The position numbers and the translations under genes were made by a program. The notes beneath the pieces were generated by a model, which saw nothing but the letters and a program-made list of their open reading frames with translations, had not been told where the DNA came from and did not search any database. From contig PLLE01000046.1 in assembly GCA_003141245.1 (NCBI GenBank), positions 62,841 through 126,840 on the forward strand: DNA of 64,000 bases, read 5' to 3'. Below are positions 1 through 64,000 of this stretch, one piece after another. The DNA is from Chloroflexota bacterium. Lineage in GTDB: Bacteria; Chloroflexota; Limnocylindria; Limnocylindrales; CSP1-4. How positions within the stretch are numbered: the first letter of the stretch is position 1; each line of letters starts with the position of its first letter.

Positions 1-290
1 GCGGGGCGGGTGTCGGCTGCGATCCGCCGAAGTAGGTCAGGAGCTGGGTGGTCCGTGCCAGAACCACAATCAGGACGACGCCCAGGATCGCAAGCGGCAG
101 CCCAAACCGTCGAAGCGGACCGTGCGGCGCCAGCGACTGAACCTCCAGCGGCCCCGGCGGGACCTCGTCGCGCCGATCTCTCTCGTCCTCGAAATCGCGG
201 TCCCGCCAGCGCTTCATACGCGTCCCCGGCCGGCCGTGATGCGGGCAATCGTTGCGGCGTCGGGCATGGCTGGCGGATGCTCCGGGTGGG

Positions 291-1970
291 CTAGTCGAGC
301 TTGACGTGCTCGTGCCAGTGCGGCGCGAGCACCGGCAGCCCCAGGGCCGCGATCTTCGGCTCGATGGCCGCCTGTGCCTCCGGATCGCCATGGACGATGA
401 AGACCTCCCGCGGCACGCCAGGATCGCCGGTCTTTCGACCCTCGATGAAGTGGCTCAGCCAGGCCAGGATTTGCGGCTCGTCGGCATGGGCCGAGAACCC
501 GCTGATAGACCGCACTGCGCAGCGGACCTGGTACTCCTGGCCGCCGAGTCGGGCCGTCTTGACGCCCTGCTGCATGTGCGCCCCGAGCGTCGATTCGCCC
601 TGATAGCCCACGAACAGGATGATCGCCTTCGTATCGCCGATCAGCGTGTGCAGGTGGTTGAGGACGCGGCCGCCGGTGAGCATGCCGTTCGAGGCGACCA
701 GGACGTAGGGCCGTCGCGCTTGATCGATCTTTTCGGAGTCGGCAGCCAGGGGTGTCTCCTGCTCGTCAGGGAAGTCGATCGGGCCTTCGCCGCGGTCCAG
801 CAGTGCCAGCGTTTCGGCGTCGTAGTAGTCGCGGTGCTCGCGATAGATGGTCGAAGCCTTCGATGCCATCGGGGAGTCGAGGTAGAGCTTGATCTTCGGG
901 ATGCGGCCGGCGTCGAGGAGGTGCTGGAGGGCCCAGACGACCTCCTGAGTTCGGCCGATCGCGAACGACGGGATCAAGAGCACGCCGTTCTGGGCGATGA
1001 CGTCCTTGACGGCCTGTTCGAGCTGGGTGAGCGATTCTTCTTCCGGCTCGTGCTCGCGGCCGCCGTATGTCGACTCGACGAAAACGTAGTCGGCTTGCTT
1101 GATGACGGTGGGGTCGCGCAGGATCGGGGCGGCGGTGCGGCCCAGGTCGCCTGAGAAGACGAGGGTCCGTGCCGGGGTGTCTCCCTGTGCCTCGACGCGC
1201 AGCTCCACGATCGATGAGCCGAGAATGTGGCCCGCGTCGTGGAAGACGGCGGTGATGCCGGGTGCGACGGCGACGGTTGCTTCGTAGTCCACGGGCTTGA
1301 ACCGCGCCAGCGAGGTCTGGGCCTGCGCGACGTCATATATCGGTCCCTCGAGGACGAGGTTCGGGTGCGCGGGGCTGCCGGCCATGGAGGCCGCGTAGTT
1401 GGGGTGGCCGACAGGCGGGTAGCCGAGGCGCGTGCCCAGAGCCTGCTCGTCGTGAAGGGCCAGCTCATCTACACCCGAAGCCACGATGTGGCCGTCCGGC
1501 GTGAGGTCGCCCGGGTGCAGCGCAGTGATGGCGGTCGCCTCGTCTTCCTGCTCGGCGATCTGCTCCTGCTCCACGATATCGGCCAGGTCTTTCTGGTCCT
1601 CGCGCGCCGCCTTGTCCGGGTTCTTCACCGCCCAGTGGCGATGCCGCTTGGCGTACTCCTCCTGGAGTTTGCCCGAGTCGAGCAGCACCAGAGTCGCCAG
1701 TTCGATCGTGCCCCTGGTCGCGTAGATGGGCCCATTGAAGCCCTCGGCCACGACGTGCGGAATCAAGCCGCAGTGGTCCAGGTGGGCGTGGGTCAGGATG
1801 ATCGCGTCGAGGCTGGCGGGGTCGTAGGACAGAGGAACGCGATTGCGGACGACCTCGTGCGGGCCGCCCTGGAACATGCCGCAGTCGATCAGCACGTGGG
1901 CTCGATCGGTGATGAGGAGGAACTGGGATCCAGTGACTGTGTTGGCAGCGCCGAAGAAGCGGATTTCCAT
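291..1970 (-). CDS. MBL-fold metallo-hydrolase of the beta-CASP / RNA-processing type
   Basis: 559-aa ORF. HxHxDH motif in 'ILTHAHLDHCG'. The 'MEIRFFGAANTVTGS' N-terminus and C-terminal 'SGFSAHAD' are typical of beta-CASP nucleases. Confidence 0.8.
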   Translation of the reverse strand: MEIRFFGAANTVTGSQFLLITDRAHVLIDCGMFQGGPHEVVRNRVPLSYDPASLDAIILTHAHLDHCGLIPHVVAEGFNGPIYATRGTIELATLVLLDSGKLQEEYAKRHRHWAVKNPDKAAREDQKDLADIVEQEQIAEQEDEATAITALHPGDLTPDGHIVASGVDELALHDEQALGTRLGYPPVGHPNYAASMAGSPAHPNLVLEGPIYDVAQAQTSLARFKPVDYEATVAVAPGITAVFHDAGHILGSSIVELRVEAQGDTPARTLVFSGDLGRTAAPILRDPTVIKQADYVFVESTYGGREHEPEEESLTQLEQAVKDVIAQNGVLLIPSFAIGRTQEVVWALQHLLDAGRIPKIKLYLDSPMASKASTIYREHRDYYDAETLALLDRGEGPIDFPDEQETPLAADSEKIDQARRPYVLVASNGMLTGGRVLNHLHTLIGDTKAIILFVGYQGESTLGAHMQQGVKTARLGGQEYQVRCAVRSISGFSAHADEPQILAWLSHFIEGRKTGDPGVPREVFIVHGDPEAQAAIEPKIAALGLPVLAPHWHEHVKLD

Positions 1971-2327
1971 ACGCGCATACTGCCATCCAATCGGTTAGGG
2001 TGCGCGCCCGGCTCGGCGGCGGCCCGGTTTCGTCCGCGATACGCCTGGTGGACGTATCTGAGGCCGATAGGGAGTGATTTCAGTCAGTTACGCCTGTCGG
2101 GCGTGTCGGCCGCAGATCGGGCCCGTCTCGACGGATCCGCAGGTGCTCAGCGGGCTCGCGAGCTTGCGACCTGAGCGTGAGTCGACCTTCCGGAGTAGTC
2201 GTGGCAGCCAAGATTGGGCGCGAGTCGCGTCCAGCACGCCTGGTACGCGTATATTTCGGACACTGAGCGCTACGCAAGCGAACCGCATTCGGCCGAGCGT
2301 TTCGCGTCGCTTCTGCGTCTGTAGGGT

Positions 2328-2894
2328 GTGATGACCGATCGATGGCTCCCGCGCGCTTCTACGGGACCACTCTCGGTGCCCGATGCCGGCTGCGAACGGA
2401 CGGTGCATCTGCTGTACCAGCGCCGTTCGCAGGAGATGTTCGGCTTCGCCAGGCGTTTGGGGCTCGGTGACGAGGAGGCGTCCGATGCCGTACAGGAGAC
2501 GATGCTGCGCCTGTGGCGCGAGCTCGACTCCGGCGCGCAGATCGCCGACCCCGACGCCTGGGCCTTCCGGACGCTGTACCGGCTGGGCATCGACAGCCAC
2601 CGCCTGACACGACGGCTGCAAGGCCTGGTCGAGCGCATGGGCGGTGGGCTCGCCGGCGGTCTCGCTCACCTCGACGGCGACCCGGCGCGACGGGTCGAAG
2701 TCGATGCGGTCTGGCAGGCGGTCGATCGGCTGCCGGAGCGCCAGCGGGCGGTCCTCTATCTCCGTTATCGCGCCGATCTGCCCTACGAGCGGATCGGCCT
2801 TGCCCTTGGGATCACTCCGGGCGCCGCACGAGGCCACGCGTCCACCGGGCTCGGGACACTGCGACGGCGACTCCACGTTGAGGACGAACGATGA
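2328..2894 (+). CDS. ECF-type sigma-70 family RNA polymerase sigma factor
   Basis: Region 2 'EEASDAVQETMLRLW' and region 4 HTH 'LPYERIGLALGITPGAARGHASTGLGTLRRRL'. The stop overlaps the next start (ATGA at 2891). Exact start is uncertain. Confidence 0.8.
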   Translation: MMTDRWLPRASTGPLSVPDAGCERTVHLLYQRRSQEMFGFARRLGLGDEEASDAVQETMLRLWRELDSGAQIADPDAWAFRTLYRLGIDSHRLTRRLQGLVERMGGGLAGGLAHLDGDPARRVEVDAVWQAVDRLPERQRAVLYLRYRADLPYERIGLALGITPGAARGHASTGLGTLRRRLHVEDER

Positions 2895-4282
2895 ACAGCG
2901 ACGAACGGATCGAGGCTGCGCTGAAGCGCCAGCCGGCCGATGAGCGGGTCTACGACGAGCCGCTGGCGGCTCTGGTCAACGGCGAGGGCGTCCAGCGGGT
3001 GCGCCCGACGACGCGGTCGCGGGTTCGGACGGGCGCCCTGCCGGCGCTCGCGGCGGTCCTGGCCGTCGCGATCGGAGTCGGGGCGCTGGCGGTCGTCGGC
3101 CTGCCGGCCGTCGGCGGTCCGTCAGGTGCTCCGCGGACCGGCAGCGCGCCCGTGCCCGTTGCGTCGCTTCCGCTGATCGGATGCTGGGGCCAGGGGCCCG
3201 GCTTCTCGCCGGACCTTCTGACCGGGCCGGGGAGCGCCGAGACCGGCGATTCGGCGGCGGCCGCTGTGCTCCGGCAGTTCGTTAGCTCTCCGAACGGCTC
3301 AGACGCGCCGGCACACGGCTGGTATCTCATGGAGGCGACGTCGGACGAAGTCCAGTTCGTGGCCCGGGTTCCGAGCGGCGGGCCCCCGGATTTCTGGCAA
3401 GTCGTCGTGAACCGGGGGACGGCTGGGCAGTTCGTATCGGATGGCTGGTCGCTGGGTGGCTACGGAAGCTGTGTCCTTGAGACCGTGCCGCCCGCCGGCT
3501 ATGGCCCAGCGACGTGGACGCTCGATCCGTCCGTGCCCTTCGCCGCGGGGGCGAACGAGCTACACATCCTGGTTGCAGAGCAAAGCTGTCACGGCTCCGA
3601 CCCTACGGAAGTGGGTCGCATCCTTGCGAACGTCGCGTATACGGACCGGGACGTGGTCGTGACCGTCGTGGCGCGTTCCCCCGAGGGCGCCCAAACGTGT
3701 CCGGCGCCACCGCCCACGCCCTACGTGGTAGTGCTGGATCAGCCGGTAGGTAACCGAGACCTGCAGGATGGCGGCTCGTGGCTACCGCCGTCGATCGCGA
3801 CCGGCGGTCACGTGGTGGTGGTGCCGACGCCAACGCCCGAACCGAGCAACTGGCACATGCCGATGGACTGCACCGGCGAAGCGGACGGCCCCGGCTCCTT
3901 CAAGGCCGCGTCGATGAGCGCCGCCTTCGACGTCTACTGCGCTGCGCTGCCGGCCGGCTGGCATCGCGAATCCATGAGTGGCGACGAGCAAGTCGTGACC
4001 ACGGTCACCGTCAGCTACAGCGGACCTAACGGCGAGATCCTGACGCTGTCCGAAGGCGACTTGTGCAGCGGCGGGCTGAGCGTCTGCGCGCCGACCGGCA
4101 CGAGCGCGGGTACGGCCATGTTCGGCGATCGCGAGGGTCAGCTCTTCACGGTGCCGCCCGGCGCCGACTTTGCGCTGTACGTGGACCCCGGCAAGTCCCC
4201 ATCCTGGGAGGCAACCGGCAAGGGCATGAGCCTCGAGACGTTCAAGACGCTGACCTCCGCGCTGATCATCGTCGGGAAGTGA
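2891..4282 (+). CDS. membrane-anchored protein translationally coupled to the ECF sigma gene (candidate anti-sigma factor)
   Basis: 463-aa ORF with an ATGA overlap to the sigma gene. One hydrophobic span 'ALPALAAVLAVAIGVGALAVVGLPAV' follows a short N-terminal segment. I recognise no motif in the large C-terminal part. Confidence 0.55.
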   Translation: MNSDERIEAALKRQPADERVYDEPLAALVNGEGVQRVRPTTRSRVRTGALPALAAVLAVAIGVGALAVVGLPAVGGPSGAPRTGSAPVPVASLPLIGCWGQGPGFSPDLLTGPGSAETGDSAAAAVLRQFVSSPNGSDAPAHGWYLMEATSDEVQFVARVPSGGPPDFWQVVVNRGTAGQFVSDGWSLGGYGSCVLETVPPAGYGPATWTLDPSVPFAAGANELHILVAEQSCHGSDPTEVGRILANVAYTDRDVVVTVVARSPEGAQTCPAPPPTPYVVVLDQPVGNRDLQDGGSWLPPSIATGGHVVVVPTPTPEPSNWHMPMDCTGEADGPGSFKAASMSAAFDVYCAALPAGWHRESMSGDEQVVTTVTVSYSGPNGEILTLSEGDLCSGGLSVCAPTGTSAGTAMFGDREGQLFTVPPGADFALYVDPGKSPSWEATGKGMSLETFKTLTSALIIVGK

Positions 4283-4292
4283 CCCAACCGGC

Positions 4293-5138
4293 TCAGTCCG
4301 CCAGGTCGATGTAGACCGGGGCGTGGTCCGAGGGGAACTGGCCCTTGCGGGCGTCGCGGTCGATCTCGGCGGCGGTGCAGCGTTCGGCCACGGACCGCGT
4401 GACGTACAGGTGGTCGATGCGCATGCCAAGGCCCTTGTGGAAGTTGCCGGCGCGGTAATCCCACCACGAGAACTTGCCCGACTCCGGGTGGTGCAGGCGG
4501 TAGGCGTCCACCAGGCCCCAATCTCGGAGCGCGCCCACCGCTGATCGTTCGGCCTCCGAGACGTGGGTCGAGCCGACGAATTCGCGCGGGTCGTAGACGT
4601 CCTCGTCCTCGGGCGCGACGTTGAAGTCGCCGCCGATGGCCAGCGATTCGGCCGGATGGCAAGTCTCGCGCAGCCAGCGAGCCAGGCGGTCGAACCAGGC
4701 CAGCTTGGCCCGATAGAAGGGCGTATCGAGGGCTCGACCGTTGGGCGCGTAGATGCTGACGACGCGCACCCCGCCGCAGACCGCCGAGATCATCCGCGCC
4801 TCGTCGCCGGGAGCCTCCGACGCCCCGGCCCCGACGGCCTCGGCCGTCGCCGCCGTCGACGGCTCGGGCCCCGGAGAGCGGCGCACCGGCCCGTCGCCGA
4901 AGTTCGTGACCACGTCCGCGATCCCGACGCGGCTCGCGATGGCGACGCCGTTCCAGCGCCCCTCGCCGTGGTGGGCCAGCTCGTAGCCGGCCATCCGGAA
5001 CGGCATCTCCGGGGCCGCCTCGTCGGCGAGCTTCGTCTCTTGCATCAACAGAACGTCGGGGGCGCGCTGGGCGAGCCACTCCTCGACCCGCGGTAAACGG
5101 GCCTTGAGCGAGTTGACGTTCCAGGTCGCGATGCGCAT
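4293..5138 (-). CDS. xthA: exodeoxyribonuclease III (EEP family AP endonuclease)
   Basis: 281 aa. N-terminus 'MRIATWNVNSLKARL...LLMQETK' and C-terminal 'PSDHAPV' are hallmarks of ExoIII/APE1. Confidence 0.9.
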   Translation of the reverse strand: MRIATWNVNSLKARLPRVEEWLAQRAPDVLLMQETKLADEAAPEMPFRMAGYELAHHGEGRWNGVAIASRVGIADVVTNFGDGPVRRSPGPEPSTAATAEAVGAGASEAPGDEARMISAVCGGVRVVSIYAPNGRALDTPFYRAKLAWFDRLARWLRETCHPAESLAIGGDFNVAPEDEDVYDPREFVGSTHVSEAERSAVGALRDWGLVDAYRLHHPESGKFSWWDYRAGNFHKGLGMRIDHLYVTRSVAERCTAAEIDRDARKGQFPSDHAPVYIDLAD

Positions 5139-5185
5139 CAGCGCCTCCGAGTTGGCGGCTCCGGCCCCGGTCGCCTCGACTTCGC

Positions 5186-5872
5186 CTAGTAGCGCCGGCC
5201 CTTCTGTCGGGCGAAGTCGAACTTGGCCGTGTCGGCGATCCCCATGACCGCCATCGTGCCGGCCTGGACCGGGTCAGTGACCACCAGGTCCGCTACGTCC
5301 GGAACTGTGCCGGCCATGTTCAGCGAGATGACCGGAATCCCGAGCGTCTGAATCTCCTGGACCGCCCTGGTGATGTCGCCGCCCATGATCGAACCGGCGA
5401 GCAGGAGGGCTCGAGCCCGGTCGAGGTCGGCGACCGCCCGGACGGCCGCCGCGAGGTTCTCCTCGCCGACGAGCGGAATCGTGTCGACGCTGATCTTCTC
5501 GCCACGGAGGTTGTGGCGGTCCGCTTCGCTGACGGCCCCCAGCACGGCCTGGGCGATCTGCGCCCCGCCGCCGATGACGATGAGCCGTTTGCCGAAGACC
5601 CTGTCCAGGGACTTGGTCTTGCGGCAGCCCCGAAGGCCCGGCAGCTTGTCGAAGATCTCGGTGACGCGCTCGTCGGCCAGGCCTTCGACCTCCAGCTCGA
5701 TCTCGACCAGAGGCCCCGCCTCGGGGTCCGTCCAGCGGCGAACGGTGCTGAGAGTTCTGACGGTGCCGCCGGCCGCAGCCACTTGAGTGGCGATCTCCGC
5801 GATCGCGGCCGGGCGGTCGGCGTAGTCGAGGCGGACGGCGACGGTTGGGGAGGTGTGCTCGGTGCGCGCCAT
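5186..5872 (-). CDS. ACT-like N-terminal domain protein with C-terminal 'LIVIGGGAQIAQ' nucleotide-binding-like domain, function unknown
   Basis: The track ORF runs to 6166, but its first 98 aa are Arg/His-rich junk. The ATG at 5872 gives 228 aa starting 'MARTEHTSPTVAVRLDY'. Confidence 0.6.
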   Translation of the reverse strand: MARTEHTSPTVAVRLDYADRPAAIAEIATQVAAAGGTVRTLSTVRRWTDPEAGPLVEIELEVEGLADERVTEIFDKLPGLRGCRKTKSLDRVFGKRLIVIGGGAQIAQAVLGAVSEADRHNLRGEKISVDTIPLVGEENLAAAVRAVADLDRARALLLAGSIMGGDITRAVQEIQTLGIPVISLNMAGTVPDVADLVVTDPVQAGTMAVMGIADTAKFDFARQKGRRY

Positions 5873-5877
5873 CTCGT

Positions 5878-6159
5878 CTAGCTCCCGGCGCCCATGCCGC
5901 GATCGGTCAGGCCGGTCGCCCGCGACATCTCGTCGAGCGTGAGGCCCGCCTCGGGATCGTGCTCCTCGAACCCGAGCTTGAGCGACTCGAAGGCCTCTCG
6001 GGTTCCGGCCGCGTCGCTCGTGGTGAGCATGAGCGCGCCGTCGGTGTCCTCGGCGATCCCGACTATGGCCGTGATGTTGATGCCTCGCTCGCCGAGTGCC
6101 GTCGCCATACGCGCCAGCGCCCCGGGCTTGTCGTCGAGCTGAACGGTGAACCAGATCAC
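5878..6159 (-). CDS. small ACT-domain protein
   Basis: GTG at 6159 is preceded by GGAGGAGG (complement of 6166-6173). 'VIWFTVQLDDKPGALARMATALGERGINITAI' has the ACT beta-alpha-beta pattern. Confidence 0.65.
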   Translation of the reverse strand: MIWFTVQLDDKPGALARMATALGERGINITAIVGIAEDTDGALMLTTSDAAGTREAFESLKLGFEEHDPEAGLTLDEMSRATGLTDRGMGAGS

Positions 6160-6255
6160 GCCGCACCTCCTCCGTGGATGGTACCTGCTTGCGGGGCCGC
6201 GAGGACAGCGCCGAGAGCCGAGCCGCTCCGCGATCGCGTCGTTACTCTTCTCGCG

Positions 6256-6630
6256 ATGCCAGCACTCGCAGGACCCACCGTTCAGATGTTCGGGCTCGCC
6301 GACTCGCGCTCGACGCAGGCGGCGCTGCGGTTCTTCAAGGAGCGCCGCGTCAACGTCACGTTCGTCGACCTGAGACGCAAGCCGATCGCGCCAGGGGAGT
6401 TGCGCCGTTTCGTGGCGCGGCTGGGCGCGGCCTCGCTGCTGGACACGGAGGGGCGCCAGTACAAGGACCTGGGCCTGGGCTACATGCGGCTGGGCGACGA
6501 CGAGATCGTGGAGCGGCTGCTCGCCAACAACGGGCTGCTTCGGCTGCCCCTCGTGCGTTTCGGCAACGCATTCACCGCCGGCCCGGCCGACGCCACGTGG
6601 AAGACCTGGCTCGCCGGAACCGCGAAGTAG
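6256..6630 (+). CDS. ArsC/Spx/YffB-family thioredoxin-fold protein (no N-terminal Cys)
   Basis: 'VQMFGLADSRSTQAALRFFKERRVNVTFVDLRRKP...LLRLPLVRFGN' follows the family layout. The usual Cys position reads 'ADSRST'. Start is 6256 or 6286. Confidence 0.6.
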   Translation: MPALAGPTVQMFGLADSRSTQAALRFFKERRVNVTFVDLRRKPIAPGELRRFVARLGAASLLDTEGRQYKDLGLGYMRLGDDEIVERLLANNGLLRLPLVRFGNAFTAGPADATWKTWLAGTAK

Positions 6631-6713
6631 GCGCACCGCCGGAGACGCCTGGGCCGAAGCGGGGCTGGACCTGCTTTCAGGAGTCCTTGAGGAAGACGCC
6701 ATAAGATAAGGGC

Positions 6714-7250
6714 ATGGCCGAAATATCAGGACATGCCATAACGTTCGGTGAAATCGAGGCTCACGTTCAGGCGTTGGGTCAGCTCATGCCGAAGGGGCCG
6801 CCGGATTGGGCCAACAACGACCTCACGTTCGGCCAGCTGCGGCTTCTCTTCGTGCTTGGCCAATCCGGGCCCGTCTCGATCGGTCAGCTCGCCGACATGC
6901 TGGGTGTGACCGACGCTACCGCCTCGGAATTCGTCGATCGCGTGGAGCGCCGCGGTCTCGCCATCCGCAGCCACCGCGCCGACGACCGGCGCGTGGTCGA
7001 TTGCCGGCTAAGCGACGAAGGCGCTCGTCTGCTGGCTGAGATCCGGGGTGCCCGGCGAGAGGCCTTGCGACAGGTGCTCGCGCTCCTAACCGCCGCAGAG
7101 CTGGCCGAATTCGACCACTTGCTTCAAATCATGGCCGAGCGTTTGTCGGCCGCATTCCCATCGTCCGCCTCGACGGAAGGAGAGCCTCAAGTGAATCCCG
7201 GAACGCCACCCGCGAGCCCGGCACAGGATGCCGGCCGAGGACCGGCATGA
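6714..7250 (+). CDS. MarR-family transcriptional regulator
   Basis: Winged HTH 'GPVSIGQLADMLGVTDATASEFVDRVERRGLAIRSHRADDRRVV'. ATGA overlap with the downstream ABC ATPase. Confidence 0.8.
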   Translation: MAEISGHAITFGEIEAHVQALGQLMPKGPPDWANNDLTFGQLRLLFVLGQSGPVSIGQLADMLGVTDATASEFVDRVERRGLAIRSHRADDRRVVDCRLSDEGARLLAEIRGARREALRQVLALLTAAELAEFDHLLQIMAERLSAAFPSSASTEGEPQVNPGTPPASPAQDAGRGPA

Positions 7251-8254
7251 GCGGCATGGACGGCCTCGCCCTGGCGACTCGCGGCTTGCGCAAGAGCTAC
7301 GGATCCCGGCGCGCGCTCGACGGCCTAGACCTGTCGGTCCCGGCGGGCGTGGTCTACGGCTTCCTCGGCCCAAACGGCGCCGGCAAGACGACGACCATGC
7401 GAGTCCTGACCGGGCTGATCCACGCCGACGGCGGCACGGTCGAGCTGCTCGGCAGGCCGTTCAAGCGTGGAGATCGCCATCGCCTGTTCGAGGTGGGAGC
7501 GCTTGTCGAAGCGCCGACCTTCTACCCGTACCTCTCGGCCCGCGCCAACCTCCGTGAGCTGGCTGCCTCCGGCGCTCCGGTGCCTTCGAAGCGCATCGAG
7601 GAAGTGCTCGACCTCGCCGGTCTGTGCGACCGCGCCAACGACAAGGTCCAGGGTTACTCGATGGGCATGAAGCAGCGGCTCGGCATCGCGGCGGCGCTGC
7701 TCAGCGATCCCAAGTTGCTGCTGCTCGACGAGCCCGCCAACGGTCTCGACCCGGCCGGCATCGTGGCCATGCGCGACACGCTCAAGGCGCTCGCATCCCA
7801 GGGCAAGACGGTCTTCGTCTCAAGCCACCTCCTGGCTGAGATCCAGGTCATGGCCGATGTCGTGGGCATCATCGCGGCAGGAAAGCTGGTTCGCGAGGGT
7901 CCGCTGAAGGAACTCCTGTCGATGCAGGGAGTCGTCAAGGTCCGTGTCCGGCCGAACCTGGTGGACGCCGCCATCGAGACGCTCGCTCCCCTCGCCCCGG
8001 CCGAACGGCTCACTGAGACGGATCGCGATGAGGGCTGGCTGGCCGTGCGCCTCGCCACCGATCGCGCGGAGGAGGTCAATCAGAAGCTGGCCGGCGCGGG
8101 CATCTACGCCTCCGGCCTGGAGTCGGGCACCGACCTGGAGATGCTCTTCCTGGAGTTGACGGGCGGTCAGGGACCCTCGGGTGGCGAGGGTGCGTTCGTC
8201 GGCTTGGGCGGGCTCAACGGCGGCGCCCCCGCCGGAAAGGGGACCGCGGCATGA
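7247..8254 (+). CDS. ABC transporter ATP-binding protein
   Basis: Walker A 'GPNGAGKTT', signature 'YSMGMKQRL', Walker B 'LLLLDEP'. Confidence 0.9.
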   Translation: MSGMDGLALATRGLRKSYGSRRALDGLDLSVPAGVVYGFLGPNGAGKTTTMRVLTGLIHADGGTVELLGRPFKRGDRHRLFEVGALVEAPTFYPYLSARANLRELAASGAPVPSKRIEEVLDLAGLCDRANDKVQGYSMGMKQRLGIAAALLSDPKLLLLDEPANGLDPAGIVAMRDTLKALASQGKTVFVSSHLLAEIQVMADVVGIIAAGKLVREGPLKELLSMQGVVKVRVRPNLVDAAIETLAPLAPAERLTETDRDEGWLAVRLATDRAEEVNQKLAGAGIYASGLESGTDLEMLFLELTGGQGPSGGEGAFVGLGGLNGGAPAGKGTAA

Positions 8255-9078
8255 GGCTCTTCCTCTCGGGACTTCGAAAGCTGGTCCGCCGGCCGGCGAC
8301 CTTCGTGATCTTCGGCTTGCTGATTGGACTGCTGGTGCTGATCGTTCTGGCGGTCGGGGCCACGGCCAACAGCGGCATGGGCGCCGGCGGCGGTCCGAAC
8401 GGCCGCGCCGCGGCCAAGGAGCTGGTCACCTTCCCCGGTGCCTACGACCGGATGCTCCAATTCATCCTCGGCCTTGGCGGTCTCTTCGCGATGATCTACG
8501 GAGCGGCGATCGCGGGCTCCGAGTGGAGCTGGGGCACGCTCAAGTCGGCGGTGGCGCGCGGCGAGAGCCGTGTCCGCTACATGCTCTTCTCATTCGCTTC
8601 GATCGGTCTGATGATCGCCGTCGGACTGGTGATCGCCTTCGGGATTGCGGTGGTCGCGGCTGTGATCGGGGCCAACCTGGCCAACGTCTCGACGAGTGGC
8701 CTGGGCGACACGGCGACGCTCGGCCACCTGCCTGAGCGGCTTCTCAAAGGGTGGTTCGCAGTTCTCGAGGAGGCCGCTCTCGGGTTCACGATCGCCACCC
8801 TGGCGCGCAGTCAGCTGGCTGGCATCGGTGCGGGAATCGCCTTCTACTTCGGCGAGACTTTCGCCAGCATCTTCCTGCCAGACATCGTGAAGTACATGCC
8901 GTTCAGCGTAGCCAACGCGTCCGTGGCGACGGGATCGGGTCAGGGGTTCGGTGGCGGCGGTGGGGCGACGATCGCCACCCTGCCGGCTGACCAGGCTCTC
9001 CTCATGGTGGCCGTCTGGCTGGTAGGGTCCCTCTTCGTCGCCGCGCTCTACTCGGATCGCGCCGAGATATCCGGGTAG
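8251..9078 (+). CDS. ABC-2 type transporter permease
   Basis: 275-aa multi-TM ORF coupled (ATGA) to the ATPase gene. Confidence 0.75.
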   Translation: MRLFLSGLRKLVRRPATFVIFGLLIGLLVLIVLAVGATANSGMGAGGGPNGRAAAKELVTFPGAYDRMLQFILGLGGLFAMIYGAAIAGSEWSWGTLKSAVARGESRVRYMLFSFASIGLMIAVGLVIAFGIAVVAAVIGANLANVSTSGLGDTATLGHLPERLLKGWFAVLEEAALGFTIATLARSQLAGIGAGIAFYFGETFASIFLPDIVKYMPFSVANASVATGSGQGFGGGGGATIATLPADQALLMVAVWLVGSLFVAALYSDRAEISG

Positions 9079-9276
9079 GAGCCGTTGCCAGTCGTCTTCG
9101 TCTTCGTGTCGGGGGGCGTCGCGCCGCTTCCCGACGGGGCGTCGTGCCGCCCGTTGCCGTAGGTGATCAGATCGGCCGATCGGCCGATCTCTTGGGGAGT
9201 CGCCCGATGCGAAGTCGCCCGATGCGGAGGTGTCGTCATCGTGGCATCCTCTGACGGTAACGATCAGGAGAGACAG

Positions 9277-10227
9277 ATGCCTCATTCGCAGAACAAGAAG
9301 GGCAAGGGCGGCGGCCGGCCGAGCGAGCAGGAACTGCCCACGCCCTCGCAGGCCCAGGTGCCTTCGGGCTCTGAGGCCCCCAACCAGGCATCGTACGCCA
9401 ACGACGACGGCGCTCACGACGGCAACGGGAATCGCGAACGTCGCCGCAGCGGACGCGTGACCTATCGCCCCAAGGCGGAGGCGATGCTGACCGTGCACGC
9501 CCGAACCGAGGACGAGCGACTGCTCTCGCCGCGCCATCGGCCGGCCTTCCTCGACTCCGACCCGTGGCGCTCGCTGCGCATCCTGTCCGAGTTCGTGGAA
9601 GGGTTCGATGCCCTGGCGGCAGTCGGCAAGGCCGTCACGATCTTCGGTTCGGCTCGAGTGCCCGAGAGCGACCCCTACTACGCCAAGGCTCGGGAGCTGG
9701 CCGGGCTGCTCGCTGGCAGAGGCTTCGCCGTCATCACCGGCGGTGGGCCGGGCATCATGGAGGCCGCCAACCGGGGCTGCCACGAGGCGGGCGGGCTCTC
9801 GATCGGCTGCAACATCGAGCTGCCGCACGAGCAGTCGGTGAATGCCTACGTCGATCTGGGCGTCGAGTTCCGCTATTTCTTCGCCCGAAAGACGATGTTC
9901 GTGAAGTACGCGGACGCCTTCGCCATCTTCCCCGGCGGCTTCGGCACGCTCGACGAGCTGTTCGAGTCATTGACTCTCATCCAGACGGGCAAGATCCGCC
10001 ACTTCCCGGTCGTACTCGTGGGCCACGAATACTGGGCCGGCCTGCTCGAGTGGCTGCGCACCGACGCGGTACCGCGCGGGGCGATCGCGGCCGAAGACCT
10101 CGACCTGGTCCAATGCACCGACGACATGCAAGAGGCCTGCGCGATGCTGACCGCCGGCTCCACCCGTCGGGCCAAGGAGGCCGCCAAAGCGGACAAGGCG
10201 AGCGAACTGACCGCCGGACCCCGTTAG
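9277..10227 (+). CDS. LOG-family (TIGR00730-type) nucleotide phosphoribohydrolase with low-complexity N-terminal extension
   Basis: Motifs 'TIFGSARV', 'VITGGGPGIMEAANRG' and 'PGGFGTLDELFE'. ATG 9277 is preceded by AGGAGAG. Confidence 0.85.
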   Translation: MPHSQNKKGKGGGRPSEQELPTPSQAQVPSGSEAPNQASYANDDGAHDGNGNRERRRSGRVTYRPKAEAMLTVHARTEDERLLSPRHRPAFLDSDPWRSLRILSEFVEGFDALAAVGKAVTIFGSARVPESDPYYAKARELAGLLAGRGFAVITGGGPGIMEAANRGCHEAGGLSIGCNIELPHEQSVNAYVDLGVEFRYFFARKTMFVKYADAFAIFPGGFGTLDELFESLTLIQTGKIRHFPVVLVGHEYWAGLLEWLRTDAVPRGAIAAEDLDLVQCTDDMQEACAMLTAGSTRRAKEAAKADKASELTAGPR

Positions 10228-10292
10228 CTCCGACTGGGCCAGGCCGGGCGCAGCCCGAACGCGGTTGCGGGGCCAGCGGGCGCGGGTCCCGG

Positions 10293-11378
10293 CTACTCGG
10301 GCAGGATCGGGAGCTGGGCCTCCAGGCGTCCGTCGCGGATCCGCGCGGGGTAGTACCGCAGCCGATTGACGCGGGTGAGGCGCCGTGCCTCGAGCTTCTT
10401 GGACGCCGGCTCCGGCTTGATCTGCGCCCCAGACGGGGACCACGGGGAGTGATATCGGCCATCGGCGTCGAGCCCGCCCGTGGTCGGCATCTGGACCGTC
10501 TCGCCGGTGCAGAGATCGAAGCGGCCTTCGTGGAGCGGGCACGCCACGACGCCTCCGTCCAGGCTCCCGATCGAGAGTGGCGCCGCCATGTGCGGGCAGC
10601 GGTCGTCGGTCACGACGATCCCGCCGGGAGTCCAGGCCACCAACAGATCCAGCCCCGCCAGGGTGACCCGGCGCATCGAGCCGGGCGCCAGTTCGACGGC
10701 CGCCACGATATCCACGAACGGCGCCACCCGCGTGCCGGAGGCGCGTAGCTCTCGAGGGACTTCGGCGATCGAGGGAGCAACCTGTTCGCCGTCCGGTCGG
10801 TCGGCGGGCAGGGCCAGCTCCGCCACGTCGTCGGGCGTCATCGTGAACATGACGGCGTCGACCGGGCCGTCGCCTCGGTCCACTTCCCAGTTGCGGGCAA
10901 CCGCCTCGAAGCGGAAGCCGGCCCTCTCAGCCACTCCCTGCGAGGCCACGTTGCCCGGCAGGGTCCACAGAGCCAGCCGCTGGATCCCGAACCGCTCGAA
11001 GCCCCAGCGGGCGACCAATTGAACGGCGCGTGTCGCCACTCCCCGTCGACGTGCCCAGGGCGCCACGAGGTATCCGATAGCGTGGCGCCGTGGGTTGGGG
11101 CCGAGATGCAGCCCGACCGAGCCGAGATACTGATCGGTCGCCGGATCCACGATGGCGAACTCGCACGAGGTTCCGTCGTGCCAGGCCTGCAGCGTCATGA
11201 GGATGAAGCGGCGGGCGTCGGCCTCGGTGTATGGGACCGGAATGATCGGGATGCGGCGCTGGATCTCGGGGTCCTGGCAGGCCGCCGTGATCGCCGGCGC
11301 GTCGTCCGCGCGGAAGGCTCGCAGGGCGATGACGCCGTCACTCAGCGGCGGGTCCGGAGGGTTCAGCGACTCGGGCAT
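10293..11378 (-). CDS. GNAT N-acetyltransferase fused to a C-terminal Rieske [2Fe-2S] domain
   Basis: The N-terminal half is RimJ/RimL-like ('IGYLVAPWARRRGVATRAVQLV'). The C-terminal half has CxH-x16-CxxH ('CPHMAAPLSIGSLDGGVVACPLHEGRF'). Start is 11378 (ATG) or 11423 (GTG). Confidence 0.75.
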   Translation of the reverse strand: MPESLNPPDPPLSDGVIALRAFRADDAPAITAACQDPEIQRRIPIIPVPYTEADARRFILMTLQAWHDGTSCEFAIVDPATDQYLGSVGLHLGPNPRRHAIGYLVAPWARRRGVATRAVQLVARWGFERFGIQRLALWTLPGNVASQGVAERAGFRFEAVARNWEVDRGDGPVDAVMFTMTPDDVAELALPADRPDGEQVAPSIAEVPRELRASGTRVAPFVDIVAAVELAPGSMRRVTLAGLDLLVAWTPGGIVVTDDRCPHMAAPLSIGSLDGGVVACPLHEGRFDLCTGETVQMPTTGGLDADGRYHSPWSPSGAQIKPEPASKKLEARRLTRVNRLRYYPARIRDGRLEAQLPILPE

Positions 11379-11444
11379 GGGCCAAGTATGCCGCGTCGAG
11401 CGCGGCCCGCCTTGTCCTGCCACGAGCCGTCTCGGACAAAGCCG

Positions 11445-11491
11445 TCTCGGACAAAGAAGAAGGCGGGCCGGTGAGGGGGAGCCGGCCCGCC
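11445..11491 (-). terminator. intrinsic-terminator-like hairpin oriented for the minus strand
   Basis: Perfect 10-bp GC stem GGCGGGCCGG/CCGGCCCGCC (11462-11471 / 11482-11491). On the minus strand it is followed by TTCTTCTTTGT. It lies upstream of the GNAT-Rieske start. Confidence 0.5.
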
Positions 11492-11685
11492 TGAGGGGAT
11501 TGCAGAATCGCGGCGATAGGGAGTCCCTGGAAATCCCGCCCCATCACGGAACGACGGAAGTCTACCCGGCACGGCGAGATTCTGCATCGGCGCTGCGCCC
11601 GCGCGCATTCGGATGCATCATCGCTGGCAGCCGACCCGCTGTGGCACGTACTGCTCCCGCTGCGGCGTCGTGCAGGAGGATGCCG

Positions 11686-12639
11686 ATGCGCTTCGCGCTG
11701 ATGATCGAGCCTCAGCAGGGTCTGTCGTACCGCGAGCAGCTCGATCTGGCCCGGCTGGCCGAACGGGTCGGCTTCGAGGCCTTCTTTCGATCCGACCATT
11801 ACGGCAGCTTTCCCGGTCCGGCCGATCGACCGACGACAGACGCCTGGACGGTCCTGGCCGGGATCGCGCGCGAGACCGAGCGCATTCGCCTGGGCGCGCT
11901 CGTCTCGCCAGTCACATTCCGTCATCCGGGATCATTCGCGAAGGTCGTGACGACGGCCGACGAGATGAGCGGCGGCAGGATCGAGGTCGCCGTCGGAGCA
12001 GGCTGGAACGACGCCGAGCACGCTCAGCTGGGGCTGGCGTTCCCGGAGATCTCCGAGCGTGCCGACCTGATGGAGGACGAGCTACAGATCCTGCACGGCC
12101 TCTGGGAGCAGCCCGACGGATGGTCGTTCGAAGGCAGGCAGGTTCGGATCGTCGACGCCGGATTCCATCCCAAGCCGGTCCAGCGCCCGCATCCACCGAT
12201 CATCGTCGGCGGAGAGGGGAGCCCTCGCTCGGTCCGAATGGCTGCCCGCTACGCGAACGAGTACAACATGTCGAGCTCCGGCCCGGATAACTGTGCGGAG
12301 GCGTTCGGCCGGCTGGACGCCGAGTGCGTGCGAATCGGTCGCGATCCGAAGACCGTGGCCCGGTCGGTGATGGCGGGAATGCTGATGGGCGCCGACGAGG
12401 CGGAGGTCGCCCGGCGCGTCGAAGCTCAGCTGGCGATGGTCCGGGCCGCGGAGACGAACGCGGCGGCCTGGTTCGAGGCGCGCCGGCCGCGCTGGATCGC
12501 CGGCACGCCGGATCAGGCCCGGGCCATGGTCGGCACCTTCGCGGCCGCCGGCGTGGAACGGATCATGCTGCAGGATCTGCTGCCGCGCGACCACGCCATG
12601 ATCGAGCTGGCCGCCCGCGAGCTGATCGGCCGAAGCTAG
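11686..12639 (+). CDS. LLM-class (luciferase-like) F420-dependent oxidoreductase
   Basis: 'MRFALMIEPQQGLSYREQLDLARLAERVGFEAFFRSDHY' and 'IEVAVGAGW' fit the family. ATG 11686 has AGGAGGA 6 nt upstream. The upstream part of the track ORF is junk. Confidence 0.85.
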   Translation: MRFALMIEPQQGLSYREQLDLARLAERVGFEAFFRSDHYGSFPGPADRPTTDAWTVLAGIARETERIRLGALVSPVTFRHPGSFAKVVTTADEMSGGRIEVAVGAGWNDAEHAQLGLAFPEISERADLMEDELQILHGLWEQPDGWSFEGRQVRIVDAGFHPKPVQRPHPPIIVGGEGSPRSVRMAARYANEYNMSSSGPDNCAEAFGRLDAECVRIGRDPKTVARSVMAGMLMGADEAEVARRVEAQLAMVRAAETNAAAWFEARRPRWIAGTPDQARAMVGTFAAAGVERIMLQDLLPRDHAMIELAARELIGRS

Positions 12640-12640
12640 C

Positions 12641-12702
12641 GCCGCGGCCGCCATCGCCGCGGCCGCCATCGCCTCGGCCGCTATCGCCTCGGCCGCTATC
12701 GC
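12641..12702. repeat. 15-bp tandem repeat, about 4 copies
   Basis: gccgcggccgccatc x2, then gcctcggccgctatc x2, in the gap between two convergent genes. Confidence 0.9.
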
Positions 12703-13152
12703 CTACTTCCGCAGCCGGCCCTTCGACGCGATGCTCGAGCGGGCCCTGGCGCTGCTGGAGCGGCGCCGCGGGATCGTCCCGATGCGGCGCGGCGGCCAGT
12801 AGCGGAACCACGCCCGACCAACGAGTGCCTCCAGGTCCACCGGGCCGTAGTGGCGCGAATCAACCGAGTGGCCGCCTCCGTCGCCGAGCAGCCACGCCTG
12901 ATTCTCGAGCTTGACGTAGCCCGTGCCGGCCAGAACGACGTCGCCGGGGCCGGCCGTCACACGCTTGATGGCGAGCTGTCCCGTCCCGGGCTGATGCACG
13001 ACGACCACGCTGCCGCGGCGTGGCCAGCGGCGTGGCAGCGGGTCGAGGAGCAGCCAATCGCCCGGTTGCAGGGCCGGGGTCATGCTCTCTTCGGCCACGG
13101 CGACGCGCCACGGGCCGCCCCGAAAGCGACGCCAGGTTTCGGCGAGGGACAT
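12703..13152 (-). CDS. sodX: S26-family peptidase, Ni-SOD maturation protease type
   Basis: Signal-peptidase-I Ser motif 'EESMTPALQPGD' and Lys motif 'AIKRV'. It lies directly downstream of sodN. Confidence 0.8.
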   Translation of the reverse strand: MSLAETWRRFRGGPWRVAVAEESMTPALQPGDWLLLDPLPRRWPRRGSVVVVHQPGTGQLAIKRVTAGPGDVVLAGTGYVKLENQAWLLGDGGGHSVDSRHYGPVDLEALVGRAWFRYWPPRRIGTIPRRRSSSARARSSIASKGRLRK

Positions 13153-13196
13153 CGGAGGCTACTTCGTGACGGCTACCCTGCCTCTCCTGCGGTCGG

Positions 13197-13616
13197 CTAC
13201 TTCTTGGTCGACCAGAAGATGTCGGCGAACTCCTTGACCGCGGCTTCCAGTTCGGCCGCCGCCTGGGCATCGATGTTCTGCTTGTTCTTGCTGGCGAGCT
13301 TGAGGATCTTCCAGGTTCGATCGTGGATGTCCGGGTAGCGCTCCACGTGTTCGGGCTTGAAGTAGTCGCTCCAGATGACCTGGATCTCGTGCTTCACGAT
13401 CTCGGCGTGCTGCTCCTTGATCGCGACGCAGCGGACGAACTTCTGGCGATCCGCCTCGGTCGGGCTTTCCTTGGGCAGCTGGCCAAGCAGTTCGACCATC
13501 CGGGCGACCGTTCGGGCCGCAAGCTCGGCCTGGTGCGGGTCGTAGATGCCGCACGGAACGTCGCAATGGGCGTAGACGGTGGTGGCGGGCTTCAGCCAGC
13601 GGATCACAACGGACAT
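13197..13616 (-). CDS. sodN: nickel superoxide dismutase precursor
   Basis: ATG 13616 with a GGGAGGAG RBS. The leader 'MSVVIRWLKPATTVYA' is followed by the Ni-hook 'HCDVPCGIYDP'. Confidence 0.9.
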   Translation of the reverse strand: MSVVIRWLKPATTVYAHCDVPCGIYDPHQAELAARTVARMVELLGQLPKESPTEADRQKFVRCVAIKEQHAEIVKHEIQVIWSDYFKPEHVERYPDIHDRTWKILKLASKNKQNIDAQAAAELEAAVKEFADIFWSTKK

Positions 13617-13956
13617 CGGTCTCCTCCCACTCGGGGCGTCAGGCGAGGCGGGGACTAGCAGGCAGCTTCGCTGGCCTCGGCCGTGTGCAAGTGTTGGGGG
13701 CTCCGCTCGCGGTGTCAATCCGGGCCAGGTGCCGATCCGGCCACCGCGTCGAAGAGGCGTCCGGCGTCTCCCCCGTAGGCCGCGCGACCTCCACGGAATA
13801 TCCATACTTCCTCCGATTGCTTTTCAGCCTGGTTGCAGATTGCGTGCGCAACATTCGGCTTGGACGCGACCCCGCGCGACCACGGGCGTCCCATGAAACG
13901 TGTCCTAGTCGACGACCACACCGAGCAGCAGCACCCAGGGAGCCACCGACTACTCG

Positions 13957-15447
13957 ATGAACGGCCCAGCCTCCGCCACTAACTCGGCCGTCTCGGCGGC
14001 GACAACTGCTGCGGCGACCACGCCGCGGGCGACAACTGCGCCGGCGGCCCGCACCCATCCGGGGGGCGTGGCCTACTCGGCGCCGGCCCGCAAGACGCGC
14101 CGCGTTCCCGTCCCACGGGCCTGGCCGCTCAAGGACTACGACGTCTACGCTCTTCTGGGCGGCAACGCGCTGGTCATCCTGGCCATGTGGATCCGCCACG
14201 GCAACCTCCACGAGCTGGCCACGCCGGCCGGAATCGTGACCGCAGTCGGCGAGATCGCCGCCCTCTACGGCACGTACCTCGTCCTGATCCAGCTCGTCCT
14301 GATGTCGCGCAGCCCGTGGCTCGACCACGTCTTCGGGCAGGATCGGATCACGGCCGCTCACCGCTGGGTCGGCTTCGGCGCGATCTGGCTTCTCTTCGCC
14401 CACTTCATCTTCACGACGGTCGGCTACGCGATGGCCGACGGCAGCTCTCCGGTCGGTGAGGCCCTGAACCTGCTGGGCACCTACCCGTACGTCCTCTGGT
14501 CCGGCATTGCGCTGGTGCTGTTCGTAGTCGTCGGCGTCAGCTCCGTCCGCGCCGCTCGGCGGATGGCCTCGTACGAGACCTGGTACACGATCCACCTCTA
14601 CACGTATCTGGCCATCGCTTTGGGCTTCATGCACCAGCTGGCCGTCGGGGTGGATTTCACCACCGACCTGGTTGCCCGGATCTACTGGATCGCCCTCTAC
14701 GTGCTCGCCGCCGGGACGCTGCTTGTCTTCCGCTTCGGCCAGCCGATCGCCGTCTCGGGGCGCCACCGACTCCACGTCGCCAACGTGGTCCAGGAGGGGC
14801 CCAGTGTCGTCTCGATCTACCTGACCGGCAACGAGCTGGATCGCCTCGCCGTTCGTGCGGGACAGTGGTTCCGGCTTCGATTCCTGACATCGAACGGCTG
14901 GTGGCGGGCCCACCCGTTCTCGATCTCCGCCGCCCCGAACGGTCGGTACCTGCGCTTCACGATCAAGGACCTGGGCGACTACACGAGGCTTCTTCAGCGC
15001 GTTCGAGTGGGCACCCGAGTCTTCGTCGAAGGACCGTACGGAATCTTCACCGGCGCCCGCCGGACCAAGGCGAAGGTGCTGCTGGTGGCCGGCGGAATCG
15101 GCATCACTCCGCTTCGGGCGCTGCTCGAGGAGCTGCCTGCCGCGCGAGGGAACATGACCCTGATCTATCGGGCGAGTCACGAGAGCGACGTGGTCTTCCG
15201 ACACGAGCTCGACGAGCTGGCCAGCCTGCGCGGCGCCACGGTCCATTACCTGGTCGGCCGCCGTGGGTCGCCCGACATGCCCTCGGATCCACTGGACCCG
15301 AAAGCCCTGCGCCGTCTCGTTCCGGATCTCCAGGATCGCGATGTCTACGTATGCGGGCCCGCCGGGATGATGGAACGGGTCCTGAGTGGACTCCACAGGC
15401 TCCGGATCCCAGAGTCCCAGATCCACTACGAACGCTTCGCGTTTTGA
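13957..15447 (+). CDS. ferric-reductase-like transmembrane protein with FAD/NAD(P)-binding domains
   Basis: Multi-TM N-terminal half with conserved His ('AHRWVGF', 'YTIHLYTY'). FAD motif 'RAHPFSIS', NAD motif 'LLVAGGIGITP', and 'YVCGP'. Start is uncertain. Confidence 0.8.
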   Translation: MNGPASATNSAVSAATTAAATTPRATTAPAARTHPGGVAYSAPARKTRRVPVPRAWPLKDYDVYALLGGNALVILAMWIRHGNLHELATPAGIVTAVGEIAALYGTYLVLIQLVLMSRSPWLDHVFGQDRITAAHRWVGFGAIWLLFAHFIFTTVGYAMADGSSPVGEALNLLGTYPYVLWSGIALVLFVVVGVSSVRAARRMASYETWYTIHLYTYLAIALGFMHQLAVGVDFTTDLVARIYWIALYVLAAGTLLVFRFGQPIAVSGRHRLHVANVVQEGPSVVSIYLTGNELDRLAVRAGQWFRLRFLTSNGWWRAHPFSISAAPNGRYLRFTIKDLGDYTRLLQRVRVGTRVFVEGPYGIFTGARRTKAKVLLVAGGIGITPLRALLEELPAARGNMTLIYRASHESDVVFRHELDELASLRGATVHYLVGRRGSPDMPSDPLDPKALRRLVPDLQDRDVYVCGPAGMMERVLSGLHRLRIPESQIHYERFAF

Positions 15448-15457
15448 GGTCCGACGA

Positions 15458-15928
15458 ATGAACGCAATTCCGAAGCGCGGAGTCGTGGCGACCGCCCTCA
15501 CCGCCGTCGCCCTGGCGCTTATCCTCAGCTTCAAGACGCCCAACATGGGCAGCCTCGCCGCCGGGAACGGTAACGGCAACGGCAACGGCAACGGCGGCAA
15601 CGGCGGTGGCGCCAGCTCGCAGCAGAGCCCCGGTTCGGGCCGGAGCACCTTCAGCGGCCAGCTGACCGGATCGACCGTGCAGACGCCGTTTGGAGCCGTC
15701 CAGGTTCAGGTGACACTGCAGAACGGCAGGATCACCGACGTGCAGGCCCTCCAGACGCCGGGCGACCAGCGCCGTTCACAGCAGATCAGCCAGTATGCGG
15801 TGCCGCAGCTGCGCAGCGAGGTCCTGCAGGCACAGGGCGCTCAGGTCGACACGATCTCGGGCGCGACCTACACGAGCGAGGGCTACGCGCAGTCGCTCCA
15901 GTCGGCGCTCGACCAGGCCGGCGCGTAA
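15458..15928 (+). CDS. membrane-anchored FMN-binding domain protein
   Basis: ATG 15458. TM anchor, a (GN)n linker, and C-terminal 'VDTISGATYTSEGYAQSL' (FMN_bind-type SGAT motif). Confidence 0.75.
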   Translation: MNAIPKRGVVATALTAVALALILSFKTPNMGSLAAGNGNGNGNGNGGNGGGASSQQSPGSGRSTFSGQLTGSTVQTPFGAVQVQVTLQNGRITDVQALQTPGDQRRSQQISQYAVPQLRSEVLQAQGAQVDTISGATYTSEGYAQSLQSALDQAGA

Positions 15929-15958
15929 CCCCGACGGTTTGGTCTCAGCTGGCGGTGG

Positions 15959-16642
15959 CTACGGCGCCCAGGAGGTCATCTGGATCTCGCCCGAGGGAAC
16001 GGTCGCAGGGCCCAGGCAGGACGGGATGCCGCCCATCTCCGTCGGCGAAGTGGTCTCAGCTATGACAAGACCGGTCCCCGACATCACGAAAGCGACTCGG
16101 ACCGGGGCCACGATCGGCGGAGCCGCGCACAGGTTGCCGGTCTGCACCGTCGTCTTGAGCGTGGTGTTGGGATTGAGCATGAGGATCCCCGCGGAACCCG
16201 CCTCGGGTCCGGCGATCAGGATCGAGCCGTCGCCGTTGAGGAGCATGGGCTGGCTCTTGGCCTTCACCTGGCAGGCGACCGGGCCGGTGTTCTTGACCTG
16301 GAAGTTGGCCAGCTGGTGGCCGCTGTTTTCCTGCCACGTGAGCCCGTTTGCGGTCTGAATGGTGATCGTCAGGTTCGAGCCGCTGCACGGGCCGATGGTG
16401 GGCGAAGGAACCGGCGTGGGCGTCGGCTTCGGCGTCGGCGGCGGGGTGATCTCGGGCGTGGGCGTTGGCACGGGTGTCGGCGACGGCGACGGGGTTATGT
16501 AGATGATCTGGGGCGTCTTCGCCGAACTCGCGCAACCGACGACCGCGATGCCGAGAGCCAGCGCGGCGATCAGGCCGAGCGGCACCGGACGGGCCGGCCT
16601 GCGTTCGGTGGATCGGTGAGCTGGAAGATCGGCGGGCATCAT
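15959..16642 (-). CDS. hypothetical lipoprotein with Pro/Thr-rich linker
   Basis: 'MMPADL...LALGIAVVGCASS' is a lipobox-like signal. GAGGAGGAA lies upstream of the ATGATG at 16642/16639. No functional motif recognised. Confidence 0.55.
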   Translation of the reverse strand: MMPADLPAHRSTERRPARPVPLGLIAALALGIAVVGCASSAKTPQIIYITPSPSPTPVPTPTPEITPPPTPKPTPTPVPSPTIGPCSGSNLTITIQTANGLTWQENSGHQLANFQVKNTGPVACQVKAKSQPMLLNGDGSILIAGPEAGSAGILMLNPNTTLKTTVQTGNLCAAPPIVAPVRVAFVMSGTGLVIAETTSPTEMGGIPSCLGPATVPSGEIQMTSWAP

Positions 16643-16731
16643 TTCCTCCTCGACGGTTGACGGGCCACAGAGTAGCGCAAAGCCGGCCGCGCCCACCTGG
16701 GATCGCGTCGAGACCGGAACGTCGGCTGCGA

Positions 16732-18105
16732 TCAAGTTAGCTGGTACAGCCCGCCATCGGTTGCCACGACGTAGAGTTCGCCGTCCGCTCCCTGGCCCCA
16801 GCCGGTGATGCTGAGCCCCGACGCGTACAGATACTGGACCGTCTGCGAGGAAGGCCCGGCCGCCGCCAGATCCCAGATCCTGCCGCTGCAGTAGTCGCCG
16901 AAGAAGTAGCGGCCGACGAGCTCCGGGTGCGCACTGCCGCGGTAGACGAAGCCGCCGATGATCGAGCAGCCGGTCGAGTCGCCCGAGCCGTGGTTGTACT
17001 CGGCGAGCGGCATGACTTTGCCCGTGGTGTCGCAGCCCGCGGCGGGGCTGTAGCAGTGGCCTCCTTCGATGACGTTCCAGCCGTAGTTGGCTCCACGGCC
17101 GAGGCCGTCGGCCGCGGTGGCCCGGTCGACCTCTTCCCAGAGGTTCTGGCCGACGTCGGCGATCCAGAGGTCGCCGGTCGCCCTGTCGAAGCTGAAGCCG
17201 TACGGGTTGCGCAGCCCGTAGGACCAGATCTCAGCGCGCTTGCCGGACTGCCCGACGAAGGGGTTGTCGGCAGGGATCGCGTAGTTGAGCCCGCCCGAGG
17301 TGTGGTCGACGTCGATGCGCAGCATCTTGCCGAGCAGAACGCTGAGCTTCTGGCCGTTGCCGTTCGGATCGCCGATTCCGCCTCCGTCGCCGGTGCCGAT
17401 GTACAGGTAACCGTCCGGACCGAAGGCGATCGTCCCGCCGTTATGGTTGGGGTGAAGCCGGTGCGAGATGGTGAGGAGCGACTTCTCCGAGGTCGCGTCC
17501 GCCTTGTTCGGGTCGGAGCTGACTCGGAACTCGGAGATGCGAACATCGCCGGTCTTGTCGGTGTAGCGGACGAAGAAGCGCCCGTTCGAGGCGTACTGCG
17601 GGTGGAATGCCAGGCCGATGAGGCCGCGCTCGCTACAGCACGAGATGTTGGCAGATATGTCGAGGAAGGTCCCCTTCACGGCCCCGCCGTCGACGATCAC
17701 GATCTTGCCGGTCTGCACGATCACGAAGAGGCGGCTGTCGCCGGAGCTGGCCACTCCAATCGGACTGCCCAGTCCGCCCACGATCTTGGTCAGTGCGACC
17801 TTCACGGACGGAAGTGGAGTGGCGGCGCCCTGCGTAGGCGTGGCGCCCTGCGTAGGCGTGGCGCCCGGCGTAGGTGAGGCGCCCGGCGTAGGCGAGCCAG
17901 AGACGCTCGGGCTGGCCGAACCGGCGCTTCCACTCGCCGCGTTCGAGGGCGACGCGGTTTCGGGGGGAGCGACGGATGTCAGGCCGCTGCCCGTCGGCGT
18001 AGGTGTCGTCTGCGTGCTTCCGCACGCAGCGGCGGCAAACAGCGCAAGCGCGCAGACAAGAGAGGCGAAGGTTCGACGGCGCAAGGAGCGATCGGGAAGA
18101 CGCAT
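16732..18105 (-). CDS. PQQ-dependent sugar dehydrogenase (beta-propeller), secreted lipoprotein
   Basis: ATG 18105 with a GGGAG RBS and signal 'LALFAAAACGS'. Motifs 'GLIGLAFHPQY', 'HNGGTIAFGPDGYLYIGTGDGG', 'GLRNPYGFSFD' and 'GANYGWN'. Confidence 0.85.
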   Translation of the reverse strand: MRLPDRSLRRRTFASLVCALALFAAAACGSTQTTPTPTGSGLTSVAPPETASPSNAASGSAGSASPSVSGSPTPGASPTPGATPTQGATPTQGAATPLPSVKVALTKIVGGLGSPIGVASSGDSRLFVIVQTGKIVIVDGGAVKGTFLDISANISCCSERGLIGLAFHPQYASNGRFFVRYTDKTGDVRISEFRVSSDPNKADATSEKSLLTISHRLHPNHNGGTIAFGPDGYLYIGTGDGGGIGDPNGNGQKLSVLLGKMLRIDVDHTSGGLNYAIPADNPFVGQSGKRAEIWSYGLRNPYGFSFDRATGDLWIADVGQNLWEEVDRATAADGLGRGANYGWNVIEGGHCYSPAAGCDTTGKVMPLAEYNHGSGDSTGCSIIGGFVYRGSAHPELVGRYFFGDYCSGRIWDLAAAGPSSQTVQYLYASGLSITGWGQGADGELYVVATDGGLYQLT

Positions 18106-18308
18106 TGTTTCGATCTCCCGGTTGGACGGAACTCTCCGTGGATTATCCGTCCGACCGCGCCGATACGCCGTCGGCGCCTCCCCGAATTCCCGCTTCGAGC
18201 ACGCTCGCGCGAGTACACTCCACCGGTCTTGACCGCATCCAAGCGGCCCCAACCGACCATATGAAGCCGTCGCCTGCGTCGGCGAGACGCGCCCCGGGCG
18301 GCCCAGGT

Positions 18309-19424
18309 ATGATCTACCCGATGAGCGACGAGACTGCCATGTCGTTCCAAGAGGGACAGGCGGCGTGCCCGTTTGTTGCCTTCGAAGACGACCGAGATCA
18401 CCGAGCCAATGCCCCGGACTATCGGCATCGCTGCTTTGCTGCAGCCGAGCCGGAGCCGCGGGCGATCCCGCACCAGGAGCGCTACTGCCTCTCGGCTGCC
18501 TTCGCACAGTGTCCGATCTTCCTAGATTGGGCCCGTCAGGAGGCCGCTGGAGTACTTGGGGCCGCCTCTGCGGCGGCGGCTGCCGGCGCGGCTGAATCCG
18601 CCGGTGAGCCGGCCATGGCGCCGGTCAAGGCAAGGGCAACTGCCGAAACGCCGGCCTTCCTGGCCAGCGTGGGCCGAACCACGCCGGCCGAGGCCGCGCC
18701 CGTATCCGCCCACTCGACCTCGGATCCGGGTTCGGGCCTGTGGGGCTTCGAAGGCGCTCCCAAGCGAACCGTCGCCGCTGCGGCGGCCCCGGCCACTGGC
18801 TCGAGCTCGCCCACTCCCGGCACGCCGGCCTATGCCATGGCCCGCCGCCAGCCGACGCACCCGGACTGGGAGAAGCCGCCCCGCATGGACAACTACCCGC
18901 GGCTGCGCTCCCGCGACGATCGGAATAGCAGCCAGCCGCTCCTGCTCGCGGCCCTCGGGGTCGCGGTGCTGATGGTCGCGCTGATCGTCTACCCAATTCT
19001 GACGAGCAACAAGGGTGTCGGCGGCAGCGGCGGAACGAACCCGAGCGCCAGCCACTCGCAGATCGCAGGCGGCCCGTCCGCCTCCGCGTCTGACACGCCC
19101 GTCCCGACGCCACAGGCCGAGAGGACTTTGATGGCGTACACCGTCGGGACCAAGTCCTGGGACAAGAACCTGACCTCGATAGCCGCCCATTTCGGGATCT
19201 CTCTCACGCAACTGGAGCTGGCGAACCCCCTGTCGCAGTTTGGGAGCAAGAGCTACGACATCATCTTCCCGGGTCTGAATGTCTACATCCCGTGGCAGAC
19301 CTGGACCCCGCCGGCGCCGACCCCGTCCCTCACGCCGAGCCCATCCCTCACGTCGAGCTCGTCCCTCACGCCGAGCTCGTCCCTCACGCCGAGCCCTCTG
19401 GCCTCACCCACTTCGACCCACTAA
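18309..19424 (+). CDS. membrane protein with N-terminal 4-Cys domain and C-terminal LysM-like domain
   Basis: 'CPFVAFEDD...HRCFA...RYCLSAAFAQCPIF', one TM ('LLLAALGVAVLMVALIVYPIL'), and LysM-like 'YTVGTKSWDKNLTSIAAHFGISLTQLELANP...PGLNVYIP'. Start is 18309 or 18321. Confidence 0.6.
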   Translation: MIYPMSDETAMSFQEGQAACPFVAFEDDRDHRANAPDYRHRCFAAAEPEPRAIPHQERYCLSAAFAQCPIFLDWARQEAAGVLGAASAAAAAGAAESAGEPAMAPVKARATAETPAFLASVGRTTPAEAAPVSAHSTSDPGSGLWGFEGAPKRTVAAAAAPATGSSSPTPGTPAYAMARRQPTHPDWEKPPRMDNYPRLRSRDDRNSSQPLLLAALGVAVLMVALIVYPILTSNKGVGGSGGTNPSASHSQIAGGPSASASDTPVPTPQAERTLMAYTVGTKSWDKNLTSIAAHFGISLTQLELANPLSQFGSKSYDIIFPGLNVYIPWQTWTPPAPTPSLTPSPSLTSSSSLTPSSSLTPSPLASPTSTH

Positions 19425-19520
19425 TCGCGGTCGGGGAATCCGGTTCGATTTGCCTTCGGATTGGCGCGCGTCCACGCCCGCCGGCTGCCGCGGCGGCTGA
19501 GGCGCGACCCAGCCCTGGTC

Positions 19521-19850
19521 TCAGCGCGGGGTGAGGTTGATCGCGGTGATCTTGCCGGTTTCCACGCGGAAGCTTGCATCCAGCTGTTGAGCCGGCACGC
19601 CGGGGCGCACGACCAGCAGGTTCGCCTGGTAGGTGTTGCCCATGTCGCGAACGTCGCCGGGGATCATGCGGAAGCCCGGCTCGGCACGCAGGAACCAGCC
19701 GCCGATCTCACGCAGTCCGCGAAGCGTCCGGGCGTTGCCGCTCACGTGGACGCGCATCTCGGCCTTCTCGTCCATGAGCGCGACCGCGCCCTCACGATCG
19801 CCCGAATTCAACAGCTCGAAGAACGTTTCCATCGTATCGACTGCACCCAT
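19521..19850 (-). CDS. small SnoaL/NTF2-like protein
   Basis: 109 aa. 'METFFELLNSGDREGAVALMDE...' fits the NTF2-like pattern. Confidence 0.55.
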   Translation of the reverse strand: MGAVDTMETFFELLNSGDREGAVALMDEKAEMRVHVSGNARTLRGLREIGGWFLRAEPGFRMIPGDVRDMGNTYQANLLVVRPGVPAQQLDASFRVETGKITAINLTPR

Positions 19851-19908
19851 GCCACGAGTTTAGTCGACACGCCCGCTCGAATCCGGGCGCCCGGGTCAAC
19901 TCGGGCGC

Positions 19909-21690
19909 TCAGAAGCCGCCGCCCGCGCCTCCTCCGCCGCCTCCTCCGCCACCGCCGAAGCCGCCGCTGCTGAACGAGCTTCCGCTGCCACCGCTGCCTC
20001 CTTTCGAGGGGGACGAAGGCGATGCGATCGAGCCGAGGGCGGCCACGATCGAGCCGGGATCCGGAATCGGCGACGAAGAGAAGAGCCCGCCCGATCCTGA
20101 GATGCCGGTCGCCGGCGCGGCGCCTCCGGCCGTGTGGCCGGCCACTATCCACCACGAGGGATACCAGTAGGTCGGGGAGGCGGGTGGCGTTCCTTCGGGC
20201 TCCGCGAGCGAGCGCGACAGAACCAGCTCGACTTCGCGGTCGAGCCCGAACGCGACGCCCCAGACCATCGCCTGATCCGGCGTCGTGACCCACGGCAGAG
20301 CGTGTCTGGTCACCACTTCGGCCATCGATCGAGACTGGATCATCGTCTCGGCCAGAGTCCGTTTGTAGGCGGAGAGCATGGCGTAGAGCATCGCCCCCTG
20401 GCGCGTTCGGGCCGGCATGAAGTAGGCCAGGCCGAGAGTGACCGCCCCCGCCAGTGTCAGGCCCGCGGCGAAGACGAACAGCGCGCTCGCCATAAAGACG
20501 AGCCACAGGATGCCCACGACGATCGCGAGCGCTATTTCGACGGCGCCGGCCATGCCCCAGCGAACTACGACGTGACTGGGCTGCTCGGCGAGCCAGCCCC
20601 TGGTGACGGCCGCGGTCTCGAGCTGTTCTCCGAACGTGCCGAAGTCGCCGGAAAGCCGGTAGAGGCGCTTGGCCGAGAGATAGTTGTCGTAGCTCTTCGA
20701 GTGCTCGACGATCCCGTCGAGCAGCGTGCTCTCCGGTGGCTGCAGCGATCCGTCGCCCCGGCCCAGGTACGTGATCCCCACGTGATCGGGGTTGTCTAGG
20801 ATCTGCATCCTCTCCTGTTTGAATGCGATGCAGCCGTGCGCGGCCAGGTCCACCAGACCGGCCGACACCGTTCGCTTCGTCGTCCGGTCGGCCAGCAGAA
20901 TCGTCGCCATCGCCGGAGTCAGGCCGACGGGAGGGGCCGGCATCAGAATCGAGTTGTCGTCGATGTAGACCGGATCTCGTCCGTGGCGCAGCCACCGCAG
21001 GACCGCCACCAGAATCAACCCGGAGCCGAGGAGTAGTCCCGCGACGACGGCCACGGCGTTCACCTGGCGCCCGCGCTCGAGGGCATAGGCGTGGTCGGCC
21101 GTCGCGTTGGCGTCGATGTCGCGCAGGCCGGCCAGCAGGCCGCCGTTCATGTCGCCGTCTGCCAGGAGCGGCTTCATGTCGTTGTCGAAGACCGCCTGGC
21201 GGTCGGCGTCGCTCAAGAAAGTGGCCCGGTAGCCGCTCCCCGCGTACAGCGAGACCTGGCCGTGGCGCAGGTTGTCCTGCATGTCGAACAGGATCACCAG
21301 GCCGTCGTCGAAGCCTTTGCGACCAATGCCCCACTGGTTCATCAGCGCCAGGGCATCGTCGTTGGCCTTCTCGAGGGTGTCGCTCTCCGGCTTGACCTGG
21401 GTGTAGACCGCCACCTGGGCGCCTGTCCGCTGCTCGATGGCCTGGATCGTCTGCTCAGCCGAGGCGATGGCCGCCGACGAGAAGATGCCGGCGTAGTCGT
21501 AGACGCGCTGGCCGTCGACGGCGTCGGGGTAGGGCGGTCCTGCCGTGGTGGCGTCGGGCGCCCCGGTCGGGTTCATGGTCGCGCCTGGGCTGGGCGAGCC
21601 GTTGGACAGGGCCACCGTCACGAAGGCTACGCCGACGATGGCCAGCGCGAACCCAAGCATCGCGACCTTGATGGCGCGCCCGATTCCCAT
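19909..21690 (-). CDS. membrane protein with TPM domain plus DUF2207-like region and Gly-rich tail
   Basis: ATG 21690 ('MGIGRAIKVAMLGFALAIVG'). TPM-like 'VYDYAGIFSSAAIASAEQTIQAIEQRTGAQVAVYT...WGIGRKGFDDGLVILF'. Several TM spans. Tail 'GGFGGGGGGGGGGAGGGF'. Confidence 0.7.
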   Translation of the reverse strand: MGIGRAIKVAMLGFALAIVGVAFVTVALSNGSPSPGATMNPTGAPDATTAGPPYPDAVDGQRVYDYAGIFSSAAIASAEQTIQAIEQRTGAQVAVYTQVKPESDTLEKANDDALALMNQWGIGRKGFDDGLVILFDMQDNLRHGQVSLYAGSGYRATFLSDADRQAVFDNDMKPLLADGDMNGGLLAGLRDIDANATADHAYALERGRQVNAVAVVAGLLLGSGLILVAVLRWLRHGRDPVYIDDNSILMPAPPVGLTPAMATILLADRTTKRTVSAGLVDLAAHGCIAFKQERMQILDNPDHVGITYLGRGDGSLQPPESTLLDGIVEHSKSYDNYLSAKRLYRLSGDFGTFGEQLETAAVTRGWLAEQPSHVVVRWGMAGAVEIALAIVVGILWLVFMASALFVFAAGLTLAGAVTLGLAYFMPARTRQGAMLYAMLSAYKRTLAETMIQSRSMAEVVTRHALPWVTTPDQAMVWGVAFGLDREVELVLSRSLAEPEGTPPASPTYWYPSWWIVAGHTAGGAAPATGISGSGGLFSSSPIPDPGSIVAALGSIASPSSPSKGGSGGSGSSFSSGGFGGGGGGGGGGAGGGF

Positions 21691-21715
21691 CGCTCGCCTC
21701 CGGATGCGTTCCTGA

Positions 21716-23740
21716 TTAGGTCGTGGACCTCGAAGCCAGCCGGGCTCGAAGTCGACGGACCAGTTCGGCCGAAAGCTCATAGCGGCCGAAGCTGGGCATG
21801 ATGTAGGTGCCCTGGACCATTCCCTCGGTTCGGGCGAGCAGATCCATGGCCATCTCGAGTCCAACTTCGGCGCCGCGGGCGCCGGCCTCGTGCATTGCCG
21901 CCCGCTGTTCTCCGGGGATCGTGATGCCGGGCACCTCGTTGTGCAGGAACTCGGCGTGGCGGGCGCTGTGCAGCGGCAGCACGCCCAGCAGCACCGGAAC
22001 CGGAAAGCCGCCCGGCCCGAAGCACACCCGGGCCCGCTCCAGGATCGCCTCCACCTGGGCCAGCGAGTAGAGCGGTTGAGTCATGATCACGTCCGCGCCG
22101 GCGCCGAGCTTGCGCTCCAGGCGGGCCCACTCCTTGTCCGGGTCGGCGGCCGTGGGATCCAGCGCGCAGGCAATCGTGAATCCGGCCGGCTGACCGATCG
22201 AGGTTCCGGCCTGGTCCTCGCCCCGGTTGAGGTGGCTAATGACCTCGATCAGACCGATGGCGTCCACGTCCCAAACGGCGGTGGTCTGCAAGGCATCGCC
22301 GGCCCGCGGCGGGTCGCCGGTCAGGGCCAGGATGTTGCGGACCCCGAGGGCGTGGGCACCCAACAGATCGGCCTCCAGGGCCATCAGATTCCGATCGCGC
22401 GTGGTCAGGTGAACCAGGCATTCGAGCTCCAGATCGCGCTGGATGCCGAAGGCGACGGCCATGGCCCCCATTCGAACTCGACCGGTCGCGGAATCGCTGA
22501 TGTTCACCAGGTCGACGCCGGCTTGCTGGAGCAGCCGGGCTGCCTCGATCGTGCGCTCGACGCGGATGGAGCGCGGAGGGTCGATCTCGACCGAAACGAC
22601 GAAGGTGCCGTCGGCGAGCTTGCGAGCCAGGCCGGTGGGCTGCGGCGCCTCGCCCTGGGCGGCATAAGCCTCTCCGCGTGGCGTTCGAGGGGCGGCCGCG
22701 GCCGCGTTCTCGCGCTCGGTCTCTTCCGGGCGGGCGGCGGTGGCCGTTACGCGCCGCCCGTCGCGGGCGAGCGCGTCGATTGTTGCCCGCATCGCTGCGG
22801 TGTGCCGGGGAGTCGTGCCGCAGCAGCCACCTACGATCGTCGCGCCCGCGGCGAGCATCCGCGGCACCATTTCGCCGAAGTACTCTGGCTCGGCCGAGTA
22901 GACGAGCCTGCCTTCGATACGCTGAGGCAGGCCAGCGTTGGGCTGCAGCGAGCGAGCGACCGTCGGTGTCGGCGGGCCCATCCGGACGACGGTCTCCAGG
23001 CACGCCAGCGGGCCCGCGCCGCAGTTGACGCCGACGGCATCCACGCCGGCCTCGGCCAGTGCGGCGGCCGCCCCCTCTGGACTGGTCCCGTCGCTGGCTA
23101 GGAAGTCCTCCCCGAATGTCATCTGGGCGATGACTGGCAGGTCGCAGGCGCGGCGGACCTCTTCGACGGCGGAGAGCAGCGTTTCGAGGTCGCCGAAGGT
23201 CTCGCAGCAGAAGAGGTCGACTCCGCCCTCGAGCAACCCCTCCACTTGCTCGCGGAAGGCGGCCCGAGCGATCCCAGGATGCAACCGATCCGGAACTCGC
23301 CGAACCGGCCCCAGCGGACCGATCGATCCGGCCACGAGCGCCTCGCGTCCGGCCACGTCCCGGGCTTCACGGGCGAGCTGGGCGCCGCGGCGGTTGATTC
23401 GCGCGGCCAGCTTCTCCAGGCCGAACTCCGCCAGCCGGAAGCGGTTTGCGCCGAAGGTGTTCGTTTCGATCGCGTCCGCGCCCGACTCCAGGTACTCGCG
23501 ATGGATCGTCGTCACCACGTCGGAGTGGGTCAGCACGATCTCGTCGAGGCAGGCCCGCTGAGGTATACCGCGGCTGTAGAGCAGCGTGCCCATGGCGCCG
23601 TCGAAGAGCAGCGGTCGGCGCCGCAGCAGGATGCGGAAGCGCTCGCGTTCCGTCAGAGCCCCGGGCACGGTGGCTGTGGCGGCGCCCGACCAGGACGCGG
23701 CGAACAGGTCGGTCGGCGACGAGGCAGACATGACGGGCAC
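21716..23740 (-). CDS. bifunctional homocysteine S-methyltransferase / methylenetetrahydrofolate reductase (YitJ-like)
   Basis: N-terminal Hcy-binding domain with 'GGCCGTTP' joined to a C-terminal MTHFR-like half. 674 aa. Confidence 0.85.
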   Translation of the reverse strand: MPVMSASSPTDLFAASWSGAATATVPGALTERERFRILLRRRPLLFDGAMGTLLYSRGIPQRACLDEIVLTHSDVVTTIHREYLESGADAIETNTFGANRFRLAEFGLEKLAARINRRGAQLAREARDVAGREALVAGSIGPLGPVRRVPDRLHPGIARAAFREQVEGLLEGGVDLFCCETFGDLETLLSAVEEVRRACDLPVIAQMTFGEDFLASDGTSPEGAAAALAEAGVDAVGVNCGAGPLACLETVVRMGPPTPTVARSLQPNAGLPQRIEGRLVYSAEPEYFGEMVPRMLAAGATIVGGCCGTTPRHTAAMRATIDALARDGRRVTATAARPEETERENAAAAAPRTPRGEAYAAQGEAPQPTGLARKLADGTFVVSVEIDPPRSIRVERTIEAARLLQQAGVDLVNISDSATGRVRMGAMAVAFGIQRDLELECLVHLTTRDRNLMALEADLLGAHALGVRNILALTGDPPRAGDALQTTAVWDVDAIGLIEVISHLNRGEDQAGTSIGQPAGFTIACALDPTAADPDKEWARLERKLGAGADVIMTQPLYSLAQVEAILERARVCFGPGGFPVPVLLGVLPLHSARHAEFLHNEVPGITIPGEQRAAMHEAGARGAEVGLEMAMDLLARTEGMVQGTYIMPSFGRYELSAELVRRLRARLASRSTT

Positions 23741-23790
23741 GCCGGAAAGCCTAGCGGGTCGATCGGCGTTGCGACAAGAGCCCGCGCCGT

Positions 23791-23841
23791 GAGTGGCTCC
23801 GGGGAGTGGCTCCGGGGAGTGGCTCCGGGGAGTGGCTCCGC
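23791..23841. repeat. 13-bp tandem repeat (gagtggctccggg), about 3.8 copies
   Basis: Read directly from the sequence. Each unit contains the GGAG..CTCC palindrome. Intergenic. Confidence 0.9.
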
Positions 23842-23873
23842 CTGTCTCGGCCTCGCCGACCGCCGGTTCGGCT

Positions 23874-24305
23874 CTACAGGCCGACGACCCTTCGCGGCAG
23901 GAGCAGCAGATCGAGCAACGTGGCCACGACGCTGATCACGGTCGAGGCGACGACTGCGACGCCGATGGCTTCGTAACCCCAATGCGGCGGATAGCCGCCC
24001 ACGGTGAATCCGATCTGAAGCTGGTCCCCGACCTGGCTCGCGATCCATGCCGTCCCGAGCAGCATCGCGGCGTTGATGGCGAACGCGATCAGACCCATCG
24101 TCAGGAACCCGATCGGCATCGCCAGGACCTTCAGGATCGGCTTGAGATAGCTGTTCACCAGCGCGAAGACGAGGGCGATGATCCCGATCTTGACCCAATC
24201 TTCGGGCTTGTCGTTGTGGAAGATCAGCTTGAACTCAGGGACCACGTTGGCCGCGGCGAGTAGCGCAGCGGCGTTCACGGCGACCTTGAGGAGCAGGTCG
24301 ATCAT
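23874..24305 (-). CDS. phage-holin-family-IV-like (former DUF360) 4-TM membrane protein
   Basis: ATG 24305 with a GGAGGAA RBS. 'ALVFALVNSYLKPILKVLAMPIGFLTMGLIAFAINAAML' matches the family pattern. Confidence 0.7.
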   Translation of the reverse strand: MIDLLLKVAVNAAALLAAANVVPEFKLIFHNDKPEDWVKIGIIALVFALVNSYLKPILKVLAMPIGFLTMGLIAFAINAAMLLGTAWIASQVGDQLQIGFTVGGYPPHWGYEAIGVAVVASTVISVVATLLDLLLLPRRVVGL

Positions 24306-24557
24306 GAGCGATTCCTCCGAGGCTGAGCGTCGCCTGGCGGCGACGGCATCGCATAGGCGGATGCTAGCGCGCGCGCCGAGGCGGCGTCGGGGGTTCACGC
24401 GGGGCGACACGCGGCCCGGAGCGTCGCGCGGGCGTTGCGTCGGCCGCGCGTCGAGGACCGAGCCGCGCGCCGAGGTTGCGCATCGGAGTCGCGGGCTCTG
24501 GCAGTCGCAGGCGGTGCGCGACAGCTAGACTCCGCCTATTACCAGGGAAGGAGAGCC

Positions 24558-26342
24558 GTGGCAGGGTTTGCTGAGCGCGTGGACGCGCTCCTTGGCGATT
24601 TCTTTCGGCTGTATCCCGTGGCTGCGACGGCCGCCGGGAATCACGCCTTCGACGGCGAGTGGCCGGACCTGACCGATGCCGGAGTGGCGGCGCGGCTGGC
24701 CTTCGTCGACGACTGGAGCGCCGAGCTGCAGTCGATTCGGGACGGGTCGCTCACCCCCGACGAGCGGATCGACCGCGACCTCTTGATTTCGGAGCTGGCC
24801 GCCCTGCGCTTCGACGAGGGCGAACTGCGCGAGGCCGGGTGGGATCCGCTCAGTTACGTCTACCTCCTGGGCGGGGGCATCTTCCCGCTGCTTGCCCGCG
24901 ACTTCGCGCCTCTGGCGACCCGTCTCGCCTCCGTAGCGGCTCGCCTCGAGGGAGTGCCCGCGGTGGTGGCCGCGGCCAGGGCGCAGCTGGGCAGAATCGA
25001 TGATCGGCCGGTCTCGCGGCTTCACCTGGAGATGGCACTGCGGCAGATTCCGGGAATCGCCTCCCTTGCGGACGACGCCGTGGCCCAGGCCGCGGCCGCC
25101 CAATCCGACCCTGCGGTCGTGGCAATCCAGCCCCGTCTGGAGAAAGCCGCCGCCACTGCCCGCAAGGCGCTCGACGGCTACGCCCGGTATCTGCGGGACG
25201 ACCTGCAACCGCGATCGCGCGGCGAGGGCAGGCTCGGGCACGACCTCTTCGCCCGGAAGCTCCGCCACACCTTCCGGAGCGACCTGACCGACGAGCAGAT
25301 CCTGACCCAGGCAAGCCACGAGTACGACGCAGTCCGGGCCGAGATGATCCGGATCGCGCTCAAGATCTGGAAGCAATGGGTCCCGGGCGAGCCACTTCCC
25401 ACCGCGGCGCGCGAAGGCAGCCAGGAGGCGGCCGATCAGAAGATCGTCAGCCGGGTCGCCGTGGCGATCGGTCGGGCGCACCATCCGGCCGCCGAGCTCG
25501 TCGAAACCTGCAAGGAGTCGTACCGGGAGATCGTCGACTTCTGCAAGCGGAAGAAGCTGATCGACGTCCCCGATGAGCCGCTCGAGATCGAATGGACGCC
25601 GCCCTTCTTGCGCGAATTCGCCGGGGCGATGCTCGACTCGCCGGGTCCGCTCGACATGGGACAGAAGTCGTTCTACTTCATGACTCCGCCGCCCGACGAC
25701 TGGACGGCCGAGCAGGTCGAGTCGTACCTGGCCGAGGAGAACGACCGGCAGATCGCCCTGACGACGATCCATGAAGGGACGCCCGGCCACTACCTGCAGC
25801 TCGTCTACTCGAACCGCTGCCCCTCGATCGCGCGCGCCGTCTTTGGCAGTGGCGTATTCGCGGAAGGATGGGCGGTCTACGTGACCCAGGTGATGATGGA
25901 CGTGGGCTTCCACGCCGACGACCCCGCGCTGCTGCTGATCCACTGGAAGTTCTACCTGCGCGCCATCACCAACGCCATGATCGACATCGGAATCCACGCC
26001 GGATCGATGACCGAGGCCGAGGCGATGGATCTGATGGTCCGGGGCGGCTTCCAGGAGGAGTCCGAAGCGCGCAAGAAGTGGGATCGCGCGCGTTTGACTT
26101 CGACGCAGCTCTCCACCTACTTCGTGGGCTCGATGGAGATGTGGAACCTGGAGCGGGAGCGACGCGTGCGGGCTGCCGTCGCGTCGGGCGATCCGCGCGG
26201 GATCTCGGCCGTCCCCGAGCCGCGGGTCGTCGGCGCCTTCGGCGAGACGCCGGGCTTCTCCTACAAGGAGCACCTGGAGTCGGTCATCGCCCACGGCTCG
26301 CCACCTATCCCGCTGATCCGCCGGATCCTGCTCGGGGAGTAG
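24558..26342 (+). CDS. DUF885-family protein (putative metallopeptidase-like)
   Basis: GTG 24558 follows GGAAGGAGAG. 'TTIHEGTPGHYLQ' is the family signature. Confidence 0.8.
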   Translation: MAGFAERVDALLGDFFRLYPVAATAAGNHAFDGEWPDLTDAGVAARLAFVDDWSAELQSIRDGSLTPDERIDRDLLISELAALRFDEGELREAGWDPLSYVYLLGGGIFPLLARDFAPLATRLASVAARLEGVPAVVAAARAQLGRIDDRPVSRLHLEMALRQIPGIASLADDAVAQAAAAQSDPAVVAIQPRLEKAAATARKALDGYARYLRDDLQPRSRGEGRLGHDLFARKLRHTFRSDLTDEQILTQASHEYDAVRAEMIRIALKIWKQWVPGEPLPTAAREGSQEAADQKIVSRVAVAIGRAHHPAAELVETCKESYREIVDFCKRKKLIDVPDEPLEIEWTPPFLREFAGAMLDSPGPLDMGQKSFYFMTPPPDDWTAEQVESYLAEENDRQIALTTIHEGTPGHYLQLVYSNRCPSIARAVFGSGVFAEGWAVYVTQVMMDVGFHADDPALLLIHWKFYLRAITNAMIDIGIHAGSMTEAEAMDLMVRGGFQEESEARKKWDRARLTSTQLSTYFVGSMEMWNLERERRVRAAVASGDPRGISAVPEPRVVGAFGETPGFSYKEHLESVIAHGSPPIPLIRRILLGE

Positions 26343-26392
26343 TGGCCCGGGAACCCGAGGGCGGGGCCCCGCCGGCTTCGACGGCGATCCGC

Positions 26393-29300
26393 TTAGCTGC
26401 CCGCCGTGCCGGTTTCGGCGGTGGCGGCCTCGACGGCTTCGGCTGCGGCCGCTTCCTCGAGCTTGCCGAGCTGGTAGCCGGAGGCTTCGCCGGCGCGGGC
26501 GAGGGCGGCGGTCAGGCGGTCGGCCTCGGCCACGCGGGCCGTCGCCTTGGCCGCGGAGCGGGTCTTACCGGCCAGGGCCTCCAGCGCGTCGAGGACCAGC
26601 ATCCACCAAAGCACTTGCTCGAACGACTCGCGGTGGAACCAGCTCACGCCTTCCCAGAAGTTGACCCGGATGTAGGGCCGAACGGCTTCGTCGGCGACGA
26701 GTGCTCGAACGAGGGCGGTCGGTCGATCGGCCGGCGGCTGGTCGGCGACGGAGCTGGGCAGCGGCAACCGGCGCAGGAGACGAATCAACGCCACGAGTCG
26801 CCAGGCCGCAGCCTCGTCCTGACCCAGGTCGCGGAAGACGTTGGCGAGCACCGGGCCGAGCTGCAGCTCGTCGATTGCGGCGCCGGAGTCGGCTTCGTCC
26901 GGATCCGCGACTGAGGCGATCGCTTCGCCTGCCAGGCGGCCGAAGAGCGCCACCCACGTCGAGGGGTCGGTCAGGCCGGCGCGCAGGCGTTCGACGCCGA
27001 CAAGTTTGGGGAGCTCGAGTGCGGCCACGAGGCCGAGTCGGAACCTGGCGGTCGCGGCGGCGACGTCGCCGGTGGCTCCGGACAAGTCGACCAGGGCGTG
27101 GAGTGTCCGCTCGACCGCCGCCGCGGCCTCCGCTACCAGCGCCTCCGTCTGCTTGGGCGTGGCGACGGGCGCCGTCGAATGTGCGGCCTTCGCCGCTGGT
27201 CCCGCGGCCTTCGCCGCGTGTCCCGCGCGCTTAGCCGCTGGTCGCGCCGCCTTGGAGGCGGCCACGGCCCGCGCCGCCCCCAGCTCGGTCAATCGCCGAA
27301 GCGAGCCGTTCTCGGCCAGCCCGCGGACCGCGGCGTGGAGCGGCGCCAGCTGCATCTCGCGCAGCGCTCCCCCGATGCTCGGCAAGCCCGCCTCGTCGAG
27401 CTTCTCCGCCAGCCGGCGCAACTGCCCCGACGGCCCGTCGTGCATTTCGTGGATGTCGAGGAAGACCTGGCAGCCGTAGGCGTGCAGATCCACGAACAGG
27501 CCGTCGCGGCAAAGGTCCGCGCTGCGCCGGATGAACTCCAGCCCGGACCTCTGCTCGCGCAGCACCGTGAACCACTCGCCTTCAGGATGGAGCCCCAGCC
27601 CCTCACCCAGCGAGCGCTGTTCGAGCCGTCGCCCGCCCGCGCCGTCCGGCACCGAAAACGCCGCCGAGGTCTTGATCCAGCCGTGGGCCTCGGCGTAGCG
27701 GTTGTGATAGACGACCAGCGAGCGTTCGTCGCCCGAGCGGTTGGAGTAAGCGAAGACGTCCTCGTTTACCCAGCCGCCCGGATCGTAGACGTCGTACAGC
27801 AGGAAGTCGTGCACGTCGGCGAAGAGACGGCGGCGGTGGAAGAGCGGGAAGATCTCGCGCTCGTGCCGCTCGACGAGCCAGCCGTCGGGCTCCTCGTCGC
27901 GATAGGCGCGGCGATACTCCATGCCGTACTTCTCGGCGAAGCCCTCGATCTGGCCGTGTCCGATCATCGGCAGGCCGGGCATCGTGGCCAGCAGCGTGGC
28001 CACGCCGAAGTACTTGTCGCCCTTGCCGAACTGGTCGACCGCGGTCCGCTCGTCGGGATTGCTCATGAAGTTGACGAAGCGCTTGAGGACTTCCGGGTCG
28101 AACTCGAGCGTGTCCTTGATGACCCGCCGGTAGTTTGCGTTCTCCTCGTCGCGCAGCATGTTCATGAAGGCGCTGTTGTAGACGCGGTGCATCCCGAGCG
28201 TTCGGACGAAGTAGCCCTCCAGCAGCCAGAACGCTTCGGCGAGGAGCAGGGTGTCCGGCACTTCGGCGGCGACCCGATCCACCACCTCCCGCCAGAATTC
28301 GGCCGGCATCTTCTCGTCGAAGATGGCGCGCGGCGTGGCGTGCTCGGCCCGTGAGGGGATCGCTCCGCCCTGTCCCGGCTCGGGGTACCAGAGCCGCTGG
28401 ATGTGGCGGCGCGCCAGGGTCATCGCGGCGTCGAAGCGGATGATCGGGAACTTGCGGGCGACGTGGAGGATGGTCTGGATGACGGCCTCGCGGACCTCCG
28501 GCTTGAGGTAGTCGAGCTGCGCCGTGTCGTTCCAGGGCATGCTCGTGCCGTCGTTGCCGTGGTAGATGTAGCGAGCGTCGCCGGTCCAGTTGTCGGTTCG
28601 CTTGAAGACGACCGCCGCGTCGGTCGAGTTCCAGTAGTGGTCCTCGATCTGGATCGTGACCCGTTCGTCGTCCGAGAGGTTCCCGCCGGTGAAGCTGTAG
28701 GCAGGGTAGGGGGAGTCGGGCAGCTGCAGGAACCAGTCCGGATGCTCGATCACCCAGCGTGAGTCGATCCCCATGTGGTTGGGGACCATGTCCGAGCTGA
28801 GGCGGATGCCGCGCGCCGAACACCTGTTGCGGAGCTGCTGGAATGCGCCCTCGCCGCCCAGGTCCTCGGCGATCGTGTAGTCCATCAGCGAGTACGCGGA
28901 GGCGGCGGCCTCCTGGTTGCCGCGCCACTGCTTGATTCGCTGGCTGGCGCGACTGCGCTCCCACAGCCCGATCAGCCACAGCCCGGTGAAGCCGCGGCGG
29001 GAGAGCGCCTCCAGCTCTTCGTCGGGGATCTCATCCAGCCGCGAGATCCGGCGTCCGTAGCGCTTGGAGAGCTGGTCGAGCCAGACATATGTGGTCCGGG
29101 CGATGAGCACGACTCGGGGCATCCAGTCGCGATCCCGGCTGAACCGCTCGTACTCGTTCTCCAGGCCCCCGAGACCGGGGCCGCCGGTCGGCGCAACCGG
29201 GCCCGGCGTCGGATGCATGCGCATCCACAGCGCGACTTCTTCCTCGTGCTGGACGTCGAGCGAGACGATGAGCCGGTCGAGGAAGCACGTCAGCACCAGG

Positions 29301-30046
29301 CCCCAGCGAGATCTGATGAAGCGGAGCTGGCCCGCAAGCGAGTCGGGCTCAGCGAGCGCCGGCGCCCGCAGGAACGCGATCAGCGACTCGCCTTCGGGAC
29401 CGAAGCCGGGCTGGCCGTCGAAGAACTCTTGGAGGCCGGCGATGAGTTCGGCGTAGGCGGTGCGCTCTACCAGGTCGGCGTCGTCGAAGAGCTCGTCGAA
29501 AGTCGCGAACGCAGGGTTCGCGTTGGCGAGCCACAGCATCAGCAGCTCTTCGAGGGCGATCTCGCGGTTGGGATGACCTTCGGTCGAGCCGGCCAGGTAG
29601 GCCGCCGGATCCTGACCGTCGCGATAGACGGCGAGGGGCGGGAACTGCGCCACGAAGTGGGCCAGCGCGTGGTCGAGCCGATCCGGCTCCAACTGCGCCA
29701 CGAGCGCGGCCATGGCGTCGGTCATGACGTTCGGGTTCACCGTGCGGCGGTAGATCTCGACGGCGTGGTGGAGAATCTCGTCGATCAGCCCCATGGCGTT
29801 GAGCTCGGCGGCGTGAACGACACGATCCGGATAGCGCTCAATGTCGCACCGGTCGTTCATGCGCTTGGCAAACGCGCGAACCGCCGGGAAGTCCGGAATG
29901 ATGACGTTCCCGGTCGTCTGGAAGAGCGCTTGGTCGAACTCGTAGCGGCTGCGTGCCGTCTTCGATACGTGGAACTCGAATGCCACGGGTTCTCCGAAGC
30001 TGCGAGCTGAGCCGGCGCTCAGAACCGATACCCTTGGTCTATCCAC
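26393..30046 (-). CDS. large alpha-amylase-family glycosyl hydrolase
   Basis: 1217 aa. Central 'FTGLWLIGLWERS' and 'DMVPNHMGIDS' (DxxxNH). Ala/Lys-rich C-terminal region. Confidence 0.7.
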   Translation of the reverse strand: MDRPRVSVLSAGSARSFGEPVAFEFHVSKTARSRYEFDQALFQTTGNVIIPDFPAVRAFAKRMNDRCDIERYPDRVVHAAELNAMGLIDEILHHAVEIYRRTVNPNVMTDAMAALVAQLEPDRLDHALAHFVAQFPPLAVYRDGQDPAAYLAGSTEGHPNREIALEELLMLWLANANPAFATFDELFDDADLVERTAYAELIAGLQEFFDGQPGFGPEGESLIAFLRAPALAEPDSLAGQLRFIRSRWGLVLTCFLDRLIVSLDVQHEEEVALWMRMHPTPGPVAPTGGPGLGGLENEYERFSRDRDWMPRVVLIARTTYVWLDQLSKRYGRRISRLDEIPDEELEALSRRGFTGLWLIGLWERSRASQRIKQWRGNQEAAASAYSLMDYTIAEDLGGEGAFQQLRNRCSARGIRLSSDMVPNHMGIDSRWVIEHPDWFLQLPDSPYPAYSFTGGNLSDDERVTIQIEDHYWNSTDAAVVFKRTDNWTGDARYIYHGNDGTSMPWNDTAQLDYLKPEVREAVIQTILHVARKFPIIRFDAAMTLARRHIQRLWYPEPGQGGAIPSRAEHATPRAIFDEKMPAEFWREVVDRVAAEVPDTLLLAEAFWLLEGYFVRTLGMHRVYNSAFMNMLRDEENANYRRVIKDTLEFDPEVLKRFVNFMSNPDERTAVDQFGKGDKYFGVATLLATMPGLPMIGHGQIEGFAEKYGMEYRRAYRDEEPDGWLVERHEREIFPLFHRRRLFADVHDFLLYDVYDPGGWVNEDVFAYSNRSGDERSLVVYHNRYAEAHGWIKTSAAFSVPDGAGGRRLEQRSLGEGLGLHPEGEWFTVLREQRSGLEFIRRSADLCRDGLFVDLHAYGCQVFLDIHEMHDGPSGQLRRLAEKLDEAGLPSIGGALREMQLAPLHAAVRGLAENGSLRRLTELGAARAVAASKAARPAAKRAGHAAKAAGPAAKAAHSTAPVATPKQTEALVAEAAAAVERTLHALVDLSGATGDVAAATARFRLGLVAALELPKLVGVERLRAGLTDPSTWVALFGRLAGEAIASVADPDEADSGAAIDELQLGPVLANVFRDLGQDEAAAWRLVALIRLLRRLPLPSSVADQPPADRPTALVRALVADEAVRPYIRVNFWEGVSWFHRESFEQVLWWMLVLDALEALAGKTRSAAKATARVAEADRLTAALARAGEASGYQLGKLEEAAAAEAVEAATAETGTAGS

Positions 30047-30132
30047 ACGAGTCTATCAGGCGGGCGAACGCGCCCGACGCCGCCTGCTGCCGCCGCCGCC
30101 CGCGCTCACGCGGCGCCCAGGCGCCGCGTCCC

Positions 30133-31563
30133 TCAGCCCAGCGGCTGGCCCGCGTCTGCGAGGGCTTCTCTGTAGATGGCCGAGCCGTCGATCCGACGCG
30201 AAGGCGAGCTCAAGAGTGAGAGGTCGCCCACGAGGCGGCTTTCGAGATCCGTCCCCGCCGCGTCGTCGATCAGGCGGGCGGCTTTCGCTGCGCACAGCAT
30301 GACCTGCTTGGTCTCGGGCCGAATCGGGTCGCCCCAGAACCAGCCGTCACTCGCGAACATCGCCAGCCGCCAGCGCTCCGCTTCGAGCAGAACCAGGAAG
30401 GCCTCGCGCCGCTCGGGCGTGGCAAGCGGCAGCCAGCGGCGAGCGAACCCGTCGGGAGTCTCCGTTCCGAATATCACGTCCACGTACTCGTCGCGTGCCC
30501 GCCACAGCGCCCCGGGCTCCATGAATTTCCCCGCCAGGCCCCCGGCGATGACGTCGATCGCCGAAGCCAGCCGATCGAAGGCCGCGCGCAGCGGCGCCTT
30601 CCAGCGCCCGTCGCTGGCGTCGGGGCACTCGCCCGTCCAGCGCAGCACGCCGTGGTGGCAGCTCCAGGAGGTCCGTTCCACGATCTGCGTCGGCGGGAAG
30701 GCGCTCGCGGGGGTCGAGCCCACGACCTGGCCGACGGTGGTGACGTCGAAGCCGCGATCGGGTACGCCCGGGCCGGGATTCACGAGCCGGGCCAGGAAGA
30801 GGTCGCGGAACTTCTGGTGGTGGCCGTACAGCTCGCCGTCGGTGGCGATGAGCGCCATGACCGGGGTCCCGTCGGGGAAGGCCGGACCGGCGAACCTGGG
30901 CAGGATCCGGTCTCGGGCGAAGGCGTCGGCGTTCACGGTGGCGTCCGGCTCGAACGAGGCCGCCGCCGAGAGCGCCGCATCGTAGAAGACGACCACGATC
31001 GATCGCCGCCCGCCCAGCTCGACCCGATACGGCCGTCCCGTGTCGAGCCTGCTGTCGGCGGCCTGCCAGGGCGCGAGGATGGTATAGCGGACCTTCTCTT
31101 CGGCCAGGATCCGCAGGGTCGACAGGTCGACGGCCGTCTCGGGCAGCCAGATGCCGGTCGGCCGCCGCCCGAACCGAAGGTCGAAGTCGCGCAGGCCCCA
31201 GCGGATCTCGGTGCGCCGATCGGCCAGCGAGGCGAGCGGCAGGATGGCGTGGTGGTAGGCCTGCGCCATGGCGTTGCCGCAGTCGCGGTCGACGATCTCC
31301 TCGGGCAGGTCCGAGTCCACGAACCCCTGATGAGTGGATGGGTCGTTGGTCTTGAGCCAGGACGCCAGCGTGGGGCCCAGGTCGTAGGAGATGTGGCGCA
31401 GGTTGCCCCGTTCGGCGTTGGGCTTGTAGCACTCGGCGTCGATCCGGGCGTCCCAGTCGTGGTACGGGGCTGCGGCTGGCTGCGGCGCGATCTGACCACT
31501 GAACGGGTCGCGGCGCTCGGGTTGATAGAAATGGCCGTGCACGGCCAGCTTGGGGCGAGTCAC
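30133..31563 (-). CDS. GH57-like / DUF3536-type glycoside hydrolase
   Basis: 'KLAVHGHFYQPERRDPFSG' N-terminus. I prefer GTG 31563 over the track's TTG start at 31671. Confidence 0.7.
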   Translation of the reverse strand: MTRPKLAVHGHFYQPERRDPFSGQIAPQPAAAPYHDWDARIDAECYKPNAERGNLRHISYDLGPTLASWLKTNDPSTHQGFVDSDLPEEIVDRDCGNAMAQAYHHAILPLASLADRRTEIRWGLRDFDLRFGRRPTGIWLPETAVDLSTLRILAEEKVRYTILAPWQAADSRLDTGRPYRVELGGRRSIVVVFYDAALSAAASFEPDATVNADAFARDRILPRFAGPAFPDGTPVMALIATDGELYGHHQKFRDLFLARLVNPGPGVPDRGFDVTTVGQVVGSTPASAFPPTQIVERTSWSCHHGVLRWTGECPDASDGRWKAPLRAAFDRLASAIDVIAGGLAGKFMEPGALWRARDEYVDVIFGTETPDGFARRWLPLATPERREAFLVLLEAERWRLAMFASDGWFWGDPIRPETKQVMLCAAKAARLIDDAAGTDLESRLVGDLSLLSSPSRRIDGSAIYREALADAGQPLG

Positions 31564-31690
31564 TCGGCGGATGGTAGCGGAGTGGCCGTGCGGCGGGGGA
31601 GGTCCCGGGCGGGGATCAGCGTTGGGGTCATAGCCTTGCGTCGCGACCGCCGGGCGAGCGGGCGGCGGCAAGAGCCTGCCGGATGAGGTC

Positions 31691-31717
31691 GGAGGTTCTA
31701 GTCCTCTCGCCCCACCA
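31691..31717 (+). other. tRNA 3'-end-like fragment (T-arm plus acceptor strand plus CCA) with no 5' partner
   Basis: GGAGG-TTCTAGT-CCTCT stem-loop followed by CGCCCCACCA. No matching acceptor or D/anticodon arms within 80 nt upstream. Confidence 0.3.
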
Positions 31718-31970
31718 TTCGAAGAAGGCCGTCTCGATCAGTGCCCTGAGACGAGGGCCAGGACGCCTGCGAGCACGAGCGCCGCGAATCCGGTGCGTGT
31801 GATCCCGTATTCTTCGTCTTCCTTTCAGGGACGGCTCCGCACGACCGTCGCCCGGTCTACCTGGCTCGCAGCGCTCTCCGCAGCGGCATACGGCGTCCCG
31901 ACATCGCCGGACCTGACCGTGCCGGACATGCGGAGCTTAGCCGACCTCGCGCTCCAGTGGCACGCACCGG

Positions 31971-33218
31971 TCAGACGATGGGCTCGGCCACAGCCTCGAC
32001 CGAAACCGGCCCGTCCATCTGGATGTGGCGCACCGACGGCACAAACACGACGCTGACGCAGACGGCCATGTTGAGCACAGCCGCGATGAACAGCGTCGCG
32101 GGGATCCCCAACGCCGCGGCGATCGGCCCGATCAGCACGTAGCCGATTGGGTTGAGCGCGATCGACCCGAACCAGTCGAACGAGCTGATCCGCGACAGGG
32201 CGTGCTCGGGTACGTTGCGCTGGAGCGCCGTGATCCAGAGCGTGTTGCTGACCGCGAAGCCGACGCCGGTGGCGAAGCCGACAGCGGCGATCCCGACTAC
32301 GGGCAGGGGAACGGCGAGGGCCGCCAGCACCAGGCCGGCGGGCAGGACCGCCAGCTGCGTTGCCACGAGCGGCCGCTTGACCTTCACCCGCAAGGCGAAC
32401 ATGCCGCCAACGACGGCGCCGGCGGATTCGACAGCCAGGATCGCGCCCCAGGGTCCAACCCCGCCGAGCTGCTGCTTGGCCACGACCGGCCCGAGCACCT
32501 GCATTGCGGGGAAGAATGTCAGCTGGAACAAGCCGAACGAGGCGATCACCGCCACGGCCCAGGGGCGCGAGATGAACTCCCGCCAGCCGTCGTGGAGATC
32601 CCCGAGGATCGACGCCGACGCGGTCCGCAACGTCGGCGCCAGGTGCATCGAAGCGGTCAGCGTCGCCGACGCGAAGAACGTCGCCGCATCTACGGCAATC
32701 GCCAGCGCCGGGCTGCCCGCGGCCACCAGGATCGCGCCGATGGCGGGTCCGGCAATCTGGAGCACGCTGTTCGCGAGCCCGATCAGCGCGTTGGCCTCCT
32801 GCAGCCGCGCGTCGCTGGCCGCCTGCTTGATGAGCCCGATCTGGGCTGGCCGGGAGAACGCGGCGGCAACCCCGAACACGGTCTGGAGGAGGGCGATATT
32901 CCAGACGTCGGCCGTGCCGCTGAACAGCAGGATCGCCGTGAGGACCTGTGCCGAGCCCTTGATGACGTCGCTGCCCACGAGGATCGTCCGACGGGGGATC
33001 CGGTCGGCGAACACGCCGCCGAGCAGGAGCAGGATGACGATCGGGACCTCGCGGGCGAGCATCACGATGCCGAGGTCAGTGGCGCCGCCGAACCCGAGCA
33101 CGGCGAACGCGAGCGCCACATTGGACATGCCGGAGCCCAGGGTGGAGATCGCGGTCGCCGCCAGATAGCGGGCGAAGCTCCGCTCGCGGAGCACTTCGAA
33201 GGTCTTGGGCAGCCGCAC
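31971..33218 (-). CDS. MFS transporter
   Basis: 415 aa, about 12 hydrophobic spans, with the MFS-type loop motif 'GGVFADRIPRR'. Confidence 0.85.
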   Translation of the reverse strand: MRLPKTFEVLRERSFARYLAATAISTLGSGMSNVALAFAVLGFGGATDLGIVMLAREVPIVILLLLGGVFADRIPRRTILVGSDVIKGSAQVLTAILLFSGTADVWNIALLQTVFGVAAAFSRPAQIGLIKQAASDARLQEANALIGLANSVLQIAGPAIGAILVAAGSPALAIAVDAATFFASATLTASMHLAPTLRTASASILGDLHDGWREFISRPWAVAVIASFGLFQLTFFPAMQVLGPVVAKQQLGGVGPWGAILAVESAGAVVGGMFALRVKVKRPLVATQLAVLPAGLVLAALAVPLPVVGIAAVGFATGVGFAVSNTLWITALQRNVPEHALSRISSFDWFGSIALNPIGYVLIGPIAAALGIPATLFIAAVLNMAVCVSVVFVPSVRHIQMDGPVSVEAVAEPIV

Positions 33219-33285
33219 CCCCGGAGTCTACGCGGCGAACCCGGTCGCGGGCGATCGCCGAGCGCCTGGCCGGTAGAATCAGCCG

Positions 33286-33468
33286 ATGACCGACGACGGC
33301 TGGTTCGGCGAGGACGTGGCAGCCACCTACGATCAGGACGCGCCGATGTTCGACCCGGCGGTGCTCGAGCCCGCGGTCGCGTTCCTCGCGGCACTCGCCG
33401 GCGATGGTCCGGTGCTGGAATTCGCCATCGGCACCGGCCGCATCGCCTTGCCGCTGGCGGCCGACCGA
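33286..33468 (+). pseudogene. 5' fragment of a class I SAM-dependent methyltransferase, truncated at the repeat/island junction
   Basis: 'FGEDVAATYD...LEFAIGTGRIALPLAA' is the N-terminus plus motif I (xGxGxG-like). The reading frame then runs into repeat-derived 'TFTRIVSARLLSPR' and stops. Confidence 0.6.
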
Positions 33469-33511
33469 ACCTTCACCCGTATAGTGTCGGCCCGACTCCT
33501 CTCGCCCCGAC
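33468..33511. repeat. 44-bp direct repeat, copy 1
   Basis: aacCttcacccgtatagtgtcggc...ctcctctcgccccgac. 40 of 44 positions are identical to copy 2. It contains GTGTCGG...CCGACAC. Confidence 0.85.
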
Positions 33512-33851
33512 ACTCTCGCCCCGACCACTTACAGGTGAACTGAACTCCGCCGGGAGCACCGCCGCGAAGCCATGGCGGACCGCGTGCTCACTGAGATACG
33601 CCGTGGCCTCGCGCACCCGTCGCGCGGAAGAGCAAACGATGCAGGCCCTCGGGTGGACTAGATGCGCCCATCGCAGGACGATACCTCCCCCGGGTGCCGG
33701 GTCGTGTCTGGCAGTCGGCCGCCACCCTCTCGGCAGCCGGCTGATCGCTCCGCGGCTCCCATCCTGCTGACTCGCGCGCTGCGGGTCGTCTACGATGGGC
33801 GCGGCTAGGCAGGCGGTCCGCCTGGCGCCGGGCAATCCGACGGAGAGACGG

Positions 33852-35498
33852 ATGAGCGGGGAACCGAACCTCCTCTACTACGGCGACAACCTCGACGTGC
33901 TGCGACGGCATGTCCGCGACGAGTCGGTCGATCTCGTCTACCTCGACCCGCCGTTCAACTCAAACGCGAATTACAACGTGCTGTTCGCCGAACATGGCAC
34001 ACGGGCGGCCGCGCAGATACAGGCGTTCGAGGACACGTGGGAGTGGAACGAGGAGTCAGCGGCGACATATCAGGAAACCGTCGAGCGCGGTGGCGAGGTC
34101 GCCAATGCGCTCTTGTCGTTCAGGACCCTGATCGGGACGTCGGACATGCTGGCGTACCTGTCGATGATGGCCCCGCGGCTTGTCGAGCTGCATCGCGTCC
34201 TCAAGCCGATCGGCTCGCTCTATCTGCACTGCGACCCGACCGCGAGCCACTATCTCAAGCTCCTGCTCGACGCGGTGTTCGGCCCGCAGAACTTCCGGAG
34301 CGAGATCATCTGGAAGCGGACTAGCGGACACAGCGACGCACGCGGCTACGGGGCGGTGCATGACGTGCTGCTCTACTACGTTGCGTCGGACGCCGCGACT
34401 TGGAACCGAATCTTCCAGGCTTACGATCCCGGTTATGTCGAGCAGTACTACCGCTATGCGGACCCCAATGGCCGCAAGTTCATGTCGGGCGACATCTCGG
34501 CGGCCGGGCTGTCCGGGGGCGGTTACGAGTACGAATGGCGCGGCGTTACGAGGGTTTGGCGTGTTCCGCTGACGAGCATGGAGAAGCTCGAAGGTGAGGG
34601 CCGGGTCTTCTACACGAAGAACGGCATTCCACGACTGAAGCGCTACCTCGATGAGTCCAAGGGACTCCCGGCCCAGGACGTCTGGGCCGACATCGAGCCG
34701 CTGCGATCTTGGCACGCCGAGAGGCTCGGATACCCGACACAGAAGCCGCTCGCGCTCGCCGAACGCCTCATCGAAGCGTCCTCTGGCCCTGGCGATGTCG
34801 TCTTGGACCCCTTCTGCGGCTGCGGCACGACTATCGACGCGGCGCAGGCCCTCGGGCGTCGCTGGATCGGAATCGACATCACGCACCTGTCCATCGGCCT
34901 CATCAAACACCGGCTGACTGATCGCTATGGCCCGGAGATCGCGAAGACATACAAGGTTGTCGGCGAACCTACGACGGCCGACGATGCAGCTGTCCTGGCG
35001 CGCGAGGACCCGTTCCAGTTCCAGGCGTGGGCGCTCGGCCTCGTGGGCGCGAGGGTGGCCGGGAGCGACAAGAAGGGCGGCGACAAGGGGATCGACGGCC
35101 GCCTCTACTTCCACGACTCGGCAGGCGGCCAGACCCGACAGATCGTGTTCTCCGTCAAGGCGGGCGAGCACCTCGTGCCGGCTTACGTGAACGAGCTACG
35201 CGGCGTGATCGAGCGCGAGCATGCCGACATCGGCGTGCTCATCACGTTCAAGGAACCAACGGCCGGCATGCGATCGGAGGCTGCCGGCGCGGGCTTCTAC
35301 ACCTCGCCATGGGGGAACCACCCACGGCTCCAACTCCGGACTGTCGGCCAATTGCTCACCGGCCAGGGCGTCGACTACCCGCACGTCACGGGCTCCAACG
35401 TGACGCACCGCCGCGCCGTTCCCGCCCGGCCAAACGCTCCCGAGACGATAGGTCTATTCGAGCGGGCCGCAGAGGAGCCGGAGGAGTACGGCTCCTAG
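33852..35498 (+). CDS. beta-class N6A/N4C DNA methyltransferase fused to a C-terminal Mrr-like (PD-(D/E)xK) nuclease domain
   Basis: Motif IV 'DLVYLDPPFNS' precedes motif I 'VLDPFCGCGTT'. C-terminus 'GGDKGIDGRLYF...IVFSVKAG'. ATG 33852 with a GGAGAGA RBS. Confidence 0.85.
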   Translation: MSGEPNLLYYGDNLDVLRRHVRDESVDLVYLDPPFNSNANYNVLFAEHGTRAAAQIQAFEDTWEWNEESAATYQETVERGGEVANALLSFRTLIGTSDMLAYLSMMAPRLVELHRVLKPIGSLYLHCDPTASHYLKLLLDAVFGPQNFRSEIIWKRTSGHSDARGYGAVHDVLLYYVASDAATWNRIFQAYDPGYVEQYYRYADPNGRKFMSGDISAAGLSGGGYEYEWRGVTRVWRVPLTSMEKLEGEGRVFYTKNGIPRLKRYLDESKGLPAQDVWADIEPLRSWHAERLGYPTQKPLALAERLIEASSGPGDVVLDPFCGCGTTIDAAQALGRRWIGIDITHLSIGLIKHRLTDRYGPEIAKTYKVVGEPTTADDAAVLAREDPFQFQAWALGLVGARVAGSDKKGGDKGIDGRLYFHDSAGGQTRQIVFSVKAGEHLVPAYVNELRGVIEREHADIGVLITFKEPTAGMRSEAAGAGFYTSPWGNHPRLQLRTVGQLLTGQGVDYPHVTGSNVTHRRAVPARPNAPETIGLFERAAEEPEEYGS

Positions 35499-35593
35499 CT
35501 CCTCATCTTGCGGGCCGGAGCTGAGAGGTAGACAATTAGAACGGGCGTTTTCTAGTCTCGGTCACGGGCACGACGCGGGCAGAGGTGATCACC

Positions 35594-35836
35594 ATGACAA
35601 TTCGGTGGAACGGTCGCAACAAGGAGGACGCCTTCAACAAGGCCGCCCTTCCTCAACTGCGGGACAACATGGCGAAGCTGCTCCGCGAGACCAGTTGCCC
35701 AGAGCACGGCACACACCCAACGTCGGTGACAGTCACCGGACGCGACCTTAGGTCGCTGGAGCTGCATGCTGAGGGAGTGTGCTGCCCGAAGCTCACCGAA
35801 GCGATGCGCCAGAAGATCGGCACGTCCTCCCGCTAG
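35594..35836 (+). CDS. hypothetical small Cys/His-containing protein
   Basis: 80 aa starting at ATG 35594 (the track uses GTG 35585). 'SCPEHGTHP...GVCCPKL'. No recognisable family. Confidence 0.4.
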   Translation: MTIRWNGRNKEDAFNKAALPQLRDNMAKLLRETSCPEHGTHPTSVTVTGRDLRSLELHAEGVCCPKLTEAMRQKIGTSSR

Positions 35837-35927
35837 ACGGGCACGGCTCCAGTCTAGAGCTTGCGAACGCTGACGCTACATCTCAGCCGGCTTTCGATGC
35901 CGGCCGCCCGACGCCATAACCTGTGCA

Positions 35928-35971
35928 AACGTTCACCCGTATAGTGTCGGCTCTCCTCCTCTCGCCCCGAC
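35928..35971. repeat. 44-bp direct repeat, copy 2
   Basis: aacGttcacccgtatagtgtcggc...ctcctctcgccccgac. It abuts an ORF that has no proper 5' end. Confidence 0.85.
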
Positions 35972-36035
35972 CGTTCCCATCACTGCCTCCGGGACTTTCG
36001 AACTTTCGTCGGTCCAATTCGACGCTCTCCACCGG

Positions 36036-36392
36036 GTGTGGTGCCGCTCAATCTGCACCTTCCTGGCGGGACGGGGAATACCCGACGCAACCTATGATCG
36101 CGCGGCCAAGCTCGTTGGCGTGTACCTGAAGGCGATCGTGATCATGGGCGGTGATTGCGACTCTCCCCTTGGGCGCAATGCTCATCCCCCAATCGACCGA
36201 GTTCTACTCCATCGCCTTGCGGCCTCTCGCAGGATCGCATCACCCCACAGAGGGTCGTGGGCATCGATCAGCTGGACGCAGCCGGACGAGCTTGGGTACT
36301 TCCAGCTGATCGGCCAACTCCGAACTGTGTTACCCGAGGGTGCGCCCTTCTGGACCCTTGAGGAGTACTGGGAACCGTCCGAATCCAGTTAG
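36036..36392 (+). pseudogene. probable 5'-truncated gene of unknown function
   Basis: The frame is open back to 35874, through repeat copy 2, with no ATG. The protein-like part is 'DRAAKLVGVYLKAIV...HPPIDRVLLHRL...FWTLEEYW'. Confidence 0.4.
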
Positions 36393-36538
36393 TACCCAGG
36401 GGTCCCTCGGCTTCCCGTTTGTTCGGTGGCCCCGAGTTCAGGATCGGGCAGACCGCACTTAGCAACCCAGGCTCCTCGTAGCCCGCCTGTTCATCGACCC
36501 GAGTGGGTCCCGACGGTCGCCACTCCGAGAGGTGGTGG

Positions 36539-38017
36539 CTACTCCCAGCCGGCGGTGCCAATCTGGTAGAGGTCCGGCGGACAGCGCAATTCGCGGTATG
36601 TTCCCTTCGTCGATGCAATGAGGGCGTACCCAGGGACATGGAAGGCGAGGCCCTTGGGATCGAGCTCGCTCGACGTGGAATCGAACACGGCCTCTCCGAG
36701 CACGCAGTCGGTCCGTCCAGCGTCTCGTGCGCGTCGATCAACCGCTTCTACGACCCAAACGAAGCGAGGGAACCTGGCCATCCTGTATTCGCGAGCGACC
36801 GCGTTGGGCATCCGTCGCATCGCCTCGTCTTTGAAATGGTTAGCGGAGGTCGCGTAGGTACGAAAGGCGAGAGCACCCGCGGAGATGCAGTCACTAAGGG
36901 CTTTGGCATCTGGAACCGCCGCTTGCACCATCGAGGCAATCTGCTGCAGGAACGTGGCGCCCACGCCTTCCGCGGGTTCGGGCGGCAGCCAGAGCTTCTC
37001 GGGCAGCGGGACGACCAGGGCCGTCCAGGGCGAGTACCGGTAACCGTTGACCCCCACGTCGTTGAAGACTGACTTCACGGGTTGATATGGACCGAGTTGA
37101 TCGTCCTGCCGAACAAACTCGATCCACGAGCCGCCGCTTGGGTTTGGCGTGCGCCGGTAACCGACGAGCACAAAGGCGTGTTCGCCGTTCCCCACGAGGA
37201 CTGGGATTCCAGAATTCAGATACCTACAGATCGTACCGAAGAGCTTTGTGTTCCACAGTCCACCATGGAGCTGCTTCCCGTTGGCATCCACCACGGGGAT
37301 CGGGTCCGGCGGTGCACAAGGAGGCGTGGGTTCGACGGTCTTGAGTGCGTCGACGTCGTATAGGCGAGCCGGCAAGTCGAAGACTCGGAATAGTTCAACC
37401 AGCTGTCCAACGGTCAGCCCTTCGGAGGGCACTGGACGCGTGGGGCTCATCGAGGGGTTCGACATGAGATTGAAGGCAGCGATCGGCCGTCTCGGGACGA
37501 TGCCCCTCCTGTGAGCCACGTAGTGGCAGACCCAGGCGGCAGCGTGGGCGCATCGGTCCAGTTGGGCGTCCTGCTCCATAAACGGGACGGCTCGGATCGA
37601 GATTGTCTGGCCGAAGAAGTGGACGTTCTCTTGAATCGTAGTCAGAACGGCATCGTCAAGACCTGGAGGCGGTGCCAGCATGGTTCTGCCCACTCGACCG
37701 AGCTGCGTTGGCGGCCGAACCACCATGTACCCGAGGTAACCTGCGTCGACGGGGATCTCCCACAGCCGATCAGGCGAGATCGGGCCTTTGAAGAAGTGGA
37801 GTCGATGGGCCGTGTCGTAATGCGTGGAAAACGCCCGAGCGTGGAACGCGACGTACTCGCTCCGGAAGTCCGGGTCGATATATCTCGTCTCGATGACGAC
37901 TGTGAGCGCCCCGGCAGCCTTGGCAACGTCTAGACAATGCTTTAGAGGGTCGGGATTCCGGGCAGGGTACTGGCCTAGAAGCCACGTCCAGTCTCTTGGA
38001 TGTGCCAGGATGCGCAC
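36539..38017 (-). CDS. predicted papain-like (C39-like) cysteine peptidase with unknown N- and C-terminal domains
   Basis: 'QDAQLDRCAHAAAWVCHY' (Q..C), 'GNGEHAFVLVGY' (His) and 'FVRQDDQLGPY' (Asp) occur in papain-fold order. No HExxH. The track start at 38119 adds an Arg/Pro-rich head that overlaps a better small ORF. Confidence 0.5.
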   Translation of the reverse strand: MRILAHPRDWTWLLGQYPARNPDPLKHCLDVAKAAGALTVVIETRYIDPDFRSEYVAFHARAFSTHYDTAHRLHFFKGPISPDRLWEIPVDAGYLGYMVVRPPTQLGRVGRTMLAPPPGLDDAVLTTIQENVHFFGQTISIRAVPFMEQDAQLDRCAHAAAWVCHYVAHRRGIVPRRPIAAFNLMSNPSMSPTRPVPSEGLTVGQLVELFRVFDLPARLYDVDALKTVEPTPPCAPPDPIPVVDANGKQLHGGLWNTKLFGTICRYLNSGIPVLVGNGEHAFVLVGYRRTPNPSGGSWIEFVRQDDQLGPYQPVKSVFNDVGVNGYRYSPWTALVVPLPEKLWLPPEPAEGVGATFLQQIASMVQAAVPDAKALSDCISAGALAFRTYATSANHFKDEAMRRMPNAVAREYRMARFPRFVWVVEAVDRRARDAGRTDCVLGEAVFDSTSSELDPKGLAFHVPGYALIASTKGTYRELRCPPDLYQIGTAGWE

Positions 38018-38057
38018 CTTCGCGGGATCGGGATCCTCCCACGCCCCCCGCCGCACG

Positions 38058-38249
38058 TCAGCCCAGCCGCAATGTCGAGGCGTCGGCCTCGGCCTTGCGG
38101 CGCGCACGGGCCTGCTCATCGAGCTTCTTCTCGATGGCGCGCCTTTGCTCCCTATCGAACAGATCCATGGGGTCTCGGAGTCCGCCGAGCTTGGATCCTT
38201 GGATGGGGGTCAACTCAGGCAGCACGGAGCGGGGCTGCGGCCGAGCCAT
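38058..38249 (-). CDS. small charged helical protein, unknown function
   Basis: 63 aa. ATG 38249 is preceded by AGAGGAGAGA with 5 nt spacing. 'DPMDLFDREQRRAIEKKLDEQARARRKAEADA'. Confidence 0.45.
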   Translation of the reverse strand: MARPQPRSVLPELTPIQGSKLGGLRDPMDLFDREQRRAIEKKLDEQARARRKAEADASTLRLG

Positions 38250-38293
38250 TTGTCTCTCCTCTGAGGCTGACGGTGCTCTCTGGGGACGCTCGC

Positions 38294-38686
38294 CTATTCT
38301 GAGCCCCCGTCAAGCGACTCGCTCGCCAGGATCGCGTCATAGATGAAGCGCCATCGTTGCGCGCTCACGGGCGCCTTGCCCGCAACCCGAAGCCCGGCGA
38401 GCACCTGGACCTCGGAGGTGGGTATCCGTCGTTCCTCGGCCACGCGCCGCAGGCCATCTGGGATGTCGGCTGGCATGGACGAGCCCTGGAGCAGGGGCCC
38501 AAGCACGTCCTCAAGGCGTTGCAGGGCGTCGGCCCCGGGCCGACGGGTCCGGCCATGCTCTATTGCGTTGATATAGGCCCTGGAGAGCCCGGTTCGGCGC
38601 GAGACCTCAGCCAGGCTCCATGACTTGCGCGAGCGGGCGTCGACTATGCGTCTGCCGAGTTTCGAGCCCGCCTCATCTGTCAGCAA
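38294..38686 (-). CDS. XRE-family HTH transcriptional regulator
   Basis: 'RKSWSLAEVSRRTGLSRAYINAIEHGR' is an HTH_3 motif. The upstream 65 aa of the track ORF overlap the Ubl gene on the opposite strand. I use TTG 38686 (GGAG 9 nt upstream). Start is uncertain. Confidence 0.75.
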   Translation of the reverse strand: MLTDEAGSKLGRRIVDARSRKSWSLAEVSRRTGLSRAYINAIEHGRTRRPGADALQRLEDVLGPLLQGSSMPADIPDGLRRVAEERRIPTSEVQVLAGLRVAGKAPVSAQRWRFIYDAILASESLDGGSE

Positions 38687-38689
38687 CTG

Positions 38690-38718
38690 TTGACACTCCA
38701 GTCCGCTATTGCTACGAT
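38690..38718 (+). promoter_or_regulatory. sigma-70-like promoter for the Ubl operon
   Basis: TTGACA (38690-38695), a 17-nt spacer, then TACGAT (38713-38718), about 50 nt upstream of ATG 38768. Confidence 0.5.
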
Positions 38719-38732
38719 GTCTGCAATCGTAG
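38712..38732. promoter_or_regulatory. candidate operator: perfect 7-bp inverted repeat overlapping the -10 box
   Basis: CTACGAT-gtctgca-ATCGTAG. The palindrome AGACGTCT follows at 38737-38744. Confidence 0.4.
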
Positions 38733-38767
38733 ACAAAGACGTCTGTTTTGGCAATAGGAGAACGGAA

Positions 38768-39043
38768 ATGGCCCACAAGCTGAACCTGAGCATCAGGGCG
38801 ACGAACGGAGCCCAGTGGGAGACCGACGAGTTCGGGCTCAACCAGCGGGTCGATCATGTTCGTAAAGCAGCCGAGAAGCATTTCGAGCAGGCGGGAGAGA
38901 TGTCGCCCGGCGACTACCTCCTCGGCCTTGTGGTCGATGGCACGATCCAGGACCTGATCGACTCGGAGAAACTTGAGGACGCAGGCATCAAGGACGGTTC
39001 CGTGCTTGTGCTCAAGCCCCGCGGCGGCCAGGTGGACGGCTAG
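38768..39043 (+). CDS. ubiquitin-like (beta-grasp) protein with C-terminal RGG-QVDG
   Basis: 91 aa with an AGGAGA RBS. 'DLIDSEKLEDAGIKDGSVLVLKPRGGQVDG' parallels the ubiquitin C-terminus (..LVLRLRGG). First gene of the E2/JAB/E1 operon. Confidence 0.75.
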   Translation: MAHKLNLSIRATNGAQWETDEFGLNQRVDHVRKAAEKHFEQAGEMSPGDYLLGLVVDGTIQDLIDSEKLEDAGIKDGSVLVLKPRGGQVDG

Positions 39044-39469
39044 ATGAAGCCCGAGCTAGCCGAGGAACTTCTCGATGGAGAGCTTGAAGTAGTCCGGGAC
39101 TCCATCAGCTCCCGCGGGGTGACGGTCTGGCGCGAGGGTACGGACGTGTTCGTGCAATTCGAACACGGTCGGGATGGGAATCCCGGGGTATTCAGACTCG
39201 CCTGTGGACAGTTCGACGCCGAGTCGCCCTCGGTGTCGATGGTCGACCCCACAGCGCACACCGAGCTGTCGATGGAGCAGTGGACGCCGGGCGTGCCGCA
39301 CAGCGTCCATCCCCTCACGGGCAAGCCGTTTGTGTGCCTGCAAGGGACCGCCGAATATCACACGCATCCCTCGCACCTCGCTGACAGTTGGGACCGCTAC
39401 CGTCGCGTCTTCCGGCTAAAGGAGACGGTCCACCGGCTTCTCCAGAAAGCGGGGGTTGCTGACGTATGA
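39044..39469 (+). CDS. UBC-like E2 ubiquitin-conjugating-enzyme homologue
   Basis: 'VHPLTGKPFVCLQG' mirrors the eukaryotic HPN...G.(I/V)CL catalytic-Cys motif. The start immediately follows the Ubl stop (TAGATG). Confidence 0.7.
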   Translation: MKPELAEELLDGELEVVRDSISSRGVTVWREGTDVFVQFEHGRDGNPGVFRLACGQFDAESPSVSMVDPTAHTELSMEQWTPGVPHSVHPLTGKPFVCLQGTAEYHTHPSHLADSWDRYRRVFRLKETVHRLLQKAGVADV

Positions 39470-39927
39470 TCCTCCACCTTTCCCGAAAGGCACTCGAGGA
39501 GGCCCGGCTCTTCTTCGAAGAGGCCGGTTCGCGCGGCTGCGAGGGAACTGGGATGCTGGCCGGAGTTCGCCTCGTCGACGGATGGCGCGCGGAGCGATTT
39601 CTGGCGCCCGAGCAGAGGGCGTCCGCGGGACCAGGCGTTTGGGTGGAGGTCGCAGATCGCGGCAAGGCCCAGATCGCGACGGCCCTCGGGCCAGGCGAGC
39701 TCTGGATCGCGCGGATCCACTCCCACCCGGGCGCGGCATTCCACAGTGCGACCGACGACAGCAATCCAGTCATCACCGCTGAGGGATCGTGGTCGATAGT
39801 CGTTCCCTACTTCGGGCTGGGCCTTCGGCGCGGGGCGGCTGCCTGCGCCTTCTTCATCAGGCAGGGTGGCAGGTGGCGCCAGGTCGCCCCAGATGATGTC
39901 GAGAGGTGTGTCCGTGTCGGAGCGTGA
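39466..39927 (+). CDS. JAB/MPN (JAMM) metallopeptidase
   Basis: Glu in 'GCEGTGML' and 'IHSHPGAAFHSATD' (HxH...S..D). ATGA overlap with E2. Confidence 0.85.
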   Translation: MILHLSRKALEEARLFFEEAGSRGCEGTGMLAGVRLVDGWRAERFLAPEQRASAGPGVWVEVADRGKAQIATALGPGELWIARIHSHPGAAFHSATDDSNPVITAEGSWSIVVPYFGLGLRRGAAACAFFIRQGGRWRQVAPDDVERCVRVGA

Positions 39928-41407
39928 CCTCGACCCTCGGACCGGACTCGTCCCAGGCCCCGGCGCGGCCGCACTGCTGCGCCGACTGGACTCGACCCGA
40001 GTACTGATTCGGACCACGGCCGACAGTGGCGCCCTGGCGCTGTCGCTCGCAAACCATCTGGTGCGCATATGCCCGAGCGTCGCTGTCGATGCTCCGCCAA
40101 TCGGCGTGAACCTGCCAGTCTTCGGTATGGGGACGCTGCCCGAGCTGGCGGCCCGTCTTCTAAACCAAGCACGGATCGGGCGAGCTGAGGGAGCGGAAGG
40201 CCCGGCGAACCTTGTCATCGGCGTCGGTGACGTCACCGCAGGAGCAGACCTCTACGTCTCCGCCAACGGGTGGTCGCTGCGGCTTAGCGTCGATCCCCAC
40301 GAACCCTTGGCCGGCAGAGGCCCGGCCGTCTCGGCAGCTGCGGCCCTCGCGGCGGCCGAGGTATTCAGGCGACTGCTGCCCGAACTGCCCGGGGTCCGGC
40401 TGGCTCGCGATTTCGAGTGGAACCTCTGCGATTACCGGACGCGCGTTTCGGAGGCCTTTCCGCCCGCAGCGCCAGTGGACGCCGTGTGCTTCGGCGCGGG
40501 ATCCGTGGGCTCCTCTCTTGTCCTTGCACTGCTGCTAAGCAGGGCTATGGGGGATCTGGTGGTCGTTGATGACGACCGGCTTGAGTCTCGCAACCGACTC
40601 AAGTACCCCGCCTGGATCGGAGAACCGGGCGTGCGCGCAAAGGTCGACTGGCTCCAGGGCCTGGCCCTAGGAACTTCCCTTCGGGTGACCCCTTACCACG
40701 GAAGCTGCGCCGATTGGCAGGAATCGGGCCCATCCGCCCCGGCGATGGCAGTCGCAGCGGTAGACACCAGGGAGGGCCGGAGGCAAGTAGCCGACGTCCT
40801 CGCCAGGGAGACCCTCAACGCTGGCATCGAGGGACTGGCGATGCACGTGAGCCGGAATCGCTTCGGGGACGGGCTGGCATGTGTGTATTGCCCTTACGTC
40901 GACACGTCCGACAGGGCCTCTGAGACCGATGTCCTCCGCGAACTCACCGGGCTGGATTCCGCCAGACTGCTGGAACTCCTCGGCGGGTCCAAACTCACGG
41001 CTGAGGACGTGAATCGGATGGTCGCCGGCGGCAGGCTATCGGAGGCCGACTTCGATCTCGTAGGCGGGCGCATTGGCGATGTGGCCAGGGCAAGGTTGTA
41101 CGCCGGCGCAAGAGTCAAGACAGGAAGCGGGATCGCCGAGGTGAATGCCCCGTTCGTCCCAGCGTTGGCTGGCGCCATCCTCGCCGCCGAGATGCTCAAA
41201 GCGCCTGGCTCCGCAGCGGTTCTCGATCGACGGGTGGACGTTGACTGCTCAGGGCTTCCGACCGGCTGGACGAGCAGGCCAGTTGCCGACCCGTCTGGGC
41301 GCTGCCTCTGTCACAGCCAGGTCCGGCGTCGCGCGTACCTCAGAGCCTGGCCCAAGGAGTATCCGCCGGCCGGAGTCGCCGAGCCTAAAGGAAACATGAA
41401 GCGATGA
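39914..41407 (+). CDS. ThiF/MoeB-type E1-like adenylating enzyme with N-terminal extra domain
   Basis: 'VCFGAGSVGSSLVLALLL...LVVVDDDRLESRNRLKY' is a Rossmann fold plus the Arg finger region. CxxC in 'ACVYCPY' and 'RCLCH'. GTG 39914 follows GAGAGG. ATG 39893/39896 are alternatives. Confidence 0.85.
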   Translation: MSERDLDPRTGLVPGPGAAALLRRLDSTRVLIRTTADSGALALSLANHLVRICPSVAVDAPPIGVNLPVFGMGTLPELAARLLNQARIGRAEGAEGPANLVIGVGDVTAGADLYVSANGWSLRLSVDPHEPLAGRGPAVSAAAALAAAEVFRRLLPELPGVRLARDFEWNLCDYRTRVSEAFPPAAPVDAVCFGAGSVGSSLVLALLLSRAMGDLVVVDDDRLESRNRLKYPAWIGEPGVRAKVDWLQGLALGTSLRVTPYHGSCADWQESGPSAPAMAVAAVDTREGRRQVADVLARETLNAGIEGLAMHVSRNRFGDGLACVYCPYVDTSDRASETDVLRELTGLDSARLLELLGGSKLTAEDVNRMVAGGRLSEADFDLVGGRIGDVARARLYAGARVKTGSGIAEVNAPFVPALAGAILAAEMLKAPGSAAVLDRRVDVDCSGLPTGWTSRPVADPSGRCLCHSQVRRRAYLRAWPKEYPPAGVAEPKGNMKR

Positions 41408-41820
41408 GCACCTCGTCCGCGCCCGAGCGCGAGTTGGCTGACTTCCTTGCCACGTGGACACGTCGTCGCCCTGGATGGCAGTTCGTCGGTACGGGCGGAA
41501 ACCGGAGGTTGCGTTCCGCCGAAGCGCTAGCCCGCGACCTCCTCGATGACGCGGAATTCGCGGAGTTCAGAGTCGCGGAATGGCTACGCACCCCAGAGGG
41601 GAGAATCGTCGAAGCAGCCGTCTCCCAGGTCCTACCATGGCCCGGGTCGGCGGAGTTTCAGCTCCTGGTCGAGGCGATATCCCTCGCGGCGAAGGCGAAG
41701 GCGAAGGCGAAGGCGAAGCAGAGGCAGCACATACGATTTGCGCTGCGGTTGCCCCTGCCTTGGACCATGTCGGTCTGGTGGCGTGGCTTTCCGGTCCAAC
41801 TTGCCTGCGGTGAGAGTTAG
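41404..41820 (+). CDS. hypothetical protein translationally coupled to E1
   Basis: 138 aa with an ATGA overlap to E1 and an AAGGA RBS. It contains the (AK)5 repeat 'AAKAKAKAKAKQ'. No family recognised. Confidence 0.5.
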   Translation: MSTSSAPERELADFLATWTRRRPGWQFVGTGGNRRLRSAEALARDLLDDAEFAEFRVAEWLRTPEGRIVEAAVSQVLPWPGSAEFQLLVEAISLAAKAKAKAKAKQRQHIRFALRLPLPWTMSVWWRGFPVQLACGES

Positions 41821-41909
41821 CCAGCGGAGCGATCCGACCGACATCGCGCCATCTAGTCGGTCCTAACTCCCATGTGGGGCAAGTTAGGCCGGATGCTGGC
41901 GCGGGCGAG

Positions 41910-44123
41910 TCAGCTCGCTTCGGCCACCGAGCGGTCGATCGTTTGCGCGACCGCGAAGCTGACGGTGAAGGTGGCGTGTTCGCCTGGCGCCAGCACGACC
42001 GGCCAGCGGAAGAGGAGCGAGCTGCCCTGGTAGGCGCGCTCGAAGCCGCCCTCGGAGTTGGAGACCGTTTCGACCGGGTACCAGGTCAGCCGCGCGGCGG
42101 GCTCGACCGTCGCCTCGACTCGGACGCCCTCGTAGTCGTTGCCGAAGGCCAGGCGGGAGGCAGCCGGCAGGTCGCCCGCGACATCGTGCGGGGTGCGGGC
42201 CGCGTCCTCGGTCTCGTAGTAGGCGGCCGGGTTGTGGCCGCCGCCGAGCAGGTTGACGTTCCACTCGACCGCAAGCTCGAAGGCGGCCGTCGCATCGCCC
42301 GGATTCTCGACCTTTGTCGTCAGCTCCAGCGCCGGCTTGAGGCGTGAGCCGCCGAAGCGGAACGTCTTCTCGACCGCCAGCGGCGAAGGCGGGCCATCGA
42401 CCAGCACGGAACCGAGACGCCGGGCTGAAACGCGATCGGACGCCAGCGTGTCCAGCTCGTAGGCCCCCTCCACGAAATCGCCGAGTTCCTCGTAGGTGGC
42501 GGCCACCAGCTGTTCCAGAGTCGTCGAGCCGTCGGCGGGGAGCAGATGAACGAGGCCGCTGCGGCGCTCGTGGCGATCGTAATGAAGGAGCGCGGCCAGG
42601 CCGGGCTCCTTGGTGGTGACGATGTCGTGGATCGTCTTTGGCGCATCGGCCGCGGCTGCCGCCAACGTGGTCTCGCCGATCGCCGACTCCTCGGCCGCGC
42701 GATCGTGGGCGATCAGCCGCTGGTGGTAGGCCTCGGGCCGGCGACGCAACACGGAACCCAGCGCGACGCGGCTCGCGTGTAGATCCCAGGAAGACACTCC
42801 TGCGCCTTCCGCCAGGTCGATGATCGCGGTCTGTCCCGCAGAAGTGACGAGCACCTCATCGATCGCGTCCAGGTCCGTGTCGACCAGCCGCGCGCCATAC
42901 GGCCGGCCGCCGTCCGCAGCCTCGGCGCCGTCCGCCAGATCCTCGGCGGCGATCAGGTGCGACAGCGTAGCCATGCGCATGTGGACGATGTATATCCCGC
43001 CGAAGAGGCCGTGCCAGTAGCAGTCGTTCGACTGGCCCTGATAGAGGTGGTCGAGCGCCCGCGCCCTGGCGGCCGCCTGCGCGCCCGGCCCTTCTGGCAT
43101 AGCGTCGACCTTTTCGGAGGCCCGCAGCATCTGCTTGTGGAGGTCGTTGACCTCGCGGTAGCGGGCGGCGTAGTTGCGCCAGAAGCCGCCGCGCAGGAAC
43201 CGCGCCTCGGGCAATCCCTTCTCGCGGGCGCGTTCGAGCAGGCTCACGAAAACGGGCGTCTCGTCCGGCGGGAGGACCCACTCGGTCATCTCCAGGTACG
43301 AGGCCGTGGGAAAGTAGACGCGGGTCGTCGGCGGCCGCCGCTCCAACCACTCGGACGGTGTCACCGTGGAGAGCCAGTCGGCGTTCGACTCGATCGCCTC
43401 GAAACAGCGATCGACCCAGTGCTCGCGGCTCCAGCAGTACTCGAACGTGCCCGGCCACGAGCCGAACTTCTCGCCGTCGTCGCCCATCATCCCGACGAAC
43501 CGGCCGTCCGGCGTCACCCGCGCCCGGAGGTACGAGATCAGGTCCTCGACCGGCTTGAACGGGATGCGGTAGCGCAGCCCCTGCTCGGTGCCGAAGACGG
43601 TCAGCCGCCGGCCGCGGTCGTCGGTCGTGAAAGCGGTCCACATCTCGTCCTCTCGGATCGAGGCGGCCCGGAGGTGGTTGTCGTCGAGCACGGTCCAGCG
43701 GTAGCCGGCCGCGGCCAGGTCGTACGCCAGAGACGGCTCCCAGACACGCTCGGCCAGCCAGGCCCCGGCCGGTCGCCGCCCGAACAGGCGCTCCAGCTTG
43801 TCGACCATGCGGACGAGCTGGCCATGGCGGTCGCGGTCGGGCAGGGTTACGAGGATCGGTTCGTAGTAGCCGCCGCCCACGATCTCGACCTGGTCCCGCT
43901 CCACCAGGCCGCGGATCTGCGCGATCGCTTCGGGCCGGTTGGCCGCCAGCCACTGCAGCAGCGGGCCACTGTAGTGGAGGGCGAGACGGATCCCGGGATG
44001 CCGCTCCAGCGCCCCCAGCAGCGGCGAGTAGGCTCGCTCGTAGACCTCCTCGATGACCCAGCCGAAGTTGCCGACGGGCTGATGGTTGTGGATGACGAGA
44101 GCGAGCGAGACGCGGCCGCCCAC
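41910..44123 (-). CDS. GH57-family alpha-glucan-active enzyme (4-alpha-glucanotransferase/amylopullulanase-like)
   Basis: 'VSLALVIHNHQPVGNF' and 'LALHYSGPLLQWL' in a 737-aa ORF. Confidence 0.85.
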   Translation of the reverse strand: MGGRVSLALVIHNHQPVGNFGWVIEEVYERAYSPLLGALERHPGIRLALHYSGPLLQWLAANRPEAIAQIRGLVERDQVEIVGGGYYEPILVTLPDRDRHGQLVRMVDKLERLFGRRPAGAWLAERVWEPSLAYDLAAAGYRWTVLDDNHLRAASIREDEMWTAFTTDDRGRRLTVFGTEQGLRYRIPFKPVEDLISYLRARVTPDGRFVGMMGDDGEKFGSWPGTFEYCWSREHWVDRCFEAIESNADWLSTVTPSEWLERRPPTTRVYFPTASYLEMTEWVLPPDETPVFVSLLERAREKGLPEARFLRGGFWRNYAARYREVNDLHKQMLRASEKVDAMPEGPGAQAAARARALDHLYQGQSNDCYWHGLFGGIYIVHMRMATLSHLIAAEDLADGAEAADGGRPYGARLVDTDLDAIDEVLVTSAGQTAIIDLAEGAGVSSWDLHASRVALGSVLRRRPEAYHQRLIAHDRAAEESAIGETTLAAAAADAPKTIHDIVTTKEPGLAALLHYDRHERRSGLVHLLPADGSTTLEQLVAATYEELGDFVEGAYELDTLASDRVSARRLGSVLVDGPPSPLAVEKTFRFGGSRLKPALELTTKVENPGDATAAFELAVEWNVNLLGGGHNPAAYYETEDAARTPHDVAGDLPAASRLAFGNDYEGVRVEATVEPAARLTWYPVETVSNSEGGFERAYQGSSLLFRWPVVLAPGEHATFTVSFAVAQTIDRSVAEAS

Positions 44124-44130
44124 TCGAGCT

Positions 44131-46335
44131 TCAGCCGTCCTTCGGATCGGGCGGCCCGCCGTCCGACCGCTTGCCGTCCACGCCCCTGGCGGGGAGGTAC
44201 ATGAGCTCGGTGTACTCGTGGAGCATCCGCTGCGAAGAGAACCGCCAGATCGTGCTGGCGATAGAACTCTTCATCTTGGCCGTCCAGCCGGCGGGCACGC
44301 CGCTCCTGTCGCGCCCGTAGTAGAGCGGCACGACCTCCTGCTCCAGGAGCCTATACAGATCTTGCGAGTCGGCGCGGTCCTGCGCGCGCTCGTCGGGGTT
44401 CGTTTCGCGGCCCCCGATGGCCCAACCGTTGCCGTCCTCGCCGTCCCAACCCTCGTCCCACCAGCCGTCGAGGACGGAGAGGTTGACGACGCCGTTGGCC
44501 GAGGCCTTCATGCCGCTGGTGCCCGAAGCCTCGAGAGGTCGGCGCGGGGTGTTCAGCCAGACGTCAACGCCCTGGACCATGAACCGGGCGACGCGGATGT
44601 CGTAGTCCTCCAGAATGAAGACTCGACCGCGCAGCTGGGGCGAGCGTGAGAGGGCGAAGATCTCCTGGATCACGTCCTGGCCGGGCCGGTCGGCCGGATG
44701 GGCCTTGCCGGCGAAGATGATCTGGATCGGCCGCTCCTTGTCCTTGAGCAGCCGGGAGATGCGCTCCATGTCGGTGAAGATGAGACCGGCTCGCTTGTAC
44801 GTGGCGAACCGGCGGGCGAAGCCGATCGTCAGCGCATCCGGGCTCAGGACGCTTTCCAGCTCCTTGAGGACGCTGGGCGCCTCGCCGTGGCGGGCGAACT
44901 GGTGGCGCAGCCGATTGCGGGCGAAGATCATCAGCTCGAGCTTCTGGCGCTGGTGAGCCTCCCACAGCTCGGCGTCGGGGATCCGCTTTGTCCGCAGCCA
45001 GAAACGCTTCGTGCCGTCGCGGGCGTCCAGGCTATCGAGCTGGACGTCGAGATAGCGCAGGAACAGGTCGCCCATTGGCTGGCCGACCCAGGTCGGCATG
45101 TGGACCCCGTTCGTGACCGCGATGATCCGCTTGTCGCCGACGCCCTGCCACGTCCCGTTGGCTGTGACGGCATGGAGCTTGCTGACGGCGTTGGCGCTGC
45201 TCGAGAGCCGCAGCGAGAGGGCGGTCATGTCCAACTGGGCCGGGTTGCCATCCACGCCGCGGGCCAGCTCCAGGACCCGCTCGATCGGGACGCCGCCGGT
45301 CCCCTTGCGCCCGTCGCCGTCGTAGAGCGGGCCCGCCACCTTCCGAACCAGGTCGGCGTCGAACCGCTCGTTGCCCGCCGCGACGGGGGTATGGATCGTG
45401 AAGACGCTGTCGGAGCGGACACGCTGGAAGGCCTCGTCCAGCGCCACTCCCTGGGCGACGAGGTCGCGGGTCCGCTCCACGAGGAGGAAGGCCGAGTGGC
45501 CTTCATTGAGGTGCCAGATAGAGGGCGATATGCCGAGCGCCTTGAGGGCCCGCACGCCGCCCGCTCCCAGGACGAGCTCCTGGTGCAGGCGCATCTCGCG
45601 ACCGCGGACGTACAGCATGTGGGTGATCGGGCGGTCCGACACCTCGTTGTCGGGGATGTCGGTGTCGAGGAACAGCACCGGCACGCGCCCGACCTGGACG
45701 CACCACACCGCGGCGTAGAGCATCCGCCCGGGCAGCTCGAGGGAGATTGTGAGAGGCTCGCCCTCCGGATCCGCGACGCGCAGGATCGGCAGGTGGGCCA
45801 GGTCGAAGTCCGGGTAGGCGTGCTCCTGGTGGCCGTCCGCGTCGATCGTCTGGCGGAAGTAGCCGTGCTTGTACAGCAGCCCCACGCCGACGAACGGCAT
45901 GGCCATGTTGCTGGCCGACTTGATCTGGTCGCCGGCCAGGATCCCCAAACCGCCCGAGTAGATTCCGAGCGATTCGTGGAAGCCGTACTCTGCGCAGAAG
46001 TAGGCGATCGGCCCGCCGAGGGCGGCGCCGTACTGGCGGTCGAACCAGTAGCCCTCTCCACCTGCCATGTAGCCGTCGAACTCGGCCAGGACCTGGCTGC
46101 ACTCGGCCATGAAGGCGGGATCGTCCTGCAGCTCCGCCCAGTCGATCGGCTGGGACAGAACCTCGATCGGGTTTCGATAGCGGGACCACGCGAGGCCGTC
46201 GATGCGGCTGAAGAGAGCCCGAGACCGCGGGTTCCAGCTCCACCACATGTTGTAGGCGAGGCGCCGCAAGCCCTCGAGCTGCGGGGGCAGCCTGAAGGAA
46301 GCGCCCGGAAGAGTGGGAACGTGGACAGGCTCCAT
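44131..46335 (-). CDS. glgP: alpha-glucan phosphorylase (GT35)
   Basis: PLP-Lys motif 'EASGTSGMKASANG'. I prefer ATG 46335 ('MEPVHVPTLPG') over the track start at 46437. Confidence 0.9.
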   Translation of the reverse strand: MEPVHVPTLPGASFRLPPQLEGLRRLAYNMWWSWNPRSRALFSRIDGLAWSRYRNPIEVLSQPIDWAELQDDPAFMAECSQVLAEFDGYMAGGEGYWFDRQYGAALGGPIAYFCAEYGFHESLGIYSGGLGILAGDQIKSASNMAMPFVGVGLLYKHGYFRQTIDADGHQEHAYPDFDLAHLPILRVADPEGEPLTISLELPGRMLYAAVWCVQVGRVPVLFLDTDIPDNEVSDRPITHMLYVRGREMRLHQELVLGAGGVRALKALGISPSIWHLNEGHSAFLLVERTRDLVAQGVALDEAFQRVRSDSVFTIHTPVAAGNERFDADLVRKVAGPLYDGDGRKGTGGVPIERVLELARGVDGNPAQLDMTALSLRLSSSANAVSKLHAVTANGTWQGVGDKRIIAVTNGVHMPTWVGQPMGDLFLRYLDVQLDSLDARDGTKRFWLRTKRIPDAELWEAHQRQKLELMIFARNRLRHQFARHGEAPSVLKELESVLSPDALTIGFARRFATYKRAGLIFTDMERISRLLKDKERPIQIIFAGKAHPADRPGQDVIQEIFALSRSPQLRGRVFILEDYDIRVARFMVQGVDVWLNTPRRPLEASGTSGMKASANGVVNLSVLDGWWDEGWDGEDGNGWAIGGRETNPDERAQDRADSQDLYRLLEQEVVPLYYGRDRSGVPAGWTAKMKSSIASTIWRFSSQRMLHEYTELMYLPARGVDGKRSDGGPPDPKDG

Positions 46336-46475
46336 CTGCAAGGCATCATATCCGACGGCAACGCGAGCATCGTCGCGCGTCACCGGCCGCCGAACGGACG
46401 TCCGAGGGATGCTTGCCGGCGTGCCCGCGACTACCATGGTCGGGCGAACTACTTCCGGGAGATTGGAGCAACTGC

Positions 46476-48038
46476 ATGCGCGTCGTCTGCATCTCCGCCG
46501 AGTGCGAGCCGTGGGCCAAGACGGGTGGGCTGGGCGATGTCGTGGACGCCCTGGCGCGGGCCGTTGCCGCGATCGGCGAACCCGAGGCGACCGCCCAGCA
46601 GGTCGTGCAGTCGCAGGTCTGGGTCGGCACCGGGGGTGTGATGGGGCAGGCGCCGAGCGGCGTCTCCGCCCATGTGGAACGGCCCGTGGACGTCTTCCTG
46701 CCCAGGTACCGCGGAGTGTCCGTCCCGGAGGACGCGAAGGTAACTCCGCTCGTCGTCCCGGACCCGCTCGCTCCCGAGGGCGTGACCGAGGTCTCGCTGG
46801 TCGAGTTCGAGGCGCGCGGGTATCGCGTCCGCCTCATCGACCACCCGCCGGCCTTCGATCGTGAGGGCTACTACGGCGGCATTGACGGCGACTACGCCGA
46901 CAACGGCTGGCGCTTCGGGCTGCTGTGCCGGGCCGCCCTGGAGGCGCTCCTCGACGACGACCGCCCCGTCGACGTGCTGCATCTGCACGACTGGCAGGCG
47001 ATGCCGGCCGTCCTGTTGCGCGACGTCGCCTATGCCGCCTATCCGCGGATCTCGTCCGCCGCCGTCATGGCCACGATCCACAACATGGCGTATCAGGGCT
47101 GGCTGTCGCGCGAGCAGCTGGCGGGCCTCGCCACTCCGGACGAGATCGCCGAGCTCGTGGCCCCGGGCGCGGAGGGGCTGCTGCTGCTGCGCGAGGGGAT
47201 CCAGCGCGCCGAGCTCGTCAACACCGTCAGCCCCGGCTACGCCGGCGAGGTCCTGACCCCGGCATTCGGGATGGGCATGGACCCGGTCCTGGCCAGGCTC
47301 GGCCACCGCTTCGGCGGCATTCTCAACGGCCTGGACACCGTCGTCTGGGATCCGGCCACAGACGAGGCCCTGTCGGCAACCTACTCGCGCGGCGACCTCG
47401 CGGGCAAGGCCCAATGCCGCCGGGCGCTGCTCACCGAGCTCGGCTTCGATCCGGATGACGATCGGCCGGTGCTCGGGATGATCGGCCGGCTCGATCCGCA
47501 GAAGGGCTTCGACCTGCTGGCCCGCGCCGCTCCCGCCCTGCTGGACGAGGGGGCCCGGATCGTGGCCCTTGGGACCGGCGACCGCAAGCAGGTGTCGAAG
47601 CTGCGGGCCATCGCCGCCAAGCGGCCGGACGCGGTGGCGGTCGTCGAGAAGTTCGACCGCGGCCTGGCCCGACGCATCTACGCCGGCGCGGACCTGTACC
47701 TGATGCCGTCGCGGTTCGAGCCGTGCGGGCAGGGTCAGATGATCGCGCTCCGCTACGGCACGCCGGCGATCGTGCATCGGACCGGCGGGCTGGCCGACAC
47801 GGTCGTCGACGTGGACGCCTACCCGGACGAAGGGACGGGCTTCGTCTTTGCGGCGCCCAAGACGGCCGCTCTGCTGGAAGCGTGCCGGCGGGCGATGTCG
47901 CACCACCACGCCGGCGGCGAGGCCTGGGCGGCGCTGCAGGACAGGGGGATGGCGATCGACTGGTCGTGGGAGGCGGGGCCGGCGGAGCAGTACGCCGCCT
48001 CGTACCGGCGAGCGGTCTCGCTCCGTAGAGAGCGCTAG
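46476..48038 (+). CDS. glgA: glycogen synthase (GT5)
   Basis: 'MRVVCISAECEPWAKTGGLGDVV' carries the KTGGL motif. ATG 46476. Confidence 0.9.
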   Translation: MRVVCISAECEPWAKTGGLGDVVDALARAVAAIGEPEATAQQVVQSQVWVGTGGVMGQAPSGVSAHVERPVDVFLPRYRGVSVPEDAKVTPLVVPDPLAPEGVTEVSLVEFEARGYRVRLIDHPPAFDREGYYGGIDGDYADNGWRFGLLCRAALEALLDDDRPVDVLHLHDWQAMPAVLLRDVAYAAYPRISSAAVMATIHNMAYQGWLSREQLAGLATPDEIAELVAPGAEGLLLLREGIQRAELVNTVSPGYAGEVLTPAFGMGMDPVLARLGHRFGGILNGLDTVVWDPATDEALSATYSRGDLAGKAQCRRALLTELGFDPDDDRPVLGMIGRLDPQKGFDLLARAAPALLDEGARIVALGTGDRKQVSKLRAIAAKRPDAVAVVEKFDRGLARRIYAGADLYLMPSRFEPCGQGQMIALRYGTPAIVHRTGGLADTVVDVDAYPDEGTGFVFAAPKTAALLEACRRAMSHHHAGGEAWAALQDRGMAIDWSWEAGPAEQYAASYRRAVSLRRER

Positions 48039-48042
48039 GGCC

Positions 48043-49437
48043 GTGCCCGAGGTCACGCGCGATCTGCTCATCGTCGGGGCCGGGGCCGCGGGGCTGACGG
48101 CCGCTCTGACCGCCGCCGAGCACGGGGCGCGGGTGTTGATGCTGACCAAGGGCCACGCCCCGGATTCGTCGAGCTGGCACGCGCAGGGTGGGATAGCGGG
48201 CGCGGTCGGGGACGACGACACGGCGACGCTGCACGCCGTCGACACGGAACGGGCCGGCCGGGACCTGTGCCGGCCGAGCGCCGTGCGGGTGCTGACCGAG
48301 GAAGGTCCGGAGCGCGTTCGGGACCTGATCGCGCTGGGCGTGCCGTTCGATCCGGAGCTGAGTCTCGAGGGCGGGCACTCCCGGCGCCGCGTCTCCAGCG
48401 TCGACGGGGCGGCCACGGGCTGGGCGGTGACGAGCGTCCTGGGGCGGCGCGCGGCCAGCTCGGAACTCATCGCCACGAGCGAAGCCACGAACGTGCTGGC
48501 GCTGTGGGTCTCGGGCGGGCGATGCCTGGGCGTCGTCACTCCGGACGGCCCGATCGCGGCCCGGGCCACGATCCTGGCGATGGGTGGCGCGGCCGCGCTG
48601 TGGGCCCGCACCACCAACCCGGAGGGCCAGATAGGCGACGCCATCGCGATCGGGTTCGCGGCCGGCGCGGCGGTCGCCGATCTCGAGTTCATGCAATTCC
48701 ATCCAACGGTGCTCGCCGGGTCCCGGCTGCTCCTGACCGAAGCCCTGCGGGGCGAGGGCGCGACGCTGCTCGACGAGAAGGGGGAGCGGTTCGTGGACGA
48801 GCTGGCGCCGCGGGACGAAGTCGCCCGGGCCATGGTCCGCAAAGGGAGCGTCCGGCTCGACCTGCGCGATGTCGATCGAGCGCGCTTCCCCGGCCTGATG
48901 GCCGAGATCGAGAAGGCCGGCTTCAATCCGGCGATCGAGCCGATTCCAGTTTCTCCTGCGGCTCACTACACGATCGGCGGCGTCGTGACGGACCTGATCG
49001 GGCGGACCGATATCGCCGGCCTGTACGCGGCCGGGGAGAGCGCCGCGACCGGCGTCCACGGCGCCAACCGGCTCGCCTCCAACTCCCTGCTGGAGTGCCT
49101 GGTCTTCGGGCGGCGGGCGGCGCTGGCTGCGCTGGACGAGCCCGCGGCACCGTCGCGGCCCGAGGCGCCGCCGCCCGCTCCGCCTGCGCGGGTCGCCTCG
49201 GCGGAGTTGCGAGAGCAGGTCTGGCGGCAGGCCGGCGTGATGCGCGACCCGGCGGATCTGACCGACCTGGCGCGCAGTCCCGATCCCGTCGCTGCGCTCG
49301 TGGCTCGCTTCGCGCTGGCTCGCTCCGAAAGTCGAGGCGTCCATTACCGTATCGACGCGCCCACCACCAACCAGACCCTCGAAGGGCACTTCGTCCTTCG
49401 GCCGGGGCAGGAGCTGACACTGGAGCACTGGAGTTGA
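48043..49437 (+). CDS. nadB: L-aspartate oxidase
   Basis: GTG 48043. 'DLLIVGAGAAGLTAAL', 'AAHYTIGGV', 'GANRLASNSLLECLVFG'. Confidence 0.9.
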   Translation: MPEVTRDLLIVGAGAAGLTAALTAAEHGARVLMLTKGHAPDSSSWHAQGGIAGAVGDDDTATLHAVDTERAGRDLCRPSAVRVLTEEGPERVRDLIALGVPFDPELSLEGGHSRRRVSSVDGAATGWAVTSVLGRRAASSELIATSEATNVLALWVSGGRCLGVVTPDGPIAARATILAMGGAAALWARTTNPEGQIGDAIAIGFAAGAAVADLEFMQFHPTVLAGSRLLLTEALRGEGATLLDEKGERFVDELAPRDEVARAMVRKGSVRLDLRDVDRARFPGLMAEIEKAGFNPAIEPIPVSPAAHYTIGGVVTDLIGRTDIAGLYAAGESAATGVHGANRLASNSLLECLVFGRRAALAALDEPAAPSRPEAPPPAPPARVASAELREQVWRQAGVMRDPADLTDLARSPDPVAALVARFALARSESRGVHYRIDAPTTNQTLEGHFVLRPGQELTLEHWS

Positions 49438-50348
49438 CCACGCCCGCCACGATCCGCCCGCCTGCCACGATCCCCGCGGCCACCCCGCGCAAGATCCGCC
49501 CGCCCGATCCGGCGGCCGTGGCCCGGGTCGTGGCCGTGGCCCTGGCCGAGGACCTGGCCGGGGGCGATCCCACCAGCGAGGGTCTCTTCGGGCCGGACGC
49601 CACGTGCGAGATGTCGCTGCTGCAGAAGGAGCCGGGCGTCGTCTGCGGCCTGCCGATCGTGGCCGCCGTCTTCGCCGCGCTGGACTCGCGAGTCGTCGTT
49701 GCCGCCACCTGCGCGGACGGCGACCACATCGCCGCCGTCCCCGCCGAGCTCGCCCGCATCGGCGGGCCAATGCGGGCGGTTCTCGCCGGCGAGCGGACCG
49801 CCTTGAACCTGCTTGCCCGGCTCAGCGGGATCGCCACGCTGGCGGCGCAGTGCGTTGCCGAGCTGGATGGCACCGGTGTCGTCTTGCTGGACACGCGCAA
49901 GACCACCGCCGGGTTGCGGGAGCTCGAGAAGTACGCGGTCCGCTGCGGCGGTGCCTCCAATCATCGCTTCAACCTGGGCGAGGCGCTCCTGGTCAAGGAC
50001 AACCACTTGCGTCTGGCCGGCGGCGTCGCGGCGGCCGTGGCTCGGTTGCACGAGGCGCAGTCGAGGCTGCGCCTGGAGGTCGAGGCCGAGACCCTCGACG
50101 ACGTGCGGGCCGCGCTCGAGGCCGGGGTCAACCGCATCCTGCTCGACAACATGACCGTCGATCAGCTTCGCGAGGCGGTAGCGCTGTGCCACGGCATGAC
50201 CGACGGCGCGGTCGAGACCGAGGCCTCGGGCGGGATCACGCTGGCCAACCTGCGTCAGGTCGGCGAGACGGGCGTGGACTACATCTCGATCGGCGCGCTG
50301 ACACATTCGCCCAAGGCGCTCGACGTCTCGCTCGAGGTCGCGCAGTGA
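49434..50348 (+). CDS. nadC: nicotinate-nucleotide pyrophosphorylase (quinolinate PRTase)
   Basis: TTG 49434 overlaps the nadB stop (TTGA). 'ILLDNMT', 'ETEASGGITLANL'. Confidence 0.85.
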   Translation: MTTPATIRPPATIPAATPRKIRPPDPAAVARVVAVALAEDLAGGDPTSEGLFGPDATCEMSLLQKEPGVVCGLPIVAAVFAALDSRVVVAATCADGDHIAAVPAELARIGGPMRAVLAGERTALNLLARLSGIATLAAQCVAELDGTGVVLLDTRKTTAGLRELEKYAVRCGGASNHRFNLGEALLVKDNHLRLAGGVAAAVARLHEAQSRLRLEVEAETLDDVRAALEAGVNRILLDNMTVDQLREAVALCHGMTDGAVETEASGGITLANLRQVGETGVDYISIGALTHSPKALDVSLEVAQ

Positions 50349-51538
50349 GTTCGGCCACCCCGGCCTCCGTCCGAGCGTCCGCCTCCGGTCGAGCGTCCGC
50401 CTCCGGTCGAGCGTCCGCCTCCGGCCCGGCCTCCGGTCGAGAGTCCGCCTCCGGCCCGGCCTCCGGTCGAGAGTCCGCCTCCGCCCCGGCCTCCGGCCGA
50501 GAGTCCGCCTCCGCCCCGGCCTCCGGCCGAGAGTCCGCCTCCGGCCGAGCCTCGGCGTCCGGCCGGGCCTCGGAAGCCGCCGCGATCCCGGTCGAGCCAC
50601 CGGGCGACCCGGCCACTTTCCCGGCTCTCCAGGCCGAGATCCGCGACCTGGCCCGCGAACGCGACGCCGTCATCCTGGCCCACAGCTACGAGCGGCCCGA
50701 GGTCCAGGACGTGGCCGACCACGTCGGCGACTCGCTCCACCTGTCCCGGATCGCGGCCACGGCCCCGCAATCCACGATCGTCTTCTGCGGCGTGGCATTC
50801 ATGGCCGAGACGGCCAAGATCCTCTCCCCGCAGAAGCGGGTACTCCTACCGGATCTGTCGGCCGGCTGCTCCCTGGCCGATTCGATCACGGTCGAGCAGC
50901 TGCGCCAGTGGAAGCGCGAGCATCCCGGCGCGGTCGTCGTCTCGTACGTAAACACGACCGCGGCCGTCAAGGCGGAGAGCGACTACTGCTGCACGTCGGG
51001 CAATGCTCGGGCCGTGATCGACGCGATCCCGCGCGACCGCCACATCCTCTTCCTGCCCGACATGTTCCTGGGGCTGTGGCTGGAGCGCGTGACCGGCCGC
51101 AAGCTGACGATCTGGCTCGGCGAGTGTCACGTCCACGCCGGGATCCGGCCGGCGGACGTCGAACGCTGGCGTCGCGAGGAGCCCGGCGCCGAGCTGCTGA
51201 TCCACCCCGAATGCGGCTGCACCAGCCAGGTGATCGAGGCCGCCGGCGACGACGCCCACATTCTGTCGACCGAAGGCATGGTCACCTATGCCGAACGTTC
51301 GAAGGCCGACACCTTCCTGATCGCCACTGAGGTCGGCATCCTGCACCGCCTCGAGCAGAAAGCCCCGGGCAAGCGTTTCGTGCCGGTCAATCGCGAAGCC
51401 GTCTGCCAGTACATGAAGCTGACCACGCTGCCGAAGCTCCGCGACTCGCTTCTGCACGGCGTCTATCCGATAGAGGTGCCGGTCGAGATCGCCGCCCGCG
51501 CCCGCGTCGCCCTCGAGCGCATGATCGCGATCGCCTGA
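50345..51538 (+). CDS. nadA: quinolinate synthase with a repeat-rich N-terminal extension
   Basis: GTG 50345 overlaps the nadC stop (GTGA). 'AVILAHSYERPEVQDVAD', 'FMAETAKIL', 'IHPEC'. No in-frame ATG/GTG/TTG lies between the repeats and the conserved core. Confidence 0.85.
   Translation: MSSATPASVRASASGRASASGRASASGPASGRESASGPASGRESASAPASGRESASAPASGRESASGRASASGRASEAAAIPVEPPGDPATFPALQAEIRDLARERDAVILAHSYERPEVQDVADHVGDSLHLSRIAATAPQSTIVFCGVAFMAETAKILSPQKRVLLPDLSAGCSLADSITVEQLRQWKREHPGAVVVSYVNTTAAVKAESDYCCTSGNARAVIDAIPRDRHILFLPDMFLGLWLERVTGRKLTIWLGECHVHAGIRPADVERWRREEPGAELLIHPECGCTSQVIEAAGDDAHILSTEGMVTYAERSKADTFLIATEVGILHRLEQKAPGKRFVPVNREAVCQYMKLTTLPKLRDSLLHGVYPIEVPVEIAARARVALERMIAIA
50364..50575 (+). 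repeat. in-frame tandem repeats (18-nt x about 3, then 30-nt x about 4) encoding (ASGRAS)n(ASGPASGRES)n
   Basis: gcctccggtcgagcgtcc units, then gcctccggcccggcctccggtcgagagtcc units, read directly from the sequence. Confidence 0.9.
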
Positions 51539-51557
51539 GCCTCAGATCGCCTGAGCC

Positions 51558-52130
51558 TCAGCCGGGGTGGCCGAGCTCGAGCTGGACGGCCTCCAGCCGT
51601 TCGACCTGGGCCAGGCGGGCAAAGAGGTTGCCGTTCGATCGATAGTGCTCGACCAGGCGCTCATATTCGGTCGAGACCCACGCGTAGTCCGGGTGGCGGG
51701 CCTCCCATTCGCGCAGGAACACGACGCCGCACAGTCGGACCTGCATCAGCTCCTTGAGGCAGTTGAAGCACGGCTGGACGGTGGTGTAGAGGAAGGCGCC
51801 GTCCAACGAAGTTCCGAAACGGGCGGCGGTCAGCATCGCGTTCTGCTCGGCATGGACGCACAGGCAGATGTCGTACAGCTTGCCCGCGACGTCGGGCTGC
51901 TCGCGCCGGATCGCGCAGCGCCGGCAGCCGCGCTCGGATTCGGTGCAGTTGGGATAGCCGGCGGGCGTGCCGTTGTAGCCGCTGCCTAGGACGCGGTTGT
52001 CGCGGACGATGACCGCCCCGACGCGCGATCCCAGGCACTTCGCGCCCGATTCCACGACCAGGGCGAGGCGCATGTAGAAGTCGTGGCGCGGCCATGCCGC
52101 GTCCGAGAGCTGGATCACGTCCACGGCCAT
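51558..52130 (-). CDS. dCMP/cytidine deaminase-family zinc enzyme
   Basis: 'CVHAEQNAM' (HAE) and 'PCFNCLKEL' (PCxxC). Confidence 0.8.
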   Translation of the reverse strand: MAVDVIQLSDAAWPRHDFYMRLALVVESGAKCLGSRVGAVIVRDNRVLGSGYNGTPAGYPNCTESERGCRRCAIRREQPDVAGKLYDICLCVHAEQNAMLTAARFGTSLDGAFLYTTVQPCFNCLKELMQVRLCGVVFLREWEARHPDYAWVSTEYERLVEHYRSNGNLFARLAQVERLEAVQLELGHPG

Positions 52131-52294
52131 CGTCGACCCTCGCTCGCGCCGCGCGCGGCCGGAAGAAGCGACCGCGCGGGGCGCCCTGACGTTACACGAC
52201 CGACAACGGCTCTGTCGCGCCTCGCCGCGCCTCGCGCCTCGCCACGCCGAGGCGGTCCCGCTCCGACGCTTCCCGCGCGCAAGGCCAGGTAGCG

Positions 52295-53170
52295 TCAGGA
52301 CGTGACTGAGCCGCAGCCCGATTCGTCCGGGAAGTTCGGCCGGACCAGGACCGAATAGCGCCCGCTCGAGGCCTTCCAGACAGTCAGGCCGTTCGCGGTC
52401 TTCGCCACGGTGACGAACGCCGTCAGGTCGACCCCGCTCAGGGCGATGCAGCGGAAGGTCGTGTTGGCGATCTGCTCGCCGGCGGTGGCCGGGTCGAGAG
52501 CGAGCGGCCAGTCGACTACCTGGCGGGTGGTGCCCTGCGAGTCCGTCGCGCCGGTCGGTACCACGAAGACTCGCATGGAGGACGGCTCGTAGACCTCCTC
52601 GTCGCTCACCTGGCGGCCCAGGAACTTGGACAGGTCCGTGATTGCATCTCGGTAGGCCATGAGCCCGGCGCGCGCAGCGTTGACCGCCGGATCGTCGGCC
52701 TTGAACTGCGCATACAGGGCATAGGCGCTGATCCTGTGCGTCTTGCCGGCGACGGTCGTGGTGAAGACGCTCGTGCCCAGGTCGAAGACGTCGGTAGCGT
52801 CGAAGCGTGCGTCGGGACCGAGCAGTCCGGCAGCGTCGGCGGCGGCGAGAACCTTCTGGATCTCGTCCGGTGTGACGCGGAGCGCGCGCAGGTTCGGCAG
52901 CAGCGGAGCCGGATAGATCTCGATCACCGGCCCCTGAATGACGATCCGGCCGTCGCCGTAGAGGGCGAACTCGGGCATGTGCGTCAAGCGGTACGAGATC
53001 GGGACGTTGCCGCCCCCCTCGGTGAGATTCATGATCAGCTTGTCGGAGCCGGTCTCGACGCTGTACGTGGTAGGTATGGCCGAGGCACCTGACGAGGGGG
53101 ACCCGCCGGTCCCGCCGACGCAGCCAGCCGCCATCAGGCTTATGCCAATGAGCGAAAGAAAGCGGCGCAT
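52295..53170 (-). CDS. hypothetical lipoprotein
   Basis: 'MRRFLSLIGISLMAAGCVGG' lipobox. 291 aa. No motif recognised. Confidence 0.6.
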   Translation of the reverse strand: MRRFLSLIGISLMAAGCVGGTGGSPSSGASAIPTTYSVETGSDKLIMNLTEGGGNVPISYRLTHMPEFALYGDGRIVIQGPVIEIYPAPLLPNLRALRVTPDEIQKVLAAADAAGLLGPDARFDATDVFDLGTSVFTTTVAGKTHRISAYALYAQFKADDPAVNAARAGLMAYRDAITDLSKFLGRQVSDEEVYEPSSMRVFVVPTGATDSQGTTRQVVDWPLALDPATAGEQIANTTFRCIALSGVDLTAFVTVAKTANGLTVWKASSGRYSVLVRPNFPDESGCGSVTS

Positions 53171-53639
53171 CTCGTGGCCTCCCCGAGCCTATCGCTAACA
53201 GGTGTGCAAGCTAAGCGCTCGACAGGGTTTCGACTCTCCGCACCCGCCCGCAGTTCCACCGAGGCGGCCGTCCGCCAGACCCACGGATCCGTCACCCAGT
53301 CTGGAGCGCGGCCGCAAACTCGGCTTCGCCGGCGCGCAGGACTTCCTCGGCCTGACGTGGTCCACGTTCGCGTACTCCGGGTCAGAGCCCCCGTAACGCC
53401 ACCCGCTCGGCGCCCCTCATGGCCAGCCTGCCGGAGGTGCTCCCAACGGGCTGCGCCATCTTAGCCCGGTCTGTCGGAGACTCCAACGGGCAAGTTTCGG
53501 CTCAGAATGGCGCGGCTGCGCTGGCACAAGTGGGGCGGGCTGCCGGCGCCGCCCCAAGACGAGCCTGCGACGACCAGCGTGCCGGCGTTGGCGCCACGCG
53601 GGGCTCGTGTTACTCTCCGGTCGCCTCCGACGGCATCGA

Positions 53640-53678
53640 GCGGGAGTAGCTCAGTCGGTAGAGCGTCAGCCTTCCAAG
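53640..53678 (+). pseudogene. tRNA-Gly(UCC) 5' half only (acceptor strand, D-arm, anticodon stem 5' strand and loop)
   Basis: GCGGGAG-TA-GCTC-AGTCGGTA-GAGC-G-TCAGC-CTTCCAA-G. The expected GCTGA, T-arm and CTCCCGC acceptor strand do not follow. Confidence 0.6.
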
Positions 53679-54129
53679 TCAAACGCTCCTGAGCGCGGTG
53701 CTCTTTTCGTGGAATCCACGCACGAAATGCCCATTTCATGTCAAGTTAAACGCTGTACGTGACGGTGTCAGATTCGCGTTACAGCGTCAGCCTTTTTGAC
53801 CGTTTACCAAGCGGTTTTGAAAGATTCGGCAGCCTCTTGGAAGGGGCTGAGGGCCCCAAGGAGCGCGGTGCTAAATCGCTCTGAGTCGAGCAGTTGGCCC
53901 GGATGGCACCAGATGGCTTCTGCCTAACGAATCGAGGGTTTCGGGGTCCGCCGATTCCGTGGAGGCCGGCTGCCTCCCGGCTTGACTGCCTCCATCTATC
54001 GCGGTACCAGCTGGAGCGTGGATCGCACGGCGGCGGTCATTCCCGCAGACGCCTGCCAGATTGCCCGCCGCTGATTCCGTCGGCGACGGGGGACTGACAG
54101 AACTTACTGAGTCCGCGCGTCCGCCTGGC

Positions 54130-55257
54130 TCACCTCGATGCCGACTGCACCTCGTTCCTTGGCGCCCTGACGACCCGGCGAGACGCAACGGCTTGAATTT
54201 CGAACCAGACCGTGGTGCGGCCGTCGGCCGAAGCGACACCGACGGTGCCGCCGAAGGATGTGACGAGCTCACGGACAATCGCCAGGCCGATGCCAGCGCC
54301 ACCCCTGGCCGCGTCACGCGACTTCTCCACGCGATAGAAGCGCTCGAACACATGGGGGAGGTCCGCGGCCGGAATGCCGGATCCGGTATTCGAGACCTCG
54401 ACCCGAACGACGCCGTCACGCTGGGCTCCGCGTAGCCAAACAGAGCCAGGCGGCGGCGTGTACCGAAGCGCGTTCTGGAGGAGGTTGCCGATCACCTGCT
54501 TGAGCCCGTCCGGATCGGCTAGAACCGGCAGTGACGGCGCTAGTTCTACCTGTAACTCCAGTCCTGCCGCAGCAAACCCGGGGGCCGCGAGATCGGAGCC
54601 CGCCCTCGCCACCGAGGTCACGTCCACCTCGACCAGCTCACGTGGGCCAGCGGCCGTCGGATCAGGGAGCGTGTCCAGCGACCGAGCGAGCCGCACCAGC
54701 CGCTCCGCCTCTTCCCAGAGCGACTGGAAGGTCTCGCGGTCGGCGGGGATGACCTCGTCGCGCAAGGCTTCGAGGTATCCCTGCAGGTTCGTGAGCGGCG
54801 TCCGGAGCTCGTGGGCGGCGTTTGCCACGAACTCCCGGCGCAGCCGCTCCTGCTCCTCGAGCGCCGCGGCCATCTCATTGAACGTTTCCGCCAGATCGGC
54901 AACTTCCCTCGGCCCCTCGCGCGGTACCCGAGCGCGATAGTCACCGTCGGCGATGCGCTTGGCAGCCAGCCCAACTCTGCTCAGAGGTTTGGCGATCCGA
55001 CCGGCCAGCAGGACGGCGAGCCCGATCGCAGCCAGAACCGCGACTCCCAGACCCATCACCACGACTCGCCCGACGGATTCGTCGAACATCGCCTGCGATT
55101 CGCTCGCCGGATGACCGTCTGCAGTCATGAGATCGAGAAATGCCTGCGAGCCCAGGACCAGGGTTCCGACCGCCACGATCCCGACGGCCAGTAGGGCCAC
55201 GACGATCGCGGCCAGAGCGATCCGGAATCCGAGGCCGCCTGCGAAGCGCGATCTCAT
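54130..55257 (-). CDS. sensor histidine kinase (2 TM, HAMP, HisKA, HATPase_c)
   Basis: H-box 'AAHELRTPLT', N-box 'LLQNALRYT', G-boxes 'VSNTGSGI' and 'GGAGIGLAIV'. Confidence 0.9.
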   Translation of the reverse strand: MRSRFAGGLGFRIALAAIVVALLAVGIVAVGTLVLGSQAFLDLMTADGHPASESQAMFDESVGRVVVMGLGVAVLAAIGLAVLLAGRIAKPLSRVGLAAKRIADGDYRARVPREGPREVADLAETFNEMAAALEEQERLRREFVANAAHELRTPLTNLQGYLEALRDEVIPADRETFQSLWEEAERLVRLARSLDTLPDPTAAGPRELVEVDVTSVARAGSDLAAPGFAAAGLELQVELAPSLPVLADPDGLKQVIGNLLQNALRYTPPPGSVWLRGAQRDGVVRVEVSNTGSGIPAADLPHVFERFYRVEKSRDAARGGAGIGLAIVRELVTSFGGTVGVASADGRTTVWFEIQAVASRRVVRAPRNEVQSASR

Positions 55258-55973
55258 GCCACTTCCACCCGGGCTCCGACGATGCGATACCCGACGCCAC
55301 GGATCGTCGCTATGTAGCGCGGCTGGTCCGGGTCGTCGGCGAGCTTCTGGCGAAGTCGCTTGACGAGCGCGTCGATGCTCCGATCGAGCACGAACGCCTC
55401 GCCCTGGCCGTAGATGGCGTCTAGCAGCTGTTCGCGCGAGAGCACGCGTCCGTCCGCGTCTGCGAGTGCGACGAGCAGACGGAACTCTTGCGCGGTGAGT
55501 TCGAGCGGGTTGCCCGACACGCTCGCGGAGTGGCGATCGCGGTCGAGCACGAGATCGCCGACCTGGAGCACCGGAGCCGAGGCTGCCTGAGGCGCAACGC
55601 CCGCCGATCGGTCGAGGATCCGCTTGATCCGGACGACGAGCTCGGCCGGGGAGAAGGGCTTGGGTAGGTAGTCGTCCGCACCGGCTTCGAGGCCCGCGAT
55701 CCGATCGTTTGTGGTTCCGCGGGCAGACAGCATGAGAATGGGCGTCCGATCGGTGCGCCGGACTGCCCGGACGATCGAGAGTCCGTCGACTTCGGGCAGC
55801 ATCAGATCTAGCACCACGAGGACCGGAGCTTCGAGCGCGATGGCCGCCAGCGCCGACTTGCCGTCGGCTGCCTCGATCACGCGAAAGCCCTCTCGTTCCA
55901 GATACGTACGGACGAGGCGCACGATCTTGGCGTCGTCGTCCACGACGAGGATCGGAGGCTTAGGCGTGGGCAT
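55254..55973 (-). CDS. OmpR/PhoB-family response regulator
   Basis: 'ILVVDDD', 'VLDLMLPEVDG' and the winged helix 'IATIRGVGYR'. ATGA-type overlap with the kinase gene. Confidence 0.9.
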   Translation of the reverse strand: MPTPKPPILVVDDDAKIVRLVRTYLEREGFRVIEAADGKSALAAIALEAPVLVVLDLMLPEVDGLSIVRAVRRTDRTPILMLSARGTTNDRIAGLEAGADDYLPKPFSPAELVVRIKRILDRSAGVAPQAASAPVLQVGDLVLDRDRHSASVSGNPLELTAQEFRLLVALADADGRVLSREQLLDAIYGQGEAFVLDRSIDALVKRLRQKLADDPDQPRYIATIRGVGYRIVGARVEVA

Positions 55974-56073
55974 GGACACATCGTAGATTCGCCCGTCCAT
56001 TTGAGCCTCCGCTTGTATGGGAAAGGTGGTGGGCTGGGAGGCTTGTTGCGCCTCCCGGCCCACCGAGGATCGG

Positions 56074-57165
56074 TCAGGAGACCGCGAGGCCGCTGGCGCT
56101 CGTCGGCAGCACCGGGCCGCCGGAGATCGCAGTTAGGGTTCCGCCGCTTCCGATCCAGTAGCCGGCGACCGTGTGGGTACCTGCCAGGTATACGTACAGG
56201 AGCCGGCCGTTGCCGGTCACGCCGAGATCGAGCGGGGCGCTGCCCGCTCCGGTGTTGGCCGCGACGGACTGCACGAGCGCGATCGAACCGCTCGAGGCGA
56301 TGCTGAACGAACTGATCGTTCCGCCATGTGCATTGCTATCGAAGGCCCAGCGGCCGTTCGGCGTCACGACGACCCAGCAGGCCGCGAGGCCGCCGGTGGT
56401 TACGCTGCCCGAGATGACCGTGGCTCCAGCGCCGCTGACTCGATACGACGAGAGCGTGCTATTGGCGGCCTCGGACACGATCGGGTGGTTCCGCAGATCG
56501 AAGGCGAAGCCATATGGGACGGGGCCGGACGACGCGGAGCTGACCGGCGCGGCGGCTCGACCATCGCTCACCGCGTAGACGTCGAGCATGTTCGCCGCCC
56601 GCTCGGTCACTACGAGGAACTTACCGTTGGTGCTGAACGCGACTTCGGCCGGGTTGGTGGCGCTCCCGCTGAGGGGCTGCGTCGAGCCGGAGATCGCGCG
56701 CAGCTTGCCGTCATGGACGCGGAAGCCGGCAATGTTGCCCGCGCCGCCCGCGTCGAGGACGTACGCGAGATCGCCATGGGTCGTGACGCTGACGGGATCA
56801 GTGCCGCCCGCCGCGGCCTTGTCCGCGAATGCGAGCGTGCCGCTGTCGCGGACGCGGAACAGGCTGACATCGTTGCTACCGGCGTTCACCGCCAGCAGCC
56901 AATCGCCGTCGGCGCTCAGGACGACTTCGCCCTGGGTTCCGAGTCCGGCGCCGGTGCCGGTTCCGTGCGTCGAGAACGAGCCGATCGAGTTGAGCTGGCC
57001 GTCCGCCGATCGGGCGAAGGCCAGGATCGAGTTGCCCGTCGAAGCGTTCGTCTCGGTGTAGACGAAGCCGGCGGGACCGCTGTGGGCGCTGGCAACGCCC
57101 GGGATCGCGAGCGCCGCGGCAATCGCGGTCGCTGCTACGAGGATGGGCAGGCGTCTGTGGGTCAT
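56074..57165 (-). CDS. secreted beta-propeller lactonase-family protein
   Basis: ATG 57165 with an AGGAGGA RBS. Signal 'LPILVAATAIAAALAIPGVASA'. Repeated blade pattern ('NSILAF', 'NDVSLFRV', 'GNIAGFRV', 'STLSSYRV', 'TISSFSI'). Confidence 0.7.
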   Translation of the reverse strand: MTHRRLPILVAATAIAAALAIPGVASAHSGPAGFVYTETNASTGNSILAFARSADGQLNSIGSFSTHGTGTGAGLGTQGEVVLSADGDWLLAVNAGSNDVSLFRVRDSGTLAFADKAAAGGTDPVSVTTHGDLAYVLDAGGAGNIAGFRVHDGKLRAISGSTQPLSGSATNPAEVAFSTNGKFLVVTERAANMLDVYAVSDGRAAAPVSSASSGPVPYGFAFDLRNHPIVSEAANSTLSSYRVSGAGATVISGSVTTGGLAACWVVVTPNGRWAFDSNAHGGTISSFSIASSGSIALVQSVAANTGAGSAPLDLGVTGNGRLLYVYLAGTHTVAGYWIGSGGTLTAISGGPVLPTSASGLAVS

Positions 57166-57307
57166 CGGGTCTTTCCTCCTTGGCGCTCGGTGCTTTGCCG
57201 AGCCGACCCGGAGGATCAACTCCCTGTGTGACGTGACGATGACAGCTGCGCGACGGCTCGGAGACACGGTCCGTTCTTCGTCGGCCCCCGAAGAGCTTCC
57301 TCGAGCC

Positions 57308-57345
57308 GTCATCGATGCGTCACCGGCTTGTCATCGGCGTGTCAC
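57308..57345 (+). promoter_or_regulatory. four direct GTCAY repeats at exact 11-bp spacing (candidate response-regulator site)
   Basis: GTCAT 57308, GTCAC 57319, GTCAT 57330, GTCAC 57341. They lie 53-90 nt upstream of ATG 57398. Confidence 0.45.
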
Positions 57346-57397
57346 GGAACCTCTCCATCGTCGCGAGCATCTCGCCGCACCATTGGAGAAAGCAAAG

Positions 57398-57643
57398 ATG
57401 CATCGACCTATTCGACTGGCCGCCGGTTTCGCCTCGCTGGCGCTCCTCGTGGGCATGGCCGCCGCGGCCTGCACCCAGCCCGGCGCGTCGGCCAGCCCGC
57501 CGGCCATGATGGAAAGCCCGTCGGCCATGATGGCCAGCCCGTCGGCCATGATGGAAAGCCCGTCGGCCATGATGGCCAGCCCGTCGGCCATGATGGAGAG
57601 CCCCTCGGCCATGATGGCGAGCCCGTCGCCGACCGGCCAGTAG
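57398..57643 (+). CDS. small lipoprotein made almost entirely of Met-rich SPSAMM(E/A) repeats
   Basis: ATG 57398 with a GGAGAA RBS. Lipobox 'LVGMAAAAC'. Six 21-nt tandem units at 57494-57622. Confidence 0.65.
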   Translation: MHRPIRLAAGFASLALLVGMAAAACTQPGASASPPAMMESPSAMMASPSAMMESPSAMMASPSAMMESPSAMMASPSPTGQ

Positions 57644-57698
57644 CGGCCCGCCCCCACCCATTCGCTGACGGGGCGTCCGCGCACGCCGAGGTAACCCC

Positions 57699-59474
57699 AT
57701 GCTCCTGCTCGTTCTCGTGGCGTTCGTCGCCGGGCTCGTAACCGCGGTGTCGCCGTGCGTTCTGCCGATCCTGCCGGTCGTTCTTGCGACCGGCGCGGAC
57801 GGCGATCGGCGACGGCCGTATCTGGTCATCGCCGGGCTGATCGCCAGCTTCTCGTTCTTCACGTTGGCGAGCGTCCAGGTCATCTCGGCGCTGCATCTCC
57901 CAAGCTCGGCGCTTCGGGACGTGGCCATCGCGGTCATCGCGATCTTCGGACTGACGCTGCTGGTCCCTGCGGTCAACCGTATCTGGGAGCGAGCCACGGT
58001 CAGGCTGCAGGGAGTGGGCGGGCGGTTGATGGGTCGATCGAGCGGCGGCCCACTCACGCTCGGACAGCCAACCGAGCCAAAGCACGGCAGTGTCGTTGGC
58101 GGGCTCATGACCGGTCTCGGTCTCGGGCTCGTCTGGACGCCGTGCGCCGGGCCGATCCTGGGAGCTATTACGAGCCTGGCCGTTACGACTCCTGGCTCAG
58201 GCTCGACGCTCGTCCTGGTCGTCGCTTATGCGATCGGCGCGGGGCTTCCACTTCTCGCGATCGCGCAAGGCGGCCGCGCTTTGATCGGGCGCCTCCGCCT
58301 GCGTTCGACCGCCGGCTGGGCGACCCGCGCATTCGGTGCGCTCGTCATCGTGACCGCTGGTCTCATGGCGGTGGGTGCAGACACGGCCATCTCCGCCGAC
58401 CTGACGAGCGCACTCCCTGATTGGACCAACACACTGCAGGCCCTGGAGCGCTCCAACCCGGTCCAATCGGCCCTGAGCCAGCTCGCGGGCCACGACCAAT
58501 CGAGCGCCGCCCCCGGCTCAAATTCGAGCGCGGCTAACCTGCCGAACCTGGGCAAGGCTCCCGAGATCACCGGGATCGACCACTGGCTCAACTCGGAGCC
58601 AGTGACACTGGCCTCGCTGCACGGCAAGGTCGTCCTGGTCGATTTCTGGACGTACTCGTGCATCAACTGCATTCGCACGCTGCCGTATCTGGAAAGCTGG
58701 TATCAGAAGTACGAAGCGGAGGGCTTCGTCATCATCGGCGTCCATGCCCCAGAATTCGCCTTCGAGCACGACACGGGCAACGTCCAGTCCGCCATCGCTC
58801 GCTTCGGGATCACGTACCCGGTCGCGCAGGACAACGAGTTCAAGACCTGGGGCGCCTACAGCAACGAGTACTGGCCGGCCCACTACCTCATCGACGCGAG
58901 CGGCAACATCCGTGCCGAGCATTTCGGCGAAGGTGCCTACGCGGAGACAGAGGCGCAGATCCGCGGACTCCTCGCGGAAGCCGGGCAGGCTGCGCTACCG
59001 ACATCAACCACCGGCGACGGCCCTGTCCCGATCGCCAACGGTCAGACACCGGAGACGTACCTGGGCTCTGCCCGAGCATCCGATTTCGCCGGCTCCTATC
59101 CGGGCGACGGCTCGCACGATCTGACGTTGCCCGCGTCGCTCCAGACGAACGAATGGGCGCTCGACGGCAAGTGGGACATCTCATCGCAATTCGTCACCAC
59201 CCAAGCGGCGGGGGACAAGCTGCAGCTCAAATTCCGGGCGCGCGACGTCTATCTGGTCATGTCGGCGGCAACACCGGTCACGGCTCACGTGGTCGTGACC
59301 GGAGCGAGCAGCGCTTCGGTCACGACTGAGGACGTCTCGTCCACCGGCCTGCTGACCGTATCGACGGCGAGGCTCTATCACCTGGTCCACCTGCCCGATC
59401 AGGAGCAGGCCACGGTTACGCTCACGTTCGATGGGCCGAGCGTCCAGGTCTTCGCGTTCACGTTCGGCAGCTAA
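57699..59474 (+). CDS. DipZ-like protein: CcdA/DsbD transmembrane domain, thioredoxin-like domain and a C-terminal domain
   Basis: N-terminal multi-TM region with 'AVSPCVLPILP' and 'VWTPCAGPILG'. Redoxin motif 'FWTYSCINCIRTLP'. Confidence 0.85.
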   Translation: MLLLVLVAFVAGLVTAVSPCVLPILPVVLATGADGDRRRPYLVIAGLIASFSFFTLASVQVISALHLPSSALRDVAIAVIAIFGLTLLVPAVNRIWERATVRLQGVGGRLMGRSSGGPLTLGQPTEPKHGSVVGGLMTGLGLGLVWTPCAGPILGAITSLAVTTPGSGSTLVLVVAYAIGAGLPLLAIAQGGRALIGRLRLRSTAGWATRAFGALVIVTAGLMAVGADTAISADLTSALPDWTNTLQALERSNPVQSALSQLAGHDQSSAAPGSNSSAANLPNLGKAPEITGIDHWLNSEPVTLASLHGKVVLVDFWTYSCINCIRTLPYLESWYQKYEAEGFVIIGVHAPEFAFEHDTGNVQSAIARFGITYPVAQDNEFKTWGAYSNEYWPAHYLIDASGNIRAEHFGEGAYAETEAQIRGLLAEAGQAALPTSTTGDGPVPIANGQTPETYLGSARASDFAGSYPGDGSHDLTLPASLQTNEWALDGKWDISSQFVTTQAAGDKLQLKFRARDVYLVMSAATPVTAHVVVTGASSASVTTEDVSSTGLLTVSTARLYHLVHLPDQEQATVTLTFDGPSVQVFAFTFGS

Positions 59475-59674
59475 GCCGAACCTTCGGCCGCACGAGTAGG
59501 GCAGGTCGCCTGACGGTCCGATGCCGATGCGCGCTGGCACCCATATCTCGCGGCGCCCATGATTACTTCGATCTTCGATGCAGTTGCCCGCCGCCTAGCT
59601 GTCGCGGCGGCCTGCGGCCCACGACGGAAGCCCATACGTCGAGCGATGTCGTGCCGCCACGGAAAGGGGACACG

Positions 59675-60694
59675 ATGCAAATCGGATTGGTCGGTCTGGG
59701 CCGGATGGGCGCCAACATGTCGCGGCGCTGGCTTCGAGATGGCCACACGGTTGTTGGGTACGCGCGTCACGTAGCGACGGTGAACGGGCTGGTCGCGGAC
59801 AAGGCGCTTTCGGCGGGAGCGAAATCCCTCAAGGACCTGATCGGCCAGCTCGCTGCGCCACGGGTCGTGTGGCTGATGGTGCCCGCCGCGTCTGTCGACG
59901 CCACGCTTGATGAGATCGCGCCGCTGCTGGCGCGGGGCGACGTGGTCGTGGACGGCGGCAATTCCTACTACGTCGACGACATCCGCCGCTCAAAGACCCT
60001 CGCCAAAGAGGGCATCCACTACCTCGACTGTGGGACCAGCGGCGGCGTGTTCGGTCTGGAGCGCGGCTATTGCCTGATGATCGGCGGCCCGGCCGAAGCC
60101 GTGAAGCAACTCGATCCGATCTTTCGCGCCCTCGCCCCCGGCGTCGACTCTGCGCCGCGGACTCCGGGACGGACCGGAAAGCCATCGCCGGCGGAAAACG
60201 GGTATCTGCACTGCGGCCCCAGCGGCGCAGGCCATTTCGTGAAGATGGTCCACAACGGCATCGAGTACGGACTGATGGCCGCCTACGCCGAAGGGCTCAA
60301 CATCCTCAAGCACGCCAACGCCGGCGCGGCCAAGCGCGAGGTCAGCGCCGAGATCACGCCATTACGGGATCCCGACAACTACAAGTACGACCTCGACCTG
60401 ACCGAAGTCGCCGAGGTGTGGAGGCGCGGCAGCGTGGTCGCATCCTGGCTACTGGATCTGACGGCCCAGGCATTCATGGGCAACGGCGATCTCTCCAACT
60501 TCGAGGGTCGCGTGTCGGACTCCGGCGAGGGGCGCTGGACGAGCATCGCGGCCATCGACGTGGGCGCGCCTGCTCCGATCCTGACCACGGCCCTGTACGA
60601 GCGGTTCATGTCGCGTGGTGAGGCGGACTTCGCCGATCGAGTTCTTTCGGCCATGAGATACGGCTTCGGCGGGCACGAAGAACAGAAGGGTTAG
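59675..60694 (+). CDS. gnd: 6-phosphogluconate dehydrogenase (decarboxylating), short form
   Basis: 'MQIGLVGLGRMGANM' Rossmann fold and 'GAGHFVKMVHNGIEYG'. Confidence 0.85.
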   Translation: MQIGLVGLGRMGANMSRRWLRDGHTVVGYARHVATVNGLVADKALSAGAKSLKDLIGQLAAPRVVWLMVPAASVDATLDEIAPLLARGDVVVDGGNSYYVDDIRRSKTLAKEGIHYLDCGTSGGVFGLERGYCLMIGGPAEAVKQLDPIFRALAPGVDSAPRTPGRTGKPSPAENGYLHCGPSGAGHFVKMVHNGIEYGLMAAYAEGLNILKHANAGAAKREVSAEITPLRDPDNYKYDLDLTEVAEVWRRGSVVASWLLDLTAQAFMGNGDLSNFEGRVSDSGEGRWTSIAAIDVGAPAPILTTALYERFMSRGEADFADRVLSAMRYGFGGHEEQKG

Positions 60695-60698
60695 GGCC

Positions 60699-62129
60699 AT
60701 GGCCGGTGCGCGACCCAAGAGTCGATCGGCCAGCGAGCCGGGCGAGCCGTCGGACGCCTTCATCTTCTTCGGCGCCACCGGCGACCTTGCCTACAAGCAG
60801 ATCTTCCCCGCGCTCGCGGACCTGATACGCGACGAGGGCTTTGACCTTCCGATCATCGGCGTGGCCCGTTCTGGTGACCTCGACAGCCTCAAGGAGCGGG
60901 CTCGCCGGAGCCTGGCCGAGCATGGGTTCACCGATGCGGCCGCGACCCAGGCCCTGACCGACCGCCTGCGCTACGTCAAGGGTTCGGACGAAGACATTGA
61001 GACATTCCGCGCCCTGCGTCGGGAGCTCGGGGAGGCCCGGCATCCGCTTCACTATCTGGCCGTTCCGCCGGCGCTGTTCGGCGAGGTCGTGGGCTGCCTG
61101 CAGGTTTCCGGCTGCGCGGCCGGGGCGCGGATCATCGTGGAGAAACCGTTCGGCCGCGATCTCGCCTCTGCGGTGGCGCTCAACGAGACGATCCACGAAG
61201 TCTTCGCCGAACCCGACGTTTTCCGGATCGACCACTACCTGGGCAAGGAGCCGGTCCAGAACCTTGTCTACTTCCGCTTCGCCAACTCGTTCCTGGAGCC
61301 ACTCTGGAATCGCGACCACGTAGCCAGCGTCCAGATCAACATGCCCGAGGCAATGGACGTTGCCGATCGCGGGGCTTTCTACGACCAGGCCGGAGCGATT
61401 CGCGACGTGGTCCAGAACCATCTCCTCCAGGTGGTGAGCCTGCTGGCAATGGAACCGCCGTCCGGCCACACGCCGGAGGCGATCCGCAACGAGAAGTACA
61501 AGGTCCTCGACTCCATTCGCCCGCTCGTGCCCGACGACCTGGTGCGCGGCCAATACCGCGGATACCGCGACACGAAAGGCGTTGCCGCCGATTCTTCCGT
61601 CGAGACGTTCGTGGCCCTGAGGCTGCACATCGACAGCTGGCGCTGGGCGGGAGTGCCGTTCTACATCCGAACCGGCAAGTGCCTGCCCGTCACCGCCACC
61701 GAGGTTCTCGTGGAGATGAAGCGCCCGCCGCAGTCGCTCTTCGGGGAGGCCCAGCAGCGTGACGCCGACTACTTCCGCTTCCGGCTCTCGCCGGACATGT
61801 CGATCTCGCTCGGCGCACTCGCCAAGAAGCCCGGCGAAGCCATGGCCGGCGAGCCCGTCGAACTGCTCGCGTCCCATGAGAGTGGCAGCGAGCGGCCGCC
61901 ATACCAGCGATTGATCGGCGACGCCAGCCGCGGCGACCAATCGTTGTTCGCCGGCGAGGATTTGGTCGAAGCGGCCTGGCGTGTGGTCAACGGGGTGCTG
62001 GACGACAAGACCCCCCTGAACGTCTACGAGCTCGGGACCTGGGGTCCGCCCGAGGCTGCCGGCGTGCTGGACCGCGGAGATCGGTGGCACGACCCGGTGG
62101 CGACACCCCGAATGGCGGCCTCGAAATGA
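60699..62129 (+). CDS. zwf: glucose-6-phosphate dehydrogenase
   Basis: 'FIFFGATGDLAYKQIFPAL' and 'RIDHYLGKE'. Confidence 0.9.
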   Translation: MAGARPKSRSASEPGEPSDAFIFFGATGDLAYKQIFPALADLIRDEGFDLPIIGVARSGDLDSLKERARRSLAEHGFTDAAATQALTDRLRYVKGSDEDIETFRALRRELGEARHPLHYLAVPPALFGEVVGCLQVSGCAAGARIIVEKPFGRDLASAVALNETIHEVFAEPDVFRIDHYLGKEPVQNLVYFRFANSFLEPLWNRDHVASVQINMPEAMDVADRGAFYDQAGAIRDVVQNHLLQVVSLLAMEPPSGHTPEAIRNEKYKVLDSIRPLVPDDLVRGQYRGYRDTKGVAADSSVETFVALRLHIDSWRWAGVPFYIRTGKCLPVTATEVLVEMKRPPQSLFGEAQQRDADYFRFRLSPDMSISLGALAKKPGEAMAGEPVELLASHESGSERPPYQRLIGDASRGDQSLFAGEDLVEAAWRVVNGVLDDKTPLNVYELGTWGPPEAAGVLDRGDRWHDPVATPRMAASK

Positions 62130-62156
62130 GCGACGGGCATGGCGTGGACGGACGAG

Positions 62157-64000
62157 CTAGGGCTGCATAGGGAGCAATGCAGCCACGCTCGGCGTGACAT
62201 CCTGGCTTGGACGTAGGCGCAAGCGACGCAGAAGTTGGGCATTGGCGGCCACGATGACCGTTGAGGCACTCATCGCGATTGCGCCGACCGCCATCGGCAA
62301 GTCGAGCCCCCACGGGACGAGAATCCCAGCTGCGATCGGTATCGCGACCAGGTTGTAGGCCGTCGCCCAGACGAGGTTCTGGACCATCTTTCGATACGTG
62401 GCTCGCGACAGCTCGATTGCGCCGACAACGTCACGGGGGTCGCTGCGGACGAGGACTATCCCGGCCGACTCGATCGCGACGTCAGTCCCAGCGCCAATCG
62501 CGATGCCAATGTCGGCGGTTGCCAGCGCGGGAGCGTCATTGACGCCGTCGCCCACCATCGCGACTTTGCGGCCGCCGGTCTGGAAGCGCTTGACGGCGGC
62601 GGCCTTGTCTTCGGGGAGAACCTGTGCCGCGACCTCGTCGATGCCCAGGCGCTTGGCCACTGTGTCGGCCACCTCCTGCGCATCTCCGGTGATCATTGCC
62701 ACCTTGAGACCCATCGCGTGGAGTCGCTTGATTGCCTCGGCCGACTCGGGGCGGATCTCGTCCTCGACTGCAAGCGCTCCGACCACCTTGCCGTCAGCCA
62801 CGACGTGCAGGACCGTGCGGCCTTCTCGCGCCCATGCGTCGGTCGCGGGATCGGCCTTCAGGCCAAGGTCCGCGAGCAGGCGTGGGCCACCGACCGACAC
62901 ATCGCGCCCATTGACTTTCGCCCGCGCTCCGCGCCCGGCCAATGACTCGAAGTCAGTGGCCGCCACAGGGTCGATGTCGCGGGCCTTCGCCCCCGCGACT
63001 ATCGCTCGCGCCAATGGGTGCTCGGAGTCCGCCTCCACGGAGGCGGCGAGGCGGAGCACCTCGCTCTCATCGGCTCCGCTGACCGCGGTAAGTGCCGGCT
63101 GACCTTTGGTGAGCGTCCCTGTCTTGTCGAAGATCACCACATTGAGATTTCGGGCTCGCTCGAGCGCAATCCGGTTCTTGACCAGCAGTCCGTTGCGCGC
63201 CCCGATCGAGGTCGAGATCGCGATCACGAGCGGGATCGCAAGGCCGAGAGCGTGCGGGCAGGCTATGACCAGTACGGTGGCGGTCCGCACGAGAGCGCCG
63301 GCACGATCACCGTCGATCCACCAGAACACGAACGTGATTGCTGCGGCCGAGAGCGCAACATAGAAGAGGATTGCAGCGGCCCGATCGGCGAGCGCCTGCG
63401 CCCGCGATGAGGATGACTGCGCCTCGGCGACCATCCGCATGATCCCAGAGAGCGCCGTCCCATCCCCAACGGCGGTAATGCGGATTCGCAGACTGCCGCC
63501 GGCGACGACGGTACCGGCCACGACCTTTGCGCCCGGCTCCTTTGATACGGCTCGGGATTCGCCGGTGATCATCGATTCGTCGACATCGGCCGAGCCTTCG
63601 ACGATGACTCCGTCGACCGGAATCCGCCCGCCCGGCCGGACCAGAACGACATCGTCCAGGGCAAGCGCGTCGAGCGGCACGGTCTCGGTGTCGGCGCCGG
63701 TCACTCGCTCGGCCGTGTCAGGCAGCAGCTCCGCAAGGGCCGCTAGAGCGCCGCGGGCCTGCGCTATCGAACGCATCTCGAGCCAGTGGCCGAGCAGCAT
63801 GATGACGATGAGAGACGAGAGCTCCCACCAGATTTCTATGTCGAACAGACCCAGCGTGCCTGCCCAGCTGGTGATGAAAGCGACCACGATCGCAAGCGAG
63901 ATCAGGGTCATCATCGCGGGCTGGCGGGTGGCGAGCTCGCCGCGGGCACCGCGCAAGAAGACCAGGCCGCCATACAGGAAGAGGATGGTACCCAGAATTG
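62157..64000 (-). CDS. heavy-metal P1B-type ATPase (CPH motif), 5' end outside the window
   Basis: '[11 protein letters not shown]', 'FDKTGTLT', 'GDGVNDAP'. The reading frame is still open at 64000. Confidence 0.9.

Follow-up and report, generated by a model that had tools for sequence, protein, structure and literature searches.

A predicted papain-like cysteine peptidase and its conserved small partner protein, encoded divergently from a Type II Bil-like operon in a Chloroflexota bacterium

We analyzed a 64,000-nucleotide stretch of contig PLLE01000046.1 from a Chloroflexota bacterium (hereafter the window), in which a first-pass annotation had placed three co-oriented minus-strand genes next to an operon for a ubiquitin-like protein (Ubl). 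All three genes were found on the minus strand within positions 36539 to 38686, encoding an XRE-type helix-turn-helix (HTH) protein, a protein of 63 amino acids, and a large protein referred to here as BIG (Table 1). The large protein, previously put at about 490 amino acids, is in fact 505 residues long when read from its GTG start at 38056.

Table 1. Features of the divergent locus in window coordinates
Feature	Position	Strand	Basis or remark
XRE/CapH-like HTH protein, 130 aa, TTG start	38294..38686	-	Pfam, PADLOC, public-contig gene call
63-aa partner protein	38058..38249	-	directly upstream of BIG; AGGAG ribosome-binding site 6 nt before ATG
BIG, 505 aa, predicted three-domain cysteine peptidase	36539..38056	-	GTG start, stop 36539-36541
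BIG N-domain, ~residues 1-160	37577-38056	-	
BIG papain-like core (predicted), ~residues 160-350	37007-37576	-	
BIG C-domain, ~residues 351-505	36542-37006	-	
Q162, D163 ... C169, predicted oxyanion-hole Gln and catalytic Cys	37550..37573	-	invariance; papain/C39 residue order
H293 (37178-37180) and D318/D319 (37100-37105), predicted catalytic His/Asp	37103..37180	-	invariance; adjacent beta-strands
Motif QLDRCAHAAAW, from BIG residue 165	37564-37532	-	
Motif GEHAFVLVGY, from BIG residue 291	37186-37157	-	
Motif RQDDQLGPY, from BIG residue 316	37111-37085	-	
Divergent control region, 81 bp	38687..38767	.	promoter and repeat search
Ubl-operon promoter-like site	-35 TTGACA at 38690, -10 TACGAT ending 38718		
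XRE-operon promoter-like site	-35 TTGCCA at 38754, -10 TACGAT ending 38726		
Palindrome CTACGAT-N7-ATCGTAG	38712-38732		
Imperfect inverted repeat	38697-38712 / 38751-38766		
Type II BilABCD-like operon	38768..41407	+	Pfam, PADLOC, gene calls
Ubl, 91 aa, ends PRGGQVDG	38768-39043	+	
CEHH-type E2	39044-39469	+	
JAB peptidase	39466-39927	+	
E1	~39914-41407	+	

The XRE gene is called at the same length in public contigs, and its product, as the first-pass annotation had it, belongs to the XRE-type regulators, with matches to the Pfam models HTH_31 (2.2e-9) and HTH_3 (6.2e-9) and to the PADLOC capH model (4.1e-10), the last covering residues 8-67, i.e., only the HTH part. The N-terminal HTH is followed by a C-terminal domain of about 65 amino acids with the conserved pattern ...LxxLR[VI]xGxxP...RWRFIYDAL.ASE, which was found only in HTH proteins beside Bil-type loci and is conserved across the type A loci. 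The spacer between the XRE gene and the Ubl operon holds two back-to-back sigma-70-like promoters (2 found, compared to 0.4 expected), and its palindrome and repeats may serve as operators. An XRE-family HTH gene that diverges from the adjoining operon through a shared promoter region is a trait of CapH and ImmR, and the XRE protein is likely a repressor of both divergent operons.

The plus-strand genes follow the Type II BilABCD order, namely Ubl, CEHH-type E2, JAB peptidase, and E1, and matched Metal_CEHH (2.4e-6), Prok-JAB (1e-4), and ThiF (0.011) in Pfam, as well as BilB (4e-4), BilC (3.5e-9), and BilD (1.4e-7) in PADLOC. The Type II Bil class is defined by CEHH/6C (bioRxiv 10.1101/2023.09.26.559546). 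Given that all of these profile scores are weak, we regard the window operon as a diverged Type II member. The same operon is present at loci L001-3, L010, L024, and L031-40.

The 63-aa ORF had been described as a small charged gene with a strong ribosome-binding site, in agreement with the predicted pI of 10.4 and the AGGAG sequence found here. The protein has an N-terminal vLP motif, a charged and conserved center, and a tail that runs ...RRKAEADASTLRLG-stop, with TLRLG at the C-terminus. A small ORF lies immediately upstream of BIG in 42 non-redundant actinobacterial loci, separated by a gap of -11 to +29 nt, and in 38 of the 42 the encoded protein ends in [LMI][RKQ][LMFV][GSA], the last residue varying between G, S, A, and C across the set. 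Comparison with close relatives gave 14 synonymous-only against 8 non-synonymous codon differences, and 24 against 16. Based on this synonymous excess and on the retention of both position and sequence in 42 loci, the 63-aa ORF is a real coding gene under purifying selection. A small ORF also precedes BIG at loci L029 and L087, and in four plasmid loci of other phyla (Mesorhizobium, Pseudomonas, Shewanella, and Hymenobacter) an ORF of 52-60 aa is annotated just upstream of the BIG homologue. The small ORFs of Pseudomonadota and Bacteroidota end in R or L and have no detectable similarity to the actinobacterial ones. The 63-aa ORF is thus an obligate, conserved partner gene of BIG, a relationship that the first-pass annotation had missed.

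The pairing of this ORF with BIG is a new finding. No Pfam, NCBIfam, or PADLOC model matched the 63-aa protein, and no natural fusion of the two proteins was found among N-terminally extended BIG relatives. Mutual information between the last residue of the small protein and the columns of the BIG alignment picked out variable, lineage-driven columns only, none of them near the active site, and was discarded.

The BIG reading frame opens 1 nt past the TGA of the 63-aa ORF, and this start is supported by homologues that share the same MxxxxWEDPDP N-terminus. The three motifs from which the first-pass annotation had proposed a papain-like center were all located in the protein, and, as it had also claimed, HExxH is absent from all three minus-strand products. 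Its putative triad proved to be conserved: Q162, D163, C169, H293, D318, and D319 do not vary among 42 family members, and the same six residues are invariant in a 10-sequence alignment at 18-48% identity that spans three phyla (Actinomycetota, Pseudomonadota, and Bacteroidota). In the AF2 model of BIG (pLDDT 89.3, pTM 0.91), C169 opens a helix (169-183), and H293 and D318/D319 lie near strands 294-304 and 310-318. This is the layout of clan CA, in which a Gln lies a few residues ahead of a Cys that begins a helix and His and Asp follow on adjacent strands, and papain/C39 residue order suggests catalytic roles for Q162 and C169.

Foldseek comparison of the model with the PDB is consistent with this assignment and with the fold proposed earlier. 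The top 18 matches are all papain-fold peptidases (probabilities 0.63-0.99), at marginal scores (E 1e-3 to 8e-2, TM 0.2-0.5) and over the central domain only. The best is UfSP2 (3oqc, E 1e-3, probability 0.99), with ZUFSP (7oje/6fge), UfSP (5xda), staphopain, and C39 domains among the others. The window protein matched no model in Pfam, NCBIfam, or PADLOC; in Pfam, BIG and 41 relatives gave zero matches even at E<=10, and distant family members likewise had none in NCBIfam. A Pseudomonas aeruginosa homologue, related to the window BIG at a tblastn E of 6e-7, does match Pfam Peptidase_C39_2 (PF13529) at 3.9e-5, with 24.7 bits for a cut-off of 24. Searches of PDB sequences with phmmer and with a profile returned nothing, including no homology to UfSP or ZUFSP, and neither PF20137 (BubE) nor Peptidase_M78 was found in BIG with Pfam. 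For the N-domain modeled alone (pLDDT 81), no PDB match in Foldseek scored below E 0.8, the weak MYST/GNAT-like hints having probabilities of at most 0.13, and comparison of BIG with viral structures gave nothing significant. Together, the residue pattern and the model indicate that BIG is probably a papain-like cysteine peptidase of clan CA, C39/UfSP-like in type.

At least 414 close homologues of BIG were found, the family comprises 4427 cluster representatives at 50% identity (E<=1e-3), and the small-BIG pair spans at least three phyla. A search of viral contigs and GenBank phages yielded no BIG relatives. Of 48 loci whose upstream sequence extends for 3 kb or more, about 26 have an E1 operon in the fetched flank, so that the suspected co-occurrence with Ubl systems holds for about half of the loci. 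In about half there is no Ubl or E1 gene within 6-8 kb, implying that a neighboring Ubl system is not needed for the peptidase to work. At least three kinds of Ubl operon adjoin the pair: Type II Bil, Type II Bub (Multi_ubiq, DUF6791-ThiF, and BubE), and Type I-like Bub (Multi_ubiq with JAB-ThiF). The pair may be divergent from the Ubl operon, as in the window, convergent with it (L012, L055, and L108), or co-directional at its 3' end (L087 and L109). BubE has been reported in all Bub operons (Ye et al.); the JAB-ThiF operons beside the pair are mostly without it, and separate BubE genes are present in the type B loci. Other neighbors of the pair include restriction-modification systems, Abi-like genes, integrases, transposases, and a caspase-family gene. 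At the stand-alone type D loci (L004, L008, L009, L013, L014, L019, L022, L042, L046, and L090), the pair is accompanied by a divergent HTH gene, and a search for conserved cargo next to these loci found none; at L029 and on the Shewanella and Hymenobacter plasmids the pair stands alone. Our literature search found no description of the small-BIG module, and the published part lists consulted for Bil and Bub (Ubl, E2, E1, JAB, BubE, and the Cap regulators) do not mention the pair, so the module appears to be undescribed.

The first-pass annotation had proposed that BIG is a cysteine-protease counterpart of CapP/ImmA. In such a model, BIG would, upon a signal of infection or damage, cleave the XRE protein and de-repress the Bil operon, with the small protein as a gate. 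At every type A and type B locus, as in the window, HTH-small-BIG occupies the exact place and orientation of the capH-capP pair that has been described beside Type II Bil and Bub operons (bioRxiv 10.1101/2023.09.26.559546). Moreover, the capH model matches the XRE protein, the HTH gene adjoins the pair in most actinobacterial loci, and the two additional conserved domains of BIG could sense a signal. Regulator families can also be strongly enriched at Bub operons and yet stand alone elsewhere, as illustrated by the CapK+CapS pairs, which are mostly found beside Bub operons (PMC13373217); enrichment at Ubl operons alone therefore does not exclude a regulatory role. However, three lineages or more combine small-BIG with an M78 metallopeptidase of the CapP type. 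At type C loci, such as those of Mycobacterium sp. TY814 and Nocardioides sp. YR527, an M78/IrrE-type enzyme shares one operon with the small ORF and BIG; at L066, HTH and M78 are fused and lie beside the pair; and on the P. aeruginosa plasmid p4782_002, a canonical CapP-CapH pair is upstream of BubA-BubBD-BubE, while the small ORF and BIG are downstream of BubE. In the plasmid loci of P. aeruginosa and Mesorhizobium, small-BIG and the HTH gene lie at opposite ends of the operon; at L012, L055, L087, and L108 it adjoins a Ubl operon with no adjacent HTH; and elsewhere it has only a divergent HTH, or no HTH at all. The type D loci would moreover amount to a regulator with nothing to regulate, and no candidate cleavage motif is common to both HTH subtypes. 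The L-x-x-L-R-[VI]-x-G motif of the Bil-type HTH proteins, which resembles the LRLG tail, was considered as a cleavage site and rejected, since Arg frequently fills its variable position and the motif is missing from the second HTH subtype. Because a CapP-like metallopeptidase already accompanies the pair in several lineages, we consider the role of a CapP analogue quite unlikely. The fallback offered alongside it, that BIG is a second Ubl-related peptidase or the effector of the system, fits these data better.

The main rival to the reading we prefer is that the three genes form a toxin-antitoxin-like or abortive-infection effector, with BIG as a toxic protease, the small protein as its antitoxin or inhibitor, and the HTH protein as regulator, the whole being a self-contained unit that often shares its promoter region with Ubl operons in defense islands. 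Three-component modules of this kind are known, PaaR2-PaaA2-ParE2 consisting of an HTH regulator, an antitoxin, and a toxin. In type II and tripartite modules, the toxin does harm when it is expressed alone. A small charged protein encoded upstream of, and coupled to, a large enzyme is typical of antitoxin-toxin order, and the type D loci, the unaccompanied pairs, and the mobile or defense settings would all suit such a unit. One BIG relative carries an N-terminal SEFIR/TIR domain, and its His and Asp are degenerate, which looks like the exchange of one effector for another. A match of one small ORF to MazE (E 0.0065, 16.6 bits compared to a cut-off of 108) is not significant. Chance co-location in islands is a poor explanation for the E1 operons that adjoin about half of the loci, an association that extends over three phyla and four operon types and includes pairs inserted at the 3' ends of Bub operons. 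On balance this rival appears somewhat unlikely.

Based on the data presented above, we favor the interpretation, at a probability of roughly 0.4, that the three-domain cysteine peptidase and a translationally coupled partner of about 60 aa constitute a conserved two-gene module accessory to Ubl systems, rather than an HTH-protease pair. By way of the spacer palindrome, the XRE protein would repress the two divergent operons, and the peptidase module and the Ubl machinery would consequently be made together. Given the tight coupling of the two genes and their strict co-occurrence, the small protein and BIG are expected to be made in matched amounts and to form a complex. BIG is predicted from its residue pattern and model to be an active peptidase using C169, H293, and D318, and its gene neighborhoods suggest an accessory role in the Ubl pathway, in which it would either remove or process Ubl conjugates or cleave a target after the Ubl system has acted. 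In Actinomycetota, the free tail of the small protein (hydrophobic-Arg-hydrophobic-small) may sit in the BIG cleft in the manner of a product or pseudo-substrate, keeping the enzyme latent or setting its specificity. The tails of the other phyla give no support to this idea, and since the Pseudomonadota and Bacteroidota proteins end in R or L and are not similar, it cannot be general. A bolder version, which we consider decidedly unlikely, is that the TLRLG tail, which resembles that of ubiquitin, plugs a UfSP/ZUFSP-like active site until the plug is altered or pushed out by the neighboring Ubl machinery or by a phage factor, freeing an immune protease; in a variant of this, the small protein is itself a non-beta-grasp modifier.

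The small protein could also be conceived of as a modifier or carrier outside the beta-grasp fold, with BIG acting as a ligase, transpeptidase, deamidase, or transglutaminase instead of a hydrolase. Pup is a modifier of this non-beta-grasp kind, and the papain fold also hosts transglutaminases and ubiquitin/NEDD8 deamidases. Such a scheme would agree with the length of about 60 aa, with a free C-terminal tail that is invariant in Actinomycetota and closes with G, S, or A, and with the fact that the best structural matches to BIG are peptidases that grip Ubl tails. On the other hand, searches of BIG revealed no domain that uses ATP, the last residue of the small protein can be G, S, A, or C, and conservation of the tail stops at Actinomycetota, making this alternative highly improbable.

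Bil and Bub are bacterial relatives of the eukaryotic ubiquitin and ISG15 pathways. Were Ubl conjugates to prove the substrate or the trigger of BIG, the peptidase would represent a missing step in switch-off or killing, whereas if it is autonomous, small-BIG would be a new protease-based defense or addiction module. Should the tail plug or the modifier prove true, a new arm for output or control would be added to Bil and Bub, and small-BIG would be an immune protease that is widespread and stands alone. Kinship of BIG to UfSP/ZUFSP, as hinted at by the structural model, would also inform the question of how Ubl-specific proteases originated in prokaryotes. Both the small partner and the predicted catalytic residues provide direct experimental handles on these questions.

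Among known systems, CapH and CapP, which regulate CBASS, Bil, and Bub operons, share with the window an XRE-type HTH gene that heads a protease operon and diverges from a Bil operon across a short common promoter region. CapP, however, is an M78/COG2856 zinc metallopeptidase with HExxH that cleaves the repressor upon a DNA-damage signal, whereas BIG has a predicted Cys-His-Asp papain-type center. BIG further differs from CapP in its obligate small partner, in its presence alongside genuine M78 genes, and in its occurrence at sites with no HTH gene nearby. The best structural matches, the Ufm1- and ubiquitin-specific C78 peptidases UfSP1/UfSP2 and ZUFSP/ZUP1, are like BIG tied to Ubl pathways, genetically or functionally. 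Enzymes of this family cut behind the C-terminal Gly of a Ubl; the Ubl of the window ends in QVDG. The catalytic residues of ZUFSP come in the order Cys...His...Asp, as in BIG. RLRGG is reported as the peptide preferred by the ZUFSP core (PMC8776766), compared to the TLRLG end of the small protein. UfSP/ZUFSP and BIG nevertheless lack sequence similarity, their TM-scores are 0.2-0.34, the BIG N- and C-domains have no counterpart, and the Ubl tails in the operons adjoining BIG (PQVDG; KATGKS; [AP]VA) differ from LRLG.

C39 peptidases (PF13529) have a papain-like Gln...Cys...His...Asp core in common with BIG, and a distant BIG member reaches their gathering score. These enzymes cut double-glycine leaders, and their substrates are short, helical, and end in a small residue, loosely resembling the small partner of BIG. 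In contrast with C39, BIG has no ABC transporter fusion, is cytoplasmic by sequence, and has two extra domains, and the small partner ends at the would-be cleavage site, carries no cargo, and has Leu, Met, or Phe rather than Gly at P2. BilC (JAB) and BubE (DUF6527 Ser-His peptidase, a beta-sandwich protein with a C4 zinc site), which act as the known deconjugating enzymes of Bil and Bub systems, are, like BIG, peptidase genes kept with Ubl/E1/E2 operons, and at L087 and L109 the small-BIG pair lies at or beside the BubE position. BIG differs from both in fold and catalytic type and in having a partner gene, and it is found with BilC, with BubE, and without any Ubl operon. Finally, PaaR2-PaaA2-ParE2 resembles the window module in its HTH regulator, small charged protein, larger enzyme, and tight coupling, and the staphopain-staphostatin operons, which pair a protease with its inhibitor, encode one of the structural matches to BIG; specific association with Ubl operons is a trait of the window module and not of tripartite toxin-antitoxin or protease-inhibitor operons.

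Searches of Pfam, NCBIfam, PADLOC and PDB sequences gave no match for BIG, the large protein encoded beside the Ubl operon, but it belongs to a large family. Close relatives, about 500 aa long and conserved from end to end, number at least 414, and an exhaustive profile search returned 4427 cluster representatives at E≤1e-3 and 938 at ≤1e-30. The first-pass annotation had proposed a papain-like enzyme from three motifs (QLDRCAHAAAW, GEHAFVLVGY and RQDDQLGPY), all of which are present. Q162, D163, C169, H293, D318 and D319 are invariant among 42 relatives and also across phyla, in an alignment at 18-48% identity that takes in Mesorhizobium, Pseudomonas, Shewanella and Hymenobacter proteins; the putative triad C169/H293/D318 is therefore conserved in both. 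In a confident AlphaFold2 model (pLDDT 89.3, pTM 0.91), C169 lies at the head of a helix and H293 and D318 on successive strands. The first 18 places in a Foldseek search against the PDB were all papain-fold peptidases, among them UfSP2, ZUFSP/ZUP1, C. elegans UfSP, staphopain and C39 or C39-like domains, with probabilities up to 0.99; TM-scores were low and E-values about 1e-3 because the match is confined to the central third, for which the anticipated papain-like fold is thus predicted. A P. aeruginosa family member also attains the Pfam Peptidase_C39_2 gathering score. Together, these results indicate that the central domain is a clan-CA peptidase, very probably an active one. Fold and residue order both agree with clan CA, while the sequence does not place BIG with C78, M78 or BubE.

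The N-domain of BIG (about residues 1-160) carries invariant E56, Y59, R85, H87 and F88 and, modelled alone, had no recognisable PDB counterpart in a structure search. Gammaproteobacterial members are about 720 aa long and share a C-terminal extension of ~200 aa without a family match. In one metagenomic member (P0234, 670 aa), a SEFIR/TIR domain occupies the N-terminus (Pfam 1e-13 and 6e-12) and the peptidase His, Asp and N-domain motif are degenerate, suggesting a pseudo-peptidase form that carries another effector. Viral contigs and phage genomes yielded no BIG relatives.

Coordinates of features in the window and in homologous loci (L numbers)
Feature	Sequence	Coordinates	Strand	Remarks
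XRE-type HTH protein	window	38294-38686	-	TTG start, 130 aa
HTH protein, C-terminal half	window	38294-38500	-
Small ORF	window	38058-38249	-	63 aa
BIG	window	36539-38056	-	GTG at 38056, stop at 36539
Ubl	window	38768-39043	+	91 aa
ORF overlapping E1 stop	window	41404-41820	+	138 aa
Direct repeat, left copy	window	33468-33511		44 nt
Direct repeat, right copy	window	35928-35971		44 nt
ORF interrupted by left copy	window	33286-33543		...GPVLEFAIGTGRIALPLAA...
Methylase fusion gene	window	33795-35498	+
278-aa protein after BIG	L022	9583-10419
278-aa protein after BIG	L009	9512-10354
278-aa protein after BIG	L014			partial
~720-aa BIG member	L109 (P. aeruginosa p4782_002)	5830-8010
~720-aa BIG member	L110 (Shewanella baltica pS19501)	5890-8049

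All three minus-strand genes described as pointing away from the Ubl operon were recovered. The strong RBS reported for the small ORF is an AGGAG box 6 nt ahead of its ATG, and BIG, previously put at ~490 aa, comprises 505 aa from a start set by homologue comparison, 1 nt beyond the TGA of the small ORF. A ~60-aa ORF likewise lies immediately 5' of BIG in loci from genomes, metagenomes and assemblies, the interval between the two ranging from -11 to +29 nt. Small proteins from 42 non-redundant pairs share an N-terminal vLP motif and a conserved charged stretch, LL(T/S)xxQRxxLxxxLxxxARxRRxAExxS, and 38 of the 42 end in [LMI][RKQ][LMFV][GSA]-stop (LRLS, n=10; LRLG, n=8; LRLA, n=7). Synonymous-only codon differences exceed non-synonymous ones between the window ORF and two close relatives (14 versus 8 and 24 versus 16), indicating purifying selection. 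All four PLSDB plasmids with a BIG homologue carry an annotated 52-60-aa ORF directly upstream, so the pair is conserved across phyla; these plasmid proteins end in ...FALR, ...TCSL, ...RYNR and ...RARL, and the ubiquitin-tail-like ending is an actinobacterial feature. The pairing points to the 63-aa ORF as BIG's obligate partner; that the small protein is itself a modifier we consider very improbable.

The plus-strand neighbours encode Ubl (C-terminus PRGGQVDG), a CEHH-type E2, a JAB peptidase and E1 (Pfam, PADLOC), a gene set and order that correspond to a Type II BilABCD (CEHH/6C) operon (bioRxiv 10.1101/2023.09.26.559546). Many Type II BilA proteins are described as carrying up to nine extra residues. 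In contrast, Ubl of this Bil subtype (window, L001, L010, L024, L031-40) seems to be made in mature form, since nearly all end in ...PQVDG or GGQVDG with nothing after the Gly; in the stop-to-stop ORFs of L002 and L037 the frame runs on. The ORF overlapping the E1 stop contains a KAKAKAKAK run, lacks a family match, and was found in near-identical contigs but not in other Bil-type loci.

Two promoter-like sites stand back to back in the 81-bp spacer separating the HTH and Ubl genes (2 found versus 0.4 expected from shuffling), with a 7-N7-7 palindrome between their -10 boxes. The HTH protein matches Pfam HTH_31/HTH_3 and PADLOC capH (4e-10) over its HTH part only. Its C-terminal half is a domain common to HTHs beside Bil-type (type A) loci, with the motif ...LxxLR[VI]xGxxP...RWRFIYDAL.ASE and assigned to no family; the HTHs at type B, C and D loci end differently, in ...EERKAVAAFIxHLRxQR. 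Window GC is high (about 0.68-0.71), and the locus lies in an island of lower GC (0.62-0.66) at roughly 33.8-41.8 kb, bounded on both sides by glycogen-metabolism genes. Just past BIG, also within the island, lies a gene whose product joins an N6/N4 DNA methylase (Pfam 7e-42) to a restriction-endonuclease-like Mrr_cat / NA-iREase1 domain at the C-terminus. A 91% identical direct repeat flanks a 2.46-kb segment holding this methyltransferase gene and an 83-aa ORF, and its left copy interrupts an apparently truncated SAM-methyltransferase; the segment may have been inserted, with duplication of its ends.

Gene neighbourhoods were surveyed at 107 loci by profile searches, whose seeds came from the window and from Pfam-labelled gene calls. 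The expected co-occurrence with Ubl systems was found: of 48 non-redundant loci with ≥3 kb upstream, the fetched flank of about 26 holds an E1/ThiF Ubl operon. In type A (window, L001-3, L010, L024, L031-40 and others), HTH-small-BIG diverges from a Type II Bil-like operon, and in type B (L023, L026, L053, L085) from Type II Bub (Multi_ubiq BubA, DUF6791-ThiF BubBD, BubE). Type C comprises HTH, an M78/IrrE-like metallopeptidase, small and BIG, divergent from Multi_ubiq, a 118-aa protein and a JAB-ThiF fusion, an operon resembling Type I Bub (L025; L006, Mycobacterium sp. TY814; L015, Nocardioides sp. YR527; L068; L066, with an HTH-M78 fusion). In type D (L004, L008, L009, L013, L014, L019, L022, L042, among others), the HTH gene is on the other strand and diverges from small-BIG, and neither Ubl genes nor conserved cargo were found in the flanks. 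Three related type D loci encode a 278-aa protein after BIG, without a match in a Pfam search, followed in L022 by a Type I restriction-modification system. Elsewhere, small-BIG converges on the Ubl operon (L012, L055, a Mesorhizobium plasmid), follows BubCD co-directionally (L087), or is solitary (L029, a Shewanella plasmid, a Hymenobacter plasmid).

The main reading of the first-pass annotation was that BIG is a cysteine-protease counterpart of CapP, with the divergent HTH as its cleavage target. The window layout fits, as HTH-small-BIG occupies the exact place of capH-capP beside Type II Bil operons (bioRxiv 10.1101/2023.09.26.559546), but BIG lacks M78/HExxH and so fails the defining feature of CapP. 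More telling, true CapP-like genes accompany small-BIG in at least three lineages, and small-BIG also occurs at the operon end opposite the HTH, as in P. aeruginosa plasmid p4782_002 (CapP-CapH <-> BubA-BubBD-BubE-small-BIG), or without any HTH; in type D it would be a regulator with nothing to regulate. CapK+CapS regulator pairs lie mostly beside Bub operons and also have stand-alone toxin-linked forms (PMC13373217), so enrichment beside Ubl operons is by itself compatible with a regulatory role. Overall, we regard HTH cleavage as improbable. Type D and the solitary pairs are best accounted for by the main rival, a three-part toxin-antitoxin-like or abortive-infection protease, with an HTH regulator, small antitoxin and BIG protease toxin, but this leaves the specificity for Ubl operons unexplained, and we think it rather unlikely.

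We tentatively favour, with a probability of about 0.40, the view that small-BIG, a peptidase plus its partner, is an accessory module of Ubl-conjugation systems, because it is repeatedly associated, whatever the arrangement, with operons of four types across three phyla, because it stands beside or in place of BubE, and because BIG is structurally akin to peptidases that grip Ubl tails. The JAB-ThiF operons adjoining small-BIG mostly lack BubE. BubE is present in all Bub operons according to Ye et al.; in the Bub-like operons beside small-BIG in L025, L006, L068 (type C) and L087, each composed of Multi_ubiq, a 118-aa protein and a JAB-ThiF fusion, a BubE/DUF6527 gene was undetected. On this view, the XRE protein would repress both divergent operons and the small protein would form a complex with BIG. 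In Actinomycetota, the free hydrophobic-Arg-hydrophobic-small tail might dock in the BIG cleft as product or pseudo-substrate; papain-type enzymes prefer a hydrophobic P2, and Ubl and C39 peptidases a small P1. BIG would then act on Ubl conjugates or a Ubl-marked target. Ubl tails in adjoining operons (PQVDG, KATGKS, [AP]VA) are unlike LRLG, which counts against simple Ubl-tail specificity.

A description of the pair was found neither in the profile libraries tested (Pfam, NCBIfam, PADLOC) nor in literature searches, and we rate BIG as a new family of clan-CA peptidases that comes with an obligate small partner, and the pair as a proposed new accessory of Bil/Bub-type systems. The architecture and occurrence of the pair are well established and amenable to experiment. 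By function-like features, its nearest counterparts are CapH/CapP, BilC/BubE, UfSP/ZUFSP, C39 peptidases with leader peptides, and tripartite toxin-antitoxin modules.

What the first reader, a model, noticed from the sequence alone, without database searches (positions are those of the whole stretch)
38768..41407. Ubiquitin-like conjugation operon: Ubl - E2 - JAB - E1 (Bil-type architecture)
Four consecutive, translationally coupled genes (junctions TAGATG and ATGA, plus a 14-nt overlap) make up the operon. They encode a 91-aa beta-grasp protein with a ubiquitin-like C-terminus, a UBC-like E2 ('HPLTGKPFVCLQG'), a JAMM peptidase (E...HSHP...S..D), and a ThiF-type E1 with an extra N-terminal domain and CxxC pairs. 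This gene set and order correspond to the bacterial Ubl/E2/JAB/E1 operons predicted by comparative genomics and recently shown, as Bil systems, to act in antiphage defence by conjugating the Ubl to phage proteins. No CD-NTase is present, so it is not a type II CBASS.
Basis: partly seen in the sequence, partly recalled or inferred. Interest (0 to 1): 0.9.

Follow-up and report, generated by a model that had tools for sequence, protein, structure and literature searches.

The report
Bil-like ubiquitination operon with tyrosine E1
This is a real bacterial ubiquitin-like tagging operon (tag, E2, JAB peptidase, E1) related to the known Bil defence systems, but its E1 carries an invariant tyrosine where known Bil E1s have the catalytic cysteine, and it comes with a previously unannotated protease-like partner gene.

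Summary
Four translationally coupled genes at 38768-41407 (+) encode a 91-aa beta-grasp Ubl ending in Gly, a 141-aa E2, a 153-aa JAMM peptidase and a 497-aa E1.

In the PDB, the best hits for the E1, E2 and JAB are the Ensifer aridi Type II BilABCD proteins (for the E2, the only significant one). The E2 carries the exact CEHH motif. The gene order is conserved in 14 genome loci from Actinomycetota and Chloroflexota, so the "Bil-type" reading holds. The closest relative is Type II (CEHH/6C) Bil, not the phage-tested Type I.

- **E1 catalytic residue.** The position aligned to the E1 catalytic Cys (E. aridi C417) is an invariant Tyr (Y396) in 65/65 homologues and in 102 of 121 aligned full-length E1s from the best 150 representatives. 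The only invariant cysteines in the E1 are the four Zn ligands. Cys-type E1s form a single separate clade. A catalytic E1 tyrosine is known only from Bub pathways. Here it is paired with a Cys E2, which suggests a mixed oxyester-to-thioester relay. That relay is inferred, not shown.
- **Divergent arm.** An arm of HTH (CapH-like), a 63-aa ORF and a ~505-aa orphan protein with a weak UfSP/ZUFSP-like papain fold is conserved. The last two genes recur beside Bub and other Ubl operons across phyla.

Caveat: this copy has Lys230 where 64/65 relatives have the adenylation Arg. Antiphage function is untested.

The parts
38768..39043 (+). Ubl (BilA-like), 91 aa, single beta-grasp, invariant C-terminus QVDG* ending in the reactive Gly91 with no tail
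   Evidence: 13 homologues plus locus copies all end in QVDG (L002/L003 carry an extra CDARI tail). AF2 pLDDT 85, beta-beta-alpha-beta-beta-beta topology; Foldseek hits to ubiquitin, NEDD8 and ISG15 at E 2e-5 to 4e-4.
39044..39469 (+). E2 (BilB-like, CEHH type), 141 aa. Cys98 (39335-39337), Glu104, His106 and His111 have the same spacing as E. aridi BilB C138/E144/H146/H151.
   Evidence: Pfam Metal_CEHH 27.6 bits against a cut-off of 25; the only significant PDB hit is E2(BilB) 8tyz_C (profile E 6.6e-8). C98, H111, W116, D117 and R120 are invariant in 15 sequences. One search gives the motif definition.
39466..39927 (+). JAB/JAMM peptidase (BilC-like), 153 aa; E26, H85, H87, S94, D97
   Evidence: 8tyx_B DUB(BilC), E 1.1e-10. 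PADLOC BilC 3.5e-9; the motif is invariant across loci.
39914..41407 (+). E1 (BilD-like), 497 aa: N-terminal inactive adenylation domain (R9), active adenylation domain (GAGSVGSS 194-201, D219, K230), ~86-aa helical insertion carrying invariant Tyr396 (41099-41101), and Zn site C323/C326/C464/C466
   Evidence: 8tyz_A E1(BilD), E 5.8e-45 across residues 18-481. Y396 is invariant and there is no conserved Cys in the insertion; relatives carry Pfam BilD_N plus ThiF.
38687..38767 (.). 81-nt divergent control region. Plus-strand promoter-like site TTGACA-17-TACGAT (38690-38718) and minus-strand TTGCCA-17-TACGAT (38754-38726). The two -10 boxes form a 7-bp inverted repeat, CTACGAT-N7-ATCGTAG, which is a candidate HTH operator.
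   Evidence: 2 sites found against 0.3 expected; the TGTTGACA and GTAGAC boxes recur in the same intergenic region of L001, L002 and L004. The operator role is inferred.
38294..38686 (-). HTH (XRE/CapH-like) regulator, 130 aa from TTG 38686. The longer 195-aa ORF would overlap the Ubl gene.
   Evidence: HTH_31 and HTH_3. PADLOC capH 1.1e-9; called as 130 aa; conserved divergently in L001-L004 and in metagenome loci.
38058..38249 (-). Small conserved ORF, 63 aa, predicted charged helix, C-terminus ...LRL[G/S/A]*; function unknown
   Evidence: conserved between the HTH and the large protein in Bil-like loci, and found immediately upstream of the large protein in Bub-type and other loci.
36539..38119 (-). 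Orphan ~505-aa protein ('P526'; likely true start GTG 38056). The central domain has a weak papain-like (UfSP/ZUFSP/staphopain/C39) fold, with invariant Q183, C190, H314 and D339/D340.
   Evidence: more than 380 clusters, none with a Pfam domain. One search gives the invariants. AF2 pLDDT 88; the best folds are UfSP2, UfSP and ZUP1 at E 2e-3 to 2e-2; no Pfam or PDB sequence hit; recurrent linkage to Ubl operons.
41404..41820 (+). ORF5, 138 aa, coupled to the E1 stop by ATGA and containing an AKAKAKAKAK repeat; membership doubtful
   Evidence: One search shows the junction. GC3 pattern consistent with coding; called by another pipeline; no homologue in any related locus; no family hit above threshold.

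Best explanation
The locus is a complete E1-E2-Ubl-deubiquitinase conjugation system of the Bil lineage. It is closest to Type II/CEHH Bil and sits in a low-GC3 island next to a DNA methylase-Mrr fusion.

Proposed mechanism:
1. The divergent promoters are held by the CapH-like HTH (inferred).
2. The Ubl is made with its reactive Gly91 already exposed.
3. The E1 adenylation domain, completed by Arg9 from the inactive N-terminal domain, adenylates Gly91. This is inferred from conserved residues, but this copy has Lys230 in place of the conserved Arg.
4. The acyl group passes to Tyr396 on the mobile helical insertion as a tyrosyl oxyester. This step is inferred by analogy with Bub E1 Y370/Y342.
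5. It then passes to E2 Cys98, assisted by His111, as a thioester.
6. It then passes to lysines of target proteins without an E3.
7. The JAMM peptidase reverses or edits conjugates, and processes tailed Ubls in relatives.

The biological role is most likely phage defence or a related stress response, by analogy with Type I Bil and from the island context. The small ORF plus papain-like protein is a conserved accessory pair of Ubl systems. It is most plausibly a Ubl-directed cysteine peptidase or effector with its partner, but its function is open.

Sub-probabilities: Bil-lineage conjugation system about 0.9; Tyr396 as covalent intermediate about 0.5; antiphage role about 0.6.
For: - **Relationship to Type II Bil.** E1, E2 and JAB each have the E. 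aridi Type II Bil protein as their best PDB hit (the only significant one for the E2). The E2 passes Pfam Metal_CEHH with identical motif spacing.
- **Ubl.** It folds as a ubiquitin-like beta-grasp, and its terminal Gly is invariant.
- **Synteny.** Ubl-E2-JAB-E1 is conserved in 14 genome loci and in more distant Tyr-type loci.
- **Tyrosine.** Pairwise, profile and MAFFT alignments all place Y396 on E. aridi C417. Y is present in 65/65 homologues and in 102 of 121 aligned full-length E1s from the best 150 representatives. Independently of any alignment to E. aridi, the only invariant cysteines in the E1 family are the four Zn ligands. Cys-type E1s form one clade, with a single state change on a neighbour-joining tree.
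- **Precedent.** Bub E1 Y370F and Y342F abolish conjugation.
- **E2 cysteine.** The E2 Cys is retained in every Tyr-type operon examined.
- **Island and defence context.** GC3 is 0.72-0.84 in the island against 0.89-0.90 in the flanks. The window has a methylase-Mrr neighbour. Relatives lie beside restriction-modification genes, integrases and CapH+CapP.
Against: - No biochemistry exists for any Tyr-type member, and no structure model of this E1 was made here. The Tyr/Cys equivalence rests on sequence alignment in a weakly conserved region.
- PADLOC Bil models match only weakly (BilB 4e-4, BilC 3.5e-9, BilD 1.2e-7, BilA none), so standard defence finders may not call the system.
- Phage defence has been shown only for Type I Bil. 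The targets and roles of Type II Bil are stated to be unknown.
- This copy carries K230 where 64/65 relatives have Arg. The equivalent residue is E. aridi R246, and R246A abolishes conjugation.
- The fold match of the accessory protein is weak (E about 2e-3, TM 0.2-0.3).
Confidence: 0.72

Rival explanations
1. The E1 only adenylates the Ubl, as ThiF and MoeB do. E2 Cys98 attacks the Ubl-adenylate directly. Tyr396 is structural, or it positions the E2, and never carries the Ubl.
For: [quoted passage not shown] The E2 retains a normal Cys/His pair. In the E. aridi structure the mobile domain contacts the E2, so a docking role is conceivable.
Against: Absolute invariance of a single Tyr, exactly at the catalytic Cys position, is hard to explain by docking alone. 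It holds across sequences down to about 30% identity and in 102 of 121 aligned full-length E1s from the best 150 representatives. In Bub, Y to F abolishes product formation.
Confidence: 0.22
2. It is an ordinary Type I or Type II BilABCD system running the canonical all-thioester relay (E1 Cys to E2 Cys).
For: Gene order and fold assignments match Bil.
Against: The ~86-aa insertion has no Cys in the window protein or in most homologues. No Cys is invariant outside the Zn site. Characterised Bil E1s depend on C385 (Type I) or C417 (Type II). Cys-type E1s form a separate clade.
Confidence: 0.03
3. The window copy is enzymatically weakened or decaying, because the adenylation Arg is replaced by Lys230. 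The operon would then be a relic in this genome.
For: K230 against Arg in 64/65 relatives. R246A at the equivalent residue abolishes conjugation in E. aridi. The same Lys appears in an independent assembly, so it is not a sequencing error.
Against: All genes of the locus are intact and coupled, and every other catalytic residue is retained. Arg to Lys is conservative and keeps the positive charge. The GC3 pattern is that of coding sequence.
Confidence: 0.12
4. It is a sulfur-carrier or cofactor biosynthesis module (ThiS/MoaD with a ThiF/MoeB-type E1), not a protein-tagging system.
For: The E1 has a weak ThiF Pfam hit, and the small protein is a beta-grasp ending in Gly.
Against: An E2 with catalytic Cys and a JAMM peptidase are present and conserved. 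The E1 is a pseudo-dimeric IAD-AAD enzyme like BilD and eukaryotic E1s. There is no rhodanese or sulfurtransferase partner among the called genes. The top fold matches of the Ubl are ubiquitin, NEDD8 and ISG15. The genes lie in a horizontally acquired island.
Confidence: 0.02

Closest known systems
Type II BilABCD (CEHH/6C operons; Ensifer aridi TW10; PDB 8TYZ, 8TZ0, 8TYX, 8TYY; Chambers et al., PMC10557695)
   Same: Gene order Ubl-E2-JAB-E1. E2 with the C/E/H/H motif at identical spacing. E1 with IAD (Arg9), AAD, an ~80-90-aa helical insertion in the crossover loop and a four-Cys Zn site. Single beta-grasp Ubl with a conserved Gly. JAMM peptidase. Association with a CapH-type HTH. No E3.
   Different: The E1 catalytic Cys417 is replaced by invariant Tyr396. 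The window E1 aligns only weakly with the E. aridi protein, although the family profile matches it at 5.8e-45. The Ubl ends at the reactive Gly, so it needs no processing. Hosts are Actinomycetota and Chloroflexota rather than mainly Rhizobiaceae. An extra small-ORF plus papain-like-protein arm is present. On a neighbour-joining tree the Cys-type E1s are a separate clade.
Type I BilABCD (Collimonas sp. OK412; Hor et al., 10.1101/2023.09.04.556158)
   Same: Same four genes in the same order. It is the only member of this kind with demonstrated phage defence (Ubl conjugated to the phage central tail fibre).
   Different: The Type I Ubl has two beta-grasp domains. Its E1 uses Cys385. Glu and His of the CEHH motif are not conserved in the Type I E2. 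The PADLOC Bil models match the window proteins only weakly.
Bub pathways, Type I and II (6E/DUF6527 operons; Ye et al., PMC11601596)
   Same: The E1 has an invariant, functionally essential tyrosine in the crossover region instead of a cysteine. The operons are often regulated by CapH+CapP. The small-ORF plus P526-like pair also occurs beside Bub operons.
   Different: Bub E1s are homodimeric, lack an IAD and are fused to a JAB or an E2. The Bub E2 uses Ser (with His/Asp or Lys/His), so the whole relay is oxyester. Bub operons carry the BubE serine protease. Here the E2 keeps Cys/His and there is no BubE.
Type II CBASS Cap2/Cap3
   Same: Bacterial E1/E2 chemistry plus a JAB peptidase in a defence context.
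   Different: Cap2 is an E2-E1 fusion that conjugates a CD-NTase, with no free Ubl. No CD-NTase or effector is found here, and E1-E2 PADLOC models match only marginally.
UfSP (peptidase C78) and ZUFSP/ZUP1 cysteine deubiquitinases; CapP (for the accessory protein)
   Same: Best fold matches of the central domain of the ~505-aa protein, which has an invariant Gln/Cys/His/Asp set. Like CapP, it lies downstream of an HTH that is divergent from an immune-type operon.
   Different: There is no sequence similarity to any Pfam or PDB entry, and the fold scores are weak. It is not a Zn metallopeptidase. In some loci it co-occurs with a genuine CapP/M78 gene, so it is not simply a CapP substitute.

Membership tests
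Bil operons (Type I/II BilABCD) | Four genes in the order Ubl (BilA), E2 (BilB), JAB/JAMM peptidase (BilC), E1 (BilD) | tested here: met
   the order is conserved in the window and in 14 loci.
Bil operons (Type I/II BilABCD) | [quoted passage not shown] | tested here: met
   the profile aligns residues 18-481 with 8tyz_A residues 31-508, covering both domains. R9 is conserved in 64/65 sequences. Relatives hit Pfam BilD_N.
Bil operons (Type I/II BilABCD) | Mobile domain carrying the catalytic cysteine (C385 in Type I, C417 in Type II) | tested here: not met
   the aligned residue is Tyr396, invariant. The insertion has no Cys in the window protein, and the family has no invariant Cys outside the Zn site.
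Bil operons (Type I/II BilABCD) | Demonstrated Ubl-target isopeptide conjugation and phage defence | not testable with these tools
   This needs biochemistry and plaque assays. In the literature read here, defence was shown only for Type I.
Type II Bil (CEHH/6C) | E2 of the CEHH family: Cys, Glu(+6), His(+8), His(+13) | tested here: met
   C98/E104/H106/H111. Pfam Metal_CEHH is above the gathering score. Cys and the +13 His are invariant; Glu and the +8 His are lost in one Pseudonocardiales subclade.
Type II Bil (CEHH/6C) | E1 Zn site formed by CxxC in the crossover loop plus CxC near the C-terminus | tested here: met
   C323, C326, C464 and C466 are invariant and align to E. aridi C340/C343/C491/C493.
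Type II Bil (CEHH/6C) | Beta-grasp Ubl with a universally conserved Gly at or near the C-terminus | tested here: met
   AF2 and Foldseek. The terminal Gly of QVDG is invariant.
Bub pathways | E1 with an invariant catalytic Tyr in the crossover region | tested here: met
   Y396 is invariant. Its catalytic role is not tested.
Bub pathways | E2 with catalytic Ser; a DUF6527/BubE protease; E1 fused to a JAB or an E2, with no IAD | tested here: not met
   The E2 has Cys98. No BubE hit was found in the window proteins. The E1 is a stand-alone IAD-AAD protein.
Type II CBASS | CD-NTase plus Cap2 (E1-E2 fusion) plus Cap3 | tested here: not met
   No CD-NTase was found among the tested neighbours and called genes. 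E1 and E2 are separate proteins.
CapH+CapP regulators | HTH repressor paired with an ImmA/IrrE (M78) Zn metallopeptidase | tested here: inconclusive
   The HTH hits PADLOC capH at 1.1e-9. The window has no M78 peptidase hit among the proteins scanned, whereas related loci L021, L028 and L107 have one.

The most novel reading that the evidence does not exclude
A large, so far undescribed branch of BilD-like E1 enzymes uses a tyrosine on the mobile domain to carry the Ubl, then hands it to a cysteine E2. That would be a mixed oxyester-to-thioester ubiquitination relay, intermediate between Bil and Bub chemistry. In addition, a sequence-orphan two-gene module (a ~60-aa protein plus a UfSP/ZUFSP-like cysteine peptidase) would be a shared, previously overlooked component of bacterial ubiquitination-like systems (Bil-like, Bub and JAB-E1 types) from Actinomycetota to Pseudomonas plasmids.
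Probability: 0.4. Interest if true: 0.8.

Novelty: new variant of a known kind. Interest (0 to 1): 0.62.

Why it matters
Bacterial Bil systems are the closest prokaryotic relatives of eukaryotic ubiquitination, and both characterised types run on E1 and E2 cysteine thioesters. A broad sister lineage keeps the eukaryote-like E1 architecture and a cysteine E2 but has swapped the E1 nucleophile for tyrosine. If it works as proposed, oxyester E1 chemistry is not a peculiarity of the diverged Bub pathway. It would also offer a natural system for asking how E1-to-E2 transfer tolerates a change of leaving group. This is directly testable with Y396F, Y396C and C98S variants. The recurrent small-ORF plus papain-like partner gives a concrete candidate for a missing component (a deconjugase, regulator or effector) of Type II Bil and Bub systems, whose targets and outputs are still unknown. 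In practice, standard defence-finder models match this lineage only weakly, so it is probably under-counted.

Tried and rejected
- NCBIfam gave no meaningful hit for any of the seven proteins.
- Sequence searches of the Ubl against the PDB, as a single sequence and as a profile, found nothing relevant. Only the fold comparison identified it.
- The ubiquitin-like 'RGG' was considered as the reactive end with QVDG as a propeptide. This was rejected because RGG is not conserved while QVDG* is invariant.
- ORF5 was considered as a fifth component. No homologue exists in any related locus, so it is left doubtful.
- The ~505-aa protein was considered as CapP, CapK or CapW. It was rejected for three reasons: it has no M78 or other Pfam hit; CapK is described as an HTH-STAS-GHKL kinase, whereas the fold matches here are papain-like; and genuine CapP co-occurs with it in some loci.
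- Pfam scans of 45 family members and a profile search of the PDB found nothing for that protein.
- The repeat finder did not report the 7-bp inverted repeat in the control region. The repeat is read directly from the 38687-38767 sequence printed and from the two -10 hexamers; an exact-repeat script on the same region also listed none.
- The ARAGORN tRNA-Ser at 31637-31716 was not supported by Rfam, so it was not used as an island boundary.
- Supplementary tables of the Type II Bil paper are not held. I could not check whether any Tyr-type operon is in the published list of 162.
- Literature searches for a tyrosine-type Bil E1 found only the Bub work.
- The plasmid collection holds no close relative of the E1.


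Full report
**1. The observation**

The four ORFs exist exactly as described. The Ubl runs from ATG 38768, with AGGAG upstream, to TAG 39043. ATG 39044 of the E2 follows directly. The E2 stop overlaps the JAB start (ATGA at 39466-39469). The E1 starts at GTG 39914, 14 nt before the JAB stop at 39927, and ends at 41407.

The same four products (91, 141, 153 and 497 aa) are present as called proteins in public collections. The region from about 34 to 42 kb has lower GC than its surroundings. Its genes have GC3 of 0.72-0.84, against 0.89-0.90 for the flanking glycogen-metabolism genes, so it looks horizontally acquired.

**2. What the four genes are**

- **E2.** It passes the Pfam gathering score for Metal_CEHH. 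That family was re-interpreted by Chambers et al. as the E2 of 'Type II BilABCD' (CEHH/6C) operons. The motif spacing C98/E104/H106/H111 is identical to E. aridi BilB C138/E144/H146/H151.
- **PDB matches.** The top hit is the E. aridi Type II Bil protein for E1 (8tyz_A: 4.8e-14 as a single sequence, 5.8e-45 as a family profile covering residues 18-481), for E2 (8tyz_C: the only hit for the family profile, 6.6e-8) and for JAB (8tyx_B: 1.1e-10).
- **PADLOC.** The Type I-derived BilB, BilC and BilD models match only weakly, and BilA does not match.
- **Ubl.** It has no sequence match. Its AF2 model (13-sequence alignment, pLDDT 85) has beta-grasp topology, and Foldseek returns ubiquitin variants, NEDD8 and the ISG15 C-terminal domain.
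- **Synteny.** In 14 genome loci the order Ubl-E2-JAB-E1 is conserved. These come from Acidimicrobiia, Saccharothrix, Actinosynnema, a Rhodococcus opacus plasmid, other Actinomycetota and Chloroflexia.
- **Conserved residues in those loci.** Conserved across those copies are the E2 Cys and the +13 His, the JAMM residues E/HxH/S/D, and the Ubl C-terminal QVDG. The 'RGG' that looked ubiquitin-like is not conserved. The reactive residue is the terminal Gly, and in most members, including this one, it is already exposed. L002 and L003 carry a CDARI tail that would need JAB processing, as described for E. aridi BilA.
- **E1 residues.** The IAD arginine (R9), GAGSVGSS, D219 and the Zn ligands C323/C326/C464/C466 are invariant or nearly so.

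**3. The unexpected feature: no E1 catalytic cysteine**

[quoted passage not shown] C385A in Type I and C417A in Type II abolish Ubl~E1 formation, conjugation or defence.

In the window E1 the ~86-residue insertion between the CxxC and the return to the adenylation domain contains no cysteine. Pairwise phmmer, profile-versus-PDB and MAFFT alignments all place Tyr396 (motif RLYAGA) on E. aridi Cys417 (AICGG).

Tyr396 is invariant in 65/65 full-length homologues down to 32% identity. No cysteine is conserved in the insertion (a single non-conserved Cys occurs in 7 of the 65). The only invariant cysteines in the family are the four Zn ligands. That last point does not depend on any alignment to E. 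aridi.

A profile search of 1.84 billion representatives gave 2629 hits. Of the best 150, 121 full-length sequences were aligned, counting added reference sequences (the E. aridi fragment, the window E1 and earlier family members): 102 have Tyr and 17 have Cys at this column. On a neighbour-joining tree built without that column, the 17 Cys-type sequences, including E. aridi BilD, form a single clade with one inferred state change.

More distant Tyr-type E1s sit in the same four-gene operons. They have a CEHH E2 that keeps its Cys, and in one case divergent CapH+CapP.

The only precedent I found for a tyrosine E1 is the Bub pathway. There, BubCD Y370F and BubBD Y342F abolish conjugation, but the E2 uses serine, and the E1 is a homodimer with no inactive adenylation domain, fused to a JAB or an E2. 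Searches of the held literature found no description of a tyrosine-type Bil E1. The supplementary operon lists could not be read.

**4. Mechanism**

- Shown by sequence and fold: a complete Ubl/E1/E2/JAMM set with all catalytic residues of the E2, the JAB and the adenylation site conserved in the family.
- Inferred: Gly91 is adenylated. The acyl group moves to Tyr396 as an aryl oxyester, by analogy with Bub. It then moves to Cys98 of the E2 and on to target lysines without an E3, as proposed for Bil. The JAB edits or recycles conjugates.
- Main rival: Tyr396 never carries the Ubl, and the E2 cysteine attacks the adenylate directly.
- Copy-specific caveat: residue 230 is Lys (AAG) where 64/65 relatives have Arg. 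This is the equivalent of E. aridi R246, whose alanine mutant is inactive. The same Lys is present in an independent assembly, so it is real.

**5. Surroundings**

An 81-nt control region lies between the Ubl gene and a divergent HTH gene. That gene encodes a 130-aa protein from TTG 38686 and hits PADLOC capH at 1.1e-9.

The control region holds two opposed promoter-like sites, where 0.3 would be expected by chance. Their -10 hexamers form the inverted repeat CTACGAT-N7-ATCGTAG. The sequence boxes recur in the related loci.

Downstream of the HTH lie a conserved 63-aa ORF (38058-38249) and a ~505-aa protein. The latter is annotated as 526 aa, but the conserved small ORF and the lengths of homologues favour a start at GTG 38056.

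The large protein belongs to a family of more than 380 clusters with no Pfam or PDB sequence match. Its AF2 model is confident (pLDDT 88). The central domain weakly resembles UfSP2/UfSP, ZUFSP/ZUP1, staphopain and C39 peptidases, with invariant Q183, C190, H314 and D339/D340.

This pair is not specific to Bil-like operons. The small ORF plus large protein also lies beside three other kinds of system:
- Type II Bub operons (Multi_ubiq, BubBD, BubE).
- Multi_ubiq / E2-like / JAB-E1-fusion operons that also have their own CapH+CapP.
- At 25-27% identity, Ubl operons on a Mesorhizobium plasmid and a Pseudomonas aeruginosa plasmid.

Of 22 metagenome loci with at least 4 kb upstream, 14 carry an E1-like gene. 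The pair is therefore a recurrent accessory of bacterial Ubl systems and is not a CapP substitute. Its function (Ubl-directed cysteine peptidase, effector or regulator) is open.

ORF5 (41404-41820) is coupled to the E1 stop and looks like coding sequence, but it has no homologue in any related locus.

**6. Comparison and verdict**

The locus works like, and descends from the same stock as, Type II Bil. It meets the tests for gene content, order, CEHH E2, IAD-AAD E1, Zn site and Ubl. It fails the one test that defines Bil E1 chemistry, the catalytic cysteine, and it shares that one trait with Bub while failing all other Bub criteria.

I therefore file it as a new variant of a known kind: a tyrosine-E1, cysteine-E2 branch of the Bil lineage.

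A defence role is plausible from several lines of context: the island composition; the methylase-Mrr neighbour; restriction-modification genes, integrases and CapH/CapP in related loci; and the Type I precedent. It is untested for this branch and even for Type II Bil.

Noticed in passing
window 36539-38249 (minus strand); also L019-L024, L029-L105, L106, L107: A two-gene pair, a ~55-65-aa ORF ending in ...LRL[G/S/A] plus a ~500-730-aa sequence-orphan protein with a weak UfSP/ZUFSP-like papain fold, recurs next to Bil-like, Type II Bub and JAB-E1-fusion Ubl operons. This includes plasmids of Mesorhizobium and Pseudomonas aeruginosa. An E1-like gene is present in 14 of 22 loci with enough flank.
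   Followed up: partly
window 40601-40603 (E1 codon 230, AAG): The window E1 has Lys where 64/65 homologues have Arg. This Arg corresponds to E. aridi BilD R246, whose Ala mutant is inactive. The same Lys is present in an independent assembly, and an 81%-identical relative has Arg.
   Followed up: partly
window 41404-41820 (+): ORF5 (138 aa) overlaps the E1 stop by ATGA, contains a (GCGAAG)5 = AKAKAKAKAK repeat and has a GC3 pattern consistent with coding. It has no homologue in any related locus and no family hit above threshold.
   Followed up: partly
window 33795-35498 (+): N6/N4 DNA methylase fused to a C-terminal Mrr-like / NA-iREase1 nuclease-fold domain (PADLOC MTase_II 6.6e-62), at the start of the same low-GC3 island. 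Two small unannotated ORFs follow it (35585-35836 and 36036-36392).
   Followed up: no
window 31637-31716 (+): ARAGORN calls a tRNA-Ser (anticodon AGA), but the Rfam gathering-threshold scan of the whole window finds no tRNA or any other RNA family. It is probably a false positive.
   Followed up: partly
L021 3057-5330 and L024 3018-5202 (minus strand): A different Ubl operon type: a Multi_ubiq Ubl ending ...RERAAVA, a 118-aa E2-like protein (PPHWVH motif) and a 520-aa JAB-E1 fusion without the BilD-type insertion. It is divergent from CapH, CapP (M78), the small ORF and a P526 homologue.
   Followed up: partly
L007, L009, L014, L016 (E2 genes, e.g. L007 5835-6248): In the Saccharothrix, Actinosynnema and Rhodococcus subclade the E2 has lost the Glu and the first His of the CEHH motif (GTRGYYMHQSH), while keeping Cys and the +13 His. 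This is the same pattern reported for the Type I Bil E2.
   Followed up: no
L002 and L003 5771-6064: The Ubl carries a five-residue tail (CDARI) after the invariant QVDG, unlike the window copy. These members would need JAB processing before activation.
   Followed up: no
L014 (Rhodococcus opacus plasmid pHG203, NZ_CP134710.1): A Tyr-type Ubl-E2-JAB-E1 operon is plasmid-borne in a cultured strain, which could serve as an experimental source.
   Followed up: no
window E1 residues 389-396 (about 41078-41101): D389 and R392 are nearly invariant and lie 7 and 4 residues before Tyr396 (DxxRxxxY), so they could lie on one face if the segment is helical. This may be a Tyr-activating network. It is conserved mainly in the nearer Tyr-type clades.
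   Followed up: no

Follow-up and report, generated by a model that had tools for sequence, protein, structure and literature searches.

We found that the window (the whole stretch of 64,000 nucleotides analysed) carries a Bil-type operon whose ubiquitin-like protein (Ubl) is very likely produced directly in its mature form. On the basis of conservation, and by analogy with a characterised system, the terminal Gly91 would be the residue that is adenylated and linked to targets, the internal pair Gly86-Gly87 would have no role, and the JAB peptidase of the operon would not be needed for maturation. A side finding, probably more interesting than the glycine question, is that the E1 of the operon belongs to a clade in which the place of the catalytic cysteine is taken by an invariant tyrosine. 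The genes of the operon and their neighbours are the following (window coordinates):

36539-38119, minus strand: 526-aa protein without family match, co-conserved with the HTH gene upstream of the operon in the nearer subclade.
38294-38686, minus strand: XRE/CapH-like HTH regulator, 130 aa as called, divergent from the operon and conserved upstream of it in the nearer subclade.
38768-39043, plus strand: Ubl (BilA-like), 91 aa, predicted beta-grasp with a flexible tail R85-G91, in which D90-G91 is invariant and G86-G87 is not conserved.
39044-39469, plus strand: E2 (BilB-like, CEHH type), 141 aa, PF14455, its start abutting the Ubl stop (TAGATG).
39466-39927, plus strand: JAB/JAMM peptidase (BilC-like), 153 aa, matching BilC (8tyx_B) at 1.1e-10.
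39914-41407, plus strand: E1 (BilD-like), 497 aa, with inactive and active adenylation domains and a five-helix insertion.
41404-41820, plus strand: 138-aa ORF that contains an (AK)n repeat and overlaps the stop of the E1 gene (ATGA).

The Ubl is the first gene of the operon: its TAG stop runs straight into the ATG of the E2 gene, and the three genes that follow (E2, JAB and E1) are translationally coupled. The assignment of the Ubl to an operon with JAB, E2 and E1, of which an earlier note on this DNA had named the co-encoded JAB, is correct, and the order Ubl-E2-JAB-E1 is kept in the 26 related loci with a recovered Ubl. The E2 matched the Pfam family Metal_CEHH (PF14455) with 27.6 bits, the cut-off being 25, and carries Cys98 within PFVCLQG, followed by E104, H106 and H111 (catalytic stretch PFVC98LQGTAEYHTHPSH). 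Its sole meaningful match in the PDB was BilB of Ensifer aridi (8tyz_C), with PFVCLQGTAEYHTHPSH aligned to PFLCMAGVREYHDNPAH. The active site of the JAB peptidase is complete (E26, H85-S-H87...S94..D97). In all loci that allowed a reading, the catalytic cysteine of the E2 and the active site of the JAB are preserved. We also asked whether the 138-aa ORF is a core component. Locus L005 and identical contigs have it, it was not detected in the other related loci, and it probably does not belong to the core of the system.

The Ubl open reading frame (38768-39043, plus strand) has 91 codons, an ATG start and an AGGAG upstream, and the start codon is backed by 91-aa homologues that open with M-[AS]-[HQ]-K. 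The C-terminal end of the protein is VLVLKPRGGQVDG, immediately followed by the stop; the last residues read GSVLVLKPRGGQVDG and are followed by TAG. The ending of GG followed by QVDG, from which the earlier note had started, is real: it was read directly in the ORF, and the same 91-aa protein is present on six contigs. Three of the loci, which come from three different samples, were compared with the window. Two are 100% identical to it over ~6.2 kb. The third (L035, 103-378, against window 38768-39043) differs at 15 bases of the Ubl gene and at no amino acid, and the E2 beside it differs at 57 bases and 16 residues. The identity of the Ubl across samples, together with 15 differences that are all synonymous, indicates that the sequence is not an assembly artefact. 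The same pattern of substitution indicates that the Ubl is under very strong purifying selection, with a ubiquitin-like conservation within the lineage.

By sequence, the Ubl gave no useful match in Pfam, PADLOC or the PDB, whether the protein or its profile was used as query. The sole match, to ribitol 2-dehydrogenase (5jo9, E 0.0085), was discarded as spurious. Because the sequence libraries gave nothing useful, the fold was established by AlphaFold2 and Foldseek. The model, built from 43 homologues, has a pLDDT of 90.2, with strands at residues 4-10, 16-23, 50-56, 59-62 and 79-84 and a helix at 28-41; residues 88-91 lie in a flexible tail with pLDDT <50. Searched against the PDB, its top matches were ubiquitin variants, NEDD8, ISG15 and SUMO. 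As modelled, the Ubl is a ubiquitin-like beta-grasp protein.

To see which glycine is conserved, we collected distant relatives by a profile search of 1.8 billion representative proteins, to which 4 species-genome loci and 27 metagenome loci were added. The resulting set comprises 63 proteins carrying the C-terminal motif, which reads P-[QK]-[VT]-D-G across the family (n=63). Numbered as in the window Ubl, the positions of the tail are occupied as follows (n=63):

Position 86: Gly in 14, Asp in 13, Lys in 11, Glu in 8, Ala in 8, and others, Gln included.
Position 87: Pro in 53, Ala in 6, Gly in 2.
Position 88: Gln in 53, Lys in 8.
Position 89: Val in 55, Thr in 7.
Position 90: Asp in 63 of 63.
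Position 91: Gly in 62 of 63.

The two carriers of Gly87 are the window Ubl and its 90%-identical relative alone. Most of the proteins (57/63) end exactly at the Gly of the motif, and the other 6/63 continue for 3-11 unconserved amino acids beyond it. All 13 close homologues end with R-G-[G/A/P]-Q-V-D-G. In an alignment of 43 sequences reaching down to 27% identity, F39, D90 and G91 are the only invariant columns, and P87 is conserved in at least 90%. Since Gly87 occurs in 2/63 proteins and Gly86 in 14/63, the GG appears to be a lineage-specific coincidence in a tail whose conserved part is QVDG. The window codon 87 (GGC) is two steps away from the usual CCC, via GCC (Ala), and there are close relatives with Ala or Pro at this position. 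Thus, from sequence comparison, Gly86-Gly87 would have no special role, 86 being a variable position and 87 normally that of the motif proline, and the significance that the earlier note had given to the di-glycine is lost. The same note had proposed a homologue alignment as the sequence half of a refutation test; the alignment revealed no conserved internal GG and one conserved terminal Gly.

The conservation of the 3' end of the gene could partly reflect the ribosome-binding site of the downstream gene. The stop codon directly follows the Gly codon in 25 of 26 loci, all three types of stop codon occur, and all four codons of the tail show synonymous differences among relatives. The mixed stop codons and the synonymous variation of the tail indicate that it is the end of the protein that is constrained, over and above any effect of the ribosome-binding site downstream. 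The synonymous variation and the existence of K-T-D-G variants argue, in turn, for selection at the protein level.

Conservation and analogy therefore point to Gly91 as the residue to be adenylated. One of the two options of the earlier note, adenylation at the Gly that closes QVDG, is backed by how conserved this residue is, by where the stop codon lies and by the length of the tail compared with that of E. aridi BilA. Since the window Ubl stops at this conserved Gly91, it would need no trimming. On this reading, the terminal Gly91 of QVDG is where the chemistry would start, and the full-length Ubl, not a version truncated to end at GG, is the form to use in constructs, mass-spectrometry searches for remnants and activity assays.

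The course of events that we propose is the following. The Ubl would leave the ribosome already mature, its flexible tail ending at Gly91 of the family-wide motif P-Q-V-D-G. The E1 would adenylate Gly91, which would end up linked to targets. After adenylation, Cys98 of the E2 would take over the Ubl and a lysine of the target would then receive it, in the manner of E. aridi BilABCD. On the E1, the intermediate may be a Ubl~Tyr oxyester at Y396, of the kind proposed for the Bub E1, or it may be skipped, in which case Cys98 of the E2 would attack the adenylate directly. Finally, the JAB peptidase would cut after ...DG, removing the Ubl from conjugates and clearing the short tails found in a few relatives that have lost the stop.

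The step on the E1 deserves a closer description. The reference is the Type II BilABCD system, formerly the CEHH/6C operon, of Ensifer aridi TW10 (PDB 8TYX, 8TYZ and 8TZ0; Chambers et al., bioRxiv 10.1101/2023.09.26.559546). In its E1, BilD, the Cys417 of the helical insertion is required, C417A being inactive, and R246A is inactive as well; in its E2, BilB, the catalytic cysteine is C138, and a four-Cys Zn site lies at the E1-E2 interface (bioRxiv 10.1101/2023.09.26.559546). BilD (8tyz_A) was the sole significant match of the window E1 among PDB sequences (3.9e-14). The AlphaFold2 model of the window E1 (pLDDT 86) fits BilD along the entire chain, with eukaryotic E1s ranking far behind, and Foldseek aligned it with 8tz0_A and 8tyz_A at E 1.9e-28 and a TM of 0.68-0.73. 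The Zn ligands of the window E1 (C323, C326, C464 and C466) are invariant both in its clade and in the E. aridi family.

The clade of the window E1 comprises at least 54 members, 54 being the number of full-length sequences; it is monophyletic with support 1.0 and sits on a long branch. In a joint alignment, the column of E. aridi BilD Cys417 holds Tyr in 54/54 sequences of this clade vs Cys in 115/115 sequences of the E. aridi family. In the window E1 the residue is Y396 (window 41099-41101, within the E1 gene at 39914-41407). The pairing of Y396 with C417 was also obtained with phmmer and with MAFFT L-INS-i. In a smaller MAFFT alignment of 25 sequences the Tyr falls one column off C417, whereas phmmer and the two larger alignments place both in the same column. 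The lack of a conserved Cys in the insertion is independent of the alignment register: the insertion of the window E1 (~residues 330-412) contains no Cys, 49/54 E1s of the clade have none in it, and the other 5 have Cys at unrelated positions. The only fully invariant residues of the insertion in the clade are Y396 and L355. In the AlphaFold2 model, Y396 is located at the end of the five-helix insertion, closing it, and the helix before it carries R386, D389 and R392, which are near-invariant and clade-specific. C192 and C445 were considered as alternative catalytic cysteines and rejected, being present in 18/24 and 13/24 sequences, respectively, and lying outside the insertion.

Without the E1 cysteine, the mechanism of E. 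aridi does not transfer as it stands. According to Ye et al. (PMC11601596), all known E1s have a catalytic cysteine except BubCD, in which an invariant Tyr370 is essential, Y370F abolishes conjugation and a Ubl~Tyr oxyester is proposed. By analogy, Y396 resembles the catalytic tyrosine of the Bub E1. The two systems share an E1 without catalytic Cys and with an invariant Tyr in the crossover region, a Ubl that ends at a conserved Gly, and the presence of a JAB peptidase. In other respects they differ. The Bub E1 is minimal, homodimeric, ThiF/UBA5-like and fused to the JAB domain (or lacks it), whereas the window E1 is a multidomain enzyme of BilD type and its JAB is a separate gene; the Bub E2 uses Ser, whereas the window E2 keeps Cys; and the Type I Bub Ubl is a Ubl-E2 fusion that requires cleavage, whereas the window Ubl would need none. 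Among the neighbours of the operon in the window, no gene resembling that of BubE, the serine protease of Bub pathways, was recognised with Pfam or PADLOC.

Because the E2 cysteine is retained in all loci checked, a relay from a Tyr-E1 to a Cys-E2 can reasonably be inferred. We tentatively propose, as a possibility that we would take seriously while giving it somewhat less than even weight, a hybrid relay of this Chloroflexi/Actinobacteria clade in which a multidomain E1 forms a Ubl~Tyr oxyester at Y396 and hands the Ubl to the E2 Cys, with a clade-specific P-Q-V-D-G tail whose invariant Asp, beside the reactive Gly, would be co-adapted to this chemistry. It would be a second independent origin of a Tyr-E1 after Bub, and the first with a Cys E2. 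In a full-text literature search, no description of a Bil-type E1 with tyrosine turned up. Should the Tyr prove catalytic, E1 chemistry through an oxyester would have arisen more than once and would be able to supply an E2 that works by thioester.

The adenylation site of the window E1 has a peculiarity of its own. At the position of the adenylation Arg, corresponding to E. aridi R246, it carries K230 (window 40601-40603, codon AAG); this column holds Arg in 53/54 E1s of the clade and in 115/115 E1s of the E. aridi family. An assembly error was considered and rejected: the same base is present in the contigs of two other samples, and Lys recurs at E1 position 230 in locus L017, which is ~79% identical, while L005, L006 and L014 have Arg. 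By comparison among relatives, K230 looks like a tolerated conservative variant; by analogy with the Arg of E. aridi, it could lower the activity of the window's own E1.

K230 and the missing cysteine are the two observations in favour of an explanation that departs from the standard conjugation cascade, in which the E1 would only adenylate Gly91 and what follows would be a direct attack by the E2, a transfer to a non-protein acceptor or a sulfur chemistry as in ThiS/MoaD, or else the window would hold a copy attenuated by K230. In the same direction, ThiF/MoeB-type enzymes act through adenylation chemistry. On the other side, all loci checked conserve the E2 Cys with its CEHH residues and the JAB site, as expected for conjugation and deconjugation, and both the architecture of BilD and its four-Cys Zn site are retained in the E1; moreover, Lys recurs in the second, ~79%-identical relative, and the Ubl is under strong purifying selection. 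We regard this explanation as unlikely.

The other departures from the favoured reading concern the trimming of the tail, and they can be judged against the E. aridi Ubl. The end of E. aridi BilA is ...LFLSLKAGVAG97-A98; BilC cuts at G97|A98, and the conjugated form is the G97-terminated one only (bioRxiv 10.1101/2023.09.26.559546). More generally, pre-processing of the Ubl by JAB is a published property of Type II Bil, and Type II BilA proteins have a universally conserved Gly followed by up to nine "non-conserved" residues (bioRxiv 10.1101/2023.09.26.559546). In a Bradyrhizobium-type operon of the E. aridi family (L036), the Ubl has ...LSLKAGAAG and then ADAAGR. The window Ubl and E. aridi BilA were aligned with hhalign, and in this weak match (E 0.0026, probability 11%) R85 pairs with K92. 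Taking this weak pairing as the origin, the tail has 6 residues to G91 vs 5 to G97 in E. aridi, and it has 2 to G87 and 1 to G86. A tail ending at G87 or G86 would probably be too short to reach the adenylation site.

The other option of the earlier note is that of a ubiquitin-style precursor, in which the JAB peptidase removes QVDG, exposes Gly86-Gly87, and Gly87 is adenylated. By eye, VLVLKPRGG does resemble the LVLRLRGG of ubiquitin, and JAB-dependent pre-processing of the C terminus is proven for E. aridi BilA. However, the usual residue 87 is Pro (53/63), with Gly87 in 2/63 and Gly86 in 14/63; QVDG is the conserved part of the tail, and not a disposable propeptide; G87 lies 2 residues past the position aligned to K92, against 5 in the proven E. 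aridi system; and the genuine extra tails of relatives come after DG. We thus consider this option very improbable.

Eukaryotic ubiquitin, NEDD8, SUMO and ISG15 share with the window Ubl the beta-grasp, the flexible C-terminal tail and an activated terminal Gly. They are made with an extension after GG that is removed by a protease, whereas the window Ubl gene stops at the predicted reactive Gly, and the window Ubl has a penultimate Asp instead of Gly and a longer tail. The pattern of a ubiquitin-type precursor is absent from the family, with GG in 2/63 and QVDG as the most conserved segment of the Ubl.

A cut after Gly86, in which R-G|[G/A/P] would mimic the E. aridi G97|A98 and JAB would remove the five residues GQVDG, is the least credible of the readings: R85-G86 is invariant in the 13 closest homologues with G, A or P following at 87, superficially like G97-A98, but outside the closest subclade a variety of residues (D, K, E, A, Q and others) occupies position 86, and PQVDG is far more conserved than the tail of any described Type II BilA.

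If, as favoured here, the window Ubl is adenylated at Gly91 as translated, the JAB peptidase should have another task. The window Ubl needs no trimming, yet JAB is intact everywhere it is readable, which points to deconjugation as its main role. In L011 (4113-4137), P0075, P0076, P0091, P0092, P0098, P0141 and P0014 the stop after DG is lost, and the frame is read through for 3-11 residues; in P0014 the read-through continues into the start of the E2 sequence. By analogy with E. aridi, such tailed relatives may be natural precursor forms, which would need trimming by JAB. Because they carry residues after DG, they mark DG| as the predicted JAB cleavage site. In the window's family, this site after the terminal DG would be needed for trimming only in the few relatives with extra tails. 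The conserved job of JAB would most likely be deconjugation, together with the clearing of an occasional tail after DG.

In general, the resemblance of the system to Type II Bil is extensive. They share the order Ubl-E2-JAB-E1, a CEHH E2 with its Cys, a JAB with the H-S-H-P...H-S..D motif, an E1 with inactive and active adenylation domains, helical insertion and four Zn cysteines, a single beta-grasp Ubl with a flexible tail and a conserved Gly at or near its end, and a divergent upstream HTH gene. Differences are also evident. The E1 Cys417 is replaced by an invariant Tyr in the window's clade. The Pfam family Prok-E2_C (PF14459) matches E. aridi BilD at 7e-77 and not the window E1; indeed, on the window E1 and on a relative, Pfam returned only a weak match to ThiF. 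The tail of the window's family, PQVDG, usually ends at the Gly, whereas in the E. aridi family 1-9 further residues come after ...KAG[VA]AG. In L036, the partner of the HTH gene is CapP (Peptidase_M78), whereas in the window it is the 526-aa protein. Lastly, the relatives of the window system for which records are named are Chloroflexi and Actinobacteria MAGs, and not Rhizobiaceae. The PADLOC profiles for Bil (Type I) gave weak matches (BilB 4.2e-4, BilC 3.5e-9, BilD 1.4e-7) and none for BilA. The system forms a clade of its own, sister to Type II Bil; it lacks one defining feature, the catalytic Cys of the E1, in parallel with Bub. In this frame, there is nothing out of the ordinary in the glycine finding itself, which amounts to a Ubl made in mature form by a relative of a published system.

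In the nearer subclade, at least 8 loci have the HTH gene and the gene of the 526-aa protein conserved upstream of the operon; the more distant subclade has neither. A 63-aa ORF is also present in this divergent group (window 36539-38686, minus strand). Furthermore, among the 41 genomes searched (the window's own and 40 relatives of its genus and order), an E1 of this type was found in the window's own genome alone, which indicates that the system is an accessory, island-borne trait. A few kb upstream (window 33795-35498, plus strand), a gene encodes a DNA methyltransferase (N6_N4_Mtase) with a fused Mrr/NA-iREase-like nuclease domain, in keeping with a location in a defence island.
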